64,000 nucleotides of DNA from a virus, in the IMG/VR virus record IMGVR_UViG_3300037307_000721. One strand, written 5' to 3'. This document shows, piece after piece, positions 1 through 64,000 of this stretch. Below the pieces are notes generated by a model that had not been told where the DNA came from, did not search any database, and worked only from the letters and a program-made list of their open reading frames with translations. Numbering within the stretch: the stretch's first letter is position 1; each line of letters starts with the position of its first letter. The translations under genes and the position numbers were made by a program.

Positions 1-639
1 AACGGCGCGCAGGAGGACGATGAGCTCGTCTCGGACGAGACTCCGCTCATTCTCGAGGGGCCGGCCGACATGATCGCCCTCGTCCTGCGCGAGACCGACT
101 ACATCGAAGAGCTGCGACGAGAGGAGGGCCTCCTCGGGATGGACGAGTCGCGCATCGCGGCGCTGGCCGCCCTGCGGCGCATGGCCTTCATGTTCCCCAC
201 CACGAACACCTTCCTCTCGTACGTGGACGCCCTGACGGTGGCCGTGGAGCAGGCCCGCAAGACCGGCTTGCGGCTCCAGGAGGGTGCGCGGGAGGACGCC
301 CTGGTGCTCTCCACCATCCACCGGGCCAAGGGCCTCGAGTGGCGCCACGTCTTCCTGATGGATGTAGTACAAGGTAGGTTTCCGTGTGCCAAGTCGATGG
401 ATGCGGACGAGGAACTGCGGCTCCTGTACGTGGCCCTGACTCGAGCCATGGACTCCTGCCAGGTCTCGTACGCCGGGCCGCCCGAGAGCGCCGGGGAGCG
501 CAAGCCGGTCCGATCCTCCTATATCCTCCTGATCGAGCAGCAGCTACGCGAGCTGGCGCAGACAGTAAGAGCTGCCGCGAAATCAAAGGCGGATTTGAGC
601 GAGCCAAAAAGTCATCACGCGGTTCGCGATGGAGCGTAA
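1..639 (+). CDS. UvrD/Rep (SF1) helicase, C-terminal part (5' truncated by window)
   Basis: Frame open from base 1; motifs STIHRAKGLEW and EELRLLYVALTRA. Confidence 0.9.
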   Translation, partial: NGAQEDDELVSDETPLILEGPADMIALVLRETDYIEELRREEGLLGMDESRIAALAALRRMAFMFPTTNTFLSYVDALTVAVEQARKTGLRLQEGAREDALVLSTIHRAKGLEWRHVFLMDVVQGRFPCAKSMDADEELRLLYVALTRAMDSCQVSYAGPPESAGERKPVRSSYILLIEQQLRELAQTVRAAAKSKADLSEPKSHHAVRDGA

Positions 640-642
640 CAA

Positions 643-1197
643 GTGCCGAACATTGCAACAAAAATCGAGGGAAACAGGCTTACATTCCGTGAAGGACGTG
701 TTTGCCTGTTAGAGGAAGAGCGCATGGAGGTAAAAGAACACGCGCCGGCGGCGCCCGTGACCGCCAGCCCGCCGAAGATTGCGCTCGGTCCGGCGATCCA
801 CTGCTGGGTGGCTCTCGTCCTGGCCGTGATGGAGCGCAGCAAGCTCTCGCATCATGACATCCTGCGTCATGCCGGGCGGTCCAGCAAGCGGCTCGCGGAC
901 GCGCGCCGGTTGCTCATCTGGGCCTTCATGGAGGTGGCCGGCGTGGGCGAGGACCTGGCCATCGCCTGGCTCGAGCAGTGCCTGCAGCTCGGGCGCCGGA
1001 CCATCGTGGACGGGCTCCGGCTGGGCGCGCCGCCCGAAGGCCTCGCGGAGACCGTGGCGACCTACAGCCGGCTCGTCCGCGAGATGGGACCCGAGGACGT
1101 GTCCGAAGCTGTGACCGCGGGCATCGTGGGCGAGCGCAAGCCGCGCGCGACGCTCTGGCCCAAGGGCTTCTTCCAGAAGCTGGGGCTCGACCTATGA
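643..1197 (+). CDS. Hypothetical protein, possible DnaA domain IV-like DNA-binding domain
   Basis: RSSKRLADARRLLIWAFMEV...GRRTIVDGL loosely matches the DnaA C-terminal pattern; start may be ATG 724. Confidence 0.5.
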   Translation: MPNIATKIEGNRLTFREGRVCLLEEERMEVKEHAPAAPVTASPPKIALGPAIHCWVALVLAVMERSKLSHHDILRHAGRSSKRLADARRLLIWAFMEVAGVGEDLAIAWLEQCLQLGRRTIVDGLRLGAPPEGLAETVATYSRLVREMGPEDVSEAVTAGIVGERKPRATLWPKGFFQKLGLDL

Positions 1198-1406
1198 AGG
1201 CGCGCAGGCTCACCAACCCGCAGCTGTGGTGGCTGCGCAAAGCCGTGGCCGAGGGCTACGTGCACGTCCATGGGTCGCCGAACACCCGAGTCGCCAGGAC
1301 CCTGGCAGGCCTCGAGCTCGCCGTGTTCAACGAGGACGACTGCGTCCTGCGACCGACTGGCAAGGGGCGCGAGATAGCTGAACGCGGTGGGAGGCTCGAG
1401 CCATGA
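1194..1406 (+). CDS. Small hypothetical protein, winged-helix-like
   Basis: ATGA overlap with upstream stop; ends with LRPTGKGREIA, a wing-like motif. Confidence 0.6.
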   Translation: MKARRLTNPQLWWLRKAVAEGYVHVHGSPNTRVARTLAGLELAVFNEDDCVLRPTGKGREIAERGGRLEP

Positions 1407-1948
1407 CCAGCCACGAGCTCTTCGAGGGCGACCTCGCCGCGCACGTCTTCGAGCCCGAGAAGCCCTCGCTGCTCCGCGCGTGCTACGAGGACGCGCCTGA
1501 GGGCTGGCTCGGCGATCCGGAATGGCCCTCGCTCTTCCTTGGCCCGAAGATGAACGAGGTCTACGTCTACTGCGAGCTCTTCGTCGACGAGTTCGAGGAA
1601 CTGGCCGTCGAGCTGCTCTCTGCGGTGCCCGACGTGGGCCGGCGCCAGGGCAAGATGACCTGGCTCGAGCACGAGCTCAACGTCGACTCCTTCGCCGTGA
1701 TGCTCGGGCTGGACCACGACGCCGCGGAGCAGTTCGCCCTCGAGAACGGACTGTGCCCCGACCAGTGGTTCGTGCTGAAGGTGATCCCACACTACTGGGA
1801 GGGGTGGTGCGGCGACTTCTACGAGTACGACTTCGAGGTCGACTTCGACCTCATCTCCGCGCAGCGCCTCTCGCCTGAAGAGCACGCGAAGCGCTGGTCC
1901 GACTACTGGACCGCGCGCGGGCTCGCTCCCGTCGCTCTGCTTCGCTAG
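1403..1948 (+). CDS. Hypothetical acidic protein
   Basis: 181-aa ORF, high GC3, ATGA coupling. Confidence 0.75.
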   Translation: MTSHELFEGDLAAHVFEPEKPSLLRACYEDAPEGWLGDPEWPSLFLGPKMNEVYVYCELFVDEFEELAVELLSAVPDVGRRQGKMTWLEHELNVDSFAVMLGLDHDAAEQFALENGLCPDQWFVLKVIPHYWEGWCGDFYEYDFEVDFDLISAQRLSPEEHAKRWSDYWTARGLAPVALLR

Positions 1949-2205
1949 TAGCTCCCCGCCGTAGCCGCCCGCCTCAGCCGCTGCCACTGCGGCTCGCTCG
2001 CCTGCAGGTTGTAGGCGTCGAGCAGGAACTTGGCGAGCGGCAGCCCCGGCGACATCTCCGTCGCCAAACACCCCTCAAGCTCTGCTGGAAGATTGGGAAG
2101 GGCCTGGCGAATGCCAGGCAGGCGCTCACTGCAGAACAGGCGAAACTCCGGGTCCCGCCGGAGCTCCATCCTCGCGTACTCCACTATCGTCTGCTGCGTC
2201 AACAA
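1945..2205 (-). CDS. Hypothetical protein
   Basis: 86-aa ORF following the AAA_25 gene and overlapping its 3' end by ~80 nt; start uncertain. Confidence 0.5.
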   Translation of the reverse strand: MLTQQTIVEYARMELRRDPEFRLFCSERLPGIRQALPNLPAELEGCLATEMSPGLPLAKFLLDAYNLQASEPQWQRLRRAATAGSY

Positions 2206-3343
2206 GTTCCGCCGCCGCTGCTAGAGCCTCTGGGTCGCCTTGCTGCAACTCACTTTCCTCATCCTTTACCATAATTGCGGCCGCGTCAACCATCATGAGC
2301 GGAATCAACGCGCGCCAGGCGGCCACGACCCTGGTCCGGCTGCCTCCCACCCCGAACGCGCGCTCCACCCCGGCGTCCTTCTTGATGAGCCGTTCTGCCT
2401 CCAGGCTGTTCAAGGCCTCGACGATCTTCTCCTGCCGCACGCCCAGGGCGTCCGCGATCATCACGTTCGTCATGGGCTCGGGCGAGCTCCGCAGCGTCTT
2501 GTAGATCTGGTGCTTGTAGTACTCGAGCACGATGCCGGCGGAGTCCTTGCCGTCGTAGTAGACGAACGTCGTCTGCTGCAGCACCTCGTCGACCTGGGGC
2601 ACAGCTGAGAAGATGCGCCCTTTCTTCCCGTTGCGTTGTTTCAGGCTCTCGATGGTCAGAATCTCCGTCGGCTCGGCAAGCCCGAGCTTCTTCTTGGCGA
2701 CGGAGAAGTGCAGTACCGCATCCGCCCACCCGTACCAGGCCGAGCTCCCGCGCGGGGTCGGCTTCCCGCCTCCCTTTTCCTTTCCCCCCTGCCCGCCCTT
2801 CGTCTGGTGGTGAATCACGATGAAGGTGCACTTGTACTCGTCGATGAGCCGATCGATCTGACGGCGCAGCGCCTTGGTCTCCTTGGCACTGTTCTCGTCC
2901 CCGCTGAAGAAGCTGTCGAGCGGGTCGAGCACCACGAGAATGGGCTTCAGCCGCTTGATCTCCTTCTCCAGGTCCTCCACGTCCATCGCGTCGTCCAGGC
3001 AGAACGGCTGCTGGCAGAAGTAGAGCTGGGTGTCCATGGGGTTGGCGCCGTGCGCGCGCATGTGCGAGAGGAGCCGGTCCTTGTTGTCGAAGACCGAACC
3101 CTCCGTGGAGTTCAGCAGCACGGGGCCGTGGTGGAGTACGTCCAGCTGCCGCAACAGTTTTCCCTGGGAAGCAACTGCCACGCACAGGTCGAAGACGACC
3201 GTGCTCTTGTAGTTGCCGCCCTCGCCGAAAACCAGGATGCGGTTCGACTTCTGAATCATGCGCGGGACGATCCAACGGTTCGGGTCGTCCTGCAGGCTCA
3301 GAAGGTCGGTGACGGAGTAGATTTGATGGCGACGTTTCGACAT
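2126..3343 (-). CDS. RepA-like (AAA_25/RecA-fold) ATPase/replicative helicase with C-terminal winged helix
   Basis: Walker A GEGGNYKS, Walker B VVLDPL, IVIHHQTK and PRGSSAW motifs; ATG 3343 preferred over TTG 3358. Confidence 0.85.
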   Translation of the reverse strand: MSKRRHQIYSVTDLLSLQDDPNRWIVPRMIQKSNRILVFGEGGNYKSTVVFDLCVAVASQGKLLRQLDVLHHGPVLLNSTEGSVFDNKDRLLSHMRAHGANPMDTQLYFCQQPFCLDDAMDVEDLEKEIKRLKPILVVLDPLDSFFSGDENSAKETKALRRQIDRLIDEYKCTFIVIHHQTKGGQGGKEKGGGKPTPRGSSAWYGWADAVLHFSVAKKKLGLAEPTEILTIESLKQRNGKKGRIFSAVPQVDEVLQQTTFVYYDGKDSAGIVLEYYKHQIYKTLRSSPEPMTNVMIADALGVRQEKIVEALNSLEAERLIKKDAGVERAFGVGGSRTRVVAAWRALIPLMMVDAAAIMVKDEESELQQGDPEALAAAAELVDAADDSGVREDGAPAGPGVSPVLQ

Positions 3344-3355
3344 GGATGAGGTTGC

Positions 3356-3386
3356 CAAGCTAGGCCAGAGCGACGTACACTGTCAA
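3356..3386 (-). promoter_or_regulatory. Putative sigma70 promoter for the RepA-like gene
   Basis: TTGACA-N18-TAGCTT on the minus strand. Confidence 0.5.
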
Positions 3387-3529
3387 GTCACTTTCTCACA
3401 ACACGCGGCAATCGCGACGCATTTCTGCAAGTCGCACATGATCAATTTGCTCGCGCAATTCGCATCACCGTTGTGCATGTGAAAATGAGGCGAGCAATCG
3501 GCATGTTACGATTTCTTCCACTTTCCTTC

Positions 3530-3560
3530 TTGACACTCGAATCGCTGAGCTGATAGGAAG
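3530..3560 (+). promoter_or_regulatory. Putative promoter for the SNF2 operon
   Basis: Perfect TTGACA at 3530-3535; -10 box weak. Confidence 0.35.
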
Positions 3561-3568
3561 GGCATTCG

Positions 3569-5377
3569 ATGCGCTCCGTCCTTCTCGATCCACTGGAAGG
3601 CTGTGTTCTGTCGTGTCCAACAAAATGGCACGGCCGCTGGAAGCTCGAGCACTGCCCGACGCAAGCCAGATTCGATCAGCTTGCCCAAATTCCAGGCGTC
3701 ACGCCGTGGGAGAATAAGAAGAAGCCCGAGGAGACCGGTTGGTATGTCCCCCAATCACTTCTCGACATGGGCATGTTCCCCGGCTCTCTCGACGAGTACG
3801 AACCGGAGTCGAACGACATCACGCCGTCGGGGATGAAGCTACGCATCTATGAAGCGCGCGCGGTCACGTGCTGCCGCCTTCTCACGCCGCAACGCGAGGG
3901 CATGATCGTCGCCGGCGACCCGGGCCTGGGCAAGACCGTCATCTCGCTTCACTCGCTCTGGCTCGATGGCTACCTTGAGCGCCCCGGTTTGATCATCGGA
4001 CCGAACATCGCGAAGGGTGTTTGGTGCGACGAGGACGCCGACGCCCGCGTTCACTATGGGCTCGAGGTCGTGCCCCTCGAGGGCGTCAAGAACATCGACG
4101 TCAACATCCTCTCGCAGCACAAGGTCTTCTTCTGCCACTACGAGCTGCTGCACGCCTGGCAGAGCTGGATCGTCGCGACGCTCAAGCCGAGCTACCTCAT
4201 CATCGACGAGAGCCACTTCCTCTCGCACCAGAAGGTCCAGCGCTCCACCGCCGGGCGACAGGTCACCTTGCTCTCCTCGATCGAGCGCCGCTACGGTCTG
4301 ACCGGCACGCCCATCCCGAACGAGCGGCTCGAGCTCTGGAACCAGCTCGCCATGGTCCAGCCACGCCAGTGGGGTTCGAACCACTTTCAGTTCGGTGTGC
4401 GCTACTGCGCGGGCCATCGGACCGAAATCGACGAGGGCGGTATCGGTGGGCACTGGGTGTTCGACGGCGAGTCGAATGACGTGGAGCTCAAGGCCCGGCT
4501 CGCCGGCACCTTCCTTCGCTTCACGACGGAGGAGGTGCAGAACGAACTGCCGCCGATGGAGCGCCACGTCGTCGAAGTCGGCAACGACCAGATCGACCAG
4601 GCGCTGCTCGACGACTACTCGCTGGCGCAGCGGGACATCGGCAAGTACCTCAAGCTGAAGCAGGACGTGCCGAAAGAAGTCGAGACCATCACCATCGGCA
4701 ACACCACAGTCAAGCTCACCAAGCAGGAGCACAAGCCGGGCGCGGTGCGATTGGTCTGCATCTCGACGCTCATCGGTCTGCTCTCCCAGATGAAGCAGCT
4801 CGCCGCCGTCAAAGTGATCGACGACATCATGCGCGAGCACGATCGTCTCGTCGTCTTCACGTGGCGCGTCGCTACCGCGCAGTGGATCTGCGAGCAGCTG
4901 GCCGATCGAATGGCACGCGGCGAGAAGGTCGGCGGCAAGAGCCCCGACCTCTTCGGCCCGGTGCACGGCGAGGTGCCGATGCCCATGCGCAAGGCGCTGG
5001 CCCGCGAGTTCGCCGCCTCGCCTTGCAGCCTCTACATCGCGACGATGGGCTCGGCGGGAACCTCCATCAACTCCCTGTCGGCCGCCTCGGCCGGCCTCAT
5101 CGTGGACCTGCACTGGAACACCGCGGGCCTGCGCCAGGCCGAGAAGCGCATTCACCGCGACGGTTCGCAAGCCGCCAAGGTCGACATCTACTATCTCTTC
5201 GTCCGCAATACCGTCGACGACATGTTCCTGGAGAAGCTCCGGGAGAAAGCACAACACGCCGCCGCGTTGGCACCGCATGACACGGCCGGCATCTCGCTCG
5301 TGAGGGACCTGTCACCGAGCAACTCGGGTGGGTTGGACTTGGACCTGCTCTGTGCCCGGCTGATGGACATGAGCTGA
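3569..5377 (+). CDS. SNF2-family (SF2) helicase/translocase
   Basis: GDPGLGKT, IIDESH, LTGTP and QAEKRIHRDG motifs. Confidence 0.9.
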   Translation: MRSVLLDPLEGCVLSCPTKWHGRWKLEHCPTQARFDQLAQIPGVTPWENKKKPEETGWYVPQSLLDMGMFPGSLDEYEPESNDITPSGMKLRIYEARAVTCCRLLTPQREGMIVAGDPGLGKTVISLHSLWLDGYLERPGLIIGPNIAKGVWCDEDADARVHYGLEVVPLEGVKNIDVNILSQHKVFFCHYELLHAWQSWIVATLKPSYLIIDESHFLSHQKVQRSTAGRQVTLLSSIERRYGLTGTPIPNERLELWNQLAMVQPRQWGSNHFQFGVRYCAGHRTEIDEGGIGGHWVFDGESNDVELKARLAGTFLRFTTEEVQNELPPMERHVVEVGNDQIDQALLDDYSLAQRDIGKYLKLKQDVPKEVETITIGNTTVKLTKQEHKPGAVRLVCISTLIGLLSQMKQLAAVKVIDDIMREHDRLVVFTWRVATAQWICEQLADRMARGEKVGGKSPDLFGPVHGEVPMPMRKALAREFAASPCSLYIATMGSAGTSINSLSAASAGLIVDLHWNTAGLRQAEKRIHRDGSQAAKVDIYYLFVRNTVDDMFLEKLREKAQHAAALAPHDTAGISLVRDLSPSNSGGLDLDLLCARLMDMS

Positions 5378-5465
5378 AAGGAGGCACGGTCATGCCGGGC
5401 ATACCGCGTGCGCCACCCTGACGTGGCTGAATCGTCGAAACGCATCACTTACCCTAGGAGCTGAC

Positions 5466-6368
5466 ATGACCCAAGGAACGATCGGCACTCCGGCAGCACC
5501 TGCCGCGCAGGTAGCGCAGCCGGCCAGCGTGCCTACCTACTACGACCCAGACCTGCACGTCGCGGGCGACGTCGTCCAGCAAGGCATCACCACCTTCCTG
5601 TTCGGCGCGGTCGGCACGTGGAAGACCACCTGGGCCGGGCAGTGGCCGAAGCCGATCTTCCTCAGCGTGGGCCCCGAGGGAGGTGACGACGCGCTGGTGC
5701 AACTTCCGACCCTGTACGGCGTGCAGATTCCACGGACCTACCACATCACCTCACCGAAGATGATGGTGGAGAAGGTGGAGCGCATCGCGCGGGACTACCG
5801 CGCGATGGACGTCAACACCGTGGTCATCGACTCGGTCACCTTCTACGTCGACCTCTGGATCGCTGAGCTGATGGAACTTCGGTACAACGACCCGAAGATC
5901 CGTGAGCGCATCGAGAAGGCGGGCGGCGAGGCGACCAACATGACGATGCGAGACTGGGGCCTCCTGGCGATGCACGTGCGTGACCTCGCCATGAAGCTGC
6001 ACAAGACTCCGCTCAACGTCATCTGGATCGCTCTCGAGAAGGAGATCAAGGAGAACGACGAACAGCGCGGCACCTCGCGGGTGGTGGCTGTCGAGCCCTA
6101 CGTCCGGGGAGAGACCTACGTCAAGCTCCCGGGCATGTGCAAGATGATCATCCACGCGAACAAGGAGTTGCGACCCGACCCGAACGTCATGGGACGGATG
6201 TTCACCCAGCCCATCTACTACACCTCCCCGAACTTCCTGACGAAGATCGTTCGGCACAAGTACGGGACAGCCTTCCCGGAGGGTCGGTTGATCGATCCGA
6301 CCCACGGGGACCTGCCCACCTTCAACGCAATCTGGAGTCGTATCGGCCGCTTCGTCTACTACACGTAG
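5466..6368 (+). CDS. AAA_24 / Sak4-like ATPase (annealing protein or SSB loader)
   Basis: FLFGAVGTWKTT, VVIDSVT, DWG and VIWIALE motifs; directly upstream of an SSB-like gene. Confidence 0.8.
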   Translation: MTQGTIGTPAAPAAQVAQPASVPTYYDPDLHVAGDVVQQGITTFLFGAVGTWKTTWAGQWPKPIFLSVGPEGGDDALVQLPTLYGVQIPRTYHITSPKMMVEKVERIARDYRAMDVNTVVIDSVTFYVDLWIAELMELRYNDPKIRERIEKAGGEATNMTMRDWGLLAMHVRDLAMKLHKTPLNVIWIALEKEIKENDEQRGTSRVVAVEPYVRGETYVKLPGMCKMIIHANKELRPDPNVMGRMFTQPIYYTSPNFLTKIVRHKYGTAFPEGRLIDPTHGDLPTFNAIWSRIGRFVYYT

Positions 6369-6428
6369 CGAGGCGGATTTCATTGGCAAGAGGGGAACAA
6401 GGAACCCCAACAACAGGAGGAACTGATC

Positions 6429-7097
6429 ATGGCATTTCTACCCGTCAACCTGCTCAACGTCCAGCCCGCCGTCGGTTTCGACTACCCCGTCGGCCGGTAC
6501 CTGCTCAACATCATCGGGACCGAGATCCGGACCAACACCAGCGGCGATGGCCAGCGGCTGGTCCTGAACCTCGAGATCGTGATGGGCCCCGGGCCGGGCA
6601 ACGTGCAGTTCCAGGGCCGGAAGACCTTCCACAGCTTCCAGCTCACCGAGAAGGGCCTGCCCTTCCTCAAGCGCTTCTTCAACGTCTGCGGCATCACCGA
6701 GGAGTTCATCAACCAGAACGGTGGCAACGTCGACAACGAGTGGCTGCACGGTCGCCAGTTCTGCGCGACGAGCGTGAAGAACGGCCAGTACGTCAACTGG
6801 ACCAACGAGAAGCCCGCGGCCGAGTGGAACCAGCAGCCCGCCCCGCAGGCTGCCAGGGCCGCGACGGCGGCCCCGCAGGCCGCGCCGCCCCCGGCGCTCC
6901 TGCAGCCCAGCCCGCAGGCCCAGGCTGCTCCGCAGCCCATGGCCTACGTCTCGCCGACCCCGCAGCCGCAGTACGCGCCGCCGCCGCAGCAGATGGCGCC
7001 GGCCGGTCTGCCCACCCCGCAGCTGCCGCAGCCGCAGGGCGGCATCCCCGTCGGCATTCCCGCCCCGGTTCCCCCTCCGGGCCGGGTCGGGCAGTAG
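6429..7097 (+). CDS. DUF669-like single-stranded DNA-binding protein with Pro/Ala/Gln-rich tail
   Basis: OB-fold-like N-terminal ~135 aa (YPVGRYLLNI...GRKTFHSF); synteny with Sak4; GGAGG RBS. Confidence 0.65.
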   Translation: MAFLPVNLLNVQPAVGFDYPVGRYLLNIIGTEIRTNTSGDGQRLVLNLEIVMGPGPGNVQFQGRKTFHSFQLTEKGLPFLKRFFNVCGITEEFINQNGGNVDNEWLHGRQFCATSVKNGQYVNWTNEKPAAEWNQQPAPQAARAATAAPQAAPPPALLQPSPQAQAAPQPMAYVSPTPQPQYAPPPQQMAPAGLPTPQLPQPQGGIPVGIPAPVPPPGRVGQ

Positions 7098-7204
7098 GCT
7101 GATGCACTGACGCCAACGGGCGGCCTGGGTGGATGCTCTCACACATAGGGGCGCATCACCCCAAGCCGCTCAGGCCGCCCGTTACTTTTTTTCAAAGGTC
7201 AGCC

Positions 7205-7474
7205 ATGCCTGAAGTCACCGAAGACATCGAGATCACCTGCGAGTGCGGGAACAAGTTCTTCTTCACCGTCAAGGACGCCGAGTTCTACCGGCGCACCTTC
7301 GGCGAGAACTTCAGTATTCCCAAGCGCTGCAAGCCCTGTCGCGAAGCGCGCAAGGCGGCCAAGGAACGCGAGGCTGCCGAGGACTTCGGCCAGGGCACGC
7401 GCAGCGGTCGCTTCCCCTCCGACCATCCCAACCAGGGCAACAAGCCCAAGCGACAGCGGAACGGCAACAGGTGA
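7205..7474 (+). CDS. Zinc-ribbon protein (zf-trcl / CxxC-x17-CxxC-like)
   Basis: ITCECGNKFFFT...FY...PKRCKPCR followed by a basic Gly-rich tail. Confidence 0.75.
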   Translation: MPEVTEDIEITCECGNKFFFTVKDAEFYRRTFGENFSIPKRCKPCREARKAAKEREAAEDFGQGTRSGRFPSDHPNQGNKPKRQRNGNR

Positions 7475-8037
7475 GCTGGACGCCCGCATACGGTAGGGAC
7501 CGCGGTCCCTACTACCACGGGCTTCTGGCACAACCCGACTGTGAGAGCTGTCCCCTTCGCTACGACGTCAAGGTCTTCCCCGACGGCCCCGTCCCCGCGC
7601 GCATCGCCTTCATCGGCGAGGAGCCTGGGCAGACGGAGATCGCCGAGGGCCGCGGGTTCGTGGGCCAGTCGGGGCAACTCCTGTGGCACCTTGCTCGCGA
7701 CGTCGGCCTCGAGCGCGACGACATCTGGGTCTCGAACGCCGCGCTCTGCGCCGCCCGCAAGGTCAAGCTCAACACCGGCGCCAATCTTCCCCAGCTCGTC
7801 GTGAAGGCCATGGCGGCCAAGGCCTGCCGCCGGCGCCTTCTCGCCGAGCTCGTCACGGTGGACCCGATCGTCGTGGTGCCGCTCGGCAACTGGGCACTGT
7901 GGGCCACCTCGGACATCCCGAACGCGCGCATCTACGCCTACCGCGGCTCGCGGATCGAAGTCGACCTGGCCAAGCTCCTCGAGCTCGTGCAGCAGGGCCT
8001 GTCGCGCTCGCCGATGCGCACCGTCAAGGAGCAATGA
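7471..8037 (+). CDS. Family-4 uracil-DNA glycosylase, N-terminal fragment (lacks HP motif)
   Basis: CESC, IGEEPG, GFVG, SNAALC, KAC, PIVVVPLGNWA and YRG; four Fe-S Cys present; GTGA coupling. Confidence 0.9.
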   Translation: MSWTPAYGRDRGPYYHGLLAQPDCESCPLRYDVKVFPDGPVPARIAFIGEEPGQTEIAEGRGFVGQSGQLLWHLARDVGLERDDIWVSNAALCAARKVKLNTGANLPQLVVKAMAAKACRRRLLAELVTVDPIVVVPLGNWALWATSDIPNARIYAYRGSRIEVDLAKLLELVQQGLSRSPMRTVKEQ

Positions 8038-8038
8038 G

Positions 8039-8299
8039 ATGCAAGTCCGAACCCTGCACAAGCAGCTGGGTGAGCTCATCGCGAAAGGCTACGGGCACAA
8101 CGACGTCGTCATCAACAAGGACACGTTCCGGCATCCGCTCGAACCAGACGGTTGCGTGCTCCTGCCCGTGATCCGGGCCGAGGCCGGCTACTTTCGCGTG
8201 CTCGATGGCGATGGCGGCACCAAGTACAACAAGGACGGTTCCGAGCGCATGCGTTCGGGTGTCATTCTGCTCGGCGAGCACGCGCCTCTGGAGAGCTGA
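8039..8299 (+). CDS. Small hypothetical phage protein inserted between the two UDG halves
   Basis: 86-aa ORF with high GC3, starts 1 nt after upstream stop, TGATG-coupled to polA. Confidence 0.8.
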   Translation: MQVRTLHKQLGELIAKGYGHNDVVINKDTFRHPLEPDGCVLLPVIRAEAGYFRVLDGDGGTKYNKDGSERMRSGVILLGEHAPLES

Positions 8300-10332
8300 T
8301 GGCCTACCTGGTGCCCACCGTCCATCCGGCAGCGCTGCTTCGCGGCGGGCACCCGATTGCCGACGTCATTCGGATGGACCTCGCCAAGGCGCATCGGCTC
8401 ACCATGGAGCCACCGCGCCAGGTCGAGAACATCGTGGTCGTCCATCCGGCGAACCCCGCCGGCGTGACCGAGTCTGTGCGAATCGGGCTCGCCTGGCTCG
8501 AGCGATGGATTTCGCTCCGCTGTCCGGTCGCGGTCGACGTCGAGACCTCGAGCCTGAACTACTTCAACTGCAAGCTCTACTCCATCGCGCTCTCGGGCTG
8601 CGACGGCGAGAACACCGCTGTGGCCTTCACGCTGATGGACCTGCGGACTCTGCCCTGGGACGCCGAGCTTGCAATGCTGGACGCACTGCGCCGGCTGCTC
8701 GCGGACCCACAGATCGTCAAGCTCTTTCACAACGCGCCCTACGACTACGCGGTCCTGCATTGCAAGAACCTCCCGGTCCACGGCCCGATCGAAGACACGC
8801 AGGGCTTCGCGCACCTCTTCCAGCCGGATATTCCGAAGGACCTCGGCTTCATCGGCCACACCTGGCTCGACGTCGAGCCGTGGAAGCTCAACCACTCCGG
8901 CGAAAAGCAGGCCTACACCAAGGACGTGATCGAGCTCCTGGTCTACAACGCGAAGGACGCGCTCAACACGATGAAGCTCCGCGCCCCGTTGCTGGCTGCG
9001 CTCGCGGACAGATGCGGCTCGCCCGACGTGATCTTCTACCAGAACGCTTTCGCGCAGCTCGCCGCACGGATGGAGCTGGTCGGCCTACCCATGGACCTGG
9101 ACATTCGGCGCAAGGTGGGCGCCGAGCAGCTGGCCAGACTTGAGGAGCTCCGGTATCGCATGCGCGAGTACCTCAAGTGGCCCGACTTCAACCCGATGAA
9201 CAAGAACCACGCGGTCGCGGCGCTCTACGACAAGAAGTACGTCGGGCTGATGCCCACCGCCTGGACGCCCAAGACGAAGCAGCCCTCGACGAAGTACGAG
9301 CACATCATCGACCACATGGAGCACGTCTTCGTCAAGGACTTCGTCGAGTACGTGGAGTCGCACCACGCCTATGCGACCCAGTACCGCGAGGCTCCGGAGA
9401 AGTCGAGCGACCCCGGACCGGGCGCTTACACGCGCGCCATGCAGGAGGACGGCCGCCTGCACGCGAAGTGGAACCCGACCGGGCAGAAGGGCTCACGTTT
9501 CTCCAGCGAGCCCAACGTGCAGAACCAGCGCAAGAAGGATCGCGTCTTCTTTCGCGCACCCTATGGCCGCGTGTTCGTCGGGGCCGACAAGGACCAGCTC
9601 GAGCTTCGGCTGGCCGCCGTCCTCTCGGGCGTGCGTGAAATCCTCGATGAGGTCGCCAAGCCCGACGGCGACCCGCACCGTCTGGCCGCGATCAACATCT
9701 ACGGCAAGGGCTTTCTCGAGCGCTCGAAGGAAGAGCAGAAGCGCATGCGCGACGCGATCAAGACCACGGTCTATGCGTCGCTCTACCGCGCCGGCGTCAA
9801 GACGGTGCACAAGTCGATCCGGAAGAAGAAGTTCCTCGACCACGCACTGCGCGCCAGCCTGACCCTCGACGTCGTCGGCCACATCTACCACAGCTACTTC
9901 GGCAAGTACGTCGAGATCCCCGCGTGGCACGATCGGAACTACGACCTCGCCCAGACGCAGGGCTACCTGGAGATCCAGCCCCTCGGTCGACGCCGGTACT
10001 TTCCGGTCCAGCCGCCGCCCTACACCGAGGTGGCGAACTGGCCCATTCAGACCACGGGTTCGGACATCGTCGGCATGGAGATGGTGCTGGTGCAGGACGA
10101 GCTCGACCGCCGGTTCCACGGCGACGCGAGCATCGTCCTGCACGGCCATGACGCGCTCTACATCGAGTGCGCCGAGCGCCACGCCGAAGAAGTCTGCGGC
10201 ATCGTGAACCGGCTCTTCGGCGCGACGCGCGTCGAGGGCCCGGCTGGCCCGGTGCTGCTCACCGCCTCGGCCGAGATCTGCAAGGACCTCAAGTTCGACA
10301 AGAAGGATGTCTGGGTGCCAAAGGCAGCCTAG
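8299..10332 (+). CDS. polA: Family A DNA polymerase with 3'-5' exonuclease; N-terminus carries the UDG C-terminal fragment
   Basis: N-terminal PTVHPAALLR; Exo I DVET, Exo II HNAPYD, Exo III YNAKD; polymerase motifs PNVQN, DKDQLELR, RDAIKTTVY and HGHDA. Confidence 0.95.
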   Translation: MAYLVPTVHPAALLRGGHPIADVIRMDLAKAHRLTMEPPRQVENIVVVHPANPAGVTESVRIGLAWLERWISLRCPVAVDVETSSLNYFNCKLYSIALSGCDGENTAVAFTLMDLRTLPWDAELAMLDALRRLLADPQIVKLFHNAPYDYAVLHCKNLPVHGPIEDTQGFAHLFQPDIPKDLGFIGHTWLDVEPWKLNHSGEKQAYTKDVIELLVYNAKDALNTMKLRAPLLAALADRCGSPDVIFYQNAFAQLAARMELVGLPMDLDIRRKVGAEQLARLEELRYRMREYLKWPDFNPMNKNHAVAALYDKKYVGLMPTAWTPKTKQPSTKYEHIIDHMEHVFVKDFVEYVESHHAYATQYREAPEKSSDPGPGAYTRAMQEDGRLHAKWNPTGQKGSRFSSEPNVQNQRKKDRVFFRAPYGRVFVGADKDQLELRLAAVLSGVREILDEVAKPDGDPHRLAAINIYGKGFLERSKEEQKRMRDAIKTTVYASLYRAGVKTVHKSIRKKKFLDHALRASLTLDVVGHIYHSYFGKYVEIPAWHDRNYDLAQTQGYLEIQPLGRRRYFPVQPPPYTEVANWPIQTTGSDIVGMEMVLVQDELDRRFHGDASIVLHGHDALYIECAERHAEEVCGIVNRLFGATRVEGPAGPVLLTASAEICKDLKFDKKDVWVPKAA

Positions 10333-10342
10333 GGAGAGCGAC

Positions 10343-10621
10343 ATGCCGAAGTTCCAGGTGGGGATTGGAATTGAGCAGACGCGCAGCACGGTGATAGTCG
10401 CCGAGGTCGAGGCGGACAACCAGGACGCTGCAGAGCACAAGGCTGTCGAGTACGTGCGCGCGCTCACGCACCTGCCCTACGGTGGCGAGCTCTCGGCCCT
10501 CGGGCGGCACGTGGAGTGGGACGACGGCTTCTTTTCGGTGACGGGCATAGATCGCGAGGAGCCTTGGGGTGACGGCGACTACAGCACGGACATCGAAGTG
10601 CCAAAGGACTTCCTGAAATGA
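10343..10621 (+). CDS. Hypothetical protein
   Basis: ORF with GGAGAG RBS; VEVEADNQDAAEHKA-type small phage protein. Confidence 0.7.
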   Translation: MPKFQVGIGIEQTRSTVIVAEVEADNQDAAEHKAVEYVRALTHLPYGGELSALGRHVEWDDGFFSVTGIDREEPWGDGDYSTDIEVPKDFLK

Positions 10622-11322
10622 AGATCACGATGAAAAGACTGGAGGCCAAGGCCGAGCTTCGGCTCGGGCTCGTGGCCATCACCGAGGACGAGAAGCGCAT
10701 GCCCGTCGAGCAGTGGGTTGTGGGTGGCATGCTCACGCTGCCGAACGAGGGCGTTCTCAAGGGGCCGCCGGACACCCTGCGCTGGGAGGTGCGGCGACTG
10801 CTCCAACAGGTGCTCAAGGAGTTCGAGCGCCAGCTGCCCGAGCACAAGATGCAAGAGCTTGCCGTCGCACTCTTCACCGAACTGGCCCAGACAGGTATGG
10901 TATCCGTCCGGCCCTACCTGGGCTTGCAGGAGGTCTGCCAGCGTCTGTCGCACCTGCAGCCGTTTGCCCGCGCGGTCTCCGTGCCGGTGCAGGAAGCGCT
11001 GACCGCCATGCGAAAGCTGGGCACCGACCCCGACGCCTTGCAACTCGGCGAGCATGAGGCGCACGCCTGGATGCTCTTCAATCAGGCCTACGAGCCCCAG
11101 GCCGCGGCCCTCATGGGCCCGACGCACGATCGCGAGCAGCCACCCAGGTGGCTGCTTTGCGTTCTCGAGGACGAGCCCGACACCGTGCATGGCGTCTGCC
11201 TGCTCTGCGGCGCCGTCTTCGCGCGCGAGCTGAACGTCCTCGGCACGAAGGCCTGGAATCTACCCGAGCACAAGCGGCTGGACGAGGACGTCCCGTGCGA
11301 GGCTTCGGAGATCGCACGGTGA
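10618..11322 (+). CDS. Hypothetical protein with C-terminal Cys/His cluster
   Basis: 234-aa ORF, ATGA coupling, CLLCG...H...C. Confidence 0.75.
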   Translation: MKITMKRLEAKAELRLGLVAITEDEKRMPVEQWVVGGMLTLPNEGVLKGPPDTLRWEVRRLLQQVLKEFERQLPEHKMQELAVALFTELAQTGMVSVRPYLGLQEVCQRLSHLQPFARAVSVPVQEALTAMRKLGTDPDALQLGEHEAHAWMLFNQAYEPQAAALMGPTHDREQPPRWLLCVLEDEPDTVHGVCLLCGAVFARELNVLGTKAWNLPEHKRLDEDVPCEASEIAR

Positions 11323-11531
11323 ACAGCTTCCCACCAACGTGCGACTGGTGCGGTCGACCGCTCGAAACCTCGAGTGGCGTCTGCTTCGACTGCGGCACGC
11401 AGATGGTCTACATCTCGCCCAGCTGGACGTACGACAAGCACGGCAATGTGAAGAAAGACCCGGGTTGGTACGGTCCCGCCAAGTTCATGCCGGCCCGCTA
11501 CAGAACGAAGGAGAACCCATGTCTGGTTTGA
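11319..11531 (+). CDS. Small zinc-finger protein
   Basis: GTGA coupling; CDWC-x10-CFDC. Confidence 0.65.
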   Translation: MNSFPPTCDWCGRPLETSSGVCFDCGTQMVYISPSWTYDKHGNVKKDPGWYGPAKFMPARYRTKENPCLV

Positions 11532-12289
11532 TCATCAACGGGAAGACGGTCCAGGTCCCGGGACTGGAGATCGTCAACTACTACGACCATCCGGAGCTCA
11601 AGCTCCGCGCCGGCGAGGACATGCGCGAGCGGCACACGCGCTGGATCCGTTCGGTCTGCTGGCACAACACGAAGAACATTCCGACGGCGCTCAAGCCCGG
11701 CTGCGGCCCGAACACCGACCTCGAGCACCGCATCACGCGCTGGTGGTCGAAAGACGGCACGCACGCCGGCGCGCATCTCTGCGTGGACTGGGATCAGACG
11801 ATCGGTTGCATGGCCGACCTCCTCCAGGACGCGACCTACCACGCGAGCTCGCTCAACGAGGTGTCCATCGGCGGCGAGCTCTACGAGGACAGCAAGGGCG
11901 TCATCTACCAGGCGCAGATCTCGGCCGCGGTGCGCGCAACCATCTGGATGTGCCAACGCTTTGGCATCCAGAGGCAGATCCCCGCTCCGGGGCACAACGA
12001 TGTGATCGATCGGGTTCGGGAGGGAGGAGAGGACTGCGTCGGCGTGTTCGGCCACTGCCATCAGTACAGCGGCAAGCCCAACGACCCGGGCGTGCACATC
12101 TTCCAAGCCCTGGAGAAGGCTGGTTTCCGGGTATTCGACTTCCGCGCCGACGAGGACAAGGACTACTGGCGCGACCTTCAGCGCAAGCTCGGGCTCAAGC
12201 CGGATGGCATCCCAGGGCCCAAGACGCGCGACGCGCTCCAGGCCCGCGGCTTCGCCTACGGCTTGTACGACTGGCAAACGGCGCTCTGA
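11519..12289 (+). CDS. Endolysin: Amidase_2 N-acetylmuramoyl-L-alanine amidase with C-terminal PG-binding domain
   Basis: VCWHNT, AHLCVD, YHA, SIGGE, GHC..DPG; LQRKLGLKPDGIPGPKT PG_binding_1 motif. Confidence 0.88.
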   Translation: MSGLIINGKTVQVPGLEIVNYYDHPELKLRAGEDMRERHTRWIRSVCWHNTKNIPTALKPGCGPNTDLEHRITRWWSKDGTHAGAHLCVDWDQTIGCMADLLQDATYHASSLNEVSIGGELYEDSKGVIYQAQISAAVRATIWMCQRFGIQRQIPAPGHNDVIDRVREGGEDCVGVFGHCHQYSGKPNDPGVHIFQALEKAGFRVFDFRADEDKDYWRDLQRKLGLKPDGIPGPKTRDALQARGFAYGLYDWQTAL

Positions 12290-12510
12290 TGCGATTCGAG
12301 TTGATCGGCATGCACCTGAATCGACAGCCCATCGCTTTCGACGAAGGCGGTATGCCGTGCTGGTCTGCCTGGACTGAATGGCTCACGCGGCACCGGTCGA
12401 AGTTGACCCTGCTCGTGGCGGGGGCCAATGAGGTCACGCTCGATCATATCAACGTCACCGTGACCCTGGAGACGCCCAAAATACTGGGAAAAACTAGGCA
12501 TCCGCGCTAG
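12289..12510 (+). CDS. Hypothetical protein
   Basis: 73-aa ORF, TGATG-coupled to endolysin. Confidence 0.5.
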   Translation: MRFELIGMHLNRQPIAFDEGGMPCWSAWTEWLTRHRSKLTLLVAGANEVTLDHINVTVTLETPKILGKTRHPR

Positions 12511-12535
12511 ACTGCGGCCGGACGGAGGTGCCACC

Positions 12536-13186
12536 ATGGCCATCAAAGATTGGTCGACCAATTACCCAACCGAGCAGGACGTGCTGGCCACGGTGCAGCC
12601 CGACCTGCAAGACGACGTCGACAACACGCGCGTCACGCACATTCACACCGTGCGCAACAAGGTGCAGCAGGTCGCGCTCCAGGTTGGCGATGAGAACGAC
12701 CTGCCGGCCGGCTGCCTGCGCGAGCGCGTGCAGGCGCTCGAAGACGCCGGCGGTGGGGGCAGCGACCGCTACCTGGTCTGGCATGAGGACACGCACTACT
12801 TCGAGGCCGGCATCAGCTTCGTCACGCAGCTGACCAGGCGCATCGTCCGCGATTCCAACAAGCCCCCGCTCCTCTGGCGGATCGTCATCGGCCTGTGGAA
12901 CGAAGGCTCCTACGGTGGTCGCGCCCAAGCTCTCCTGAAGATCGGAGACCTCGGCGAGACGCCGCACTACGACTCGGTCGTCATCTACTCGGACCTGAGC
13001 TTCAGCGAGGCCGTCTACTCGACGACGCTGCTGCCGACCGATCCGGACAACGAGCCCCAGGACACGGTGCTCGACATCGCCATCGACTTGCGCTGCGACA
13101 CCTCGGGCGACACGGCCCACATGCAGTACATGGACCTCTACGCCCTGACCGCTTTGCCGCCGACACCCCCGCCGGGACCCGGCTAG
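12536..13186 (+). CDS. Orphan tail/receptor-binding-like protein, paralogue of 45207..45842
   Basis: First 68 aa are 44/68 identical to the tail-cluster gene; beta-rich C-terminal domain differs. Confidence 0.8.
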   Translation: MAIKDWSTNYPTEQDVLATVQPDLQDDVDNTRVTHIHTVRNKVQQVALQVGDENDLPAGCLRERVQALEDAGGGGSDRYLVWHEDTHYFEAGISFVTQLTRRIVRDSNKPPLLWRIVIGLWNEGSYGGRAQALLKIGDLGETPHYDSVVIYSDLSFSEAVYSTTLLPTDPDNEPQDTVLDIAIDLRCDTSGDTAHMQYMDLYALTALPPTPPPGPG

Positions 13187-13196
13187 GAGCAGCCCC

Positions 13197-14036
13197 GTGG
13201 ACGTCGCCACCCTCTTCGATCGCAACCACCTCGTCGAGGGCTTGGTCTGCGTCGAGGCAGCGCTTCGACAGGGCGCCGAGCTCGTGCACGTGCTCTGCCT
13301 CGACGCCACGACCGAGGGCAAGCTGTTCGAGGTTGGCCTCGACCAGCTTCTTCTCATCCCACTCAAGGACGTCGAGAACTTCTTTCCCCGGCTTTCGCCG
13401 CTGCGCAACGAACGCGACTGGCCGAGCTACACCGACACCCTCAAGCCATTCTTCGCTGGCTACCTCCTCGAGTTCTTCGGGGCCGAGAGCGTGACTATGG
13501 TGGACTCCGACGTGTACTTCTGGGGTCCGGTCGAGGAGATCGGTTTCGTCATGCGCGATCAGCGCGCCAACCTGCTCGTGATCGACCGCGAGTACGAGCC
13601 CCCACTTCCAGCCGGCTACTACAACAACGGCTTCGTGGCGATGAACGAGGGCGGGTTGCCTTTCCTCCACTGGTGGCAGGAGCGCTGCATGGAGCGCTGC
13701 GAGTGGATGACCAAGGGCCCCAACGGCGAGTTCGGCGGCGAGGGCTACCTGGACGCCATCCGCGCCGGTACATTCAGCGGAGCCCGCGGTGTCAAGCACC
13801 CCGGGCTCAACCTGGGACCCTGGAACGCGCGCTTCCACGAGGTGACGGCCAGCGGTACCGGGCTCCTCGTCGATGGCCAGAATCCTCTCATCTGCTACCA
13901 CTACCGCGGTTTTCAGGACCATGATCAACCCTTCGACGAACAGGCGCCAGGGCCAGCCTGGGCGAAGGAGCTCCTGCATCGGCCCTACTACGAGAAGCTT
14001 CGCCACGCGGCGGAGCGTTTGGAGCGACGGCCGTGA
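13197..14036 (+). CDS. GT-A fold glycosyltransferase (GT8/nucleotide-diphospho-sugar transferase-like)
   Basis: TLFDRNHL, TLKP, VDSDVYF (DxD), YNNGF, WWQERC, HPGLNLGPWN and CYHY motifs. Confidence 0.85.
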   Translation: MDVATLFDRNHLVEGLVCVEAALRQGAELVHVLCLDATTEGKLFEVGLDQLLLIPLKDVENFFPRLSPLRNERDWPSYTDTLKPFFAGYLLEFFGAESVTMVDSDVYFWGPVEEIGFVMRDQRANLLVIDREYEPPLPAGYYNNGFVAMNEGGLPFLHWWQERCMERCEWMTKGPNGEFGGEGYLDAIRAGTFSGARGVKHPGLNLGPWNARFHEVTASGTGLLVDGQNPLICYHYRGFQDHDQPFDEQAPGPAWAKELLHRPYYEKLRHAAERLERRP

Positions 14037-14058
14037 GCCGCCTCCCGAGGTATAGAGC

Positions 14059-14682
14059 ATGCACGTCCCCGGTCGAAAGGACCTGTTCGAACGCGCCAGG
14101 TCGGCGTTCGGCGCAACAGTCACAGCGATAGAGACGTACCGGCAGGCGCAGGCTGGGGTGCTCCAGAACCCAGGCTTGCCAGTGAACGACGCCACGCTGC
14201 AGGCGTTCTACGAGAGCTACGTCGGCTACCGCCAGGACGTGTTCGTCGCCCTGCAGACCGACATCGCCGCTGTCGACCAGCTGTTCGCCGAGATCGTGCA
14301 GGCCATCCAGGCGACGCACGGCCAGCAACCGCCGCCCCCTGGGGAGGCCTTGCAGATCCCCGTCTCCACGCCCGAGAAGACCTACGTGCTGCGCACGTCG
14401 CACCCAACGCCGGAGAAGGAGAAGAAGCGAAGGGCCGCGCCCACACCGGCCGAAACCACTGGCAGCGGAGACTGGGAGCAGGCGCTGCAGACCATCGCCG
14501 ACACGCTGGAGCTGCTGGACCAGCTCCCCGAGGAGGCCGAGGACTTCACCTCCAGCGTGACCGAGAAGCTCACCAACATGCGGTCCTGGATCGAATCCAG
14601 GGGGCGCGTGACACCCAAGATGGAGTCAGCCATCGAGAACATGCACCGCGGCGCGCTCAAGTGGCTCGAGCGTGACGACTGA
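14059..14682 (+). CDS. Hypothetical two-domain helical protein
   Basis: 207-aa ORF with GAGGT RBS, high GC3. Confidence 0.75.
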   Translation: MHVPGRKDLFERARSAFGATVTAIETYRQAQAGVLQNPGLPVNDATLQAFYESYVGYRQDVFVALQTDIAAVDQLFAEIVQAIQATHGQQPPPPGEALQIPVSTPEKTYVLRTSHPTPEKEKKRRAAPTPAETTGSGDWEQALQTIADTLELLDQLPEEAEDFTSSVTEKLTNMRSWIESRGRVTPKMESAIENMHRGALKWLERDD

Positions 14683-14715
14683 AGACGCCCCGGCGCGGGG
14701 CGCACGGAGGTACAG

Positions 14716-15585
14716 ATGAGTCGAGTCTATTTCCACAGCCCGTCCGGCGAGGCGGAGCTCCGCGGCGCGGAGCGACACCACATGGCCTGGTTCAGCACCC
14801 ACCTCACCTGGCCTATCATCGAGCGCTTCGCGGAGAATCGCTGGGGCGAACGCGGCACGCCGCCGCACCTGCTCAAGATCATCCCGCGCGAGAGCTACCT
14901 GCACGGGACAGAGCCGGAAGCACTCAGTCGCCTGGATGCCTTCCGCACCTGGTTCAACGTCTCGATGGACGAGAAGAACGATCACTTTCTCATCGACGGC
15001 AAGAAGCTGCGCCTGTTCCCCCTGCAGCTCAACACGCTCTACAAGATGGGCGACGACCCGCTCAAGCTCGCCGCGCGTCTTCACGCCCAGTGCGAAATTC
15101 ACACCTGGGTCGACGGACCGAATCGCGAATGGCTCGCGGAGATCATCGAGTACGGCCTGCAGACCAACATCTTCCGCCCAGGCATGGATTGGGACGAGGT
15201 GGTGGCACTCCTGCGCTCGCGGGCCGACGAACCCGTCGTCACCTCCTACTCGGTCTGTGAGCGGTTCCCTAACGCGCGCGTGGCGGGCTGGATGCAACGC
15301 CCCGAGATCCAGGCTCGACTCAAGCAGGAGCCGGACGACGACAACGAGGACATGCTCTACGAGGAGTGGTACTCCGTCCCCGACGAACAGCGCTGGGAGA
15401 TGGCCATGGCTCGCCTTCGTACCGGCGAGGCTGGAGCCGGCCTCGAGCTCAAGCCGGACGACTGGGATGAGTACTACTTCAACGAGGGGTTGACTCTCTT
15501 CGACGTGGCTGCGCATCTCGACAAGCTGGTCGACGCGGAGCGCGAGGCGAAGAAGGGCCCACAGGAGCTTGCTGCCCATGTCTGA
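14716..15585 (+). CDS. Hypothetical protein
   Basis: 289-aa ORF with GGAGGT RBS. Confidence 0.8.
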   Translation: MSRVYFHSPSGEAELRGAERHHMAWFSTHLTWPIIERFAENRWGERGTPPHLLKIIPRESYLHGTEPEALSRLDAFRTWFNVSMDEKNDHFLIDGKKLRLFPLQLNTLYKMGDDPLKLAARLHAQCEIHTWVDGPNREWLAEIIEYGLQTNIFRPGMDWDEVVALLRSRADEPVVTSYSVCERFPNARVAGWMQRPEIQARLKQEPDDDNEDMLYEEWYSVPDEQRWEMAMARLRTGEAGAGLELKPDDWDEYYFNEGLTLFDVAAHLDKLVDAEREAKKGPQELAAHV

Positions 15586-17623
15586 CCACTACATCGACCA
15601 GGTCTTCGCCGACGGGGGCCTATTCGCCAAGGCGCTCGAGGGCTATGAGCAGCGGCCCGAGCAGATCCAGCTCGCGCACGTCATCGACGAGGGCTTCTGC
15701 GCAGGCAAGCACGTCCTTGCCGAAGCACCATGCGGGACCGGGAAGTCGCTGGCCTACGGCGTTCCGGCCATCGCACACGCCTGCCACAACCAGAAGCGCT
15801 GCGTGATCACGACCGCCAACATCCAGCTCCAGGAGCAGCTCTTCTACAAGGACTTCCCATTCCTCCAACGTGTGCTGCCGTTCAAGTTCTCCTTCGCCCT
15901 GATGAAGGGCAAGAACAACTACCTCTGCCTGGACCGCATCTCCGAGGGCGAGCTCGACGGCTCGTTCAACCGACTGCGGGCCAAGCCGTATCTGCGAAAG
16001 CAGATGAGCCAGCTCCTCGAATGGGCGCGAGAGACCGAGACCGGAGACAAGACCGAGCTGACGCCCGCCCCGGCTGACGAAGTCTGGCGGGCCTTCTCGG
16101 TCACCGCCGAGGACTGCAAGGCCGAGCAGTGCACGCGCAAGGACGAGTGCTGGGCGAAGCTCGCTCGCGCTATCGCGATGGACGCGCACGTCGTCATCAC
16201 CAACTACCACTTGTTGTTCGCCCACCTGGCGGTCCGCCGGCAGACGGGTGTGGACCTGGTCCTTCCGCCCTTCGAGCACCTGGTGATGGACGAGGCACAC
16301 GAGGCCGCGGAGATCGCTCGCAGCTTCATGGGCTTCAGCCTGAGCAAGTTCGTCATCGCCAAGCTCGTGCGATGGCTGCGTGGTCTCGGGGACAACTACG
16401 CCAAGCTGCGCTCGGAGCTCGACACCGAGGCCGAAGCCTTCTTCTCGATGGCCAAGGCGGTGCACGACGACAAGCTCTACAACATCCGCCTGCGCTCTCC
16501 GGGCTGGGACAAGGGCCTGCACGGCAAACTGTTGCCGCTACTCGACCAGTGCACCGATGCCGCCGCGGCCATCCTTCGCCAGGCGCGCCGGGAGGTGCCC
16601 AAGTCGGACAAGGAAGGCGACAGCGTGGCGCGCAAGATCCAGGAGGCCGCGCACGCTAGCAGCGTGGCGGCATCCGTGCGTGCCCGACTCCTGAACGTGG
16701 TGAACCTGGCCGACCAGAACCTGGTCTACTGGATCGAGCTCACCTCAGCCAAGAACGCCATCATCAAGACCAAGCCGATCGACGTCAGTGCCATGCTGCA
16801 CGAGGAGCTGTTCAAGAAGACCAGGTCCAGCATCATGACGTCGGCCACGCTCAGCACCGGCGGTCACTTCGAGTTCCTGCGCACGGAGCTCGGCGTGCCC
16901 GACAACACGTTGCAGACCATCGTGTCGAGCCCCTTCAACTTCACCGAGCAGTCTCTGCTCGTCGTGCCCCAGGACACGCCCGACACCAAGGACGAGTTCC
17001 GGTTCCAGCAGGCGGTGGCTGATGCCATCGCGCAGGTCGCTCAGGCCTGCGGCGGTCGCACGCTCTGCCTCTTCACCTCGATCAAGAACATGAAGGCGGT
17101 GCACGAGCTGGTCCGCAAGCGCCGGCTGCCCTATCGCCTGCTCCTCCAGGGGGCCGAGATGCAGCGCATGGAGCTCTACCGCGCCTTTCGCGAGGACGAG
17201 AGCTCGCTCCTCTTCGGTGTTGCCTCCTTCTGGACAGGCGTGGACGTTCCCGGCGAGGCGCTCATCGGGCTGGTCATCGACAAGCTGCCCTTCCCGAACA
17301 TGAGCGACCCCTTCAATGACGCGATCAAGACCAAGTGGAAGGACTCGTTCAAGCGCTACTCGCTGCCTCGGGCCATCATCACCCTGAAGCAGGGCATCGG
17401 GCGACTCATCCGGCGCAAGGACGACTACGGCGTCGTGGTGGTCGCCGATCGCCGGGCCGTCGAAAGCTCCTCCTACAGCCGACAGTTCCTGCTCTCGCTG
17501 CCGCCGATGTCGAGCTCTCGAAGCCTCGCCGACATCCCGATCTTCCTCAAGCCGCATCAGGAGCGCGCGGTGGCGAAACGCGCCGAAGGCGCCAAGGCGC
17601 GAGTCGAGAAGGAGATTGCCTAG
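15578..17623 (+). CDS. dinG: DinG/YoaA-family Fe-S SF2 helicase
   Basis: EAPCGTGKSLAY, YLC...C..C Fe-S ligands, DEAH, SATL, LFTS, GVDVPG and QGIGRLIR. Confidence 0.93.
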   Translation: MSDHYIDQVFADGGLFAKALEGYEQRPEQIQLAHVIDEGFCAGKHVLAEAPCGTGKSLAYGVPAIAHACHNQKRCVITTANIQLQEQLFYKDFPFLQRVLPFKFSFALMKGKNNYLCLDRISEGELDGSFNRLRAKPYLRKQMSQLLEWARETETGDKTELTPAPADEVWRAFSVTAEDCKAEQCTRKDECWAKLARAIAMDAHVVITNYHLLFAHLAVRRQTGVDLVLPPFEHLVMDEAHEAAEIARSFMGFSLSKFVIAKLVRWLRGLGDNYAKLRSELDTEAEAFFSMAKAVHDDKLYNIRLRSPGWDKGLHGKLLPLLDQCTDAAAAILRQARREVPKSDKEGDSVARKIQEAAHASSVAASVRARLLNVVNLADQNLVYWIELTSAKNAIIKTKPIDVSAMLHEELFKKTRSSIMTSATLSTGGHFEFLRTELGVPDNTLQTIVSSPFNFTEQSLLVVPQDTPDTKDEFRFQQAVADAIAQVAQACGGRTLCLFTSIKNMKAVHELVRKRRLPYRLLLQGAEMQRMELYRAFREDESSLLFGVASFWTGVDVPGEALIGLVIDKLPFPNMSDPFNDAIKTKWKDSFKRYSLPRAIITLKQGIGRLIRRKDDYGVVVVADRRAVESSSYSRQFLLSLPPMSSSRSLADIPIFLKPHQERAVAKRAEGAKARVEKEIA

Positions 17624-17650
17624 GAGCGCGAGGACCGCGCGCAGGAGTGG

Positions 17651-17875
17651 TTGGTCTACCTCCGGGTGGTCGCCTTGACCTATGACGAGGACACCGTGGA
17701 GACCCTGCGCCGGGACATGGCCGACGCCATCCATCGCGAGCCACCAGGATTCCTGGACCCGGTGCTGGCCAAGATCGGCGTCGAGTTCCCCGCCGAGCAG
17801 CCCCGATTCGCCAAGCTCTACGCGGAGGCGCAGGAGCTGGCGAAAGTTGTTGACGAGCCCCTCGCCAATCTATAA
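17651..17875 (+). CDS. Small ORF in frame with dinG after a TAG (separate gene or read-through extension)
   Basis: Coding-like codon use begins right after the dinG stop; only a TTG/GTG start with poor RBS spacing. Confidence 0.55.
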   Translation: MVYLRVVALTYDEDTVETLRRDMADAIHREPPGFLDPVLAKIGVEFPAEQPRFAKLYAEAQELAKVVDEPLANL

Positions 17876-17936
17876 GCTGGACGCCGGGTGGGAGGGCCGG
17901 TGATGATTGTATGCTATACAGCGATAGGCATCGACC

Positions 17937-18299
17937 ATGGACCTGAATGAGACCGTGAACAAGCTCGCGAGCGAGGACGTCGCCGCGACGGCCCCTCGAG
18001 AGGGCCTGCTCTTCTACGCCCTGGCCATCGCGCTCGAGCCCTGGCGCTTCGATGAGGACGCGATCGACGCAGTGCTGCTACCCTTGCTCGAGGAGCGAGG
18101 TTGCATCGGCTGTGGCATCGAGCCGGTGGATGACGACCTGGTCATCAAGACCCAGGTGTACCTGGACCGACCGCCGGCCGAGGAGCACCAGGCGCTGGCC
18201 TCCGATCTTCAGGAGGTCCTGCCGGGCGACTACAAGGTGACGACGAGCTGGGCGAAGGTCGCGAAGTACGACGAGGAGCACACGAGTGAGATCGTTTGA
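17937..18299 (+). CDS. Hypothetical protein
   Basis: 120-aa ORF, high GC3. Confidence 0.7.
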   Translation: MDLNETVNKLASEDVAATAPREGLLFYALAIALEPWRFDEDAIDAVLLPLLEERGCIGCGIEPVDDDLVIKTQVYLDRPPAEEHQALASDLQEVLPGDYKVTTSWAKVAKYDEEHTSEIV

Positions 18300-18345
18300 C
18301 CGCGGCCGTTGGGCCGTGGCACACTACCAGACTGCGAGGTGAGCT

Positions 18346-18597
18346 ATGCCAGACACGATCACGTTGCCCAAGGTGGACGGAGACCCCGTCGCCTTCATCT
18401 TCCGAGGCGGCAAGCGGACGCGCCCGAGCGAGTGGGACCAGGACGCCAACGGGTTCTACATCAAGGGCTACGGGACCGAGCTCCTGCCCGACGACACCCC
18501 CACGGTCCTCCTGAAGGTCACGGGCTCCGGCCTCACGCCCAAGGCCAAGCGCTACGTCACGGACGCCTGGGTGGACCTGCCCGTGCCCCCGACCTAG
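18346..18597 (+). CDS. Hypothetical protein
   Basis: 83-aa ORF with GAGGTG RBS. Confidence 0.7.
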   Translation: MPDTITLPKVDGDPVAFIFRGGKRTRPSEWDQDANGFYIKGYGTELLPDDTPTVLLKVTGSGLTPKAKRYVTDAWVDLPVPPT

Positions 18598-18757
18598 GGT
18601 CGTTCTCTCCCTCCCTGTTCCATTCTCCTCGCCTGACGACCAACCAGTAGCCCTCGCGCCGTTCCATCCGGCGGCCGCACTTCTCGCACTGCCGCGTGCC
18701 TTCGTCGAGGTCGTCTAGCGACCAGCCGCATGGGCATGGACTGCCGAGGAAGCTCAT
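18557..18757 (-). CDS. Small Cys-rich (CPCG...CEKCG) protein
   Basis: ORF downstream of a near-consensus promoter; overlaps a convergent gene by ~40 nt. Confidence 0.45.
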   Translation of the reverse strand: MSFLGSPCPCGWSLDDLDEGTRQCEKCGRRMERREGYWLVVRRGEWNREGENDPRSGARAGPPRRP

Positions 18758-18801
18758 AGCACAGCATACAGCAGCTGCCGCCCTCCCTCCCAGCCATCCA
18801 G

Positions 18802-18829
18802 GTTATATGATATAAGTCGCATCTGTCAA
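18802..18829 (-). promoter_or_regulatory. Near-consensus sigma70 promoter
   Basis: TTGACA-N16-TATAAC in an AT-rich patch. Confidence 0.65.
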
Positions 18830-19080
18830 CTGCTTTCGTCCCAGCCCTCGAGCTTCATGAAGACGTGAAAGGCGCAGGGCGGGTACGGGCACACGACCGA
18901 CGGCGAAACCCGGCCATCCGTGGCGATGCGATGCTCGGCGAGGCAGAAGACGCGGCCGCAGGATGGGCATCGCAGCGCCGCCGTCACGCGGCCGGGCAGG
19001 TAGAGCCAGCGAATCCAGGTCCCGGCCAGTGCGGAGCTCTCGGAGAAGCAACGCGACGGGTCGCGGCGCAGGAGGATCAT
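18826..19080 (-). CDS. Small zinc-binding phage protein
   Basis: CPSCG...H.I..DG.VSPSVVC...C.FH...LEGW pattern. Confidence 0.7.
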   Translation of the reverse strand: MILLRRDPSRCFSESSALAGTWIRWLYLPGRVTAALRCPSCGRVFCLAEHRIATDGRVSPSVVCPYPPCAFHVFMKLEGWDESS

Positions 19081-19316
19081 CAGGGCTCGTCGGGCTGCAG
19101 CGGGCTACCCGGATCGACCCAGCGAAGGCTGGTGAGCCCGTGGTGCAGGTGGATGGTCTTGATGGCCGCGATGCCGGTGTACACGTTCGTGCTGGGGTTG
19201 GCTGAGAGCCAGCGCAGGACGCACGTGCCGTCCGAGAACATCACGCCCTCAGCGACGATGCCTATGCCAGAGACACCTGAGACGTCCTGCTCTCGAACCA
19301 GAGTGAAGCGGCGCAT
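19080..19316 (-). CDS. Small phage protein
   Basis: DVSGVSGIGIVAEGVMFSDGTCVLRWLS pattern recognised from other phage proteins. Confidence 0.75.
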   Translation of the reverse strand: MRRFTLVREQDVSGVSGIGIVAEGVMFSDGTCVLRWLSANPSTNVYTGIAAIKTIHLHHGLTSLRWVDPGSPLQPDEP

Positions 19317-19319
19317 GCG

Positions 19320-19781
19320 TCATCGAACCTGGCACGAGGGACAGTGGTGGGTGTCTGGTTCGACGAAGCTCCAGCCCTCGGGGAACGCGGGCAGTACGAG
19401 CTGCGAGGTCTTCTTGCCGCAGCCGTCGCAGGTGTAGGAGACGAGCTCCTCGACCTTGAGGTTCGACGGGTGCAGCAGGCGGTCGACCTTGTCCTCGAGG
19501 TCCCGGAAGCCCTGGAGGATGGCCGCGGCCTTGAGCTTGACCCAGATCTTGAACTTCGGATGCGCGACAAGACGCTCGAGCGCACGCTTCCGGTTCGTGT
19601 GCTGGTAGCGCTCCTCGCGGCACTCGCCCACGGCGCCCGACTCGGGGTGCGTGATGCGACAGGCCGAGCTCGTCTTGTTCTGCTTCTGCCCACCCTTGCC
19701 GCCGGCGCGAAAGAACTCCAGACGAAGGTCCTTGCGCGTGACGGTGAACAGCAGCCTCTTGGCTTTCTCGGTGATGTCCAT
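19320..19781 (-). CDS. Class I release-factor-like peptidyl-tRNA hydrolase (GGQ) domain with C-terminal zinc finger
   Basis: FRAGGKGGQKQNKTSSACRITHPESG...C.EER.Q..NR..AL.RL; CDGC...HCPSC tail. Confidence 0.88.
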   Translation of the reverse strand: MDITEKAKRLLFTVTRKDLRLEFFRAGGKGGQKQNKTSSACRITHPESGAVGECREERYQHTNRKRALERLVAHPKFKIWVKLKAAAILQGFRDLEDKVDRLLHPSNLKVEELVSYTCDGCGKKTSQLVLPAFPEGWSFVEPDTHHCPSCQVR

Positions 19782-19794
19782 GGCCGTTGCTCCT

Positions 19795-21330
19795 TCAACC
19801 GATGATGGACAGCCTGGTGGTCATGCCCTCGCCGTCGTTCCACTCCTCATCTTCCTCCTCGCCGCGGACCGAGCGCAAGGCCCGCACCGCGTAGGCGAAG
19901 GAGTCGCCAAGGTCCTTGTCGGCCGCGGCCGCGAAGGCAATGAGCTGTCCGATGAGGTCTCCACGGCGGGCCACGTCCGGATTGGTCTGCGGGTCGAGGT
20001 CCGGGTTGAAGTAGATGCGTTCGGCCTCGAACATGGGCAAGGTCTCCATGAGCCGGAGCTCCTTGCTCTTGTTGCCCGGGCGAACCGGGTAGATGGGTAG
20101 CGGGGTCTCGGCGCTCTCGAACAGGTACTCCCGGAGGGCTTGCTGGTAGCCGGTTTCCTCGATGACGATCATGTCGGGGCGCCACTTGCGCGCCTCGTTC
20201 TTGAGCGCGTCCGCTTGCTCGGTGAAGCCCAGCCTGAAGTGCCAGGCATCGGCGACGAAGACAAGGTTGCGCTCGCGGCTGTAGAGCACGGTGACACAGG
20301 CGAAGTAGGAGCTCTGCCGCTTCTCGGTGATCGCGAGGTCGTAGGCCTGCACGCAGAAGAGCGTGCGTGGGTCGCCGAGCATGTTCGCGTCGTAGAAGCG
20401 AATGTGCTCCGGTTTGACGATGGTGATCGCGTTCGAGAGGGTCTTGCACCGGTAGGCCCGGTCGTACTCGAGGGGACCGACCTCGCGCCGCAGGCGCATG
20501 AGCGCCTTGCGCCCCCAGCGGGACGGCCAGAGCGGAACGAAGGGGTCCTCATCGGTGCCGACCGCGAAGACGACGGCCTTCCACTCGGGGTTCTTGCGCA
20601 ACGAGGAGACGACGTCGCCCTCGTGGTGCGGCGTCGCGATGGAGATGGCGCTGCCGTCCTCCTCGAGCATCGGGAGGATTTCGGCATAGACCTTCTTCTT
20701 GATCGACTCGCGGTGCTGCGGGTAGATGAGCGCGGTACGGAAGTCGGAGATGTCGTCGAGGATGACCAAGTCGGCGCGACCGCCCTCGACCGAGCCCATG
20801 ATGCCAGAGGCCTCGAGGCTCGGGTCCTTGGAGGGCACCTCGCGATCGATCTGGATGGCCGACTTGTGCCACACGCCCTTGGGCGCAGGGTGCAAGTTCG
20901 GGAAGACGAGCTGGACCAGCTTGTTCGTCTTGATCATGTCGGAGATGAGGGTCAGGCGCTCTCTGGCCTTCTCGTCCGACTGGGTGAAGAGCTTGATGCG
21001 TACATTCGGATCGGTGCCCAGCCGCCAGAGCAGGTAGCCGAGCACGATGGTCGTCTTGCCGTGAGACTTCGCGGCTTCAATCTGGACGCGCCGGCTGTTC
21101 TGCATGAGCTCGAGCCACTCGCGGTGGAAGGGCTCGAGCTTGACCTTGGTGCCCTTGGGCGTGCGCCAGACGAACTCGATGAAGGCGGCGGGGTCGGCGC
21201 GCGCCTCCAGGATCTGCTGCTTCAGCCGGGCGGCCGCGGCCAGCATGAGCCGGCTTCGACGGGCCTCCACCTCCTTGGGGGCGAGGTCCTTTCGGCCGTC
21301 AGGTCGCGGTTCGGACTCGGTCATCTCCAC
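19795..21330 (-). CDS. terL: Terminase large subunit
   Basis: Walker A AAKSHGKTT, Walker B LVILDD, coupling IATP, nuclease AYDLA and DLGDSF. Confidence 0.92.
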   Translation of the reverse strand: MEMTESEPRPDGRKDLAPKEVEARRSRLMLAAAARLKQQILEARADPAAFIEFVWRTPKGTKVKLEPFHREWLELMQNSRRVQIEAAKSHGKTTIVLGYLLWRLGTDPNVRIKLFTQSDEKARERLTLISDMIKTNKLVQLVFPNLHPAPKGVWHKSAIQIDREVPSKDPSLEASGIMGSVEGGRADLVILDDISDFRTALIYPQHRESIKKKVYAEILPMLEEDGSAISIATPHHEGDVVSSLRKNPEWKAVVFAVGTDEDPFVPLWPSRWGRKALMRLRREVGPLEYDRAYRCKTLSNAITIVKPEHIRFYDANMLGDPRTLFCVQAYDLAITEKRQSSYFACVTVLYSRERNLVFVADAWHFRLGFTEQADALKNEARKWRPDMIVIEETGYQQALREYLFESAETPLPIYPVRPGNKSKELRLMETLPMFEAERIYFNPDLDPQTNPDVARRGDLIGQLIAFAAAADKDLGDSFAYAVRALRSVRGEEEDEEWNDGEGMTTRLSIIG

Positions 21331-21333
21331 GGC

Positions 21334-22182
21334 TCATGCTCCCAGGCCGGCCAGGGCCGGGAGGAGCCGTCCCTCCGGCTCCTCCAGGCCCTCCACGTCG
21401 TCCGAGTCCTCCGGGTCCTCCTCGTAGCCTTCGGCCTCGTCCTGGCCGTCCTGGGCGTCCTGGGGGGCTTCCAGCACGTCCTCCGTGCCGGCGCTCAGCA
21501 GCGCACGCTGCTCGGCCTTCGACTCCTCCGAGACGGCCTCGATGACCCGCTTGCGCTGGTCCAGGATGCGGCTCGGCAGCTCTCCAGTGGTTACAACCAC
21601 TTCGAGCTCGGAGTCGTTACAGCGCTCGAGCAGGATACCGATCTGGATGCCCAGGACCTGCTCGGGCTTGCCCATCTGCATTTGCTCGATCTTCATGGCC
21701 TTTTCGAGCGTGGCGTTCGACGACTCCATGGTGCGCACCAGCTGGTAGACGAGCTTCGGAGTCACGTCTTCCACCGAGAGCTCGACGTTGTTCAGCAGGC
21801 CTAGAACTTTCTCCGCGTACTGGTGCGCGAGCTGGGCGGACTGGATGGCTGACTTCATGGCCAGGCGGGCCGCCATGGCCTCCTCCGCGGCCTGGCGCGC
21901 GGCCTCGCCCTTGGTGATGGCGGCCTCTTCCCAGCTCTCGCGCAGGACGGCCATCTCCTTGTGCACGGTCGTGCCCGAGCTCATGAGCTCGATGAAGGGG
22001 GGCAGGCTCAGGTCGGGCCAGCCCTCCATCACCGCGCGGCGGGCGATGCGCTTGCCGACGCCGCCGGCGGCCATGACGCTCTTGATGGTCGGGCGCTCAC
22101 GGTAGGCCGCCAGCATCTTGTCCCACTGGCTGCGCGTTACCGAGTAGTTCCGGAGGTTCGGAGAGGATCGCCTTGAGCCCAT
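21334..22182 (-). CDS. Putative terminase small subunit
   Basis: Directly upstream of terL; N-terminal HTH-like region, coiled coil, acidic tail. Confidence 0.6.
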   Translation of the reverse strand: MGSRRSSPNLRNYSVTRSQWDKMLAAYRERPTIKSVMAAGGVGKRIARRAVMEGWPDLSLPPFIELMSSGTTVHKEMAVLRESWEEAAITKGEAARQAAEEAMAARLAMKSAIQSAQLAHQYAEKVLGLLNNVELSVEDVTPKLVYQLVRTMESSNATLEKAMKIEQMQMGKPEQVLGIQIGILLERCNDSELEVVVTTGELPSRILDQRKRVIEAVSEESKAEQRALLSAGTEDVLEAPQDAQDGQDEAEGYEEDPEDSDDVEGLEEPEGRLLPALAGLGA

Positions 22183-22203
22183 CTCGGTCCCTTCTTGCGC
22201 TCG

Positions 22204-22232
22204 AGAATAGCAGGACTAGCAACTACTTACAA
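22204..22232 (-). promoter_or_regulatory. Putative sigma70 promoter of the terS-terL operon
   Basis: TTGTAA-N17-TATTCT in an AT-rich divergent intergenic region. Confidence 0.55.
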
Positions 22233-22326
22233 GTGGTCAGTGCAAAATAGCTCGCGCGCCTGGGACATGTTAGGTCTTGCAAACTAAGTGCACAAGTGTT
22301 AGATCTTACTCCTAGGATACCGAACC

Positions 22327-22656
22327 ATGCAGACGCTGCAGATTGCCAAGATGCCGATTTCACTACGATCACCGAATAGTCCACGGCGCCGGGCGCGGTC
22401 GGAGTCCAAGCTCACCCGCTCCATGCGCGAGAAGGGCTACTTGCTCTGCACCGAGGTCGCCCAGCGGGTGGGCATTCACAAGGCCACCGTCTACCGCTGG
22501 GTGCGCGACGGGCGCGTACGCGCCAAGGACTTCAGCGGGGCCTACTACGTCGAGTGGGCCTCCGTGGTCGAGCACCTCGGAGAGGTGGCCAACGTCCTGG
22601 GCTTCACCAAGGAGGTCCCCGATGGAGGGGATGCGACAGAGCCACAGCCTGACTAA
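22327..22656 (+). CDS. Excisionase/MerR-like HTH DNA-binding protein (HTH_17)
   Basis: LLCTEVAQRVGIHKATVYRWVRDGRV. Confidence 0.85.
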   Translation: MQTLQIAKMPISLRSPNSPRRRARSESKLTRSMREKGYLLCTEVAQRVGIHKATVYRWVRDGRVRAKDFSGAYYVEWASVVEHLGEVANVLGFTKEVPDGGDATEPQPD

Positions 22657-22891
22657 CCGGGTCTGGGGACTCGTGCGCTTCCTGCTCTCGTTGATGGTCA
22701 GCTTGCTGGCGCTCGGGCTCCTGGTGTTCGCCCTGGCAACGCTCAGCTGGCCTTTCGCCCGGTACGCCCTGGGCGAGAAGCTCACCTTCGCCCAGGTCGC
22801 CGCGGGCATCCTGGTGCTGTTGATCGCCCAGTCGCCCCTCTTCGTGCTCGTCGTCACCAGATTGCCTCGGACAAGCGGGAGGCTGCCGTGA
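22622..22891 (+). CDS. Small membrane protein with two hydrophobic segments, holin candidate
   Basis: Two ~22-aa hydrophobic stretches; ATGs at 22622 and 22631. Confidence 0.55.
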   Translation: MEGMRQSHSLTNRVWGLVRFLLSLMVSLLALGLLVFALATLSWPFARYALGEKLTFAQVAAGILVLLIAQSPLFVLVVTRLPRTSGRLP

Positions 22892-23235
22892 GCGACGACT
22901 ACGGCGCCTACCTCGAGGGCATCGTCAACGACATGCGGCAGACCCGGGACGCGCGGCGGATGGCGGCCACCATGCTCAAGCAGTGGAACGCCGGGCTCGT
23001 GCCCATGCCGCAGCGCCTGGCCGAGCTCCGCAAGCTGCTCGATCGGAGCAACATCTGCGGGCGGCTGCGCGACGACGGCACGTGCCCCTGGCTGCGCAAG
23101 TTCGCGCACCTCGAGGGCCTGCCGCTGCCCGACCCGGGCGGCAAGATGTACTGCCACCGAAAGCTGGACGGTACGGACGTCGAGCGCTACGATGCCTGCA
23201 CCGGCTACGTCCGAAAGAAGGACTACATCGCATGA
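22888..23235 (+). CDS. Hypothetical Cys-containing protein
   Basis: GTGA coupling; four spaced Cys. Confidence 0.65.
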   Translation: MSDDYGAYLEGIVNDMRQTRDARRMAATMLKQWNAGLVPMPQRLAELRKLLDRSNICGRLRDDGTCPWLRKFAHLEGLPLPDPGGKMYCHRKLDGTDVERYDACTGYVRKKDYIA

Positions 23236-23504
23236 AGACCTTCGAGCTCGAGATCTACGTGGTCGATGAAGCCGGCCAGCCACATAAGCAGGCCGGGACC
23301 ATCAGCATCACCGCCTCGGACGTCGAGGCCGCGGGGCTCAAGGCGCGCACGAAGATCGCCGAGAAGAACTTGCCGTCCCTGCGCTCGCTCAACTTCACCC
23401 CAGACAACAAGATCGTTGCCTACTGCGGCGAGAAGCGGCAGCGGCCGGCGGACGCACGCGAGCGTCGGGTTTGGCGACGTCCGGCGGGCGTCAAGAAGCT
23501 ATAG
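23232..23504 (+). CDS. Hypothetical protein
   Basis: ATGA-coupled 90-aa ORF. Confidence 0.65.
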   Translation: MKTFELEIYVVDEAGQPHKQAGTISITASDVEAAGLKARTKIAEKNLPSLRSLNFTPDNKIVAYCGEKRQRPADARERRVWRRPAGVKKL

Positions 23505-23507
23505 ACC

Positions 23508-23912
23508 ATGAGCAGCGCTTCGCTTCTGCAGACACTCTTGCAAAACTACGCAGATCAGTCTGGCGATCTGGACCTGCGCACTTTCATCGGCACGCCCGGC
23601 TACCGGATCGAGGTGCGCAACGAGACGGTAGACACCGGCCAGGGCTACACCGAGCCGGCTTTCGTCCCGGGTCTGCTCCAGTCAATCGGTAGCATGCTCG
23701 ATCGCGTCCGACAGGACGAGTTCGACGTCACCAACCCACTCGGGCAAAGCGCGTTCACCCTGACCTATGCACCGCGCGGCGCTTCGCACCTCCTCGTGTT
23801 TCAGGACGGAGCGCTGCTTCGAAAGACGGCCTGGTCTCTGGCGGGAACGTCGCTGACCCTGGCGACGGCCGCCCCTATGGGCGCTTGGCTGCTTGCCTGC
23901 TACTGGTACTAA
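23508..23912 (+). CDS. Putative virion-associated beta-sandwich protein
   Basis: C-terminal FTLTYAP...LVFQDG...WSLAGTSLTL...G..L..YW pattern typical of phage structural domains. Confidence 0.55.
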   Translation: MSSASLLQTLLQNYADQSGDLDLRTFIGTPGYRIEVRNETVDTGQGYTEPAFVPGLLQSIGSMLDRVRQDEFDVTNPLGQSAFTLTYAPRGASHLLVFQDGALLRKTAWSLAGTSLTLATAAPMGAWLLACYWY

Positions 23913-23918
23913 GATGGC

Positions 23919-26117
23919 CTACGGCAGGCTCCAAGCCGTGCCGCGCGCGCTCCAGTTGAGCAGCGCCACGGACTTGCTGCTGGCGCCGGCGTTGACGATG
24001 TGCGCATAGAGCCGGAAGCCGTCCGAGTGTGACTTGCCCGACGCCGGGGCCCAGGTCTGCCAGCTCCCGCTCTTCCACCAGTACAGATTGGTGTCGCCGT
24101 CCCAGTAGATGTAGAAGGTGGACGTGGAGCCGGTTGTGACGGCAATGCCCGTATTGAGCTCGGCGTGCCCGGCCGCCTTGTCCGAGATGACGATGTGCCA
24201 GTTGGCGCCCAACGAGGGCGTGAACGAGATGCCGATGAAGTCGTCGAAGCCTGGCTGGAAGCTTGGCAGCAGGGAGTCTGCCTCGCCAGTGACGCCCACG
24301 AAGAGGGTCGTGTCGGTGAGATTGTACGGGATGACCGAAACCATGAGCATCAGCGGCTCAAGCGGTCCGATGTTGCCCGGTCCGCCGAGGTACGCGGTGT
24401 CGCCGTAGACGCCGCCCGTGAGCAGCACGAGGCCTTCGAAGGGGTACTTGGATCTGTAGATCTGCGCTCCGGAGCCGACGTAGGCCTGGTTCGGGATGCC
24501 GCCGGTGGTGAGCAGGTTTGCGTTGCGGCGGAAGCCCTGGAAGTTGTCGCTGAAACCTCTCTCCCAGACGACTCCGAACGCATCGAGGCGCTGGACTTCG
24601 ACGCCGTAGCCTCCGTTCCTCTGGCCTGTCAGTGTCCACAGCTCGCGGTTGGGGGTCTCGAGTTTGGACCCGTCCAGCTCGAATGGCTTGTGCCAACCCG
24701 CGTACATCGCCGGCTGGAAGGACGCGCCGTTCTTCAACGTCAGGTACCCATCGTTGGCCATGTTGGCGCACCCGGTCGGGTACGTGGCGCTGATCCCCCA
24801 GATCTGAATCCCGGCGACATCCACCGTGACCGGAGGCGTGACTGTACCCCCGCCACCAACTGCCAGGCTGTTTTTCGCCAGCGTGTTGAAAGAGTTGACG
24901 TCTCCGCCGTGGATCTCGCCCCAGCGCAGGGAGGCGCTGCCCAGGTCGTAGAACATATCCGTGCCGGGCATGAGGTTGCTTTTCAGCGCCCCCTTGGCCT
25001 TGAAGTCGCGCAGGTATGCGTCCCACGAGTACGAGTCGTCGCCGAGCGCCGTGCCGTCCGTGGCAGGCTTCAATGCTCCGCCGATGCCGCTATCGCCCCC
25101 GCGGAAGATGCGTCCATTGAGCGCCGTCAGGATGGCCGTCAGCTGGGACTCCAGCGTGCCTGCGCTGAGGGAAAGCGCCGCCATGGCTGGTATGGCCAGC
25201 GAGCCGGTCTGCGCCTTGGCCCCGATGCGTTTGGCGCCAGCGACTTCGGTGGTGGGCGTCAGGTCGTCGATGATGCCGTCGATCCCCGCCTGCACCGTGG
25301 TCGCGGCTCCCGCGAAGCCACCGGTGCCGTCCGCCCACAGCTTGCCGCCCGAGTAGGTCAGGTCGGCCGCCGGGTGCTGGTCCGCGGTCCCACCCACGTG
25401 GTCGTTGTAGAGTTGCAACATGCTCTTGAGCACGTCGCGGACGGTCTCGCCGGTGATCTGCTTCCCGGGCGAGCCGGAGGCTGTCACGTTGAAGAAGATC
25501 TCGCGCCGTGTGGAGCTGTGCGAGACGTAGGTCACGACACCGCCGACGTTCTTGATCCGAACGTCGGTCACCAGGAGCTTGCCGTCCTGGCGAGCCGGCT
25601 TGTCCGAGTCGAGCAGGTTGCCGATGGTCTTCTCGGCGCCCATGCTGACCTCGTAGTGGAAGGACTCCGTGCGATTGAAGTACACGAGCACGTTGTAGCC
25701 GTCGTAGCGCGGGTCGGAGAGCAAGCGGTCGTAGACGATGAAGATGGTGACCCAGCGCTCGTACCCGTCGCTCGGACTCGTGCTGGTACCTCCGGTGGGC
25801 GTGCCACCGGCGCCGACGGAGGTGGAACCCGTGGCTGACGGCGTGACGATGAGGTAGCCCGCGCCGGCGCCCTGGGCGACGCGGCGCCCTTCGCCGTCGT
25901 AGCCAGCGCCGTTGTCAACCTTCATGTCGAGTCCGGACAGGTGGCTGGCTGCCAGACCCCAGAAGATGCCGCCGAACTCCGCCTCGTTGCTGTCGTCCCG
26001 GCACAGGCCGGTGTCGGAGATGATGGCCCGATCCGCCACCTCGAGCGCGTCGAAAGCGTTATCGAGCTCGTCCTCGAGGACCAGCTGCTCGTAGTACCAA
26101 TCGTAGCGAGTCGCCAT
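23919..26117 (-). CDS. Tail fibre protein
   Basis: N-terminal YDWYYEQLVLEDELDNAF...DRLLSDPRYDG anchor (recalled from myxobacterial prophage fibres); beta-rich C-terminus. Confidence 0.8.
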   Translation of the reverse strand: MATRYDWYYEQLVLEDELDNAFDALEVADRAIISDTGLCRDDSNEAEFGGIFWGLAASHLSGLDMKVDNGAGYDGEGRRVAQGAGAGYLIVTPSATGSTSVGAGGTPTGGTSTSPSDGYERWVTIFIVYDRLLSDPRYDGYNVLVYFNRTESFHYEVSMGAEKTIGNLLDSDKPARQDGKLLVTDVRIKNVGGVVTYVSHSSTRREIFFNVTASGSPGKQITGETVRDVLKSMLQLYNDHVGGTADQHPAADLTYSGGKLWADGTGGFAGAATTVQAGIDGIIDDLTPTTEVAGAKRIGAKAQTGSLAIPAMAALSLSAGTLESQLTAILTALNGRIFRGGDSGIGGALKPATDGTALGDDSYSWDAYLRDFKAKGALKSNLMPGTDMFYDLGSASLRWGEIHGGDVNSFNTLAKNSLAVGGGGTVTPPVTVDVAGIQIWGISATYPTGCANMANDGYLTLKNGASFQPAMYAGWHKPFELDGSKLETPNRELWTLTGQRNGGYGVEVQRLDAFGVVWERGFSDNFQGFRRNANLLTTGGIPNQAYVGSGAQIYRSKYPFEGLVLLTGGVYGDTAYLGGPGNIGPLEPLMLMVSVIPYNLTDTTLFVGVTGEADSLLPSFQPGFDDFIGISFTPSLGANWHIVISDKAAGHAELNTGIAVTTGSTSTFYIYWDGDTNLYWWKSGSWQTWAPASGKSHSDGFRLYAHIVNAGASSKSVALLNWSARGTAWSLP

Positions 26118-26126
26118 CTGTAGCTC

Positions 26127-29100
26127 CTATGACACCAGCCGGAATCCGATGAAGTGAGTGTGCGCCGGCCGCATGAATTCGACAATCTGCGTGATGACGT
26201 CCTGCTCGCTCGTGCTCAGGCTCGCCGTGTGGTCGAGGTAGAACGAGTAGCGGACGAACGAGCGAGACGGTCCGATGTACGTGTCCATGCCGAGATAGGA
26301 CCGTCCGAGCTTCCAGGTGTCCGCAGGGATCTCCCAGGGCGTCACGGTCACGCTCTTGGTGGTGAAGAATTCGACCGCGTCCTCGATGCCCTTGGCCGTG
26401 CCGCGCTTCTTGTACATCGGAACCAGGAGCGGGATGAGGTCGCGCTTCTTCTGCACCGTGAGCCCGGCCACGAAGGCGAGCGGATTGCCCAGGTGCTTGA
26501 GTAGCACGTCCACCACGGTCTCTGGCGTGGACACCGGGTCGAGGATGAGTCCGAAGCGATCCACATCGGCGAGCATCACCGTGGACGCCTCGTCGAAGCA
26601 GCGGATGAACTTCTCCAGGTCGCGCGACGAGTCGGCGTCGCGGTTCACCAGCGGCAGCATCTCCCACAGGTCCCATTGGCGCCCGGGGAACGTGGCTGGC
26701 ACCCAGGACGTGAACGGGTACGTGGAGCTGATCTCGTTGCCTCGCTCGTCCTGCACCTTCACGATCTCGAACAGGTAGTTTGCCGAGGGCGTGAGGTCGT
26801 CGTCGAACTTCACGATGAGGAATCGCTTGTCGTTCTCGTACGGAGGAATCGTGAGCGGGTCGGCCTCTTCTGCCGAGACCACGATGGGGCAGAAGATGGG
26901 CTTGATGGTCGGCAGGCTCGGAGCGACGCCGGTGATGCGGAACGGGCTGACGACCAGCGTGGGCTGGATCTCGGTCTGCGGGTCCGCGGGGCTCTCGTCC
27001 ACCAGCGTGCTGTCCACGCGGACCAGGCTGTTGGAGATTCGCTCGAGGATGACAAAGGCGCCGTTGTTGAGCGCGTTGCGCGCGCCCCGCGAGCCGATGA
27101 ACATGCCCACCTCGTCGCGGACGAAGCTCGCGACCGGGGCCTCGATGACGTTGTCCTTCCAGATCGGCGAGGACTCGGTGCCGATGTTGTAGCGCCGGTA
27201 GTAGGCCACGCGGCCCGACACATCGCGCGTGTAGAGCACAGAGGTCGGACTCGTGTCGTCCTGCTCCATGGGCTCGGAGAACTCGAGTCGCAGCGTCTTG
27301 GGCGCCCAGGGGATGATCTCCTCGACGTGCGGCCGCAGGTAGTCCTCGACGAAGAACTCGTGCTTGGCCTCCGTCTCGATGGCTCCGCTCTGGCGAGTGG
27401 CGACGATGCGACAGCGCATTCGCGCGTCGGACACGAAGTCGGTCGTGTGCTCGAGCAGGACCTGCCACACATCCGGGTTCGGCGCTCCTGGGGAGGCGAT
27501 GATGGACTGCGTGACCGACCAGCCAGTTGCCAGGTACGAGGTCACGCCGTTGAAGGCCTGGAAGATCAGCGTCTCGACGCCCTGGAGCCAGAGGTAGACG
27601 AAGAGGTCCGAGAAGTCGGGGTCGTCGGCACTGCTGATGACGTGGAACTCAATGGGCTGGAGGCGCTCGGCCTCGTCGTAGTTGGTGGAAGCCAGCGCCG
27701 TGGAGAAGCCCAGCGCGGTCAGCGTGTCCGAGTGCACTCGGATGTCGGGTGCGGCGAACTGGGTCAGCCCTCCGTCGGACACGTTGACGGGCTCCAGCCT
27801 GACCTGCCGCCCGTCGATCGTGATGCGAGCGTGCAGGTACGCGAAGCCTTCGGCGTTGATCAGGTCCACGAGCTCCTGCGCGGACACGTTGTTCATGTCC
27901 GGGAAGTCGCCCGCTTCGAACTCGATCTCGTAGACTGTGTCCTCGTAGATCCCGCCCCACCAGTCCCCCATGAAGTTCGCTGGGCCTTCGTCGGCGGCCG
28001 GCTCCTGGCCGACCAACACGTCCTGCGGCCCGATGTAGGACTCGATGGTGTAGTCGCGGTTGTTGGCGCCGTTCGTGCAGCCCGGGATGCGAAGCGTGCG
28101 GCCTTCGTCGGCGCTGGTGAATGCGCCATTCTCCAGGTGCACGATCCGGGTGGCCTTCGTGATCGTGTCGTTGCTGGTGCCGGTGATGATTCGCTGCGGA
28201 ACGAGCGAGACCTCGACCTTCAATAGGGAGCCAACCGGGATGTGGAACGGCTGCTGGGCCGATTCGACACCGCCAGGCACCGACGGCGCGGGCGTGCGGT
28301 TGCAGATGTAGGGGTCCGGATCGGTGCCGCCAACGGCGGGGATCTCGACTCGGTCGATGTACATTGCGCCGAGCGGACAGCGAACCTCCACCTCCTGCTC
28401 GGCGGTGTAGAAGATGTAGCTCGTGTCGAGCACGCCCGGAGGCGACGATAGGTCCTCGGCGTAGACCTCGATCTCCACCGGCGACCAGTCGGGCAGGATG
28501 CCGAGTGGGTCGATGACGTAGCGGAACCCGTCGGAGAGGACGGTCCGCGTGACGTTGAACGGGCCCTGCTCGGTGTCGTACTGCCAGCAGGTGATGCCGA
28601 GCACCTTGAGGATGACGGAGTTCGCATTCACCCCGTTGCCCGAGTCCTTGATCTCGAGCACGATCGAAGTGCTGGGCGAGACGTCGGTCTGGCCGGGGTA
28701 CGGGTTCTGGTTCCAGACGTAGGGCGGGGTGACCAGCGTGTGGAAGGCCCAGCTGTCCGACAGCGTGTTCTGGATCGTGGCCTGGTCCTTGACCACGTAG
28801 CCGACAGTGACGTCGACGCCCTCCGGGAACTTGGCGTCCCGGTTGAAGGTGTACTTGTAGGCGTAGGGTGCGCCCGGCGGGTCGACAACCTCGACCCCGC
28901 CGGTCCATCCGGGCTGGATGGACTCACCTGACCAGACGAGCTCGCCGTAGATGGTGATCTCGACGGAGCTCAGGTCGATGCCCGTGTAGTCGTCGCGGAA
29001 GTCGAACCAGATCGTGGGCTCGATCGGTATGTTGATCTGCGCCGGGTGCGGATAGGAGTCGTCCAGGTACGGGGGATCGACGTCCGGGAGGAAGCCCTCC

Positions 29101-29537
29101 TCGGTGACGTACTGGATGCCGCTGGGCGTGCCGAAGTAGGAGTACATCACCGTCTGGCTCGTCTGGTAGCCAGGCGAGACGCCCGTGAAGTACTCGAGGT
29201 TGGTCCCGATCAGAACACCGTAGGACGACCGGACTCGCTGGAGAATCTCGAGTGCGTAGGTCAGCGACTCCTGCTGCGACGTGGTCAGGTCTACTTGCGT
29301 CGCGGAGACGATGTCGACGCGAAGCACGGCCAGCGTGACGGCGCCCGAGGTGATGACGTAGTTCGCCGTGTCGCCGAGCTCGGTGTCGACCAGCATGTCC
29401 CGGTCGAAGGTGACTCGCACCTTGCCGGAATCCAGGGCGAGAACGGAGAGGACAGTCGGCGCCCCACTACCGTCTCCGGAGCCGATGTCTTCTGCGTTCA
29501 CGCCCCAGCCGAAGCCGGAGTAGATCTTGAGGGCCAT
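26127..29537 (-). CDS. Baseplate wedge / tail protein with Ig-like repeats and P2 gpI-like C-terminus
   Basis: Repeated PP.L....P.P.Q..V Ig-like modules; C-terminal LKHLG...MYKKRGTAKGIEDAV. Confidence 0.75.
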   Translation of the reverse strand: MALKIYSGFGWGVNAEDIGSGDGSGAPTVLSVLALDSGKVRVTFDRDMLVDTELGDTANYVITSGAVTLAVLRVDIVSATQVDLTTSQQESLTYALEILQRVRSSYGVLIGTNLEYFTGVSPGYQTSQTVMYSYFGTPSGIQYVTEEGFLPDVDPPYLDDSYPHPAQINIPIEPTIWFDFRDDYTGIDLSSVEITIYGELVWSGESIQPGWTGGVEVVDPPGAPYAYKYTFNRDAKFPEGVDVTVGYVVKDQATIQNTLSDSWAFHTLVTPPYVWNQNPYPGQTDVSPSTSIVLEIKDSGNGVNANSVILKVLGITCWQYDTEQGPFNVTRTVLSDGFRYVIDPLGILPDWSPVEIEVYAEDLSSPPGVLDTSYIFYTAEQEVEVRCPLGAMYIDRVEIPAVGGTDPDPYICNRTPAPSVPGGVESAQQPFHIPVGSLLKVEVSLVPQRIITGTSNDTITKATRIVHLENGAFTSADEGRTLRIPGCTNGANNRDYTIESYIGPQDVLVGQEPAADEGPANFMGDWWGGIYEDTVYEIEFEAGDFPDMNNVSAQELVDLINAEGFAYLHARITIDGRQVRLEPVNVSDGGLTQFAAPDIRVHSDTLTALGFSTALASTNYDEAERLQPIEFHVISSADDPDFSDLFVYLWLQGVETLIFQAFNGVTSYLATGWSVTQSIIASPGAPNPDVWQVLLEHTTDFVSDARMRCRIVATRQSGAIETEAKHEFFVEDYLRPHVEEIIPWAPKTLRLEFSEPMEQDDTSPTSVLYTRDVSGRVAYYRRYNIGTESSPIWKDNVIEAPVASFVRDEVGMFIGSRGARNALNNGAFVILERISNSLVRVDSTLVDESPADPQTEIQPTLVVSPFRITGVAPSLPTIKPIFCPIVVSAEEADPLTIPPYENDKRFLIVKFDDDLTPSANYLFEIVKVQDERGNEISSTYPFTSWVPATFPGRQWDLWEMLPLVNRDADSSRDLEKFIRCFDEASTVMLADVDRFGLILDPVSTPETVVDVLLKHLGNPLAFVAGLTVQKKRDLIPLLVPMYKKRGTAKGIEDAVEFFTTKSVTVTPWEIPADTWKLGRSYLGMDTYIGPSRSFVRYSFYLDHTASLSTSEQDVITQIVEFMRPAHTHFIGFRLVS

Positions 29538-29538
29538 G

Positions 29539-32500
29539 TCAGAGCACCATTGCCAGGCTTTCGGTGCCGAGCTTCAACGGCGCGCGGCCGTAGATCGTCC
29601 CGATGGTGTTGTCGATGAGCAGCACTTGCCCAGAGGCACCGAGCCGCACGGCGAGCACGTCCACTGCGGTGATGCCGTCCACGCCCGTGCCGACTGCCAG
29701 CACCCCGACCGTGTCGTACGGTAGGTTCTCCCAGGTCGCCCCGGAGCCGACGGGTCCGTAGACCTTCGTGATCGTGCCGGTGCCCGGGTCGATGGAGTAC
29801 ACGCTGTCTTCCCGCGCGAACAGGCACAAGCCACTCGGTCGTCTCGCGAACGGGATCTGCGCCAGGTGCGACGGGAACGCTGGAAGTGCCCAGGCGTGGT
29901 CGGCGGTCCAGCTGCCGCCGCCAACCGTCACGCCGGCCTTCCACGTGGCCTCGTGGGCCACGTAGAGGTAGCTCCCATCCGAGTAGAGCAGGTCCTTGGT
30001 GTCCTCGTCGAAGGCGAGCCACAGTATGGGCACCGTCTCGGTGGACACGCCGCGCTTCGGCATGGTGCGCGCCTTGCCGACGTCCGGGCTGTCAAGCCAC
30101 CAGCGCCGCCACTGGTACGCCGAGACCCCACCGTGCGTGGCGACCGCCCAGAACTGCTCGTCGCCGTCGAACAGGATGCCGGAGAAGTAGGAGCGGTACG
30201 TCTGCTGCTGCCAGCGCGTGTGGTCTCCGATGTAGCCGTTTGCCTGGTGCCGGTGGTAGATGTTGCCCAGCGACCAGTCGCGAGGCCAGGACTCGTCTGT
30301 CGAATCCGGGCGCTTGTAGCCACCGGTGATGCTGCTTGCGTCCATGCGATGGATCTGAATCCAGTCCATCGTGAAGTCGACCATGACGTTCCAGCCCTCG
30401 TCGCTCTGACTGGGGTCTGTGCCGGCCGAAATGATGAGCACGCCGTCCTTCATGAAGGCCGAGCGCGGCTCCGCGTGGTTCGGGCTGCCGATGCCGAGCA
30501 GAGCGTAGTTCGAGGCTACGAGGAAGCTCATCCAGAGCTTGTTGCTGGCCGCGTCGATGATGTCGACGGAGCTCTTGGTGCAAGCGATGAGCGCTGTCTC
30601 GGGGAAGTCCGAGCGGCTGCCTCGATAGCTCCCCGCCGCCTCGACTGCCCAACCCGGACGGTTGGAGAACGAGCCCTCGGTGATGGTCAAGTTCGTGAAC
30701 GTGCAGGTCGAGCTGATCACGTCGTTGTTGAACCAGTGCCCGAGCGTCACCCACATGCGCCGCGACCCATAGGTCATGGTGTAGTTGCCGCCGATTTGGG
30801 CCCAGGCTGAGCCGGTCCAGTACCACGCGGATACCGTGGAACCGACGCGCTTCAAACGCAGCTTCCCGGATGCTCCGGTGTACGCCACGCTGGCGTAGCT
30901 CACATAGCTTCCGTTGTTCTTGACGTCCTTGTCGATCAACTGCGTTCCAGCGCATTTGCGTCGGATGTAGACGTAGTTGTCGTTGTCGAGGTAGAGCTCC
31001 ATGAAGTAGCCGCCGTCGGTGACCGCTCCGGTCGGATTGACCAGGTTCATGAAGTCGACGTCGATGGTGAAGTCTCCGTCAAGATACCAGCGCTGGTTGG
31101 AACCGGTTCGCTGCCAGGCCCCGCCCGCCGTTGCGGCGATGTTGAACCTGAGCTGATTCGTCGATGGGAAGTCGATCGTGCATCCGGCTGTCGGGTAACC
31201 GGAGTTGAGCTTGTCGTTGAACCAGCCGAAGCAGCGCTGGTTGAGCCCGTTCGTCGGATCGCCGAGCGAACCTCCGGTGTAGGAGGGTGGCCCGCACTCC
31301 TCGCCATCCCAGTAGTACTTGCCGTTGCGCCCCGCGCCGAAGTGGCCACTTCCGTGCGCGTGCCACGGGTCCTCGGAGGCCTTGTAGAGGAAGAGTGCGC
31401 GCACATCGGGGCCGTTGAAGGGGTACCGACCCTCGATGTCCTGCACGCCCTGCTTGAGGGTGGCCGGTGGGTCCAGGAGCTGGTTTAGCCCGTCGTAGGC
31501 GCCCGCAAGAGCGTGCACGCTGCCCGCGACGTAGAGCGAGCCGCCGGCGGCCGGGTCCACGAGCGGATCGTCGAGCCAGAGGTAGTATTGATACGGCCGT
31601 CCGGAGTAGGTCTGCAGTGGGAAGTGCAGCCTGTTCGGCCCGCCGATGACCACATCGTCAGCGATGCCCACGCGACGGTGCGAGGGCGGAAGCAGGCCCT
31701 CATCGCTCCACACGTTCAACGTGCCGCCTGCAGCCGAGCTGACAGCGGGACTGCCCTCCAGCCACAGCTGGTGATAGGGCATCGGGCTCACGTTCTGCGC
31801 GGGATGCGGATTCAGCACGTTGAGCGAGCTGTGCCCGGAGTCCTCCCAGGTGGCTGGCGCCGACGGAGACCTGTTCTGGGTGATCAGCCCGACACCGCCC
31901 ATCGTGGGCTCGCCGGAGCCGCCTGCCAGGTATGGACTGCGGTCGCCACCCATCGGGTAGCGGATCTGGTCGGCCACGCCGGCCGTCTTCACCGTGGTGA
32001 ACCTGGGCGCCTGGTTCTCCCAGATCTGGAGATAGTCGAATGAGGCTGAGAACGAGGGCCACGCGGTCCAGTTTCGCACGAACACGCCGACGTCCCGGAT
32101 GTCCATCGGGAGCGCGGCCGAGTAGTGGTAGGTCCAGGCCGAGCCATCGTTCACCGAGACGTAGACGGCGAACGAGAAGTAGGGGAGTCGCCTGTTGTCG
32201 AGCGGGATGGTCGCTGGCTGGCCGGAGGCGTCCGTGTTCCAGTAGATCCGGTAGCGGTGTGGGCTCGTCACCGGCCCGGTGTAGGTCGCGCTCGAGGTGT
32301 AGAGGCCCGAGCCGATGTCGCCGATCACCTGCTGCACGTACATCTTGGAGTCGGCCGGGTACCAACCGACCCAGAGCAGGTTGTCGAGATCGTAGCTCAG
32401 GAGCAGGCCGCCCAGGAAGCAGGTGTTGGCGCTGTAGGTGAACGCGGTGACTCTGGACTCGGCGTAGTAGAATCCACCGAGGCGCACGCCGCTCGGATCG

Positions 32501-32712
32501 CGCCCGGCGTCCGCGCCGAGCTCGTTTCGGTTGGACTGCCGCGCGATGGGGGCACGGTTCCAATAGGTCCACAGGTCACAGTAGGCGCCGGCAAGGGCAG
32601 AGATGATCAGCGACCCGCCGGACTCGACGATGCTCCCGCCGCCGACGGAATCCTTGCGCCCCGGCGTCGTGCCGTCGAAGTTGTCCGCGAATATGCGCTT
32701 GAACTCTGCCAC
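29539..32712 (-). CDS. Large tail-associated protein with ConA-like lectin domains
   Basis: Two ConA-like segments (e.g. KLRLKRVGSTVSAWYWTGSAW); paralogous to the next gene. Confidence 0.65.
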   Translation of the reverse strand: MAEFKRIFADNFDGTTPGRKDSVGGGSIVESGGSLIISALAGAYCDLWTYWNRAPIARQSNRNELGADAGRDPSGVRLGGFYYAESRVTAFTYSANTCFLGGLLLSYDLDNLLWVGWYPADSKMYVQQVIGDIGSGLYTSSATYTGPVTSPHRYRIYWNTDASGQPATIPLDNRRLPYFSFAVYVSVNDGSAWTYHYSAALPMDIRDVGVFVRNWTAWPSFSASFDYLQIWENQAPRFTTVKTAGVADQIRYPMGGDRSPYLAGGSGEPTMGGVGLITQNRSPSAPATWEDSGHSSLNVLNPHPAQNVSPMPYHQLWLEGSPAVSSAAGGTLNVWSDEGLLPPSHRRVGIADDVVIGGPNRLHFPLQTYSGRPYQYYLWLDDPLVDPAAGGSLYVAGSVHALAGAYDGLNQLLDPPATLKQGVQDIEGRYPFNGPDVRALFLYKASEDPWHAHGSGHFGAGRNGKYYWDGEECGPPSYTGGSLGDPTNGLNQRCFGWFNDKLNSGYPTAGCTIDFPSTNQLRFNIAATAGGAWQRTGSNQRWYLDGDFTIDVDFMNLVNPTGAVTDGGYFMELYLDNDNYVYIRRKCAGTQLIDKDVKNNGSYVSYASVAYTGASGKLRLKRVGSTVSAWYWTGSAWAQIGGNYTMTYGSRRMWVTLGHWFNNDVISSTCTFTNLTITEGSFSNRPGWAVEAAGSYRGSRSDFPETALIACTKSSVDIIDAASNKLWMSFLVASNYALLGIGSPNHAEPRSAFMKDGVLIISAGTDPSQSDEGWNVMVDFTMDWIQIHRMDASSITGGYKRPDSTDESWPRDWSLGNIYHRHQANGYIGDHTRWQQQTYRSYFSGILFDGDEQFWAVATHGGVSAYQWRRWWLDSPDVGKARTMPKRGVSTETVPILWLAFDEDTKDLLYSDGSYLYVAHEATWKAGVTVGGGSWTADHAWALPAFPSHLAQIPFARRPSGLCLFAREDSVYSIDPGTGTITKVYGPVGSGATWENLPYDTVGVLAVGTGVDGITAVDVLAVRLGASGQVLLIDNTIGTIYGRAPLKLGTESLAMVL

Positions 32713-32723
32713 CTGGTTCTCTC

Positions 32724-35657
32724 CTAACGACTCATCACGAAGCCTTCGAGCGACTTCGGATCCGCCAAGGGCTCTTCAGCCCCGCCGTACTCGTGCGAGC
32801 TGACCACGTGGTCGTCGTAGAGGCGAATCAGCGTGATCGCGCTGCCTGTCCAGGAGGCCACGATCAGGTAGCTCGACAGGGCCACGTTGATGCCTTGGAG
32901 ATAGACCACGCGCGGGTCCTGGCCCGCGAGGATCTCGCCTGCCGGTGGCGCGTTGAGTCGGCCGCCACCACCCTTGCCCACGGTGGTGTAGGCGAGCCAC
33001 GAGCGCATGCTCTTGCGCTCGATTCGGTACACGCCTCCAAACTGCTCGGAGCCTGGCAGCGCGCCGGCCACGTAGATCTGGTCCCGAAGGTGTTTCAGGT
33101 CGTAGATCGTGTAGTCGATGGTGGCCCAGGCCGACCTGGGGTTGCTCTTGTCCGCGAGGATGACCCCCTGAAAGTAGTCGCGGAGGTTCCGGAAGACTGT
33201 GCCCTCTCGATCGGTGAAGTAGAACAGGCCGTAGTCGTCGAAGCACACGCAACTGGCGAAGGTGCCCGTTCCACCAACGTCCGGGCCTTCCGGTACCGTT
33301 CGCAGCTGCGGCGCGTTGTTGTAGTAGCGGAACACGTCGGGGGGTGCGCCGAGGCCACCGACGGCGATCATCTGGCCCTTCTCGCCATCCGGTGCCTCGC
33401 CTGCCTTCACGGCGTACTGCGACACGCGATAGTTGCCGGTAGCACCGAGTCTGAATTCAGGACTGATGCCGGACGTGGTGTAGTTGCCCGTCGTGTTGCG
33501 ATGCGTGATGTTGCGCCCGGTCGTCCCCTTCCAGTGGTCGTCAGAGCGAATCAGGTGTACGAAGTTCTGGTCGTTGGCCTTGAAGTTGACGATGCACAGT
33601 CCACCTGGCCCGGCCGCCTCGCGGGACACGACGCACAAGATGCCGTCCTTCATGCTCACGCCGCGGAGCGTGTCGGTCTCACCGCCAACCAGGTTGTAGG
33701 TCGTCGTGCCGCTGAGCAAGAAGCGCATCCAGACTCGGAACTGCGAGGGGAACGAGTCAAGGTCGTAGATCGTGAGCTCGTTCCTGTTGATCATGATGAG
33801 CGAGCGCACGGGGAAGTCCGGGCGCGCGCTCCGGTGCGCGCCGGAGGCCTCCGAGGCCCATGGTGCGAGCGAGCCCTGGTTCACGCCATTGATGTAGTAG
33901 TAGCCGCTTCGAGCATAGCCCGTGAGCAGGCTGGTCGCGGGGTCGGCCCAGTCCTCTCCCGTCGTGTCGTAGAAGAAGCTGTGCCCGGAGAAGTACTCCC
34001 CATTCACATGGACGTGCCCGTCGATGTCGTAGGTGTCGCGACGGAAGTTGACCAGCGCCACCTCGGTGAGCTTGGCGACATCGCGATCCACGTCGCCCCA
34101 GGCGCCCACGCCGTCGAGGTTCCCTGCGCGGCGAATCGTGCCGCCCGCAGCCGGGTCCGCGGCCGGAGTGCCGTCGAGCCAGATATGCGAATACGGAACG
34201 GGGTTCTCGACCTGCTGCGGCAGCCGCGCGCGCGAATGCGCGGCCACGCCGCCCTCATCGGCCCAGCCGTGCTGGCGACCCGACGTGGGGAAGAAGTGTC
34301 GGGCGAGCTGGTCTTGCGCCGTGGCCGGGAACTGGAAGCCGAAGTTGGTGCCCGACCCGCGGTCCGTGTATCCGCCGACGGATGGCTCGACCGCGTTCAG
34401 CGTGGGCTCGGCGCCGGGGCTCGTGTAGTCGTAGGTGATGCCCGTGCGCTCGTCGAGCTCGCCGTAGCCGTAGATCCAGTCCCAAGAGATCGTGTAGGCC
34501 GGGAAGTTGCTGCCCCAGTTCTTGCCGCCGAGGACGACCCTGGTGGGCGTGATGGCCGCCGGGGTGTTGGCGATCTCGAGCCACTGGTTGTTGGCCGCGT
34601 CCCAGACCTCGAAGAAGAAAACGCCGCGGACGCGGTCCCAGACATGTCGCACGCGGCTGCCGATGGGCGAACCACTCGGCCAGGGCAGGTAGCCGAGGTA
34701 GGTCTGCGAACTCGAGTAGACCTTGTAGGCGCGGACGTTGGAGCGGTCCGTTCCGTAGATCCACACCATGTTGTTGTCGGCCGCCCAGAGTCCGAAGATC
34801 CAGTTGTTGTAGCTGGTGTCGAGCGGGTTCCAGTCGTGGAGCTGGCACTCAATCACGACTCGGGTGAAGGCTGAGACGGAGCCGAGGTCGTAGTAGGCCG
34901 CGTGGCAGTGCCGGTATTGCGGCGAACCTCCGACGGATGGCCACCAGTCCGTGTCCGTGCCCATCGGCACGTGGTACCAGAGCACGCCGCCGCCCTCGGC
35001 CTCCTCGGTCCAGGTCCCATTTCCGCCGGGCAGGAAGCTCGGCAGGACTTCATCGTCGAAGGTGTCGTCGATGATCGGCATCCAGTAGTCCTGGATGTCA
35101 AACGTGTAGGTCGTGTCGAGCAGGTTGCCGAGCACGTCCCTGGCGATCACCCTGACGGAGATGGTGTCGAGCCGGGCCCAATTCGAGGTCTTCTGGATGT
35201 TGAAGTGGTGCCCGAGTGGGAGGTCCGAGCGCGTGGAGCCTGGCGCGTTGTAGGGACTCACGAACGAGTCGGTGGCGCCCACGTAGGCGTCGACGCCTTC
35301 GACCTTGATGACCACCGTCGAAAGGTCGATACCGCTCTCATCCACGATGTCGAGGGCGATGACCTTGTTCTTCGTGACACCGATCTGGGACGGCGCTGGG
35401 TCTCGATTCTCCAGGTGCGGCGGGGTGGAGTCCGCCCAGTAGATGAGCGCCTCGCCGAGGAACCAGTCGTAGAGTGGATGCGCCGTCGCCGCAAATCCGG
35501 TCAGCAGACCGGAGCCCACGCCCTCGGAGCCGGCCCACTCGCCTGGATTGTAGTTGACGGGTGCCGCCGCGGCGCCAGAACCGGCTTGCAGACTATCGCC
35601 GTCAGCCCATACACCCGGGCTGTAGTTCGTTGGCGAAGCGGAGACGTTCCAGGCCAT
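32724..35657 (-). CDS. Large tail-associated protein (Ig-like, ConA-like, propeller-like C-terminus)
   Basis: Shares DPAAGG, WA.EA.G..R..R.DFP and WM.F blocks with 29539..32712. Confidence 0.65.
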   Translation of the reverse strand: MAWNVSASPTNYSPGVWADGDSLQAGSGAAAAPVNYNPGEWAGSEGVGSGLLTGFAATAHPLYDWFLGEALIYWADSTPPHLENRDPAPSQIGVTKNKVIALDIVDESGIDLSTVVIKVEGVDAYVGATDSFVSPYNAPGSTRSDLPLGHHFNIQKTSNWARLDTISVRVIARDVLGNLLDTTYTFDIQDYWMPIIDDTFDDEVLPSFLPGGNGTWTEEAEGGGVLWYHVPMGTDTDWWPSVGGSPQYRHCHAAYYDLGSVSAFTRVVIECQLHDWNPLDTSYNNWIFGLWAADNNMVWIYGTDRSNVRAYKVYSSSQTYLGYLPWPSGSPIGSRVRHVWDRVRGVFFFEVWDAANNQWLEIANTPAAITPTRVVLGGKNWGSNFPAYTISWDWIYGYGELDERTGITYDYTSPGAEPTLNAVEPSVGGYTDRGSGTNFGFQFPATAQDQLARHFFPTSGRQHGWADEGGVAAHSRARLPQQVENPVPYSHIWLDGTPAADPAAGGTIRRAGNLDGVGAWGDVDRDVAKLTEVALVNFRRDTYDIDGHVHVNGEYFSGHSFFYDTTGEDWADPATSLLTGYARSGYYYINGVNQGSLAPWASEASGAHRSARPDFPVRSLIMINRNELTIYDLDSFPSQFRVWMRFLLSGTTTYNLVGGETDTLRGVSMKDGILCVVSREAAGPGGLCIVNFKANDQNFVHLIRSDDHWKGTTGRNITHRNTTGNYTTSGISPEFRLGATGNYRVSQYAVKAGEAPDGEKGQMIAVGGLGAPPDVFRYYNNAPQLRTVPEGPDVGGTGTFASCVCFDDYGLFYFTDREGTVFRNLRDYFQGVILADKSNPRSAWATIDYTIYDLKHLRDQIYVAGALPGSEQFGGVYRIERKSMRSWLAYTTVGKGGGGRLNAPPAGEILAGQDPRVVYLQGINVALSSYLIVASWTGSAITLIRLYDDHVVSSHEYGGAEEPLADPKSLEGFVMSR

Positions 35658-35669
35658 CGGTCACCGATC

Positions 35670-36857
35670 CTATGACGGCAGGAATTGCGGGGTGGTTCCG
35701 GTCCACGGGATCACGAACCCGTCGTGGGCCATGAGCTTGTCCTTGGTGCCCGCGTCGTCGATCGTTTGCATCGCGCTGAAGTTGTTTCTGCACTCCTCGA
35801 ACGCCGGATAGGTGCCCAGGACCTCGTACAGGTTGTCGGAGTTGTCGCGATCCACGATGAACTGGGTGCCGGGCTTCAGGTCGTTCTTGCCGGTTCGGGC
35901 GTTCGCCTCGTTGGAAGCCCACTGCGTGAAGCCCTGCGTGGCGTCGGAGTAGCCCCACTCGAGCGGGTAGCACGAGTACGCCCTGCCTCGGCCATCGCGC
36001 CACACGAATCCGTGCCAGTAACCAGCGTTGCCCCCGCGCGTGAAGACCTGCCCGAGAGTTGGCGCATTGCCCAAGCCGGCGAGCACCCAGAGCTCGCTCG
36101 CGGAGTGCGCTGGAGCGGTCTCGTAGGGCACGAGCTTCGCAACGGAGATGGCGCAGTTGTTCGAAGGACTCTGGTTCGTGAAGAACCAGAAGTTGAGCCG
36201 CGTTCCCTCCGTCGTGCCTTCGACATAGAAATAGGTGTTGTTGGCGTACGAGGTCACGTTGTGCCCGAAGCGCTTGTACTCGGGGGTCGGAAGCTGCAAG
36301 ATCTTCCCCGTCGCCGTCCAGTCGGCGTTGAGCGACATCCGGATGCGCAGGTAGCAGTTGGCCTCGAGAAGCACTTCGATCTCCCAGCCATCAGCGTGCG
36401 GAGTGCGCAGACGCCAGTAGTCGCCCAGCGTGTCTGGGACGGAGCCGTCTTCCGGAATCATCCACCAGCTCAGACTGGAAGCGGTGGTAGGGTACTCGGT
36501 GGCCCCGGTTCGGAAGTCGATGGTGACCGTGTTCACGTCCACGTAGGCGATGATCTTGTACCAACCGCTGTTGATCGGATTGGTGAGATCCTTGATCAAC
36601 ACCCACTTGCCGACGTCGCCGCCTGCGAACGCGCCATAGGTCGAGTCGACCAGGTTGAAGTTCGCGTTGCTGAGAGCGCCGTTCGTGCCGGTGGCGGACC
36701 CAGTCGGGTCGTAGGTGCCCGACGTGACGCTTTGGGCGAAGTTGGTGTAGCCGAGGACGTTGTACATCCACCAGCACAGCATCTTCGAGAAGAAGCTCAT
36801 GCCCGAGCGCGGCGACGCGGCCTGCAATCTGACTTCACGCACCCAGTGGGTAGCCAT
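35670..36857 (-). CDS. Tail fibre-like protein
   Basis: Trp/Tyr/Asn-rich; shares architecture with 36867..38069. Confidence 0.6.
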   Translation of the reverse strand: MATHWVREVRLQAASPRSGMSFFSKMLCWWMYNVLGYTNFAQSVTSGTYDPTGSATGTNGALSNANFNLVDSTYGAFAGGDVGKWVLIKDLTNPINSGWYKIIAYVDVNTVTIDFRTGATEYPTTASSLSWWMIPEDGSVPDTLGDYWRLRTPHADGWEIEVLLEANCYLRIRMSLNADWTATGKILQLPTPEYKRFGHNVTSYANNTYFYVEGTTEGTRLNFWFFTNQSPSNNCAISVAKLVPYETAPAHSASELWVLAGLGNAPTLGQVFTRGGNAGYWHGFVWRDGRGRAYSCYPLEWGYSDATQGFTQWASNEANARTGKNDLKPGTQFIVDRDNSDNLYEVLGTYPAFEECRNNFSAMQTIDDAGTKDKLMAHDGFVIPWTGTTPQFLPS

Positions 36858-36866
36858 CGTGTTCTC

Positions 36867-38069
36867 CTATCGGTTGTTCCACTGGACGTGGACCTTGCTG
36901 CCGTTCCAGGGAATGCTGAGACCGCCGTTGAAGTGCAAGTACTCCATCGAGGTCCCGAATGGGATCAGGGCCTGGTAGAAGCCGCTGAGCCGAAGGCTCT
37001 TCGGCACTCCACGCGCCTCCATGTGCCCGGTCGTGCGGCACTGGAGCATGGGCTCGATCCTGTAGACGCCCTTGGACCACTGGCTCCACATGCGATTGCC
37101 GGTGAAGTGGTTCGTGGAGCCCGCGCCATTCGGCACGGTCGCGGGGCCCATGATGTAGGCGGCGACCTCGACGTTGTTGGACCCTCCGTTGTAGGCCATC
37201 ATTCGGCCTCCGGCCGAGATCTGCCCGGAGGAGCCGTAGCCCCAGTTAATCGCGCTGTAGGTGCCATAGCCGTGAATCAGAACGCCGGGGTTGGGGTCCG
37301 TGGTCGTGCCTGCCGTCGGCGTGATGGCCCCGATGTAGGCCATCATGGTTTGCGAGGCGTTGTAGGTGTCCCTGACGAGAACGACGAAGTGATCGTTGTC
37401 CGTCTCGTCACCGAAGGCCCAGACGTTGGCGTAGGCGCCGAATGAGCCGTTGGCACCGAAGACCAGGTTCGTCGTGTTTCGCGTGTCGTTCCAGGCATGC
37501 GAGGTGCTGTTCCAGGTGCCGAACGGTCCCATGGCCAACAGGGGATAGGCGGTGACGCCCGTGCCGCACGTGATCTTGACGTCCATGTTCGGCTCGGCCG
37601 GCGTGTGCAGGTAGGCCGTGCGAATGACGGCCCACGTGTTCGCGGCCGGAACGGTCGTGGAGCTCCAGAGCCGATAGCTCACGCTGGTCTTGCTGGCGGG
37701 GAGCCCGTTCTCGTGCACGCCCCGCAAGATGTCGAGGTAGGCGATCTGCGCGGCGACGTTCACCTTCAGGATGCGATAGATGCCAATCGTCTCCTTCTCC
37801 CCGGCGGACCACCCGGCGTTGCCCAGCATCGTGACGTAGCGGCCCTCATCGGCTGAGGTGAGCGTGTAGACGGCCCCGGAGAAGTCAAGCTCGTTCGGGT
37901 TGGCCGTGGTTGCGATGTCCGCTCCCGAAGCGACGACGCTGCTCCAGTTCGCGTCGTTGTTGTCGTGGAGCGTCCAGCCCAGCACCTGGGTGGCGAACTC
38001 CACGATCCAGCGACTGAACACCAGTCCGCCACTTGCGTCGATCCTCAATCCATTCTGAAAGCGGGCCAT
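36867..38069 (-). CDS. Tail fibre-like protein
   Basis: Paralogous N-terminus (W...VLGWT); C-terminal GF.IPW motif shared with neighbour. Confidence 0.6.
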   Translation of the reverse strand: MARFQNGLRIDASGGLVFSRWIVEFATQVLGWTLHDNNDANWSSVVASGADIATTANPNELDFSGAVYTLTSADEGRYVTMLGNAGWSAGEKETIGIYRILKVNVAAQIAYLDILRGVHENGLPASKTSVSYRLWSSTTVPAANTWAVIRTAYLHTPAEPNMDVKITCGTGVTAYPLLAMGPFGTWNSTSHAWNDTRNTTNLVFGANGSFGAYANVWAFGDETDNDHFVVLVRDTYNASQTMMAYIGAITPTAGTTTDPNPGVLIHGYGTYSAINWGYGSSGQISAGGRMMAYNGGSNNVEVAAYIMGPATVPNGAGSTNHFTGNRMWSQWSKGVYRIEPMLQCRTTGHMEARGVPKSLRLSGFYQALIPFGTSMEYLHFNGGLSIPWNGSKVHVQWNNR

Positions 38070-38079
38070 CGTCTACCTC

Positions 38080-38340
38080 TCAGGCGTAGGTACCGTCGTA
38101 CACGCGCTGCTTGGCGGCGCTCGGCGTCAGGGGCGTCTCGCCGTAGCACTCGTCGTTGGTGAACTGGATCACGGCGACCTCGGAGTCCCGGGAGACGCTC
38201 AAGTCCACACCGCCGGTCTCGGCGTCACCCGTGAGAACGAAGCCGGTGACGGTGTAGCGGTAGCCGGATTCGGGCCACGAGATGGGCAGCCAGTAGTGGA
38301 TGGCCGCCTCGATTGCCACTTGTCTCTCGAGCTCGGTCAT
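38080..38340 (-). CDS. Small hypothetical protein (possible fibre chaperone)
   Basis: 86-aa ORF with GGAG RBS inside the tail operon. Confidence 0.65.
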   Translation of the reverse strand: MTELERQVAIEAAIHYWLPISWPESGYRYTVTGFVLTGDAETGGVDLSVSRDSEVAVIQFTNDECYGETPLTPSAAKQRVYDGTYA

Positions 38341-38343
38341 GGC

Positions 38344-38598
38344 CTACTCCTGCACGAGCTCTTGCGAGCCGTCGCTGAAGATGGCATAGCGCTCGGCGCC
38401 CATCGCGACGTAGCCGAGATGGATCGGCAGCGTGTAGCCCTCCTCCTTCTCGAACACGGCCGAGAACTCCTCCCCTGGCAGGTGCGAGACGTACTCGTCT
38501 CGCATCGCGTTGGCCGCGGCCTCGTCCTCGAAGGGACCCACGAGAGCGCGGTCGAATTGCTCCTCCGGGTCCCGCTTGCGAATGAAGAACCATGGCAT
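38344..38598 (-). CDS. Small hypothetical protein with SPOR-like motif
   Basis: RALVGPFEDEAAANAMRDEY. Confidence 0.55.
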   Translation of the reverse strand: MPWFFIRKRDPEEQFDRALVGPFEDEAAANAMRDEYVSHLPGEEFSAVFEKEEGYTLPIHLGYVAMGAERYAIFSDGSQELVQE

Positions 38599-38614
38599 GG
38601 TCCTGCCTCCGTTC

Positions 38615-39286
38615 CTACACGCTATACAGCGTGAGCGCGTAGTCGATGAGCAGCGCCTGCGTGCTCAGCTTGTTGATGATGATCGGATTGCCAGCCGAGT
38701 CCTTCAGACGTACGCGAGCGCTTCGGCCGAGAACGTCCGAGTACGGCGTGCCGGTGGAATCGCCGTCCATGTTCACCCAGACCGCCGCCGAGTAGATGTT
38801 GCCCACGGCCTGCGAGGGCAGCCACAGCCAACGATTTCGAAAGAAGATGGCCTCGCGACCGTTCGGGTCCTTGGCGCACTGATAGGACTCGATCTGGTCC
38901 TCGACGAAGCGCTTCGAGCCTCCGGACGAGTCCACCGTGTCCGTTACCGCGTGGATGCTGATCGGCCCGTAGCCGGTCCAGCAGGTCGAGGCGTCCTGGT
39001 AGGACGGCTCGCCGCTCGTGCCGCTGCCCGACATGTTGATGAACGCCAGAATGGCGCCAGAGTCGCCGCAGTCCCAGCCTTCAGGCGGACTGCCGCCTCC
39101 GAAGAGGCGGTAGAAGATGTTCGCCACGGCGTTGTCGAAGAGCATGTTGCGACCGTGCCACTCACCGACGAGCGGGTGCTCGGTCAGCAACTGCCTGAGC
39201 TGCCCGTGCTTGCCAGCCGCAACGAATGCCGCATCGGGCAACTTGCCCGTGTCATGCAGGTAGAAGTCAAAGTGTCCGCAGAACAT
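38615..39286 (-). CDS. Tail/baseplate-associated structural protein
   Basis: N- and C-terminal motifs shared with 39296..41329. Confidence 0.6.
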   Translation of the reverse strand: MFCGHFDFYLHDTGKLPDAAFVAAGKHGQLRQLLTEHPLVGEWHGRNMLFDNAVANIFYRLFGGGSPPEGWDCGDSGAILAFINMSGSGTSGEPSYQDASTCWTGYGPISIHAVTDTVDSSGGSKRFVEDQIESYQCAKDPNGREAIFFRNRWLWLPSQAVGNIYSAAVWVNMDGDSTGTPYSDVLGRSARVRLKDSAGNPIIINKLSTQALLIDYALTLYSV

Positions 39287-39295
39287 CGTTGCACC

Positions 39296-41329
39296 TCACA
39301 GAGTGACCGACAGGTCGCCGGAGATGTTGGCGCGGTAGACGACCGCCAAGGCCTCCGTGGGTTCCTTCGCCACCGGCAGTGTGACGCCGGTGTGCGGACC
39401 CTCCGGGAAGTCCGTGGCGAAGTCGGAGCCGCAGTAGTACTGGCTGCCGCCGGTGTTCGGCGGAAAGAGCTTGTCGATGGTGGCCTGGAGCGAGCCCTCG
39501 GATGCGCCTCCGATGAAGGCGTCGGATCGACTGCCGGCCACCGTGCCGCGGATGACCAAGAAGCCGAAGGTCGTGCGGATGGCCTCGAGCTGCCAGCCGC
39601 GCAACACGGGGTTGAGCGCGTTGCAGACGTTGGTCACCGAGAACGGCGCACCGGAGACGTCCGACTGGAAGTAGTAGGTCCGGTAGGCGTGCGCGGTCTT
39701 GCACTTGAGCGCGATCTTGTCCACGTTCTTCGTGAACGTCTGCTCCGGCACGTAGCCCCAGATGTAGAACTCCAGAAGCTGCGCGTACCGCGTGGGGTTG
39801 TATGCGGTCATCGTTCCGATCCGGAAGCCCTTGCAGCTGAAGCTTTGAGTGAAGGTGTACTCGACGCCATAGGAGCCAGCGTTGTAGATGGCCGCGCCCT
39901 GGTCCGCTCCCGAACCGGTGAAGTCGCCGCCCTGACCGGAGGTGAGCCCCACCCAGTCCGGCTCGTAGTCGGGCCGCGGATTGCCGCCGTTCGCGTTCGG
40001 GTCCAGGTAGAAGAACCGGAACTTGTTGGGCGCGTAGTCCATGGGCACGTTGGGCGGCATCACGACGCGAACGCCGCGCACGTCGAAGGCGGTCTGCCAG
40101 CAACGTCCGAGGACGTGCGGCCCGCTGTCGTCGGCGGAAACCCACTTGTCGCCCTGGTCGAGCACGCCGTCGATGTACTGCTGCCGGACGTTGCCGTCGA
40201 ACCCGTTCGAGCCGACGTAGGTGCCGTCGTGCCCGGACTCCTGGTATCCGTCGCCGTAGGTGTTCACGTCCTCGTAGGGCGGAGTCGGCGTGGAATAGGG
40301 GTACTGGTGCAGACCAGTTCCCTCATGCCGATAGGCGCGGTCCGCGATGCCCTGGAAGCTCGGCGGGAATCCGATGATGGAGCGAACGCCCCACTGGGAA
40401 TTCGTCTCGGCATCACCCGCGTCGACGCCCCTGGCCATTCCAATGCCCTTGATCGGGAAGTAGTCGATGGCCTTGGCACTGCCCGAGGTGTTCGGCGCGT
40501 TGTAGACACCGTCGGGGAAGGAGATGTCCATGAAGCTGCGCGGCGTGCTCTCGGCGACGAGGTTCCCGTGCACGGTGGTGTCGAGGCGAACGCGCGTGGC
40601 GTCCCAGACCTGGGCGATGACCCGGTCCTTGTTGTTGGTCGCGTTGAGCGCGTTTCGGATGCGCAGAACCATGCCGATGTCGTCGGAGGTGAAAGAGCCG
40701 TTGGCGAGCTTGACCGAGTTCGGGTAGCTCGGGTCGGACGGCCCGTAGATGATGTCCTGTGCGGGGTCGCCGGTGATGGCGCGAATGAGCGCGACGGCCG
40801 AGGCGTAGAAGGTGTACTCGATCTCGCGATAGGGCGTCGTGCTCGGGTAGACGCTCGAGAGCCACTTGAAGATCCCGGAGGTGTCGCTGAGTGCGCAGCC
40901 GCGACGTCCCTCGTACGGGGTGGCCACATCGGTCGGAATCGCCGAGTTGTAAGCTCCATCGGACTCGTCCCATTCGACACGCGCGTCGCCGAACTTGACC
41001 TGGACCGTGTGATCGGCCACGAGGATGAGCGCTCCGAAGGGGTTGTAGGTCGGGTTCACGATCTCGCTGGGCGCGTAGGTGTTACCCGCGTGCCCGCTGA
41101 GGAGAAGGTGCATGACGCGCCCGAGGCCTCGCTTGAGCCACTTGTTCTTGACCCAGACCTCCTGCACGACCTTCGCCCGGGCGGGATTCACGCGAAGGGC
41201 ACCGTCCGGGCCAACCTCGAACATGTCCTTCCATTCGATCGGCGTGCCAGGCACTCGGCCCTTGGGGTCCAGGCGGATCAAGCCGAAAACGCCGCCGAAG
41301 CCGGTCCCGCCGGTGAGATCTAGTGTCAT
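39296..41329 (-). CDS. Tail-associated protein with discoidin (F5/8 type C-like) domain
   Basis: DKWVS...FDVRGVRVV...PNKFRFFY...W...EYTF...CKGFRI...LLEFYIWG. Confidence 0.6.
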   Translation of the reverse strand: MTLDLTGGTGFGGVFGLIRLDPKGRVPGTPIEWKDMFEVGPDGALRVNPARAKVVQEVWVKNKWLKRGLGRVMHLLLSGHAGNTYAPSEIVNPTYNPFGALILVADHTVQVKFGDARVEWDESDGAYNSAIPTDVATPYEGRRGCALSDTSGIFKWLSSVYPSTTPYREIEYTFYASAVALIRAITGDPAQDIIYGPSDPSYPNSVKLANGSFTSDDIGMVLRIRNALNATNNKDRVIAQVWDATRVRLDTTVHGNLVAESTPRSFMDISFPDGVYNAPNTSGSAKAIDYFPIKGIGMARGVDAGDAETNSQWGVRSIIGFPPSFQGIADRAYRHEGTGLHQYPYSTPTPPYEDVNTYGDGYQESGHDGTYVGSNGFDGNVRQQYIDGVLDQGDKWVSADDSGPHVLGRCWQTAFDVRGVRVVMPPNVPMDYAPNKFRFFYLDPNANGGNPRPDYEPDWVGLTSGQGGDFTGSGADQGAAIYNAGSYGVEYTFTQSFSCKGFRIGTMTAYNPTRYAQLLEFYIWGYVPEQTFTKNVDKIALKCKTAHAYRTYYFQSDVSGAPFSVTNVCNALNPVLRGWQLEAIRTTFGFLVIRGTVAGSRSDAFIGGASEGSLQATIDKLFPPNTGGSQYYCGSDFATDFPEGPHTGVTLPVAKEPTEALAVVYRANISGDLSVTL

Positions 41330-41401
41330 CTTCCAACTCCGCTCCAGCTAGTTTCTCTCGCGCCGCCGCCCGCTGGCTTGGACGACGGCGCCGATCTTAT
41401 C

Positions 41402-42703
41402 TCAGGTCAGCGCTGACACCAAGCTGATCGCGAACTTGACGCGATGCACCCCTGACAGCTTGGAGACGTTGACCGCGATGTCATTCGTCAACAATTTCTT
41501 ACCGTTATCCGGCGTGTGCGAGTAGCACAGGGTCGTGTCGATCCGTACTTCGGCCTTCCAGAGCGCTCCCACGATGAAGGCGTCGAACCCCGGGCCCTCC
41601 GAGGCGACGCCGTACTTCAAGATGGCGGTGTTTGAGTCCTGCACGCTCGTGATGAAGTTCACGAAGTTGTTGATCGGGTTCGTCGCTCCGGCGATGCGCA
41701 GGGGGAGGCCCGCGTCCGCCTCCGTGAAGTTTCCATCCGGAGCGATGATCGCCGACAGGTCGTCGCCGCCGTAGGCCACCCTCGGGTCGTACAGGCCGTC
41801 CTTCTTGCTGGAGAGCAGGAAGGGCCCAGTCTCGTCCGCGAGCGGGCCCGGTTCGAGCTCCGCGTCCTGCGGGCCGAACAGGGCCTTGATGTACGGGTAG
41901 CCGTTGTTGATGCTGGCCGAGCCGGTGATCTTGAGCTGGCGTCCGATGTCGGGGGCCGTGAAGTTGCCGTTCACCAGGTGCACGCGCTTCGTGCTGACCG
42001 TGAGCGTGTCCGCGGCGTCGCCGGCGATCTCTCGGACGATAGGGCCGAGAGGGAACCTGAGCGACCTGGTGAACGTGCCACCGATGACTCGTAGGGCCGC
42101 ATAGCGCCCCTTGTCGGACGGTGGAGGCTGGGCACCCCAGAGCTTCAGGTTGTCGCGAGGTGCACTCCCCACGACCGTCGTCGTGGCGTTGGTGAGCTTC
42201 GGGTTGAGCAGCGCGGAAAGCTCGTCCGCGTCGTAGAAGCCGGCGTCGCCGGGCATGAACGTGATGGTCACCGGGGCATCCCAGGACCACACGCCTCCGG
42301 AGTAGACCGTCATCTGATACCTGAGCGTGTCGCCGGAGTAGATCCGATACGGCGGGTAGCTCTCGCACACGAGCGCCGGGTAGTTGCGCGTGGCGCCCGT
42401 GTCGGCGCGGGGCAGAACCTCCTGGAACTTGAGGGAGGCGTTGGCGGGCAGTCCGGACACACGCCTTGCCACGGGCATGCCCGATGGCTGCCACAGGCCG
42501 GCCGCGATGCGCACCATGTAGATGTCGGTCAGGTCGACGTCCTGATAGACTTCCACCCGGTCGCCGGTCCGCACGTTGTGGATCTCGGCGCCCTCCGAGC
42601 CCAGGACGTAGACGTGTCGCTCGTCCTGGGGCGGGTACTCGGTGGGCGCAAGCCGGCCCTCCGTGACCCCGTAGCGGTAGATGAATGGGTTGAAGTCGGT
42701 CAT
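41402..42703 (-). CDS. Tail-associated structural protein
   Basis: Start ATG 42703 (MTDFNPF) with RBS; two copies of the shared F.xxD.G module. Confidence 0.7.
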   Translation of the reverse strand: MTDFNPFIYRYGVTEGRLAPTEYPPQDERHVYVLGSEGAEIHNVRTGDRVEVYQDVDLTDIYMVRIAAGLWQPSGMPVARRVSGLPANASLKFQEVLPRADTGATRNYPALVCESYPPYRIYSGDTLRYQMTVYSGGVWSWDAPVTITFMPGDAGFYDADELSALLNPKLTNATTTVVGSAPRDNLKLWGAQPPPSDKGRYAALRVIGGTFTRSLRFPLGPIVREIAGDAADTLTVSTKRVHLVNGNFTAPDIGRQLKITGSASINNGYPYIKALFGPQDAELEPGPLADETGPFLLSSKKDGLYDPRVAYGGDDLSAIIAPDGNFTEADAGLPLRIAGATNPINNFVNFITSVQDSNTAILKYGVASEGPGFDAFIVGALWKAEVRIDTTLCYSHTPDNGKKLLTNDIAVNVSKLSGVHRVKFAISLVSALT

Positions 42704-42710
42704 CGTCCTC

Positions 42711-43412
42711 TCACATCTGCCGGTACATCTCGAACTGGTCGATGAAGCCGCGAGCGCCCGAGATGCTGGACATGAAGTACCAGCCGCCGTAGCCACCGGC
42801 CATCGGGCTCGACTCTGAGTTGATGCCGAGTGCGTCGTCGATGAAGTCCGTCATGCCTGGGATGGCCTCCCAGTTGGGGCTGGTGACCGGATAGGTCTCC
42901 AGGTCGTTCTGGAAGCACTTCAGGACGACGTCGCCATTCGGATTGACGATCACGTCCAGGCGAAGATGCAGCCAGGTCTCCCAGGTGAAGGTCTCCGACG
43001 AAGTTCGCAGCGTGGTCGTCGCCTCCTCGTCGAGGCCCGCGCTGAGGGCGACCTTGGCCAGCACGATGGCCGAGGGGTCGTTGTCGGACAGGCCCAGCAC
43101 GTAGGCCTTGTCGTCCTCGGTCGTGGCCTGCAGGCACATGAAGAGCCCGGTGGAGAATCCCACGGCAGCCACCGAGCGCCCACGTTGGACGGCGCCGCGG
43201 ACGGAGCCTCCGGTGGCGTTGGCCTCGTCGTCGCGCAAGGGCGCGAAGCCCGAGGCGTTGTAGTAGAGACCGACGGTCTTGTCCCCGGTCACCTTGGAGT
43301 TGAACCCGAAGATGAAGTTGCCGCCGCCGTTCGGTGGGGTGAAGCCAGCCGTCACGCCACGCGCGATGTCCGCTGCCGCCGCGCCGAAGATTCCGAAGTT
43401 GCTCTCAGCCAT
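42711..43412 (-). CDS. Tail-associated beta-sandwich (ConA-like) protein
   Basis: WLHLRLDVIVN...VVLKCF...GGYGGW...FIDQFEM pattern. Confidence 0.55.
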   Translation of the reverse strand: MAESNFGIFGAAAADIARGVTAGFTPPNGGGNFIFGFNSKVTGDKTVGLYYNASGFAPLRDDEANATGGSVRGAVQRGRSVAAVGFSTGLFMCLQATTEDDKAYVLGLSDNDPSAIVLAKVALSAGLDEEATTTLRTSSETFTWETWLHLRLDVIVNPNGDVVLKCFQNDLETYPVTSPNWEAIPGMTDFIDDALGINSESSPMAGGYGGWYFMSSISGARGFIDQFEMYRQM

Positions 43413-43424
43413 GATGACTCTCCA

Positions 43425-45203
43425 TCAAATCGTGAGCGTGAGGGTCCAGTCTTCTTCCTCGAAGGTATCCTTACAACCGAGGTAGCCGCGCACACCGATG
43501 GTGCCCGTGCCGCCGCTGATCACGCTCGCGCTCGTGATCTGGCGCATGCCACCCCATCTCTCAGCGAAGCCCGACCGCGTCGCCGTAAGACTCGGGCTCA
43601 TCGCGAAGCAGTCGAATAGGTAGTCGCCGGCAGCCTCTCCACCATCGAGGACGATGTAGCAATGGTCCGAGTCCCCGTCTGCATTCACGAAGTTCACTTG
43701 GACGATCGCCGAGCCGACGATTCCGCCACCGCTCACGATCTTGACGCAGACGTCGGGCGAGAAGCCCAGCTGCACAGGCAGCGGGTCGGCGTAGACGGTG
43801 GTCCTGGAGCCCCCGATGACGAAGTTCATGAAGCCATAGGTGTCGATGCCGCCGTACTCCTCGTGGTCCGTGACCTCGTACTGGCCCATGCCAGAGGCGT
43901 AGAGCTGCCGCGTCGGTGGGATGGGGGTGACTAGGAACCGCCACTCGCTCCCGTCCCAGTATCGTGTGGCGCCCTCCTCGTTGTCCTTCCAGCCACTCTC
44001 GAAGTTTTCGGTGATCCCTAGCAACGTGCGACCGTTGCGAAAGCGCCACTCTTCGTTCGTGATGTCCCAGAACTCTGCCACGAAGCGCTCGTTGTACCAG
44101 GTCCCACTCGTCCCCGGGAGCTTCCAGCCGTGTTCGAACCGCTCTCCGCCCGGGATGGCCTCCTCGATCATGATGTCGGACAGGTCGCCCAGGAACTCCT
44201 CGTGACCGGTCTTCCAGGACGGCGGCGTGCCGGCGCCCCACTTGATGTTGCCCCAGCCGGTGACGGGCCAGGGGCTGGTGAAGCCCCAGCCACCACCGCC
44301 GCCCACGCCCCAGTCTACCGTGACCATGTCGATCTGGCGCTCCTGGCGCTCGGGGAACGGAGGGTAGTCGAAGGTGTACGGCAGAATGTCTGGGATGGCC
44401 CAGCCGCGTTCGAAGTTCTCGTAGCGCAGGTCGCGCACGAGCATCTGCTCGAGGTCCGAGTTCTCGAAGGCGAACCTGGCGTCCTCGACGGTAGGTCCGT
44501 AGCTGGTAGTGGCCAGGTGTGCGTTGAACTTGGCCTTGAGGTGGTTGGCGAGCGCCACCATGGTGGCTTCGTTGTAGCATTCACCCAGCGTCGGCCTATT
44601 CAGCACGTCTTCCTTGTCGTGCACGCCGAGCAGGCCCCACATGGTGAAATGCCCGATCGGGTTCGTGCCAGTCCCGGGGAAGCCGTCCCAGTAGAGCAGG
44701 ACGCTGAACAGGTTGGTGAAGCCGATGGCCTGCACCAGATCGTCGGGGGCCGAGAGCGGGATGAAGTTGTCAGTGTCCAGCGAGAGGTGCACGTAACCCG
44801 TTGTCTGGATGTGCCCCTTGAACTGCTCCCATAGGTCGGAGATGAGCGCGCGCTGCGACGGCCAATCACCGACGGTGGCATCGGGCGCGGTCACCACGTT
44901 GACGGTGTCGGGCTCGGAGTGCACATGGTGGGGCAGGTTCCAGTACTCCTCGAAGTCCTCCCATGGATCCCAGCTCCAGAGAATGAGCCCCGTGGAGTAG
45001 TAGTCCTCGCCCCAGATGGATGAGCCCCAGAAGCTGTCGCCTGGCCCGTAGGTCTCATCGAACGCACCGATGCGCTCGTCGGAGGAGACCGTGTCGACGC
45101 TCCAGTCCTCCGCCGTGCCTTTGGCGACGCCCCGGAGCTCGAAGGAGAAGTTCCCCTCTGGAGCCCAGGTATCGTCACCCCATATTTCGGTGCCCCATGC
45201 CAT
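43425..45203 (-). CDS. Trp-rich tail-associated protein with FExGW repeats
   Basis: 592-aa ORF; WG motifs and repeated E.FE.GW. Confidence 0.65.
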   Translation of the reverse strand: MAWGTEIWGDDTWAPEGNFSFELRGVAKGTAEDWSVDTVSSDERIGAFDETYGPGDSFWGSSIWGEDYYSTGLILWSWDPWEDFEEYWNLPHHVHSEPDTVNVVTAPDATVGDWPSQRALISDLWEQFKGHIQTTGYVHLSLDTDNFIPLSAPDDLVQAIGFTNLFSVLLYWDGFPGTGTNPIGHFTMWGLLGVHDKEDVLNRPTLGECYNEATMVALANHLKAKFNAHLATTSYGPTVEDARFAFENSDLEQMLVRDLRYENFERGWAIPDILPYTFDYPPFPERQERQIDMVTVDWGVGGGGGWGFTSPWPVTGWGNIKWGAGTPPSWKTGHEEFLGDLSDIMIEEAIPGGERFEHGWKLPGTSGTWYNERFVAEFWDITNEEWRFRNGRTLLGITENFESGWKDNEEGATRYWDGSEWRFLVTPIPPTRQLYASGMGQYEVTDHEEYGGIDTYGFMNFVIGGSRTTVYADPLPVQLGFSPDVCVKIVSGGGIVGSAIVQVNFVNADGDSDHCYIVLDGGEAAGDYLFDCFAMSPSLTATRSGFAERWGGMRQITSASVISGGTGTIGVRGYLGCKDTFEEEDWTLTLTI

Positions 45204-45206
45204 CGC

Positions 45207-45842
45207 TTACCCGATCGGAGTGAGCAGCGCGTGGATGCCCATCGTCTGGACGTAGAAGCTCGCCAGGGGCACATCGACGGAGCTGAAGCACCAGACGTAG
45301 AACGGACCGTAGGTCGGGCTTGGCGGGTTCCACGTGATCTGAGACTCGCCCCAGACGGGCGCGTCGCCGTAGAACCAGCACTCCCAGTCGAACACGAGGC
45401 CGGTGTTGTTCTGCACACTCACGTAGAGGTAGCCGGTCGCCGCCGGGTTGTCGCAGAAGCCGGAGGCGCACATGTGCACCATGTAGGGCTTCTGCTGACT
45501 GGGCATGGTGAAGGCCGAGACGTACAAGATGTCCAGAGAGTTCCAGTCGGTGCGCAGGTAGCCATCTCCAGGCACCGGCGTGGGAAAATGGTTCGGCGGC
45601 CAGAAGCCCCAGACGGGGAAGTAGTGCACACGCGCCACGAGGGCGTTCTGGATCTCGCGCAGGCAGCCGGCGGGCAGCATGCTGTCGTCGCCCACGAGCT
45701 GCGCGACCGAGTCCAGCTTGTTGCGCATCGTGTGGATCTGGCTGACCCTGGTGTCGTCCACGCCGTCGACGAGCGTCGGCTGGTCAGTCGCGACGACGTC
45801 CTGCGACGTCGGGTAGTGAGTGGTCCACTCCTTGATTGCCAT
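45207..45842 (-). CDS. Baseplate-proximal tail/receptor-binding-like protein
   Basis: Follows baseplate J; N-terminus paralogous to 12536..13186. Confidence 0.7.
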   Translation of the reverse strand: MAIKEWTTHYPTSQDVVATDQPTLVDGVDDTRVSQIHTMRNKLDSVAQLVGDDSMLPAGCLREIQNALVARVHYFPVWGFWPPNHFPTPVPGDGYLRTDWNSLDILYVSAFTMPSQQKPYMVHMCASGFCDNPAATGYLYVSVQNNTGLVFDWECWFYGDAPVWGESQITWNPPSPTYGPFYVWCFSSVDVPLASFYVQTMGIHALLTPIG

Positions 45843-45851
45843 GATCCGCTC

Positions 45852-47462
45852 CTACAGGGCCGAGCCGGTGTCGGCGTCCGTGATTGTCATCGTGTACAGC
45901 TTGGGAAACTCGATCGGCAGCAACTGCACCGATTGCCTGAGACCGTTCAGCAGCAAGCCCTGCTGCCCCTCGTCCACCTTGCGCACGCCGTCCACGTCCC
46001 GGATCACGTTGAAGACGTCACTCCACGCGAGCTCCGGAGTGGGCAACGAGGTCCCGGGCTCGTAGACGCCCTGCCAGTGCACGTCCTGCAGCAGCAGGTT
46101 GGCACCGAAGTCGATGTCCGGGTTGTTCGTGCCGTCCTCGAGCTGCGCCGCGAAAAAGTCCTTCAGCGCGGTGCGAATCGCCGCGGCTACCGTGGCCCCG
46201 ACGTAGCCGCGCTTCAGATAGATGCGCGTGCTGACGCTCACGTTCTTGAACACGCCCACCACGGTCTCGAAGGAGAACGTGATTGTGGGTGGCTTGTTGT
46301 CGATGATCTCGTCGTAGACCTCGGAGAGCAGGGACGACGACGGGGCAGCGGGCTCGATCCTGCCAGACGAGAGCTTGGTGCCCTGGGCCACGACGTACAG
46401 CCGACCCGTGTTCTCGGGGATGCCGGCGTACTCGTTGCTGGTCGCCATGAGAGCGCGGGCCACGCCGCGCACGCTGGTCGCCACGGTCTCGAAGTCCTCG
46501 CGCGTCACCGTGCGGTTGAGCACGCGGAGCGAGGCGGGTGCCTCGACTCTGGCCTCATCGAGCTCCATGCGTTCGGCCCCTCCGCTCGTGGCAGACAGGT
46601 TCTCGACCGTGACGTTCGCCGAGCTCCCGTCGCCGAAGAGGAGCGTCTCGTCCAGGATGGAGATCTTCCCGGCCTCGACATTGCCGCTGGTGCCACCGCC
46701 GACCTTGTAGCCGATCTTGATCTCACCCTGGGGAATGGCTCCCACGGCGCCGTTGCCGAAGCGAACGTGGGCGCGATCCAGATGGTCGACGAGCACGATG
46801 AACACACGGTCCGTGGACTTGTAGCCCAGGAACGACTCCACGCGCTCGTAGTCCCCATTCACCGCCGAGAGCCCAGTCCACAGCGTGGTGCCGGTCCAGT
46901 CGCACTCGTCGATCGAGCCGTCGAGAAATGGGGTGTAGCTCAGGACCAGCTCTTGATTCGGCTCACCCGTCGAGTAGAAGGTCTCGTACTGGCGCGTCGA
47001 TTGCTCCACCTCGACCGCGACCGAGGAACCACCCGCGGGGATCTCCTCGTCCTCGGTGGTCTGGAACTCGACGGGCTCTTCCGGATCCGCCGTTCGCAAC
47101 CGCGTGCCGCGTGGGATGGGAAGCTCGCTCGAGGAGTTCACAGGATTGACCGTGAAGGTCACGCTGCCCGTGGCCGCGCCGGCCGACGGCATGGTGAAAC
47201 CGATGAGCTGGCCGAGCCTGATCATCGAGATGCGCTGCGCCAGCGTGGGGATGAAGCACTCTCCTGCCTGGTTGTCCTGGTAGAAGTGCAACGTGTCCCC
47301 GACGAAGCAGAAGAGCTCGACGAGGATGTTGCCGAAGTTGGCCACGTTGAAGTCGGTCCAGTCGGGAAACACCGAGCGGATCAGGCCCTGCAGACGCAGC
47401 TTCAGGCTATCGAAATCCCGATCGGAGAAGTCGATCGAGCTTGGGATGATGCTGGTTGTCAC
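45852..47462 (-). CDS. Baseplate J/gp6-like wedge protein
   Basis: IDFSDRDFDSLK, WTDFNVANFG, RFGNG..G.IP, GG...ERME and RTVTREDFE. Confidence 0.9.
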   Translation of the reverse strand: MTTSIIPSSIDFSDRDFDSLKLRLQGLIRSVFPDWTDFNVANFGNILVELFCFVGDTLHFYQDNQAGECFIPTLAQRISMIRLGQLIGFTMPSAGAATGSVTFTVNPVNSSSELPIPRGTRLRTADPEEPVEFQTTEDEEIPAGGSSVAVEVEQSTRQYETFYSTGEPNQELVLSYTPFLDGSIDECDWTGTTLWTGLSAVNGDYERVESFLGYKSTDRVFIVLVDHLDRAHVRFGNGAVGAIPQGEIKIGYKVGGGTSGNVEAGKISILDETLLFGDGSSANVTVENLSATSGGAERMELDEARVEAPASLRVLNRTVTREDFETVATSVRGVARALMATSNEYAGIPENTGRLYVVAQGTKLSSGRIEPAAPSSSLLSEVYDEIIDNKPPTITFSFETVVGVFKNVSVSTRIYLKRGYVGATVAAAIRTALKDFFAAQLEDGTNNPDIDFGANLLLQDVHWQGVYEPGTSLPTPELAWSDVFNVIRDVDGVRKVDEGQQGLLLNGLRQSVQLLPIEFPKLYTMTITDADTGSAL

Positions 47463-47896
47463 AGCGCGACCTCCTGCGAAACCGGGCCGATCAGCACGTT
47501 ATTCTCGCTGGGCGTCGCCCCCGACACAACAGCCCAATTCACCCGGACTCGAATCACGTTCTGCGTGTAGCTACCCTCCTCGGCTGCCTCGATTGTGGCC
47601 GAACAGGACGATACGGAGACACGCGGCTCCCAGTCCTGCAGGGCAGACGCGACGAGCAACGCGATCTCTTTCGCCAAGGCCTGGCTGTTCCCGTGGTGCC
47701 GATAGTGCTCCAGGTCGATACCGAAGTCAGGGCGCCACGGTAGCTCACCAGGCCGTGTGCCCAGGATTTGCGCGATGCAAGAGCGAACGAGCGCCTCGCC
47801 CTCGGCGGCCACGAAGTCGCTGCTGGCCAAACGGCGCAGTGGCCACGTGAGACCGTAGCCGAGGATGTTGCGACGAAACGCTTTGGATTCGCGCAT
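47459..47896 (-). CDS. Baseplate wedge gp25/W-like protein
   Basis: IAQILGTRPGELPWRPDFG...WEPRV. Confidence 0.9.
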   Translation of the reverse strand: MRESKAFRRNILGYGLTWPLRRLASSDFVAAEGEALVRSCIAQILGTRPGELPWRPDFGIDLEHYRHHGNSQALAKEIALLVASALQDWEPRVSVSSCSATIEAAEEGSYTQNVIRVRVNWAVVSGATPSENNVLIGPVSQEVAL

Positions 47897-47899
47897 GGC

Positions 47900-48727
47900 T
47901 CAGTTCTCCACCGTGATGTCGAGAATCTCAGGCATCGTGAACGACTGGCCCGTGACCGCCTTGCCGAACTGCTCGATGACGATCAAGATGTTCCTGATCG
48001 TAGTGAGCGCGGTGACGAGCGGCCCGAGTGGGATGAAGCCGGTGACATCTGCTGAGCCCAGACTGTCCGTCGCGCCGCCCATGGCCGCCTGCCACTCCGC
48101 CACCTTCTCGTCCGCCCCCGGAATGAGCGTGGCGATCGATTCCATGATGGTGAAGATGAGCCCGGTCAGCTTGCCGATCAGCTGGATGACCTGCATGATG
48201 CCGGCCATCTCCTGGTTCAAGTTCTCCCTGGCGCACTCGCCGATCTCGAGGAGCGTGTCGTCCTGCGTGCGCTGCGCATCGTCGAGGACCTGCTTGATCT
48301 TGCTGATCTCCTTGTCGATGATGGTGAAGACGTTCAGGAGGTCGTCGACGAGGTAGCGGATCAACACCACGATGTCCACGATCATGCGAATGTACGGCAT
48401 GGGCGGGACGAGAGCGATGAGCGCCGCCAGGGCCTTGAACAGCTTCTCGAAGCACTTGATGAGAGGCCCGGGGCTCAGCGTCATGAAGCACTTCGGAACC
48501 GCGGTGACACAGGTCACGATGGCCTGAATCATGTCGACGAGCTTAATGATGCTGTTGATCGGAGCGAGTGCCGGCGAGAGGCTGTTCAAGAACTTGAGCA
48601 GCAGCGACGAAGGGCGCGGCATGCTCTCGACGCTGTCGCGCAGATAGGCGAGCTCACCCATCCCAGGCAAGGTCAAGGTGAACTTGTCCGGGATCTCAGG
48701 GAGCTTCACGCAGACGACGGCGGCCAT
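47900..48727 (-). CDS. Hypothetical baseplate-region protein, helical/hydrophobic
   Basis: VCVKLPEIP...LTLPG pattern recalled from myxobacterial prophages. Confidence 0.7.
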   Translation of the reverse strand: MAAVVCVKLPEIPDKFTLTLPGMGELAYLRDSVESMPRPSSLLLKFLNSLSPALAPINSIIKLVDMIQAIVTCVTAVPKCFMTLSPGPLIKCFEKLFKALAALIALVPPMPYIRMIVDIVVLIRYLVDDLLNVFTIIDKEISKIKQVLDDAQRTQDDTLLEIGECARENLNQEMAGIMQVIQLIGKLTGLIFTIMESIATLIPGADEKVAEWQAAMGGATDSLGSADVTGFIPLGPLVTALTTIRNILIVIEQFGKAVTGQSFTMPEILDITVEN

Positions 48728-48728
48728 C

Positions 48729-49343
48729 TCACTTCATCCCCGGAGTGATGCGCCCGCCACTCTCCTGCGCGGACACGAGCGAAGAGCCGCCGAAACCCTG
48801 CTTGAAGACGCTCTTCGTCGTCATCAGGCCGGTCATCACCTCGATCATGGACAGGTTCAGCTTCATCTCGATCGGCGCGCCGCGGTAGTCGAAGCGCTCG
48901 TAGTCGATGTCGAGGGTCTCGAGCACTCCGATGAAGTTGAACTCCGCGTGCGGCCAGATGACCGAGACGAGCGGCGGAGCCTTGCCGAGCCCCGACGGAA
49001 CCATCAATGATTCAAACCAGTTGCGCCACGTGAGCAGGTCCTCCGGCTTGACCGACTCGTCCATGTCGCCCTCGGTCTCGTTGCGTCGCTTCAGAATGTG
49101 CAGCGAGAGCCAGAGCTCCATCGAGAGCTTGCGCGAGCCGGTGCGCACGTACTGCACGACCTCGTGAGAGAGCCCGAGCACGGGTCGCAGCGAGTAGTGC
49201 GCCTGAACGGTCTCCTTGACCGAGGTCGGATTCACGATCGCCTGGCACTCGCCCTTGAACGAGGACTCGCCGGCCCGCTTGGCGCGAAAGGTCAGCAGGT
49301 ACCGCGGGTCAATGAAGGGCTGGAAGCTGTCTGCCATGTTCAA
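48729..49343 (-). CDS. Tube initiator (gp54/CIS-tube-like) protein
   Basis: NPTSVKE...L...QYV.TGSR.LSMEL...PPLV..IWP...G.L..L.I.YE.FD..G.P. Confidence 0.7.
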   Translation of the reverse strand: MNMADSFQPFIDPRYLLTFRAKRAGESSFKGECQAIVNPTSVKETVQAHYSLRPVLGLSHEVVQYVRTGSRKLSMELWLSLHILKRRNETEGDMDESVKPEDLLTWRNWFESLMVPSGLGKAPPLVSVIWPHAEFNFIGVLETLDIDYERFDYRGAPIEMKLNLSMIEVMTGLMTTKSVFKQGFGGSSLVSAQESGGRITPGMK

Positions 49344-49346
49344 CCC

Positions 49347-49949
49347 TCAGATCGCCAGGCCCAATGCCGATACCGGCCGGTTCTTGAGCGTCACCCCAAC
49401 GCCGTCGATCTGGACGCCGGGGGCCTCGATGATGATGCTCTTCAGTGCCTTGAGATGGATGGAGCCGTCCTTGGCGTCCATCTCGATCATCGTGCTCCCT
49501 CCCAGCGTCTGCAACACGATCTTCTGCTCGGTCGCGGTGTCCTTGACGTAGATCTCGAACGTCTCCGTCTCGGCAAGGACGCGGACGTTCGGCGTCTCCT
49601 TGGCCGACTCGCCCTGGACCGCGTTCGGTGTCGCGGCCGTGCCCTTCACTTGTGGATAGTGCGCGCTGAAGTAGAACGGCTCCTCGAGCTTGCCGTGGAT
49701 GAAACCGACGAGCACCAGCGCGTTCACGCGCGGGACGAAGAAGCCGCCCTTGCTGTTGTAGCCGGAGCCAGCCATGCCGATGGGGTACGCCCACTCGGTC
49801 TCCTGGCGCGTCACGCCGGCGACGAAGGCCTTCACACGTCCCATCTTCAACGGGTCTTCGTTCTTCGTGACCTTGCCCCAGTAGAGCCCGTTGTAGGCCC
49901 CCGCGGCAATCTCACGATCCATCTCGCTGCCAAAGCCAAACTGGTCCAC
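49347..49949 (-). CDS. Baseplate spike (gp5/gpV OB-fold)
   Basis: YWGKVTKNEDPLKMGRVK...WAYP...GFFVP...VLVGFIHG. Confidence 0.85.
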   Translation of the reverse strand: MDQFGFGSEMDREIAAGAYNGLYWGKVTKNEDPLKMGRVKAFVAGVTRQETEWAYPIGMAGSGYNSKGGFFVPRVNALVLVGFIHGKLEEPFYFSAHYPQVKGTAATPNAVQGESAKETPNVRVLAETETFEIYVKDTATEQKIVLQTLGGSTMIEMDAKDGSIHLKALKSIIIEAPGVQIDGVGVTLKNRPVSALGLAI

Positions 49950-49960
49950 GTCTCTTTACC

Positions 49961-51376
49961 TCACTTCGGCCCTGGATTGCGCATGTGCGACGTCGTGCTG
50001 CCCCTGTAGAACAGAGGCGTGCCTGGCCGCGGACCCTTGGGCTTGTTCGGGTCGGTCTTGCGCTTGGCCTTCGGCCGAATCAGTTCGCCGTGCTTGCCTT
50101 GCTTCCACACACCTCCAGCCTGCGCGTGTAGCCCGACGTTGGTCCCGGTCCTCTCGTCGTAGACGTAGACTGGAAGGATCGGACCACTCGGGCCTCCACC
50201 CTTCTTGACATCCTTCATGGTCATGAGGGTCGTGTAGCCCTCTCCGTCGATGCGATGCTCGACCTCCGTCACGATCCAGATGCCGTCGATGATCGCCGAG
50301 AAGTTGTCGAGGACCACGGCGTCGCCCTCGAAGATGAGTGGGTTGCCGACCGTCGTCAGCTTGATGGTCCACTTCTTGTGCGCGTGCTCCCACATGCGCC
50401 TGGTTGTGGACTCGAGTAGCCGCGACGATACGTCGGACACGAGATCCGTGGGATTGATCACGTCCGGCACCTTCTGCGTGCCCGACGGGGTGCCGCCCGC
50501 GCCCTTGATCGGAAGGCTGCTTTGTCCTGTGTCGAGGGCCCACATGCCGGTGTTCGTGCCGGTCAGCGTGTGGTAGACGAACTGACCCAAACGCGGGTTG
50601 ATGGCCTTGCCCTTGACGTTATTCGCGTTGAGCGCGTAGTCCCCCTCGACGTTGAAGGACAGGACATCCGGCCCCTCGAAGTAGCTGATCACGTCGACGG
50701 GCTTGACCTGCCAGTCGAGCCGTCGGAAGTGAAAGCCGTCCTCGGTGGCAGAGAACCAGAATCCGCGCTGGACGGCCAGCTTTCGCAAGAACTGCATGGC
50801 CGTCTCGCCGTCGGGGATCTGCGACTCGGAAACCGTCTCCTCCTTGGGCCCACCGCCCGAGCCCATCCCGAGCCCGGTCTGGATGTGAATCTGGTCATCA
50901 CGGTAGCCGGCCCAGCGAGCGATCTTGCGCGCCATCTCGGAGATGCGAATCGGACCCTTGGAGTTGAGGTCGTTCTTCTCCGGATGCAGGTGCATGATGT
51001 GCTTGTGCAGGTGCATCTCCATGAGCACCGTGCCGTACACATCGGGCCGCGGGGAGTCCGGCTCGCGTCCCGGGTCGCGCATCGCCAGCGCCTTCACGCT
51101 CTTCACGGGGGCAGTGAAGGCTCGCGACATGTAGCCGTCGTAGCCGAAGCTGACCCTGAGCTTCAGACCGACGGCCATGACGAGCGGGTTGAAGACCTTG
51201 CCCGAGGAGTTGTCGAACTCCATGTTGATGCGAGGCACCTGGCCCTTGCCCTGGCGCGACACGTACTGAAGCTTCATGAGCGCGCCCTCGAGGATCGACG
51301 ACGACAGGCTCTTCGTGCCGGCCACGACCTCGATCTTCCACACGGGCTTGAGGGTGTCGATGCTCGCCAGACCCAC
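49961..51376 (-). CDS. Baseplate hub (gp27/gpD-like)
   Basis: Position; ETAMQFLRKLA...GF.F; GNP.I..G..V.L.NF...DG.W.V.EVEH. Confidence 0.8.
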   Translation of the reverse strand: MGLASIDTLKPVWKIEVVAGTKSLSSSILEGALMKLQYVSRQGKGQVPRINMEFDNSSGKVFNPLVMAVGLKLRVSFGYDGYMSRAFTAPVKSVKALAMRDPGREPDSPRPDVYGTVLMEMHLHKHIMHLHPEKNDLNSKGPIRISEMARKIARWAGYRDDQIHIQTGLGMGSGGGPKEETVSESQIPDGETAMQFLRKLAVQRGFWFSATEDGFHFRRLDWQVKPVDVISYFEGPDVLSFNVEGDYALNANNVKGKAINPRLGQFVYHTLTGTNTGMWALDTGQSSLPIKGAGGTPSGTQKVPDVINPTDLVSDVSSRLLESTTRRMWEHAHKKWTIKLTTVGNPLIFEGDAVVLDNFSAIIDGIWIVTEVEHRIDGEGYTTLMTMKDVKKGGGPSGPILPVYVYDERTGTNVGLHAQAGGVWKQGKHGELIRPKAKRKTDPNKPKGPRPGTPLFYRGSTTSHMRNPGPK

Positions 51377-51378
51377 GG

Positions 51379-51723
51379 CTACACCTCATCCTGCACGCCG
51401 TCGGTGACGGACATGAGCCAGTCCTGCACCACGTTCTGCGGCGGGATCACGACGACCGAACCTGGAGTCAGCACGATGGTCGGGTCGTTGATCGGCTCGG
51501 GCTGGTAGTCGGCGATGATCCACCAGAGCCTGGCCGGGTCTGGGAAGCCCTTGAAGTAGAACTGCGCCAGGTTCATCAGCGTGTCGCCGAGCTGAACCTT
51601 GTGCAAGGTCTCTCCGAGGCCGCCGACGTACCAGGGCCGCGGGCGCAGGCTGTAGTAGAGCACCGAGTCATCCGAGCGCCGGATGACCGTGGAGTGCTTG
51701 TACCGACTGTATTCGCCGTACAT
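51379..51723 (-). CDS. LysM/gp53/gpX-like baseplate protein
   Basis: HKVQLGDTLMNLAQFYF...LWWIIADY...L.PG..V.IP. Confidence 0.85.
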   Translation of the reverse strand: MYGEYSRYKHSTVIRRSDDSVLYYSLRPRPWYVGGLGETLHKVQLGDTLMNLAQFYFKGFPDPARLWWIIADYQPEPINDPTIVLTPGSVVVIPPQNVVQDWLMSVTDGVQDEV

Positions 51724-51726
51724 GTG

Positions 51727-54700
51727 CTAGCCTCCACCGCCGCCCGCTGCCACGCTTCGACCGGCGCCCCACTGGCGCAGCAAGTACTCCTGAGCTTGCG
51801 TCGAGATCGACTCCTCTCCAATCTGGTTGTTGACGTTGATGTTGATCTTCTGGTTCTTGAGAAGCTCGTTCGTCGCCGCCGTGTTCGTCGCGATCGTCTG
51901 CAAGGTCCCCTGCGGTCCCTCGCCGCCCTTGGTCGGTGGCGGGACCGGCCCGGTGGCGGCGAGCATGGTCTCGGCGGTCGGAGCCTTGCGCCCGGCGCCG
52001 ATGTCGAGCCACTCAGCCCACTTCTTGATCGTGCCACTGAGGGCCGGCAGCTCGTACGCCATGGCGCCCTGGGCCTCGGTGATGGACTTGCCGGCGCCTG
52101 CCAGGTTTCGCGCTCCTTCGGGGCTCAGGAAGGGGACCGACTTCGACATCTCAGCCAGGGCTCTGACGGACTGGTCCGTGAGCTCCTTGGCCGGTATGCC
52201 GAGCATCTTGCGGAGCGCTGCAGTTTCCTGCTCCATGGCGACTTTCTTCTCGGCCGCAGCCGCCGCCGGACCCAAGCCCATCGGCGCCGTGATGTATGCC
52301 GACCTGGTACGCTCCTTCACGCTCTTGCCCGCTTCGGCAATCTGCGCCTGGAGCGCCACTCGCTTTGCCACCGGCATGGCGCCGATGTTGGCCATCCACT
52401 GCGTGAAGGCCATGACGGACATGCCCGCTTTCTCGGCTTGCTTGGTCATCTGCATGAAGCCGATGCCCGTGATGTCCGAGACCTTCTCCTGAGCCGCCAT
52501 GTTCTTGCGCCGCGCCGCGGCCATCTCCTCGTTCGCGTTGACCTGCGCCTGGCGCATGCGCTTCTCGCTCTCCTCCTGTCGGTAGCCCATCAGGGTGAAG
52601 ACCGTCGACATGGCCTTGCTCTCCTTCAGACCGCCGGTGAAGGAGGCGTTGACCTGGTCCAGGCCCTTGACGAAGTCCTTCTCGTGGGGGAACGCGCCCT
52701 TGAAGGCCAGCGTGACGAAGTTCATCGCCTGCTGGGCGTCAGCCATCTCCTTTTTGCTGACGTCCATGCCCGCGGCGTAGCGCTCGCGAACCAAGTTCAC
52801 TTTCGAGATTCGCTCCTCCAGGACCTTCATGCCGGCCTCGGTGAAACGACCGGTCTTGCGCAGCGCTTCCATGTGCGGCGTGAGCTGCCCGAAGATGCGC
52901 TCGGGTGCCACGGGGAGCTTGGCCTTCTCGACTGCCGCAGCGTCGCGGATCACGGAGGCGTAGGACGCCACCACGTCCTGGAGCACGCCCACGGACTGCT
53001 CACCGCGGCGCAGGGACTGCGCATAGATGCGGCTCGATTGCGCCAAGTCCACCTTGGCCGAGGCGACTTCCTTCGTGGCCTTGTAGCCGTACTCGCCGGC
53101 CAGGAACTTGACGCCCTCGATGGCGTCGGGCAGGAACTCGACGAGGGTCAGGATGAGACCGACAGGCCCCAGGAGGCTGCGCCAGAGGTTCTTTGCCGAG
53201 GAGCTCGCGAAGAGCAGCGACTTGCCGAGCCAGTTGGTTGGACCAACCGCCATGGCCGCCGTTCGCGCGTATGCCATGAGCTTGGTCGTCATGCCCATGA
53301 AGATCGCTCCGGCCATGGAACCCTCCTTCGTCAAGAAGGCCATGGCCGTGCCCGCGATTCGCCCAGCGGCACCAAGCGCCAGGAACGGGGTCAAGATGGT
53401 CAACGCGCCGACCCCGATGTTGACCATGAAGGCAAGGAGTACCTTGAAGACCTGCGCGAGAGCGCTTCCGGAATCCATCCAGCTGCGGAAGGCGTTGATG
53501 CCGCTCGCGATGCCTCCGACGATAGGCGACAGCGCGCTGGCCAGCGGCTGGAACGCCGTCACGAGGAGGTTGTTGATCGACTCGGACAGCCTCTCGATTT
53601 GCATCGAGAGAGGCTTCATCGCCTCCTCGTTCATCTGTTGCAGCAGCTCGCTGTTGTTCGCGATCTGGCTCATGATGTAGTCGTACGCATCCGCGCCGTA
53701 GCGAACAGCTCCACTCTGGTCGAGCACGCCTTTCACCATGCCCTGGATGTTGGCCATGATTGGCTTCACCGCCCGGTCGCCGAAAGCCAGGCGGATCTGG
53801 TTGGCCATGAACGTCCAGTTCTTGCCGTGCTTCACGGAGGCATCGGCGAGGCCGACCATGATGTCGCGCACGCTCGAGAACGCACCTCCCTGCGCCAGGG
53901 TCAAGCCCAGTCCAGCCTCGAGCTGCGCAATGTGCTTCGGGTCGGTGAGCCTGGCCATGGCCGTCTTCAAGCCTGTCGCCGCCTCGGACGCACCCAGACC
54001 GCCCTTGATGGCCATGAGGTAGGCTGGATAGATGTCGTCGAAGTTCGTGCCGACGAGCCCGGCGGCGACGCCGAGCTTGCCCATGCCCTCGCGGAGATCC
54101 TCCACCTGCACACCGACGGCGAGCGAGCCAGCTACGAGCTTGTTCAGCGTGGGCTCCAGCTCGTTGGCCCGGAGACGAAACGCGCCCATCGTGGTCGCCG
54201 CCAGGTCGGCCGCCTTGGTCACGTCCTTGCTCAGGTAGGTCTGAGCGAGCATGAGCACTGGCAGCATCGCCTCAGCCGTCGCCTTGGTGTCGCGCACGGC
54301 CAGATTCAACCGCTTGGCGGCCTCGATGGCCTCCGGCGGCGTGAACACGGTGTACTCGGCGGCCTGCATCGCCGCCTTGGTGAGAATCCCGATGTTCTCG
54401 GCGGTCAGGCCCGTAGAGACCTTGAGGTCCGTCTGCGCCTTCTCCAGCTCCATCGCTGGCTTCACCGCGCCAGCCAGGAGCCTGGCGGCCTGCTTGACCA
54501 CGATGAGCGCGTTGTACGCGCCTGCGAGCTCCTTGAGGGAGCCCTTGCCCGCCTTGGCCGCGTTGCTCACGTTGTTGATGCTGCCGGCCATCTGGTTGTT
54601 GCCGCCCGTGACCGCCGCGGCGATCGGCTGCAACGACGCAGCGATCTGCGCGCCCATGGTCTGCATCTGAGCGAACAGGGCGTTCAGGGCCGGCCCCTGC

Positions 54701-54837
54701 TTGATCGAACTGGAGGCCATGTTGGCGAAGGCCTTCTCCACGTTCTTGAGAGAGGCCGTCACCTTGTTGGCCACCGGCGTCAACGCATCGACGCCGCTGA
54801 AGGTGAAGGTGATGGTATGAGAGACGTTCCTTGCCAT
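51727..54837 (-). CDS. Tape measure protein (TP901-like core)
   Basis: 1036 aa, Ala-rich helical; MAY.MAIKGG.GASEAATGLKTAM core. Confidence 0.92.
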   Translation of the reverse strand: MARNVSHTITFTFSGVDALTPVANKVTASLKNVEKAFANMASSSIKQGPALNALFAQMQTMGAQIAASLQPIAAAVTGGNNQMAGSINNVSNAAKAGKGSLKELAGAYNALIVVKQAARLLAGAVKPAMELEKAQTDLKVSTGLTAENIGILTKAAMQAAEYTVFTPPEAIEAAKRLNLAVRDTKATAEAMLPVLMLAQTYLSKDVTKAADLAATTMGAFRLRANELEPTLNKLVAGSLAVGVQVEDLREGMGKLGVAAGLVGTNFDDIYPAYLMAIKGGLGASEAATGLKTAMARLTDPKHIAQLEAGLGLTLAQGGAFSSVRDIMVGLADASVKHGKNWTFMANQIRLAFGDRAVKPIMANIQGMVKGVLDQSGAVRYGADAYDYIMSQIANNSELLQQMNEEAMKPLSMQIERLSESINNLLVTAFQPLASALSPIVGGIASGINAFRSWMDSGSALAQVFKVLLAFMVNIGVGALTILTPFLALGAAGRIAGTAMAFLTKEGSMAGAIFMGMTTKLMAYARTAAMAVGPTNWLGKSLLFASSSAKNLWRSLLGPVGLILTLVEFLPDAIEGVKFLAGEYGYKATKEVASAKVDLAQSSRIYAQSLRRGEQSVGVLQDVVASYASVIRDAAAVEKAKLPVAPERIFGQLTPHMEALRKTGRFTEAGMKVLEERISKVNLVRERYAAGMDVSKKEMADAQQAMNFVTLAFKGAFPHEKDFVKGLDQVNASFTGGLKESKAMSTVFTLMGYRQEESEKRMRQAQVNANEEMAAARRKNMAAQEKVSDITGIGFMQMTKQAEKAGMSVMAFTQWMANIGAMPVAKRVALQAQIAEAGKSVKERTRSAYITAPMGLGPAAAAAEKKVAMEQETAALRKMLGIPAKELTDQSVRALAEMSKSVPFLSPEGARNLAGAGKSITEAQGAMAYELPALSGTIKKWAEWLDIGAGRKAPTAETMLAATGPVPPPTKGGEGPQGTLQTIATNTAATNELLKNQKININVNNQIGEESISTQAQEYLLRQWGAGRSVAAGGGGG

Positions 54838-55007
54838 CAGCGCCTTCTCATGGCCCTTTTCTGAGCCTGAATCTCCTGGGTCCGATGCTCGTCCAGGAGC
54901 TCAGCGAGCACGTCGCGTTGCCCCACCGAGAGCTCCATCCACTCCTGCCACGACAGCAGCAGGCTACTGAGCTCCGGGGGCTGCAGGCTCAGAGCGAAAT
55001 GGTACAT
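54837..55007 (-). CDS. Small tail assembly chaperone (T / gp51-like); frame also open upstream as a possible -1 frameshift product
   Basis: TGATG overlap; LMYHF...WQEWMEL...R..L.ELL.E pattern. Confidence 0.7.
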   Translation of the reverse strand: MYHFALSLQPPELSSLLLSWQEWMELSVGQRDVLAELLDEHRTQEIQAQKRAMRRR

Positions 55008-55759
55008 CAGCCATTCTCGCTCTGAGGCAAATTGGCAAAACGCTTGCGGCTCGAAAAGAACCCCGCTTCGAAAGGGAGGACGACTTGCTGGGCCTTGAAG
55101 CACGATGGGCACTCGATGTCGAACATCGTGTCCACGCCGCCCTCCAGCTCGTCGGTCACGTTCCAGAGGTGGTCGGCCTGCTTGGCCTCGAAGTCTTCCA
55201 CGACCGCCAGCACGTCCCGCCAGTGCGTCTTGCCGTCGACCTCGACGATGCGCCGAGCCAGATGGTAGGTGAGGAACTTGGACTCGTCCTTGCCAGCTAG
55301 GTTGGCGAAGAACTCCTCGTCGGCGCCCGTGAGCAGCCGGCACTTGATGTGCCGACCGTCGGGGAGCGGCACGAGCAACGGCTCGTTGCTCTTCACGTGC
55401 TGCCGTCCCTCGTTGGAGACGGGCTTCACGTCGAGCTGCGTCAGGTCTACGGTCCAGACGAAGTGGTGGCGACAGGCGCCGCAGGTCACGCGGAAGTCGT
55501 ACTTCTCGCCGTAGGAAGCGATTCGCAGCTGCAGAAGCAGGTAGGTGCGATCGGCCGAGAGCAGGTTGCCCCAGTCCGGCTTGGTCCCGTTGATCATGTA
55601 GGGGCCGGGATCGCGGGTCTCGAGCCAGCAGGCGTCGAGGATGGCCGAGATGACGCGCCCGGCCTTGACCAGCTTACGATCCGTGAAGAGCTGCTCGTCC
55701 TTGACCTTCATGCCGCGGAGGACACCGCGGAGCCCGGATGGGCAGGAAACCTCGAACAT
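55007..55759 (-). CDS. Tail assembly chaperone (G / T4 gp26-like) with two CxxC
   Basis: Between tube and tape measure; DRTYLLLQLRIASYG, TCGAC, ECPSC. Confidence 0.8.
   Translation of the reverse strand: MFEVSCPSGLRGVLRGMKVKDEQLFTDRKLVKAGRVISAILDACWLETRDPGPYMINGTKPDWGNLLSADRTYLLLQLRIASYGEKYDFRVTCGACRHHFVWTVDLTQLDVKPVSNEGRQHVKSNEPLLVPLPDGRHIKCRLLTGADEEFFANLAGKDESKFLTYHLARRIVEVDGKTHWRDVLAVVEDFEAKQADHLWNVTDELEGGVDTMFDIECPSCFKAQQVVLPFEAGFFSSRKRFANLPQSENG
55070..55076 (-). promoter_or_regulatory. Candidate -1 ribosomal frameshift heptamer C CCU UUC
   Basis: X XXY YYZ in the correct frame; the -1 frame runs into the downstream ORF. Confidence 0.55.
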
Positions 55760-55786
55760 GTCTCTTTACCTCCATCTGTACCTCGG

Positions 55787-55815
55787 GGGGCCCAGGTCCT
55801 ACGGACCGGGGCCCC
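55787..55815 (-). other. Intergenic stem-loop downstream of tail tube gene
   Basis: GGGGCCC-A-GGTCC-TAC-GGACC-G-GGGCCCC (plus strand); no U-tract. Confidence 0.7.
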
Positions 55816-55842
55816 GTCTGTTGGTGACCGGTCCGACCTCAT

Positions 55843-56337
55843 CTACTCGATGAGCTCGAACCAGTCGAAGGTGAGCGTCATGGACTCGATCACGACCTCG
55901 TCGGCCGTGTTGTCCCACTCACCCGCGATGAACTTCTGCACCCAGCAGTTGTAGCAGCGGAAGACGCGAAGCTGGGTCTCCCCGTCGCGGTCGAGCTGGA
56001 TGATGTCGATGTCGTCGAGGTAGCCCGGCGTGGGATAGCCAGAGCCGCGCGTCGGGAACTTGCCCACCGTCGCGTTGCACACGGCGAGCGACCAGTCGTA
56101 GAACTTCCGCGACGTGGACGCCCCGCGCTCGAGGGTGACATCGGCCATGGTGACGCGGCCGGGCACCTTCCACGGGATCATGCTCCCGCCCTCCCAGTAC
56201 TCGATCTTGGCGACCTCGTAGGAGAGCTCGGAGCACTTCTGGAAGCCCGCGGACATGTCCGGTTCCACGTTCACGAGGAACTGGTGCTTCGGGAAAAGCT
56301 CGCGCTGGTTGCCGAGCATCTTGATGTCTGAAGCCAT
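55843..56337 (-). CDS. Tail tube protein (T4 gp19-like)
   Basis: GFQKCSEL..E...IEYWEGG...K.PGR....VTLERG...DW...W.QK...WDN...EVVIES.TL. Confidence 0.93.
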   Translation of the reverse strand: MASDIKMLGNQRELFPKHQFLVNVEPDMSAGFQKCSELSYEVAKIEYWEGGSMIPWKVPGRVTMADVTLERGASTSRKFYDWSLAVCNATVGKFPTRGSGYPTPGYLDDIDIIQLDRDGETQLRVFRCYNCWVQKFIAGEWDNTADEVVIESMTLTFDWFELIE

Positions 56338-56410
56338 CTTCTTGACCTCCGTTCCGAGGGCCTATACGGCCCAAGGAGCTGTCGTTACCTCGATTCGAGC
56401 TCCCGTGCTC

Positions 56411-58669
56411 CTACGTGCCGAACAGCTCCGCCTCGAGCGCCCGGGTGTCCTTGGTGACCTTGATGATGATGAACTCGGCCGGCGACGCCGTCGCCAGACC
56501 GACGCGGATGACCAGCTGTCCGGAGCGCTGCACGGACGGCGGGTTGAGCGCATCGCTGGTGTCGACGAAGAACGCGGTGTCCGGCGTGTTCGAGGCGAAG
56601 GCGCCCTTGCGCATCCAGCCGTGGAGCAAGGAGTAGACCTCCTTGTTCACCTGCTGGCGCAGCGTCGGCGTGTTGTTGCGATGCCGGACCCACTGCAGGC
56701 CGTTGACCAGCAACGCCTCGATGTAGCTCACGCCGCGGCGCTCGCCCACCGAGGGGAAGTTGCCATCGCCCTTGAGGGTTCGCGCGCCGTCGACGAAGAT
56801 GCCGTAGCCGCGCAGGTAGGTGATCGGATTGATGCGCTTCGGGAAGACCAGGTCGCGCTTCTCCTCGAACTTGACCTCGTCGGTCTCGAGGCCCACGACC
56901 CCGTACGGCTTGCCGCCCTCGGTGCCGGCGGGCTGGAAGAAGGGACCCTCGGTGTAGGTCCGGTCGTTGCGCGCCATGATGCCGGCGATGTACCCCGACG
57001 GGCACACGTTGATCGTGAGCACGTTCGAGCCGTACACCGTCTTCGACGGGTTCGCGATGACCAGCCGCGGCCAGTAGAGCGCCGCCATCTCCGTCTTGCC
57101 CTCGGAACCGAGAGCGCTGAGCTGCGAGATGATGTCCTGGGCGTCGAGGTTGGCCTGCGGGTCGAGGATGGAGAAGACCAGCTTGGCTCGGTCGACCTCG
57201 CAGTACTGGATCATGGCCTTCTGGGTGTTGAGGTCGGTCGCGTCCGGCACGGCGAGGATGGTGATGTCGTCGGCCGCGTCGAAGGCGTAGAGGCCCGTCT
57301 TGGCCGACTTGTCGCCGATGTAGTCGTTGTAGTCCAGACCGGACAGCCCGTCGTCACCACTCGCCAGCGCGGAGCCGGAGGTGTTCGCCGGACGGCGCGT
57401 CGTCGGCGTTCCGGCCGCCCCGAGGTCCTCGGCCGTGATGTACCAGGAGCCGGAGTCCTCGTGGTTGACGACCGTCTCGACGTACCTCGTCGCGGTGTCA
57501 TCCATCGTCACGTTGGCGAAGCTCTCGATGACGTCCGTGCCCTTGAGCACCTGGAGGTTGAACTCCGAGGCCTCACCCGAGCTCGCCGCCGTGATCTTGA
57601 TCTTGAGCGAGTTGGCGTAGGCGCCCGGGGTCTTGCCCCAGAGCTTGAGGGTCGGCACGGCCGCGGTGTCCGTGCCGGAGTGCAGGGTGTTGTCCAGACC
57701 GAGCACGCCGTCGAGGGTCGAGCTGACCTGCACCTGCAAGGTGGCCGTGGAACCCGTGTCGACGGTGGCGATGTGCACCGCGCCCGAGGCCGAGGTCACG
57801 CTCACGCCACCGCCGTTGGTCCACGCCGCCTCGACGATGGTCTCGATCTCGGAGACGGTGACCGAACGAATGTTGGCCACGTTGCCCGTGCCCTGGACCT
57901 CGCTGGTCGAGAACTGAAGGTTCGGCGTGCCGCTGTTGGCCGTGCCGCCGGTGATCTCGACGTAGGAGCCCGTGCCCGCCTTGTCGCTCTCGATGGTAAC
58001 CTTGGTGCCGGCCGTGGTGACCTTCGCCTTGCCGCCATAGATGGCCTTGTTGATGGCCTGCGCGACTTCCTCGGCGGTGCCTGCCGCCGGAGTGCCGAAA
58101 TCGCTCGTCTGGAAGGTGACCGTCTGCACCGGGCCCTGGTCGATCTTGAGCGTGAGGGTCTCGCCACCGGTGGAGAAGTCGTAGGTCTCGGCCGTCGCGC
58201 ACTCGACAGCGGCGGGAGTGCCGGTGAAAGTCGCCGTCTGGTCGCCCAGCCCGTCGATGCTGCCGACCAGCGTGTCGCCAGACTGCATGAGGAACGGCCC
58301 GGTGACGGAGCCCGTGACCTCGGCGGCGCCCGGAGCCACCGCGTCCGTGTCGAGCTCGACGTAGCCCTGCTCGGCGGTGGCGGTGGCCTTGCTGCTCGGG
58401 TCGGTGAAGTGGCAGGTCCGCACCACGTAGCAGCGCTGACCACCGTTCAGGAAGTAGCCCCGCACGGCCAGGGCCAGCTCGTAGTCCTCGATGAAGCCAC
58501 CGAAGTACCTCTCGTACTCGGAGTACGCCGTGAGAAGGGTCGCCTCGGCGATGGGCCCACGCTCCGCTATGCCCTCGATGGCGAGAACGGCCGTGGGCAG
58601 CGTGGGAAAGCCGCGAATGGTGGGCTCTTCCTCGCTGATGATGATCTTTGATGCAAGCAGCTCTGGCAT
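56411..58669 (-). CDS. Tail sheath protein with inserted domains
   Basis: GIAERGP...F.NGG.RCYVV; ALYWP; PSG..AG..AR; RINPI; VDGARTL; PAEFIII. Confidence 0.95.
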   Translation of the reverse strand: MPELLASKIIISEEEPTIRGFPTLPTAVLAIEGIAERGPIAEATLLTAYSEYERYFGGFIEDYELALAVRGYFLNGGQRCYVVRTCHFTDPSSKATATAEQGYVELDTDAVAPGAAEVTGSVTGPFLMQSGDTLVGSIDGLGDQTATFTGTPAAVECATAETYDFSTGGETLTLKIDQGPVQTVTFQTSDFGTPAAGTAEEVAQAINKAIYGGKAKVTTAGTKVTIESDKAGTGSYVEITGGTANSGTPNLQFSTSEVQGTGNVANIRSVTVSEIETIVEAAWTNGGGVSVTSASGAVHIATVDTGSTATLQVQVSSTLDGVLGLDNTLHSGTDTAAVPTLKLWGKTPGAYANSLKIKITAASSGEASEFNLQVLKGTDVIESFANVTMDDTATRYVETVVNHEDSGSWYITAEDLGAAGTPTTRRPANTSGSALASGDDGLSGLDYNDYIGDKSAKTGLYAFDAADDITILAVPDATDLNTQKAMIQYCEVDRAKLVFSILDPQANLDAQDIISQLSALGSEGKTEMAALYWPRLVIANPSKTVYGSNVLTINVCPSGYIAGIMARNDRTYTEGPFFQPAGTEGGKPYGVVGLETDEVKFEEKRDLVFPKRINPITYLRGYGIFVDGARTLKGDGNFPSVGERRGVSYIEALLVNGLQWVRHRNNTPTLRQQVNKEVYSLLHGWMRKGAFASNTPDTAFFVDTSDALNPPSVQRSGQLVIRVGLATASPAEFIIIKVTKDTRALEAELFGT

Positions 58670-58717
58670 TGGTGCCTCCCAAGCTCTGACGCCTCTCGGC
58701 GAACTTTGGCTACCCTA

Positions 58718-59683
58718 TCACAAAGTTTTTGTTTCCACCAGAGTCCCGGTTAGTTTTTGCGTGCCTAGGGTGAATGTGCCCACGCCCCAAGCCCTGAGAT
58801 AGGGTGGCAGGTAGAGAATTGGTACTCTGCGAATTTCCAGCTTTGCTGCAAACGTGTGCAGGTTGGCGTTCATGATGCCGGCGCCGGGCGACGGGTCGTC
58901 CGTGACCACGATGGGCAGGCGCAGCCGACTTCCCTGGGGCACGTCGCCCGGCATGACCAGGTACGGGTTCCGCCAAAACACTTTGCGAATCGCCGACATG
59001 AGCGTTATGAACTCGGGCTGCGCGTCCGAGTGCCCCGTGACCGTGTAGGTCAAGGTGTGCATGATCGGATTGGGCCAGATGAGCGAGCTTCCGTCCTGCT
59101 GCTCCTCCTGGATGGCCTCGTTCTCCCAACCGTAGGCGTCCTCCTTGATGTCCGGGCCGAGCAGGTACACGGTAGGAATACCCGCCTGGGCGATGTCCAC
59201 ACCGTCCGGTGAGTAGTCCGTGTGCGTTCGCGGGCTCGTCAGGAGCAGCACCTCGCGCTTGAGCATGCGCAACACGGCGCGCGTGATACGGGTGATTGGG
59301 GACTCGTCCTCGAGCGTCGGTGGGCGCAGGTTCTCACGCTCGAACGTGTAGGCGCTGGCCCTTGTCGCCACCTCGCCCGGAATTGGGTCTAGGTTGTCAT
59401 CGAGGTTCTTGACCACGACGCTGACGGCCGGGAAGGTCTCCAGGTCCACATCCCCGGGGTACGCCGGCGTGATGACCTCGAGCGCGGTCTCGCTGTAGAC
59501 GTAGACCTTGGGGCACGGCTCGCCGTCGAAGAGCACTTGCACGTAGCACGGCGCGGCGCTGTTCGGGTTGCCACTTGGCGGAGGTGTGTACTGCCGAAAG
59601 TTCGTGCCGGTGATCGACACGAGGTGTCCGCCACCAGCGGGTCCGCTCGTAGAAGAGATGGCCGTGATCGTAGGGATGGCCAT
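58718..59683 (-). CDS. IPT/TIG-domain tail completion / terminator-like protein
   Basis: PTITAISSTSGPAGGG.LVSITGTNF IPT domain; position upstream of sheath. Confidence 0.65.
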   Translation of the reverse strand: MAIPTITAISSTSGPAGGGHLVSITGTNFRQYTPPPSGNPNSAAPCYVQVLFDGEPCPKVYVYSETALEVITPAYPGDVDLETFPAVSVVVKNLDDNLDPIPGEVATRASAYTFERENLRPPTLEDESPITRITRAVLRMLKREVLLLTSPRTHTDYSPDGVDIAQAGIPTVYLLGPDIKEDAYGWENEAIQEEQQDGSSLIWPNPIMHTLTYTVTGHSDAQPEFITLMSAIRKVFWRNPYLVMPGDVPQGSRLRLPIVVTDDPSPGAGIMNANLHTFAAKLEIRRVPILYLPPYLRAWGVGTFTLGTQKLTGTLVETKTL

Positions 59684-59687
59684 CGCG

Positions 59688-60371
59688 TCAGCTCCCCTTC
59701 AGTCCAAGGCGCATGTCGAACATCGTTGCGACGAAGTCCGGCGCCCACTGCGCGATCTGGTCGAACGTCTGGCCCCAGATGGGTCTCGCCGGGATCCAGG
59801 TCGAGATGGTCTGGCCCGTGTACTGATGCGGCAGGTGCCCGCCGGAAGCGCGGCCGACAACCTGCCCGTACAGCACCCGCAGGTAGTGGCGCATGCGCAG
59901 GGTCACGGGGACCGTTCGCACGAACCCGGTCTCCTGGAGCGCCGCGATCCACGACAGCGGAATCGTCTGGCCTCCGGAGAAGGCTCCCTTGATTCCCGCG
60001 AGCACACCGACGACGAAGCGGAGCGGTGCCATCTTCTCGTAGTCGATCGCCTTGGCGAGCTCTCCACTACGACGAAGGGGCCGCGCCGACGGGTACGCCG
60101 GGATCGGCGGCCATACCTCGCCCTGCGTCTTGCCGATCCTGTACTTGCTGCGCGACCCGAACGCGAGAGGCGGCTGGGCCGAGCCCTGCGAGACGGCCGC
60201 GGACACCGATAGCGTCGCACGCTGTGCGAGCTCTTCGAGCACTTGCGACAGAGCGGACTTGGTCCGCTCGCGAATCGTCTTCGGAGTGGCCTGCGCCTCG
60301 GCCATGCCCTTCATCTCGAAGCGCAAGTCGATCGAGCCGATAGAACCCGTGACGAGCGTCGAGCTTGCCAT
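59688..60371 (-). CDS. Neck / virion morphogenesis protein (HK97 gp10/Mu gpG-like)
   Basis: PLRRSGEL..AI, ALQETG, IPARP.W; ATG 60371. Confidence 0.7.
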   Translation of the reverse strand: MASSTLVTGSIGSIDLRFEMKGMAEAQATPKTIRERTKSALSQVLEELAQRATLSVSAAVSQGSAQPPLAFGSRSKYRIGKTQGEVWPPIPAYPSARPLRRSGELAKAIDYEKMAPLRFVVGVLAGIKGAFSGGQTIPLSWIAALQETGFVRTVPVTLRMRHYLRVLYGQVVGRASGGHLPHQYTGQTISTWIPARPIWGQTFDQIAQWAPDFVATMFDMRLGLKGS

Positions 60372-60898
60372 CAGGTCACCTTCTCGCGATCGGCCAGGTA
60401 CGCCAGGTATAGGTCGGTCCCGTCGACGCCGAAGCCGAACGAGGCCGGCTGGAGCTCCACGATGTAGAGCCCAGGCGGGTCGATGTGCACCGTCGGTACG
60501 CGCGGCTGCTTGAAGGATTCGATCGCCGAGATACGATCGTTGACCTTCAGCAAGAGCTTCTTCGTGCTCTTGTCGACCAGCTTCAGGCGCTTGAGGTCTG
60601 TCCGATGAAAGACGAGCGTGAAGCCCGTCTGCGGATCGTCGCCGGGCGGCACCTGGGCCAGACGCTCGAACCTGATCATCTCGACCTGACAGGGGATGCG
60701 AATGGCAGGCAGCTCGCTGCGCGCGTTCTCGCGCACGGTCTTGCCTTGGCGCGTGGCGTCGTAGGTGACGGGCTCGCGAAAGTCCTTGTCGTAGCCACTC
60801 GTCTGTCCAGCGGGTTGAAGCGAGCGAGTCGCCGACGGATTCAGTCGATGAACCACCGCGAGCGACTTCTCGAGAACGAGTGGTACGCTGAAGGGCAT
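60371..60898 (-). CDS. Head closure / head-tail adaptor
   Basis: SGYDKDFREP...IPCQVE; position in neck module. Confidence 0.65.
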   Translation of the reverse strand: MPFSVPLVLEKSLAVVHRLNPSATRSLQPAGQTSGYDKDFREPVTYDATRQGKTVRENARSELPAIRIPCQVEMIRFERLAQVPPGDDPQTGFTLVFHRTDLKRLKLVDKSTKKLLLKVNDRISAIESFKQPRVPTVHIDPPGLYIVELQPASFGFGVDGTDLYLAYLADREKVT

Positions 60899-61959
60899 TA
60901 GCCGGCCACCCCCACGTGCGGAGGCCGGCAGTAACCGAGGAGGATGTTGTCGAGCCGCGGATCACCCGTCAGGCTCGAGCCCGGATCGCCCGCTGAGCCT
61001 GACGTGTCGAACTGAATCTGCTGGTCACGGGTCTTGGCCATCTTGACGCGACCCGGATTTTGCAGCATGGGATCGAGGCCCAACGGGTCCTGGAGCTGGC
61101 GGTAGGCCAGTCCCAGGATCACCTCTTGGAGCTGCAACGGCACCTGGCCGAACGGGCCACCGTCGGGATCGGTGTAGCCGAACACGCCAGTGATGAGCAC
61201 GTTCTTCGCACCCTCCGGGAATCGCGACACCGTCGGAAGTTCGCCCTCGGGCGTCGAGCCCACGAGCTGGATCTTCGGGTTGTCGCGATCGTCCGGGGAC
61301 AGAAGGTGCGTCAGATGACGATTGAAGATGCGCACCATCGAGATGTCGAGCTGGTAATCGGTCGGCGTCGTCACGTACAAACCGGAGATCTCCAGCGAGA
61401 TGGCGCCAACGCCGACGATGGGCTCGTCCAGCCAGACCTGGGAGCTGTCCGGACGCACGGTGTGCTTGATCGTCATGTACCGCGGGAAGAAGAACCGACC
61501 CGTGAGCCTCTCCACGTTTCGCGACGCGACCTCGATCGCCTTCTGCCGCTGCTCGAGAGAGAAATCCTCGAAGGCCTCGTGGTCCGAGCCCAGATAGGCC
61601 ACGTAGCGAGAGCTCACGCGGAAGTACTTCGGGTTGAGCACCTCGAAGCGGTACGCCGTGGAGACCTCCGCATCCGAGGACTCAGCCTTGTAGTACCAGA
61701 CGATCTCGTACGGTCCTGGGTCGAGACCCAAGGCCGCGGGGTCAAGCGGCGCGACGTAGTAGCCCAGCGCCTTGTGGTTGCCGCCGTGCTCGCACGGGTC
61801 GAGGTTCACCGTGGCCTCGTGGACCTTCACGCCAGAGCTCACGAAGTAGACCTCGAAGCGCAGAGCGGCAACGTCCTCGAGAAATCCGTCTTGCTGGTAG
61901 AAGAACGGGAGGAGTGGATTGGCGCAGGAGGATGCCTCTCCCTTCACGATGCCGGGCAT
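60898..61959 (-). CDS. Head-tail connector protein with N-terminal extra domain
   Basis: IE.ASR.VERLTGRFF...FPEG.KNV.ITG.FGYT...VP..LQE. Confidence 0.75.
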   Translation of the reverse strand: MPGIVKGEASSCANPLLPFFYQQDGFLEDVAALRFEVYFVSSGVKVHEATVNLDPCEHGGNHKALGYYVAPLDPAALGLDPGPYEIVWYYKAESSDAEVSTAYRFEVLNPKYFRVSSRYVAYLGSDHEAFEDFSLEQRQKAIEVASRNVERLTGRFFFPRYMTIKHTVRPDSSQVWLDEPIVGVGAISLEISGLYVTTPTDYQLDISMVRIFNRHLTHLLSPDDRDNPKIQLVGSTPEGELPTVSRFPEGAKNVLITGVFGYTDPDGGPFGQVPLQLQEVILGLAYRQLQDPLGLDPMLQNPGRVKMAKTRDQQIQFDTSGSAGDPGSSLTGDPRLDNILLGYCRPPHVGVAG

Positions 61960-62325
61960 CTATCCCTCCCGCGGGCAGGTCGATCGGATGGCCTTCTTCA
62001 GACGTCGCACGCAGTCCGCGAACTTCGCGCAGTCGGAGTTGGTGTAGCCCACGGACATCTTCTCGATGTCCTCCTTCGAGCCTTGGAAGGTGAACACGTA
62101 CTTCGGCGGCTGACCGTTTCGCTTCGGCCGCTCCTCCACCATGTCGGCCACGGGCAGGCCCGACATGAGGCAGTAGGCGGCAAAGTCGAGGTCGAAGACC
62201 TCGATCAGCCCATCGTCGTGCAGGCGATAGGCGAGGCTGTAGCTCAGCAGCTGGCGCTGCGACCGAGGGGTCCCGGGCCCTCGGTTTCGATACGGCATAT
62301 CCTGTGGCATGGGCTGCATGCTCAC
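61960..62325 (-). CDS. DUF5659-like small protein
   Basis: FDLDFAAYCLMSG...VFTF...Y.....F....R.LK..I. Confidence 0.55.
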   Translation of the reverse strand: MSMQPMPQDMPYRNRGPGTPRSQRQLLSYSLAYRLHDDGLIEVFDLDFAAYCLMSGLPVADMVEERPKRNGQPPKYVFTFQGSKEDIEKMSVGYTNSDCAKFADCVRRLKKAIRSTCPREG

Positions 62326-62843
62326 TCGTCGTCGGAGCTCGGGATGTCGCTCGTGGTCAACGCGCCGGAGTCCGACCGCTCGGCCGTCGCTGCCCGCTCG
62401 GCCTTCGCCGCCCGCCGACCGCCGGACCGGGACGAGGGGATGGCCGCGGCGCGATCCGGAACGTCCGTCTTGACCGTCGACGCCGAGATGGGCGGCGGGG
62501 TCTTCGGCGGCTCGACCAGACTCACCGTGGGTGGCTCCGCGAACTGCTTGGGCAGCGTCACGGTCGCGGCCACGGCGCCGATGGCGGCCAGGTACTTCTC
62601 CTGCTCACCCCGCTCGAGACGGAGCTTGGTGTCCTTGTCGCAGACCTGGAACAGCGTCGGGCTCCGCGGGTTCCCGTCGATCTGGAAGAGCTTGCTGAGC
62701 TCCTCGGCCAGCTGGGCCGGAACCTCGTACCAGGTTGGGCGCTCGCCACCGCGAAAGGAGAACTCCCGGTAGCTGTAGCCCTGCACCGTGCACCCCTGCT
62801 TGGGGTTCACCGGCTGCAGGCGGACGAACATGGTCTTGCTCAT
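62322..62843 (-). CDS. Hypothetical capsid-region protein
   Basis: VRLQPVNPKQG...Y...F...WYEV...L...Q...P.SP.LFQVC, recalled from myxobacterial prophages. Confidence 0.7.
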   Translation of the reverse strand: MSKTMFVRLQPVNPKQGCTVQGYSYREFSFRGGERPTWYEVPAQLAEELSKLFQIDGNPRSPTLFQVCDKDTKLRLERGEQEKYLAAIGAVAATVTLPKQFAEPPTVSLVEPPKTPPPISASTVKTDVPDRAAAIPSSRSGGRRAAKAERAATAERSDSGALTTSDIPSSDDE

Positions 62844-62865
62844 CTCTATACCTCACGATGTCAGG

Positions 62866-62896
62866 GCGGCGGGCCCGGTCGAACCGGACCCGCCGC
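62866..62896. other. Intergenic stem-loop
   Basis: GCGGCGGG-C-CCGGT-CGA-ACCGG-A-CCCGCCGC. Confidence 0.7.
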
Positions 62897-62927
62897 TGGT
62901 TTCGATCACGTCAGCCGCGGGTGGAGC

Positions 62928-63269
62928 CTAGATGCACTCCACCCAGAGGATGACGTCGGTGGCCGCGGTCAGCGCCGTGTTGGCGATCTCGACGCCGGTC
63001 GAGCCCATGAAGAACATGAGCTTGTCGTTGGCCTGGTCGTAGACCGGGTGCAGCAGGACGACGCCGCCGGCCGCGTCCTTGAGGGGCGTGGCCAGCTTCA
63101 CGCCGACGACCGTGACGTCGCGCTGCAGAGCGGCGCGCACGAAGTCCTGGAAGTCGGCGTAGCCGCCGGCCGGGTAGGCCGCGTCGGCCTTGAAGCTGAA
63201 CATGTGAACGTCGAGGGGCGCCGAAGCCGACTTCTTCAGCTGCGTGACGGTCGGGGTTCCGAGTGCCAT
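62928..63269 (-). CDS. Putative capsid decoration protein
   Basis: Follows major capsid gene; F.AD.AYPAGG...YD...DKL; ATG 63269 with GGAGG RBS. Confidence 0.65.
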   Translation of the reverse strand: MALGTPTVTQLKKSASAPLDVHMFSFKADAAYPAGGYADFQDFVRAALQRDVTVVGVKLATPLKDAAGGVVLLHPVYDQANDKLMFFMGSTGVEIANTALTAATDVILWVECI

Positions 63270-63292
63270 GGTTCTTCCTCCGTGCAGGCGGA

Positions 63293-63322
63293 GCTCGACC
63301 GGGGCTCGCACCCCGGTCGAGC
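63293..63322. other. Intergenic stem-loop after major capsid gene
   Basis: Perfect 12-bp stem GCTCGACCGGGG / CCCCGGTCGAGC, 6-nt loop. Confidence 0.75.
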
Positions 63323-63369
63323 ACTCATCCTAGTTCAAGACACGAGGCTTCTGCTCAGCGCAGCTTGGC

Positions 63370-64000
63370 CTACGCGCCCTTGATGTTGATGCCCTTCACC
63401 ACCGCGTTCGCCTCGGCCAGCTTCACGTCGAACCGGACGGTCGCGACGATGATGACCACGCCCGCGGAGATGTCCTCGTCCACCTTCAGCCGGATCTGCC
63501 GCAGCACGCCCAGGTAGATGCCCGACGGGTCCGTGAGCAGCGCCTGGGTGTTGGAGGACAGGTCCACCGGGAACTCCGGCACCGCGTTGACCGGCATGTC
63601 GGCGTACTTCGCCACGTCGGACTGCTGGAGCATCGCGTCGCCGAGGCCGGTGGCGCGGTCCGCCAGGGAGTCCTTGTAGTCGATCCGGGCCTGCCGGTTC
63701 GTGAAGTACTGCATGCCGCCCAGCATGGCGAACTCGTCCGGCATCATGCGGAGCATGTCGCGCAGGATGGTCTTGGACAGCTTCGCCCCGGAGGCGTTGA
63801 CCGACCAGACGTTCGCCTGGACCAGGATGCCGTCCAGCTTGGCCAGCACGGGGTCGGTGGAGGTGACGTCGCCGTTGATGGCCACCCACTCCATGTCGCG
63901 GCCGATGGCCGCGGAGAGCTGCTGCATGAGGGTCTCGCGGAAGACGCCGCGCTCGATCTGGTCCTCGAGGACCTCGTCGGAGAGCCGGACCTCGGCCTTG
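63370..64000 (-). CDS. Major capsid protein (HK97 fold), 5' truncated by window
   Basis: Frame open to window end: KAEVRLSDEVLEDQIERG...DME...INGD...R.D.K...AV.K. Confidence 0.9.
   Translation of the reverse strand, partial: KAEVRLSDEVLEDQIERGVFRETLMQQLSAAIGRDMEWVAINGDVTSTDPVLAKLDGILVQANVWSVNASGAKLSKTILRDMLRMMPDEFAMLGGMQYFTNRQARIDYKDSLADRATGLGDAMLQQSDVAKYADMPVNAVPEFPVDLSSNTQALLTDPSGIYLGVLRQIRLKVDEDISAGVVIIVATVRFDVKLAEANAVVKGINIKGA

Follow-up and report, generated by a model that had tools for sequence, protein, structure and literature searches.

A viral family A DNA polymerase and the uracil-DNA glycosylase (UDG) domain, of family 4, that belongs to it are encoded in such a way that one glycosylase fold is divided between two genes, and this split is real, ancient and of a single origin, in the ancestor of a large clade. 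It was found in a stretch of viral DNA of 64,000 nucleotides (IMG/VR record IMGVR_UViG_3300037307_000721; the window). UDG-PolA polymerases are known and the split form is a variant of them, for which the analysis establishes the split, its position and its single origin. By alignment, the break in the gene falls within the hairpin loop that joins the final two beta-strands of the UDG fold, and the enzyme can probably be whole only on docking of the first half, UDG-N, with the polymerase. In a literature search of incomplete coverage, no account of a UDG fold cut internally came to light.

The two halves and the position of the cut

The genes of the locus (Table 1) have start and stop codons that overlap or almost adjoin: the TGA of the zinc-finger gene overlaps the GTG of UDG-N (GTGA), and the ATG of the polymerase, preceded by GGAG, overlaps the stop of ORF86 (TGATG). 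Neither a promoter-like site nor a terminator-like site on the + strand was found between 6900 and 10500. Relatives have the zinc-finger gene in the same place, the gene order being shared by L001 and by the P0002 and P0005 contigs.

Table 1. Features of the split UDG-polymerase locus, in window coordinates.
Feature	Position	Strand	Remarks
Zinc-finger gene upstream of UDG-N, 113 aa (treble clef, zf_Tbcl)	7133..7474	+	Pfam PF13451, E 7.5e-9
UDG-N, 188 aa	7471..8037	+	Start GTG 7471, stop TGA 8035-8037; family-4 UDG without last strand, His motif and last helix
ORF86, 86 aa	8039..8299	+	ATG 8039, TGA 8297-8299; AAGGAG 7 nt upstream; junction insert
UDG-C segment (polymerase residues 1-36)	8299..8406	+	Strand YLVPT, His9-Pro10, helix 21-35; hhalign to VIPTFHPAYLLR of intact UDG
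Family A DNA polymerase, 677 aa, with 3'-5' exonuclease domain	8299..10332	+	Pfam DNA_pol_A_exo1 and DNA_pol_A

UDG-N contains the Fe-S cysteines C24-x2-C27, C93 and C119, together with the motifs G49-E-E-P-G53 (catalytic Glu50), G62-F-V-G65 (Phe63), S88-N89...C93, L138-G139 and Y157-R-G159, after which the chain runs out through YRGSRIEVDL and a conserved 22-residue tail, stopping in the hairpin ahead of the His-Pro motif. The first-pass annotation, which had noticed the N-terminal family-4 motifs and the early stop, is confirmed here by the sequence and by the Pfam UDG profile (PF03167), which is matched only over positions 1-97 of 141 (E 7e-16). A UDG-N profile compared with the PDB retrieves the family-4 UDGs 1L9G/1VK2 (E 1e-24), the match again stopping at RG, and in the profile alignment the four cysteines and N89 coincide with the Cys and Asn of TM0511 (1VK2/1L9G). 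With the AF2 model of UDG-N (pLDDT 91.7), Foldseek recovers UdgX and TM0511 at a TM of ~0.6 and 30-35% identity, and also the phiLo polymerase 9QHS (9qhs_A); since AF2 folds UDG-N alone confidently, this half may not need the polymerase for stability, and might even have some different function of its own. Across 51 homologues, C24, C27, C93, C119, N89, Y157, R158, G159, P52 and G65 are invariant, and at least 90% of the sequences keep E50 and F63. Among the features that define family 4, the Fe-S cysteines, motif A with its stacking Phe and the uracil-recognising Asn are all present in UDG-N, and motif B, HP(S/A), on the same polypeptide within a fold of ~190-210 aa, is missing; an HP motif after YRG occurs in none of the 71 UDG-N clusters.

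The strand, His motif and last helix that UDG-N lacks lie at the N-terminus of the polymerase (MAYLVPTVHPAALLR), where the earlier reading had already located the motif and the helix, and where both the sequence and hhalign against an intact UDG now place them. The protein begins MAYLVPTVHPAALLRGGHPIADVIRMDLAKAHRL and continues into the 3'-5' exonuclease and PolA domains. An alignment of 54 polymerases shows no variation at H9, P10 and D27, and motif B, H9-P10-A11, is invariant or nearly so, a few clade members having H-L in place of H-P. In a set of 96 homologous polymerase clusters (E <1e-118; 40-78% identity), a P-x-x-H motif near the N-terminus is present in 83, its His being residue 8-12 in 78, and GExPG in none. 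A phmmer search of polymerase residues 1-60 against the PDB gave no match.

Both halves can be placed by hhalign on a single intact family-4 UDG of 236 aa (P0190), UDG-N covering its residues 69-195 (E 2.7e-15) and polymerase residues 3-17 its residues 203-217, DVIPTFHPAYLLRSP (a short match of 15 columns, E 1.7e-4, probability 49%). Because the UDG-N match ends at residue 195 and the polymerase match starts at 203, the cut maps to a 7-residue hairpin loop, which bears out the initial proposal of a break between RG and PTxHP.

Prediction of the complex of UDG-N with the polymerase gave an ipSAE of 0.89, against 0.00 for the best of three controls, a score that may owe something to solved family-4 UDGs of one chain among the structures the model has learnt, and that is to be read as likeness to the whole UDG fold, not as proof of binding. 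Among 80 solved complexes 58 attain the mark of 0.89, and among 110 mismatched pairs 2 do, counts that hold only roughly, as own alignments were used. Contacts agree between runs to at least 92%, with a partner pLDDT of at least 69. In the predicted complex, UDG-N strands 133-138 and 160-166 flank polymerase residues 3-7, polymerase helix 21-35 packs on UDG-N 70-80, and the interface on the polymerase comprises residues 1-11, 13-14, 21, 23-32 and 34-35. It is this model, with the polymerase strand inside the UDG-N sheet, that speaks for the suggestion in the first-pass annotation that the domain is reassembled in trans.

Clade, origin and contents of the junction

Looking for the same split in related phages, as had been recommended, revealed separate UDG-N and polymerase ORFs in 22 of 22 clade loci with both genes visible, and no intact fusion among the clade relatives. 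In 8 of these loci the halves are -1 to 13 nt apart, and in the other 14 the distance is 200 to 2082 nt; on the contig of P0005 the two genes adjoin directly, which brings the relatives lacking a gap to nine. The same cut is shared by 83 of 96 polymerase clusters and 71 of 71 UDG-N clusters, and the GC content of the loci, ranging from 0.42 to 0.66, points to a diversity of hosts. When a tree is built from nothing but the exo+pol region, the split polymerases come out as a single clade (SH-aLRT 100) placed within the single-chain UDG-PolA fusions. Its sister is the fused P0097 (SH-aLRT 99), the nearest fused form, to which the polymerase part in the window is only ~25% identical. More distant relatives are single ORFs (L037-L079, P0097 and Almagne, the last being one 802-aa gene), and UDG-N itself finds its match in the N-terminal domain of phage UDG-PolAs made as one chain, so that the ancestral fusion first postulated from the window is upheld by this match and by the nesting of the split clade. 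Cultured phages include no close relative, all tblastn matches being below 60% identity and the best polymerase matches ~25%.

The gene lying between the halves is a real one and a lineage-specific passenger. ORF86 has homologues in 180 clusters at 50% identity, mostly viral and in Atlas only in unnamed viral clusters, and belongs to no Pfam or PHROG family. Its AF2 model is confident (pLDDT 94.7); Foldseek finds no match to it in the PDB at E <=0.001 (best 0.13), and the best hit of VIA-align wide has a Z of 4.5 (rmsd 3.6, 66 aligned, 4ioj_A). The ORF86 HMM has no match at any other junction or locus of the clade, and in L085 a homologue is found between SbcD-like and SbcC-like genes, an unrelated context; a role as a third component is thereby ruled out. 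What stands of the original description is therefore a separate gene, not a part of the design, given its absence from related loci and the nine gapless relatives. Junctions of the other relatives are empty or carry unrelated genes.

A group I or II intron at the junction is ruled out, as no Rfam match was found in 7000-9000 at E <=1, and so is a split intein or homing endonuclease of a described family, no such domain being present in ORF86 or in ten tested gap ORFs of relatives. Since, moreover, nothing is inserted at the cut in eight loci and on the P0005 contig, the split does not appear to be the work of a mobile element, at least of the described families of endonuclease, intron RNA and intein.

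Proposed mechanism and competing explanations

The explanation that we favour, and consider fairly likely as a whole, is that an ancestral fusion was cut and that a UDG with a composite active site is rebuilt in trans, UDG-N being an obligate subunit and the template being scanned for uracil. The ancestor would have combined a family A replicative polymerase and an N-terminal family-4 (Fe-S) UDG in a single chain. Of its glycosylase, UDG-N would carry the Fe-S ligands, the catalytic Glu, the stacking Phe and the uracil-reading Asn, and the first ~36 residues of the polymerase would still supply the last strand, the last helix and, between them, the catalytic His-Pro. The zinc-finger gene, UDG-N, ORF86 and the polymerase would be co-transcribed and translationally coupled, and after translation the N-terminal strand of the polymerase is predicted to slot between two strands of UDG-N. 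The rebuilt domain would have an active site composed of Glu50 from UDG-N and His9 from the polymerase, and as strand insertion would rebuild one UDG domain, UDG-N would therefore be an obligate polymerase subunit. By analogy with single-chain relatives known to excise template dU ahead of the polymerase site, the likeliest task of this domain is to search the template strand for uracil in replication, and the junction may later have become a landing site for unrelated genes, ORF86 among them. A stricter version, with an obligate two-chain glycosylase whose excision is licensed only on the replicase and with the junction as a conserved landing pad (for ORF86, DHH phosphoesterases and a sigma factor), is possible, and we lean slightly against it.

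It is rather unlikely, in our judgement, that the halves reassemble into a domain that is not a glycosylase and that instead gives the polymerase a module for structure, for processivity or for sensing uracil or modified bases. Such a role would have a parallel in N4-like UDG-PolAs, which have lost catalytic residues and for which a role in processivity has been suggested (Czernecki et al., 2023, PMC10201439). Genes for uracil or thymidine modification were not identified in the window, and the enzymatic activity of the clade, as well as its dependence on docking, is something that we infer. The clade, however, unlike the N4-like enzymes, retains all catalytic determinants, Glu50, Phe63, Asn89 and His9-Pro10, and because these residues are kept across 40-78% identity and in two genes, their retention is hard to explain without catalysis or, at least, specific uracil binding.

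That the locus is a decaying relic, with UDG-N a non-functional leftover, the polymerase N-terminus vestigial and the domain nearing loss, is very improbable. It is true that the domain is broken up, and that some relatives have kilobases between the halves or, as in L029, no polymerase within 3.5 kb of UDG-N; yet every examined member of a deep clade retains this cut, both halves are open, with a coding-type codon bias (third-position GC 0.90) and invariant catalytic and Fe-S residues, and the 36-residue segment has never been shed in polymerase gene calls reaching the true N-terminus.

The reading frames bear on the question of whether a single chain might be made after all. In the window, UDG-N and the polymerase are in the same frame (both coordinates 1 mod 3), separated by exactly two in-frame stops, TGA 8035 and TGA 8071, with the stop-to-stop frame reopening at 8074, and these two stops and the 86-aa ORF in another frame are as first described. 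Third-position GC across the gap is 0.38 in the UDG-N/polymerase frame and 0.81 in that of ORF86, compared with 0.90 in the flanking genes; the former is non-coding there and the latter coding. Relatives have TGA, TAG or TAA as the stop between the halves and vary in the frames of the two genes, and unrelated genes lie in gaps of up to ~2 kb; in L005 a lone TGA interrupts a frame common to both halves. The common frame noted in the first-pass annotation thus holds for the window and carries no meaning, being a coincidence, since frames and stop codons differ among relatives. A single chain produced by readthrough, frameshifting, an intron or an intein, or else an artefact of assembly or sequencing, might be suspected from the shared frame here and in L005, and is the least credible of the readings given the non-coding path across the gap, the lack of an Rfam match, the variable frames and stops (which, with the composition, rule out readthrough or recoding of the two TGAs), the gaps of up to 2 kb, the polymerase's own ATG and upstream GGAG, and the recurrence of the cut in 22 independent metagenomic loci.

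Comparison with known systems and implications

Single-chain UDG-PolAs include SPO1-like and SP15-like enzymes (YerA41, phiLo; PDB 9QHS; Czernecki et al., 2023, PMC10201439; Missoury et al., 2026, PMC13697223), and those of phiLo and YerA41 excise template dU ahead of the polymerase site, E53 and H178 being catalytic in phiLo (PMC13697223). They share with the split form a family-4-type UDG, a family A exo+pol replicase and a conserved catalytic Glu and His, E50 on UDG-N and H9 on the polymerase being retained clade-wide. They differ in that here the UDG fold comes from two genes, cut before the last strand, so that Glu50 and His9 are on different polypeptides; the large inserts of the SP15 type are absent, the polymerase having 677 aa. 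Free-standing family-4 UDGs (TM0511 of T. maritima, 1VK2/1L9G; 1UI0 of T. thermophilus) and UdgX (6AJO and related entries) have the Cys ligands, GExPG, the F/N motifs and the fold in common with UDG-N, but they are complete chains of ~190-210 aa with their own C-terminal HP(S/A), whereas UDG-N ends at RG and one strand, and it lacks the KRRIH loop of UdgX.

In S-SBP1-like T7-type cyanophages, PolA is split into exo and pol, two genes presumed to reassemble (Czernecki et al., 2023, PMC10201439), but that cut runs between domains, whereas the present one passes through the beta-sheet of one domain and parts two catalytic residues. The UDGs of poxviruses (E4/D4-type) and herpesviruses are encoded in trans and bind the replicative polymerase (reviewed in PMC13697223). 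A separate UDG polypeptide would likewise be a polymerase-bound subunit in the arrangement proposed here, tying the surveillance of uracil to replication; those viral UDGs, however, are complete, self-folding and docked by their surface, whereas in the split clade the polymerase would contribute part of the fold and of the active site. Genes in pieces are also generated by homing endonucleases, as in the nrdA of Aeromonas phage Aeh1, split by mobE, and in the gp43A/gp43B of T4-like phages. There, too, an essential phage enzyme is distributed over two genes that rebuild its activity, with DNA at the cut; unlike at nrdA/mobE, no endonuclease was found at the junction or in the tested gaps, and nine relatives have no intervening gene.

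For annotation, the 170-200 aa 'family 4 UDG' genes of phages of this clade are to be regarded as incomplete enzymes, and their polymerases as not UDG-less. The ~100 sequence clusters, with gaps from 0 to >2 kb, offer a test set for the origin and persistence of genes in pieces without a mobile element. If confirmed, the trans-rebuilt glycosylase would be a natural case of an activity gated by subunit assembly through beta-strand complementation and, if the proposal is true, a 'split enzyme' switch of natural origin, by which an activity that could damage the genome is kept to the replication fork. The coupling of uracil removal to replication has been demonstrated only recently in UDG-PolA fusions, and in this clade the splitting of the glycosylase fold, with its His on the polymerase, could make that coupling obligatory.

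Two halves of one glycosylase fold

The window is phage DNA with a GC content of 64.7%, carrying a replication module (AAA_25 helicase, SNF2 helicase, AAA_24, polymerase and XPD-type helicase) together with terminase, Baseplate_J and T4-type baseplate genes. Four plus-strand genes lie head to tail and tightly packed, and the search of 6900-10500 returned no promoter-like site and, on the plus strand, no terminator-like site, which fits one coupled transcript. Elsewhere in the window, a 189-aa ORF (70-639) matches UvrD-type helicases in their C-terminal domain only (UvrD_C, E 1.7e-17) and may be another gene in pieces of the same replication module, and a 153-aa protein with an RF-1 (GGQ) peptide-chain-release-factor domain (19320-19781, minus strand; E 1.4e-19) adjoins the large terminase gene.

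Genes surrounding the split glycosylase
Gene	Coordinates	Strand	Remarks
zf_Tbcl zinc-finger gene	7133..7474	+	first of four
UDG-N	7471..8037	+	GTG start overlaps TGA of preceding gene
ORF86	8039..8299	+	AAGGAG 7 nt upstream
polymerase	8299..10332	+	ATG overlaps ORF86 stop as TGATG

All the family-4 UDG (uracil-DNA glycosylase) motifs that the first-pass annotation had listed for UDG-N, the 188-aa glycosylase fragment, are present (C24-x2-C27, GEEPG 49-53, GFVG 62-65, SN89..C93, C119, LG139, YRG 157-159). Its Pfam UDG match is limited to profile positions 1-97 of 141 (E 7e-16), and a profile of 51 homologues, which matches the solved family-4 UDGs TM0511 (1L9G/1VK2, E about 1e-24), 1UI0 and UdgX, stops aligning with them at 'RG'. 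C24, C27, C93, C119, N89, Y157, R158 and G159 are invariant in these 51 sequences, and E50 and F63 are conserved to at least 90%. The AF2 model of UDG-N (pLDDT 91.7) matches UdgX and TM0511 (TM about 0.6), as well as the phiLo polymerase's UDG domain (9qhs_A). The polymerase (Pol), 677 aa with exo plus PolA regions, begins MAYLVPTVHPAALLRGGHPIADVIRMDLAKAHRL. UDG-N aligns with residues 69-195 of P0190, an intact 236-aa family-4 UDG, and residues 3-17 of the polymerase alignment pair with P0190 residues 203-217, DVIPTFHPAYLLRSP (E 1.7e-4), which places the cut in the hairpin loop of seven residues that precedes the last strand. H9, P10 and D27 are invariant in 54 polymerases, with P6, A11, L28, K30, A31 and R33 nearly so. 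The catalytic residues of the single-chain phiLo enzyme are E53 and H178 (PMC13697223), whereas their counterparts here, E50 and H9, lie on separate proteins; in fused relatives (e.g., locus L037) the HMMs of both halves match one ORF, about eight residues apart. Single-chain UDG-PolAs have already been described (PMC10201439, PMC13697223), as have T7-like cyanophages in which exo and pol are split (PMC10201439), and no paper on a break within the UDG fold came up in the literature search.

As the first-pass annotation had supposed, the two fragments were modelled together as one UDG fold when UDG-N and Pol residues 1-60 were submitted to complex prediction with alignments built in this analysis. 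The predicted complex reached an ipSAE of 0.89, against 0.00 for the best of three controls, a score that possibly reflects solved single-chain family-4 UDGs on which the model had been trained and that shows both pieces together to resemble one UDG, which is not proof of binding. The calibration counts for this mark (58 of 80 solved complexes attained it, as did 2 of 110 mismatched pairs) are only rough, because the alignments were made for this analysis. Agreement between the runs is at least 92% of contacts, and the partner pLDDT is 69 or higher; Pol residues 3-7 pair on one side with UDG-N 133-137 and on the opposite side with 162-163, placing the polymerase strand between two UDG-N strands in the model, and Pol helix 21-35 packs on UDG-N 70-80. 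UDG-N is probably an obligate subunit of the polymerase and, together with Pol residues 1-36, would rebuild one UDG domain with a composite active site shared by two chains. The main competing explanation, in which the halves reassemble without catalysis, appears rather unlikely: such a role has been proposed for N4-like UDG-PolAs (PMC10201439), but the clade keeps all catalytic residues.

Distribution and origin of the split

The same split was also found in related phages. Among loci from IMG/VR and JGI metagenomes, scored by HMMs of UDG-N, of Pol residues 1-40 and of the remaining Pol sequence, the two halves are separate ORFs with the same cut site in all 22 clade loci that show both genes. 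Between the halves, eight loci (L005-L009, L019, L033, L034) have a gap of -1 to 13 nt and fourteen one of 200-2082 nt, and four further clade loci have no polymerase within 1.3-3.5 kb downstream. In contigs of related protein clusters, the halves abut directly (P0005) or have a 116-aa (P0002) or 71-aa (P0028) ORF at the junction. With the polymerase as query, a protein search gave 96 clusters (40-78% identical, most of them about 670 aa long; E below 1e-118), none with GExPG; a P-x-x-H motif lies near the N-terminus in 83, with His at residue 8-12 in 78, and the remaining 13 start further downstream, apparently through late start calls or contig truncation. The UDG-N search gave 71 clusters, about 113-224 aa in length and for the most part 170-207 aa, none with an HP motif after YRG. 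The GC of the clade loci, 0.42-0.66, indicates that the hosts are diverse and the event old, and the split is real, ancient and widespread. A decaying relic fits these comparative data poorly and is very improbable.

The more distant UDG matches (45% identity or less) are single ORFs running on into exo and pol (L037-L079; Pseudomonas phage Almagne). When the exo+pol region alone, stripped of the UDG part, was used for a maximum-likelihood tree (54 rows; IQ-TREE quick mode, LG+G4; three bacterial Pol I sequences as root), the 28 split polymerases fell into one clade (SH-aLRT 100) nested in fused UDG-PolAs, with the fused cluster P0097 as sister (99); some long branches were flagged among the fused rows, and the monophyly of the split group is independent of them. 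The simplest reading is a single split of an ancestral fusion, and the cut in the hairpin loop agrees with the proposed break between RG and PTxHP. Separate UDG-bearing and polymerase-domain ORFs also occur in five distant UDG-PolA relatives (L062, L063, L074, L076, L083), divided apparently elsewhere, following either the complete UDG domain or the exo domain, in what would be independent splits. In L033 and L034 (2298-3944), the stop-to-stop frame with UDG-N spans 549 codons and the UDG HMM match begins only at profile position 50; UDG-N of this lineage may carry an N-terminal fusion, or be interrupted there.

As first noted, both halves are in one frame, separated by two TGAs (8035, 8071), and readthrough was rejected on third-position GC, which is 0.38 along the in-frame path versus 0.81 in the ORF86 frame and 0.90 in the flanking genes. 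An intron was likewise rejected, as no Rfam match was found in 7000-9000. At the tight junctions of relatives the stops vary (TGA, TAG or TAA) and relative frames differ, so a recoding signal is not conserved. A single chain or an artefact fits the comparative data poorly and is scarcely credible, the clade-wide occurrence being the strongest evidence against readthrough, intron and artefact alike.

Junction genes and mobile elements

ORF86, the 86-aa ORF between the halves, is a real gene, with homologues in 180 mostly viral clusters (E up to 1e-3). It has no Pfam or PHROG family; its model (pLDDT 94.7) shows one helix plus a small sheet, with no convincing solved relative (Foldseek best E 0.13, VIA best Z 4.5). 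The best-characterised context of a homologue (P0192) is L085:1731-6805 on another phage contig, where the homologue, its start and stop codons overlapping or nearly abutting those of its neighbours, is wedged between two genes, one Metallophos (SbcD/Mre11-like) and one SbcC-like; the family may favour junctions between partner-protein genes. Downstream of UDG-N, relatives carry DHH/DHHA1 (RecJ-like) phosphoesterases (L010:4902-5777, L029:5500-6477), a full sigma-70 family factor (L023:2714-3778), DUF1848 (L029) and small ORFs without assignment; none of the ten gap ORFs tested in relatives showed a homing endonuclease. The ORF86 HMM matched no other junction or locus of the clade, on which ground a part in the glycosylase was rejected. 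Given this absence, the unrelated context in L085 and the unrelated genes at other junctions, ORF86 is a passenger at an insertion-prone junction, outside the glycosylase.

Several insertions were observed in relatives. In L001 (66% identical), a 228-aa Cys-rich ORF directly after the polymerase stop (6083-6769) ends in KKFDKKEVTVVPRAA, a duplicate of the polymerase C-terminal motif (KFDKKDVWVPKAA in the window), and looks like a mobile endonuclease-type insertion bringing a replacement 3' end. About a dozen same-clade polymerases reach 950-1160 aa, their best local alignments covering only 56-92% of the query (P0003, P0006, P0015, P0018, P0040, P0047, P0048, P0051, P0070, P0074, P0075, P0077, P0080, P0096); Pfam finds Intein_splicing in P0096 and HNH_3 in P0074, and inteins or endonuclease insertions seem frequent in this gene. 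On the P0028 phage contig (L003:6792-8726), a ThyX (Thy1) thymidylate synthase gene is broken by an intein with a NUMOD4 endonuclease domain, just downstream of an MT-A70 methyltransferase gene.

Possible role of the rebuilt domain

The polymerases of phiLo and YerA41 excise template dU ahead of the polymerase site (PMC13697223). By analogy with these enzymes, the UDG domain rebuilt from UDG-N and the polymerase N-terminus would probably survey the template for uracil.
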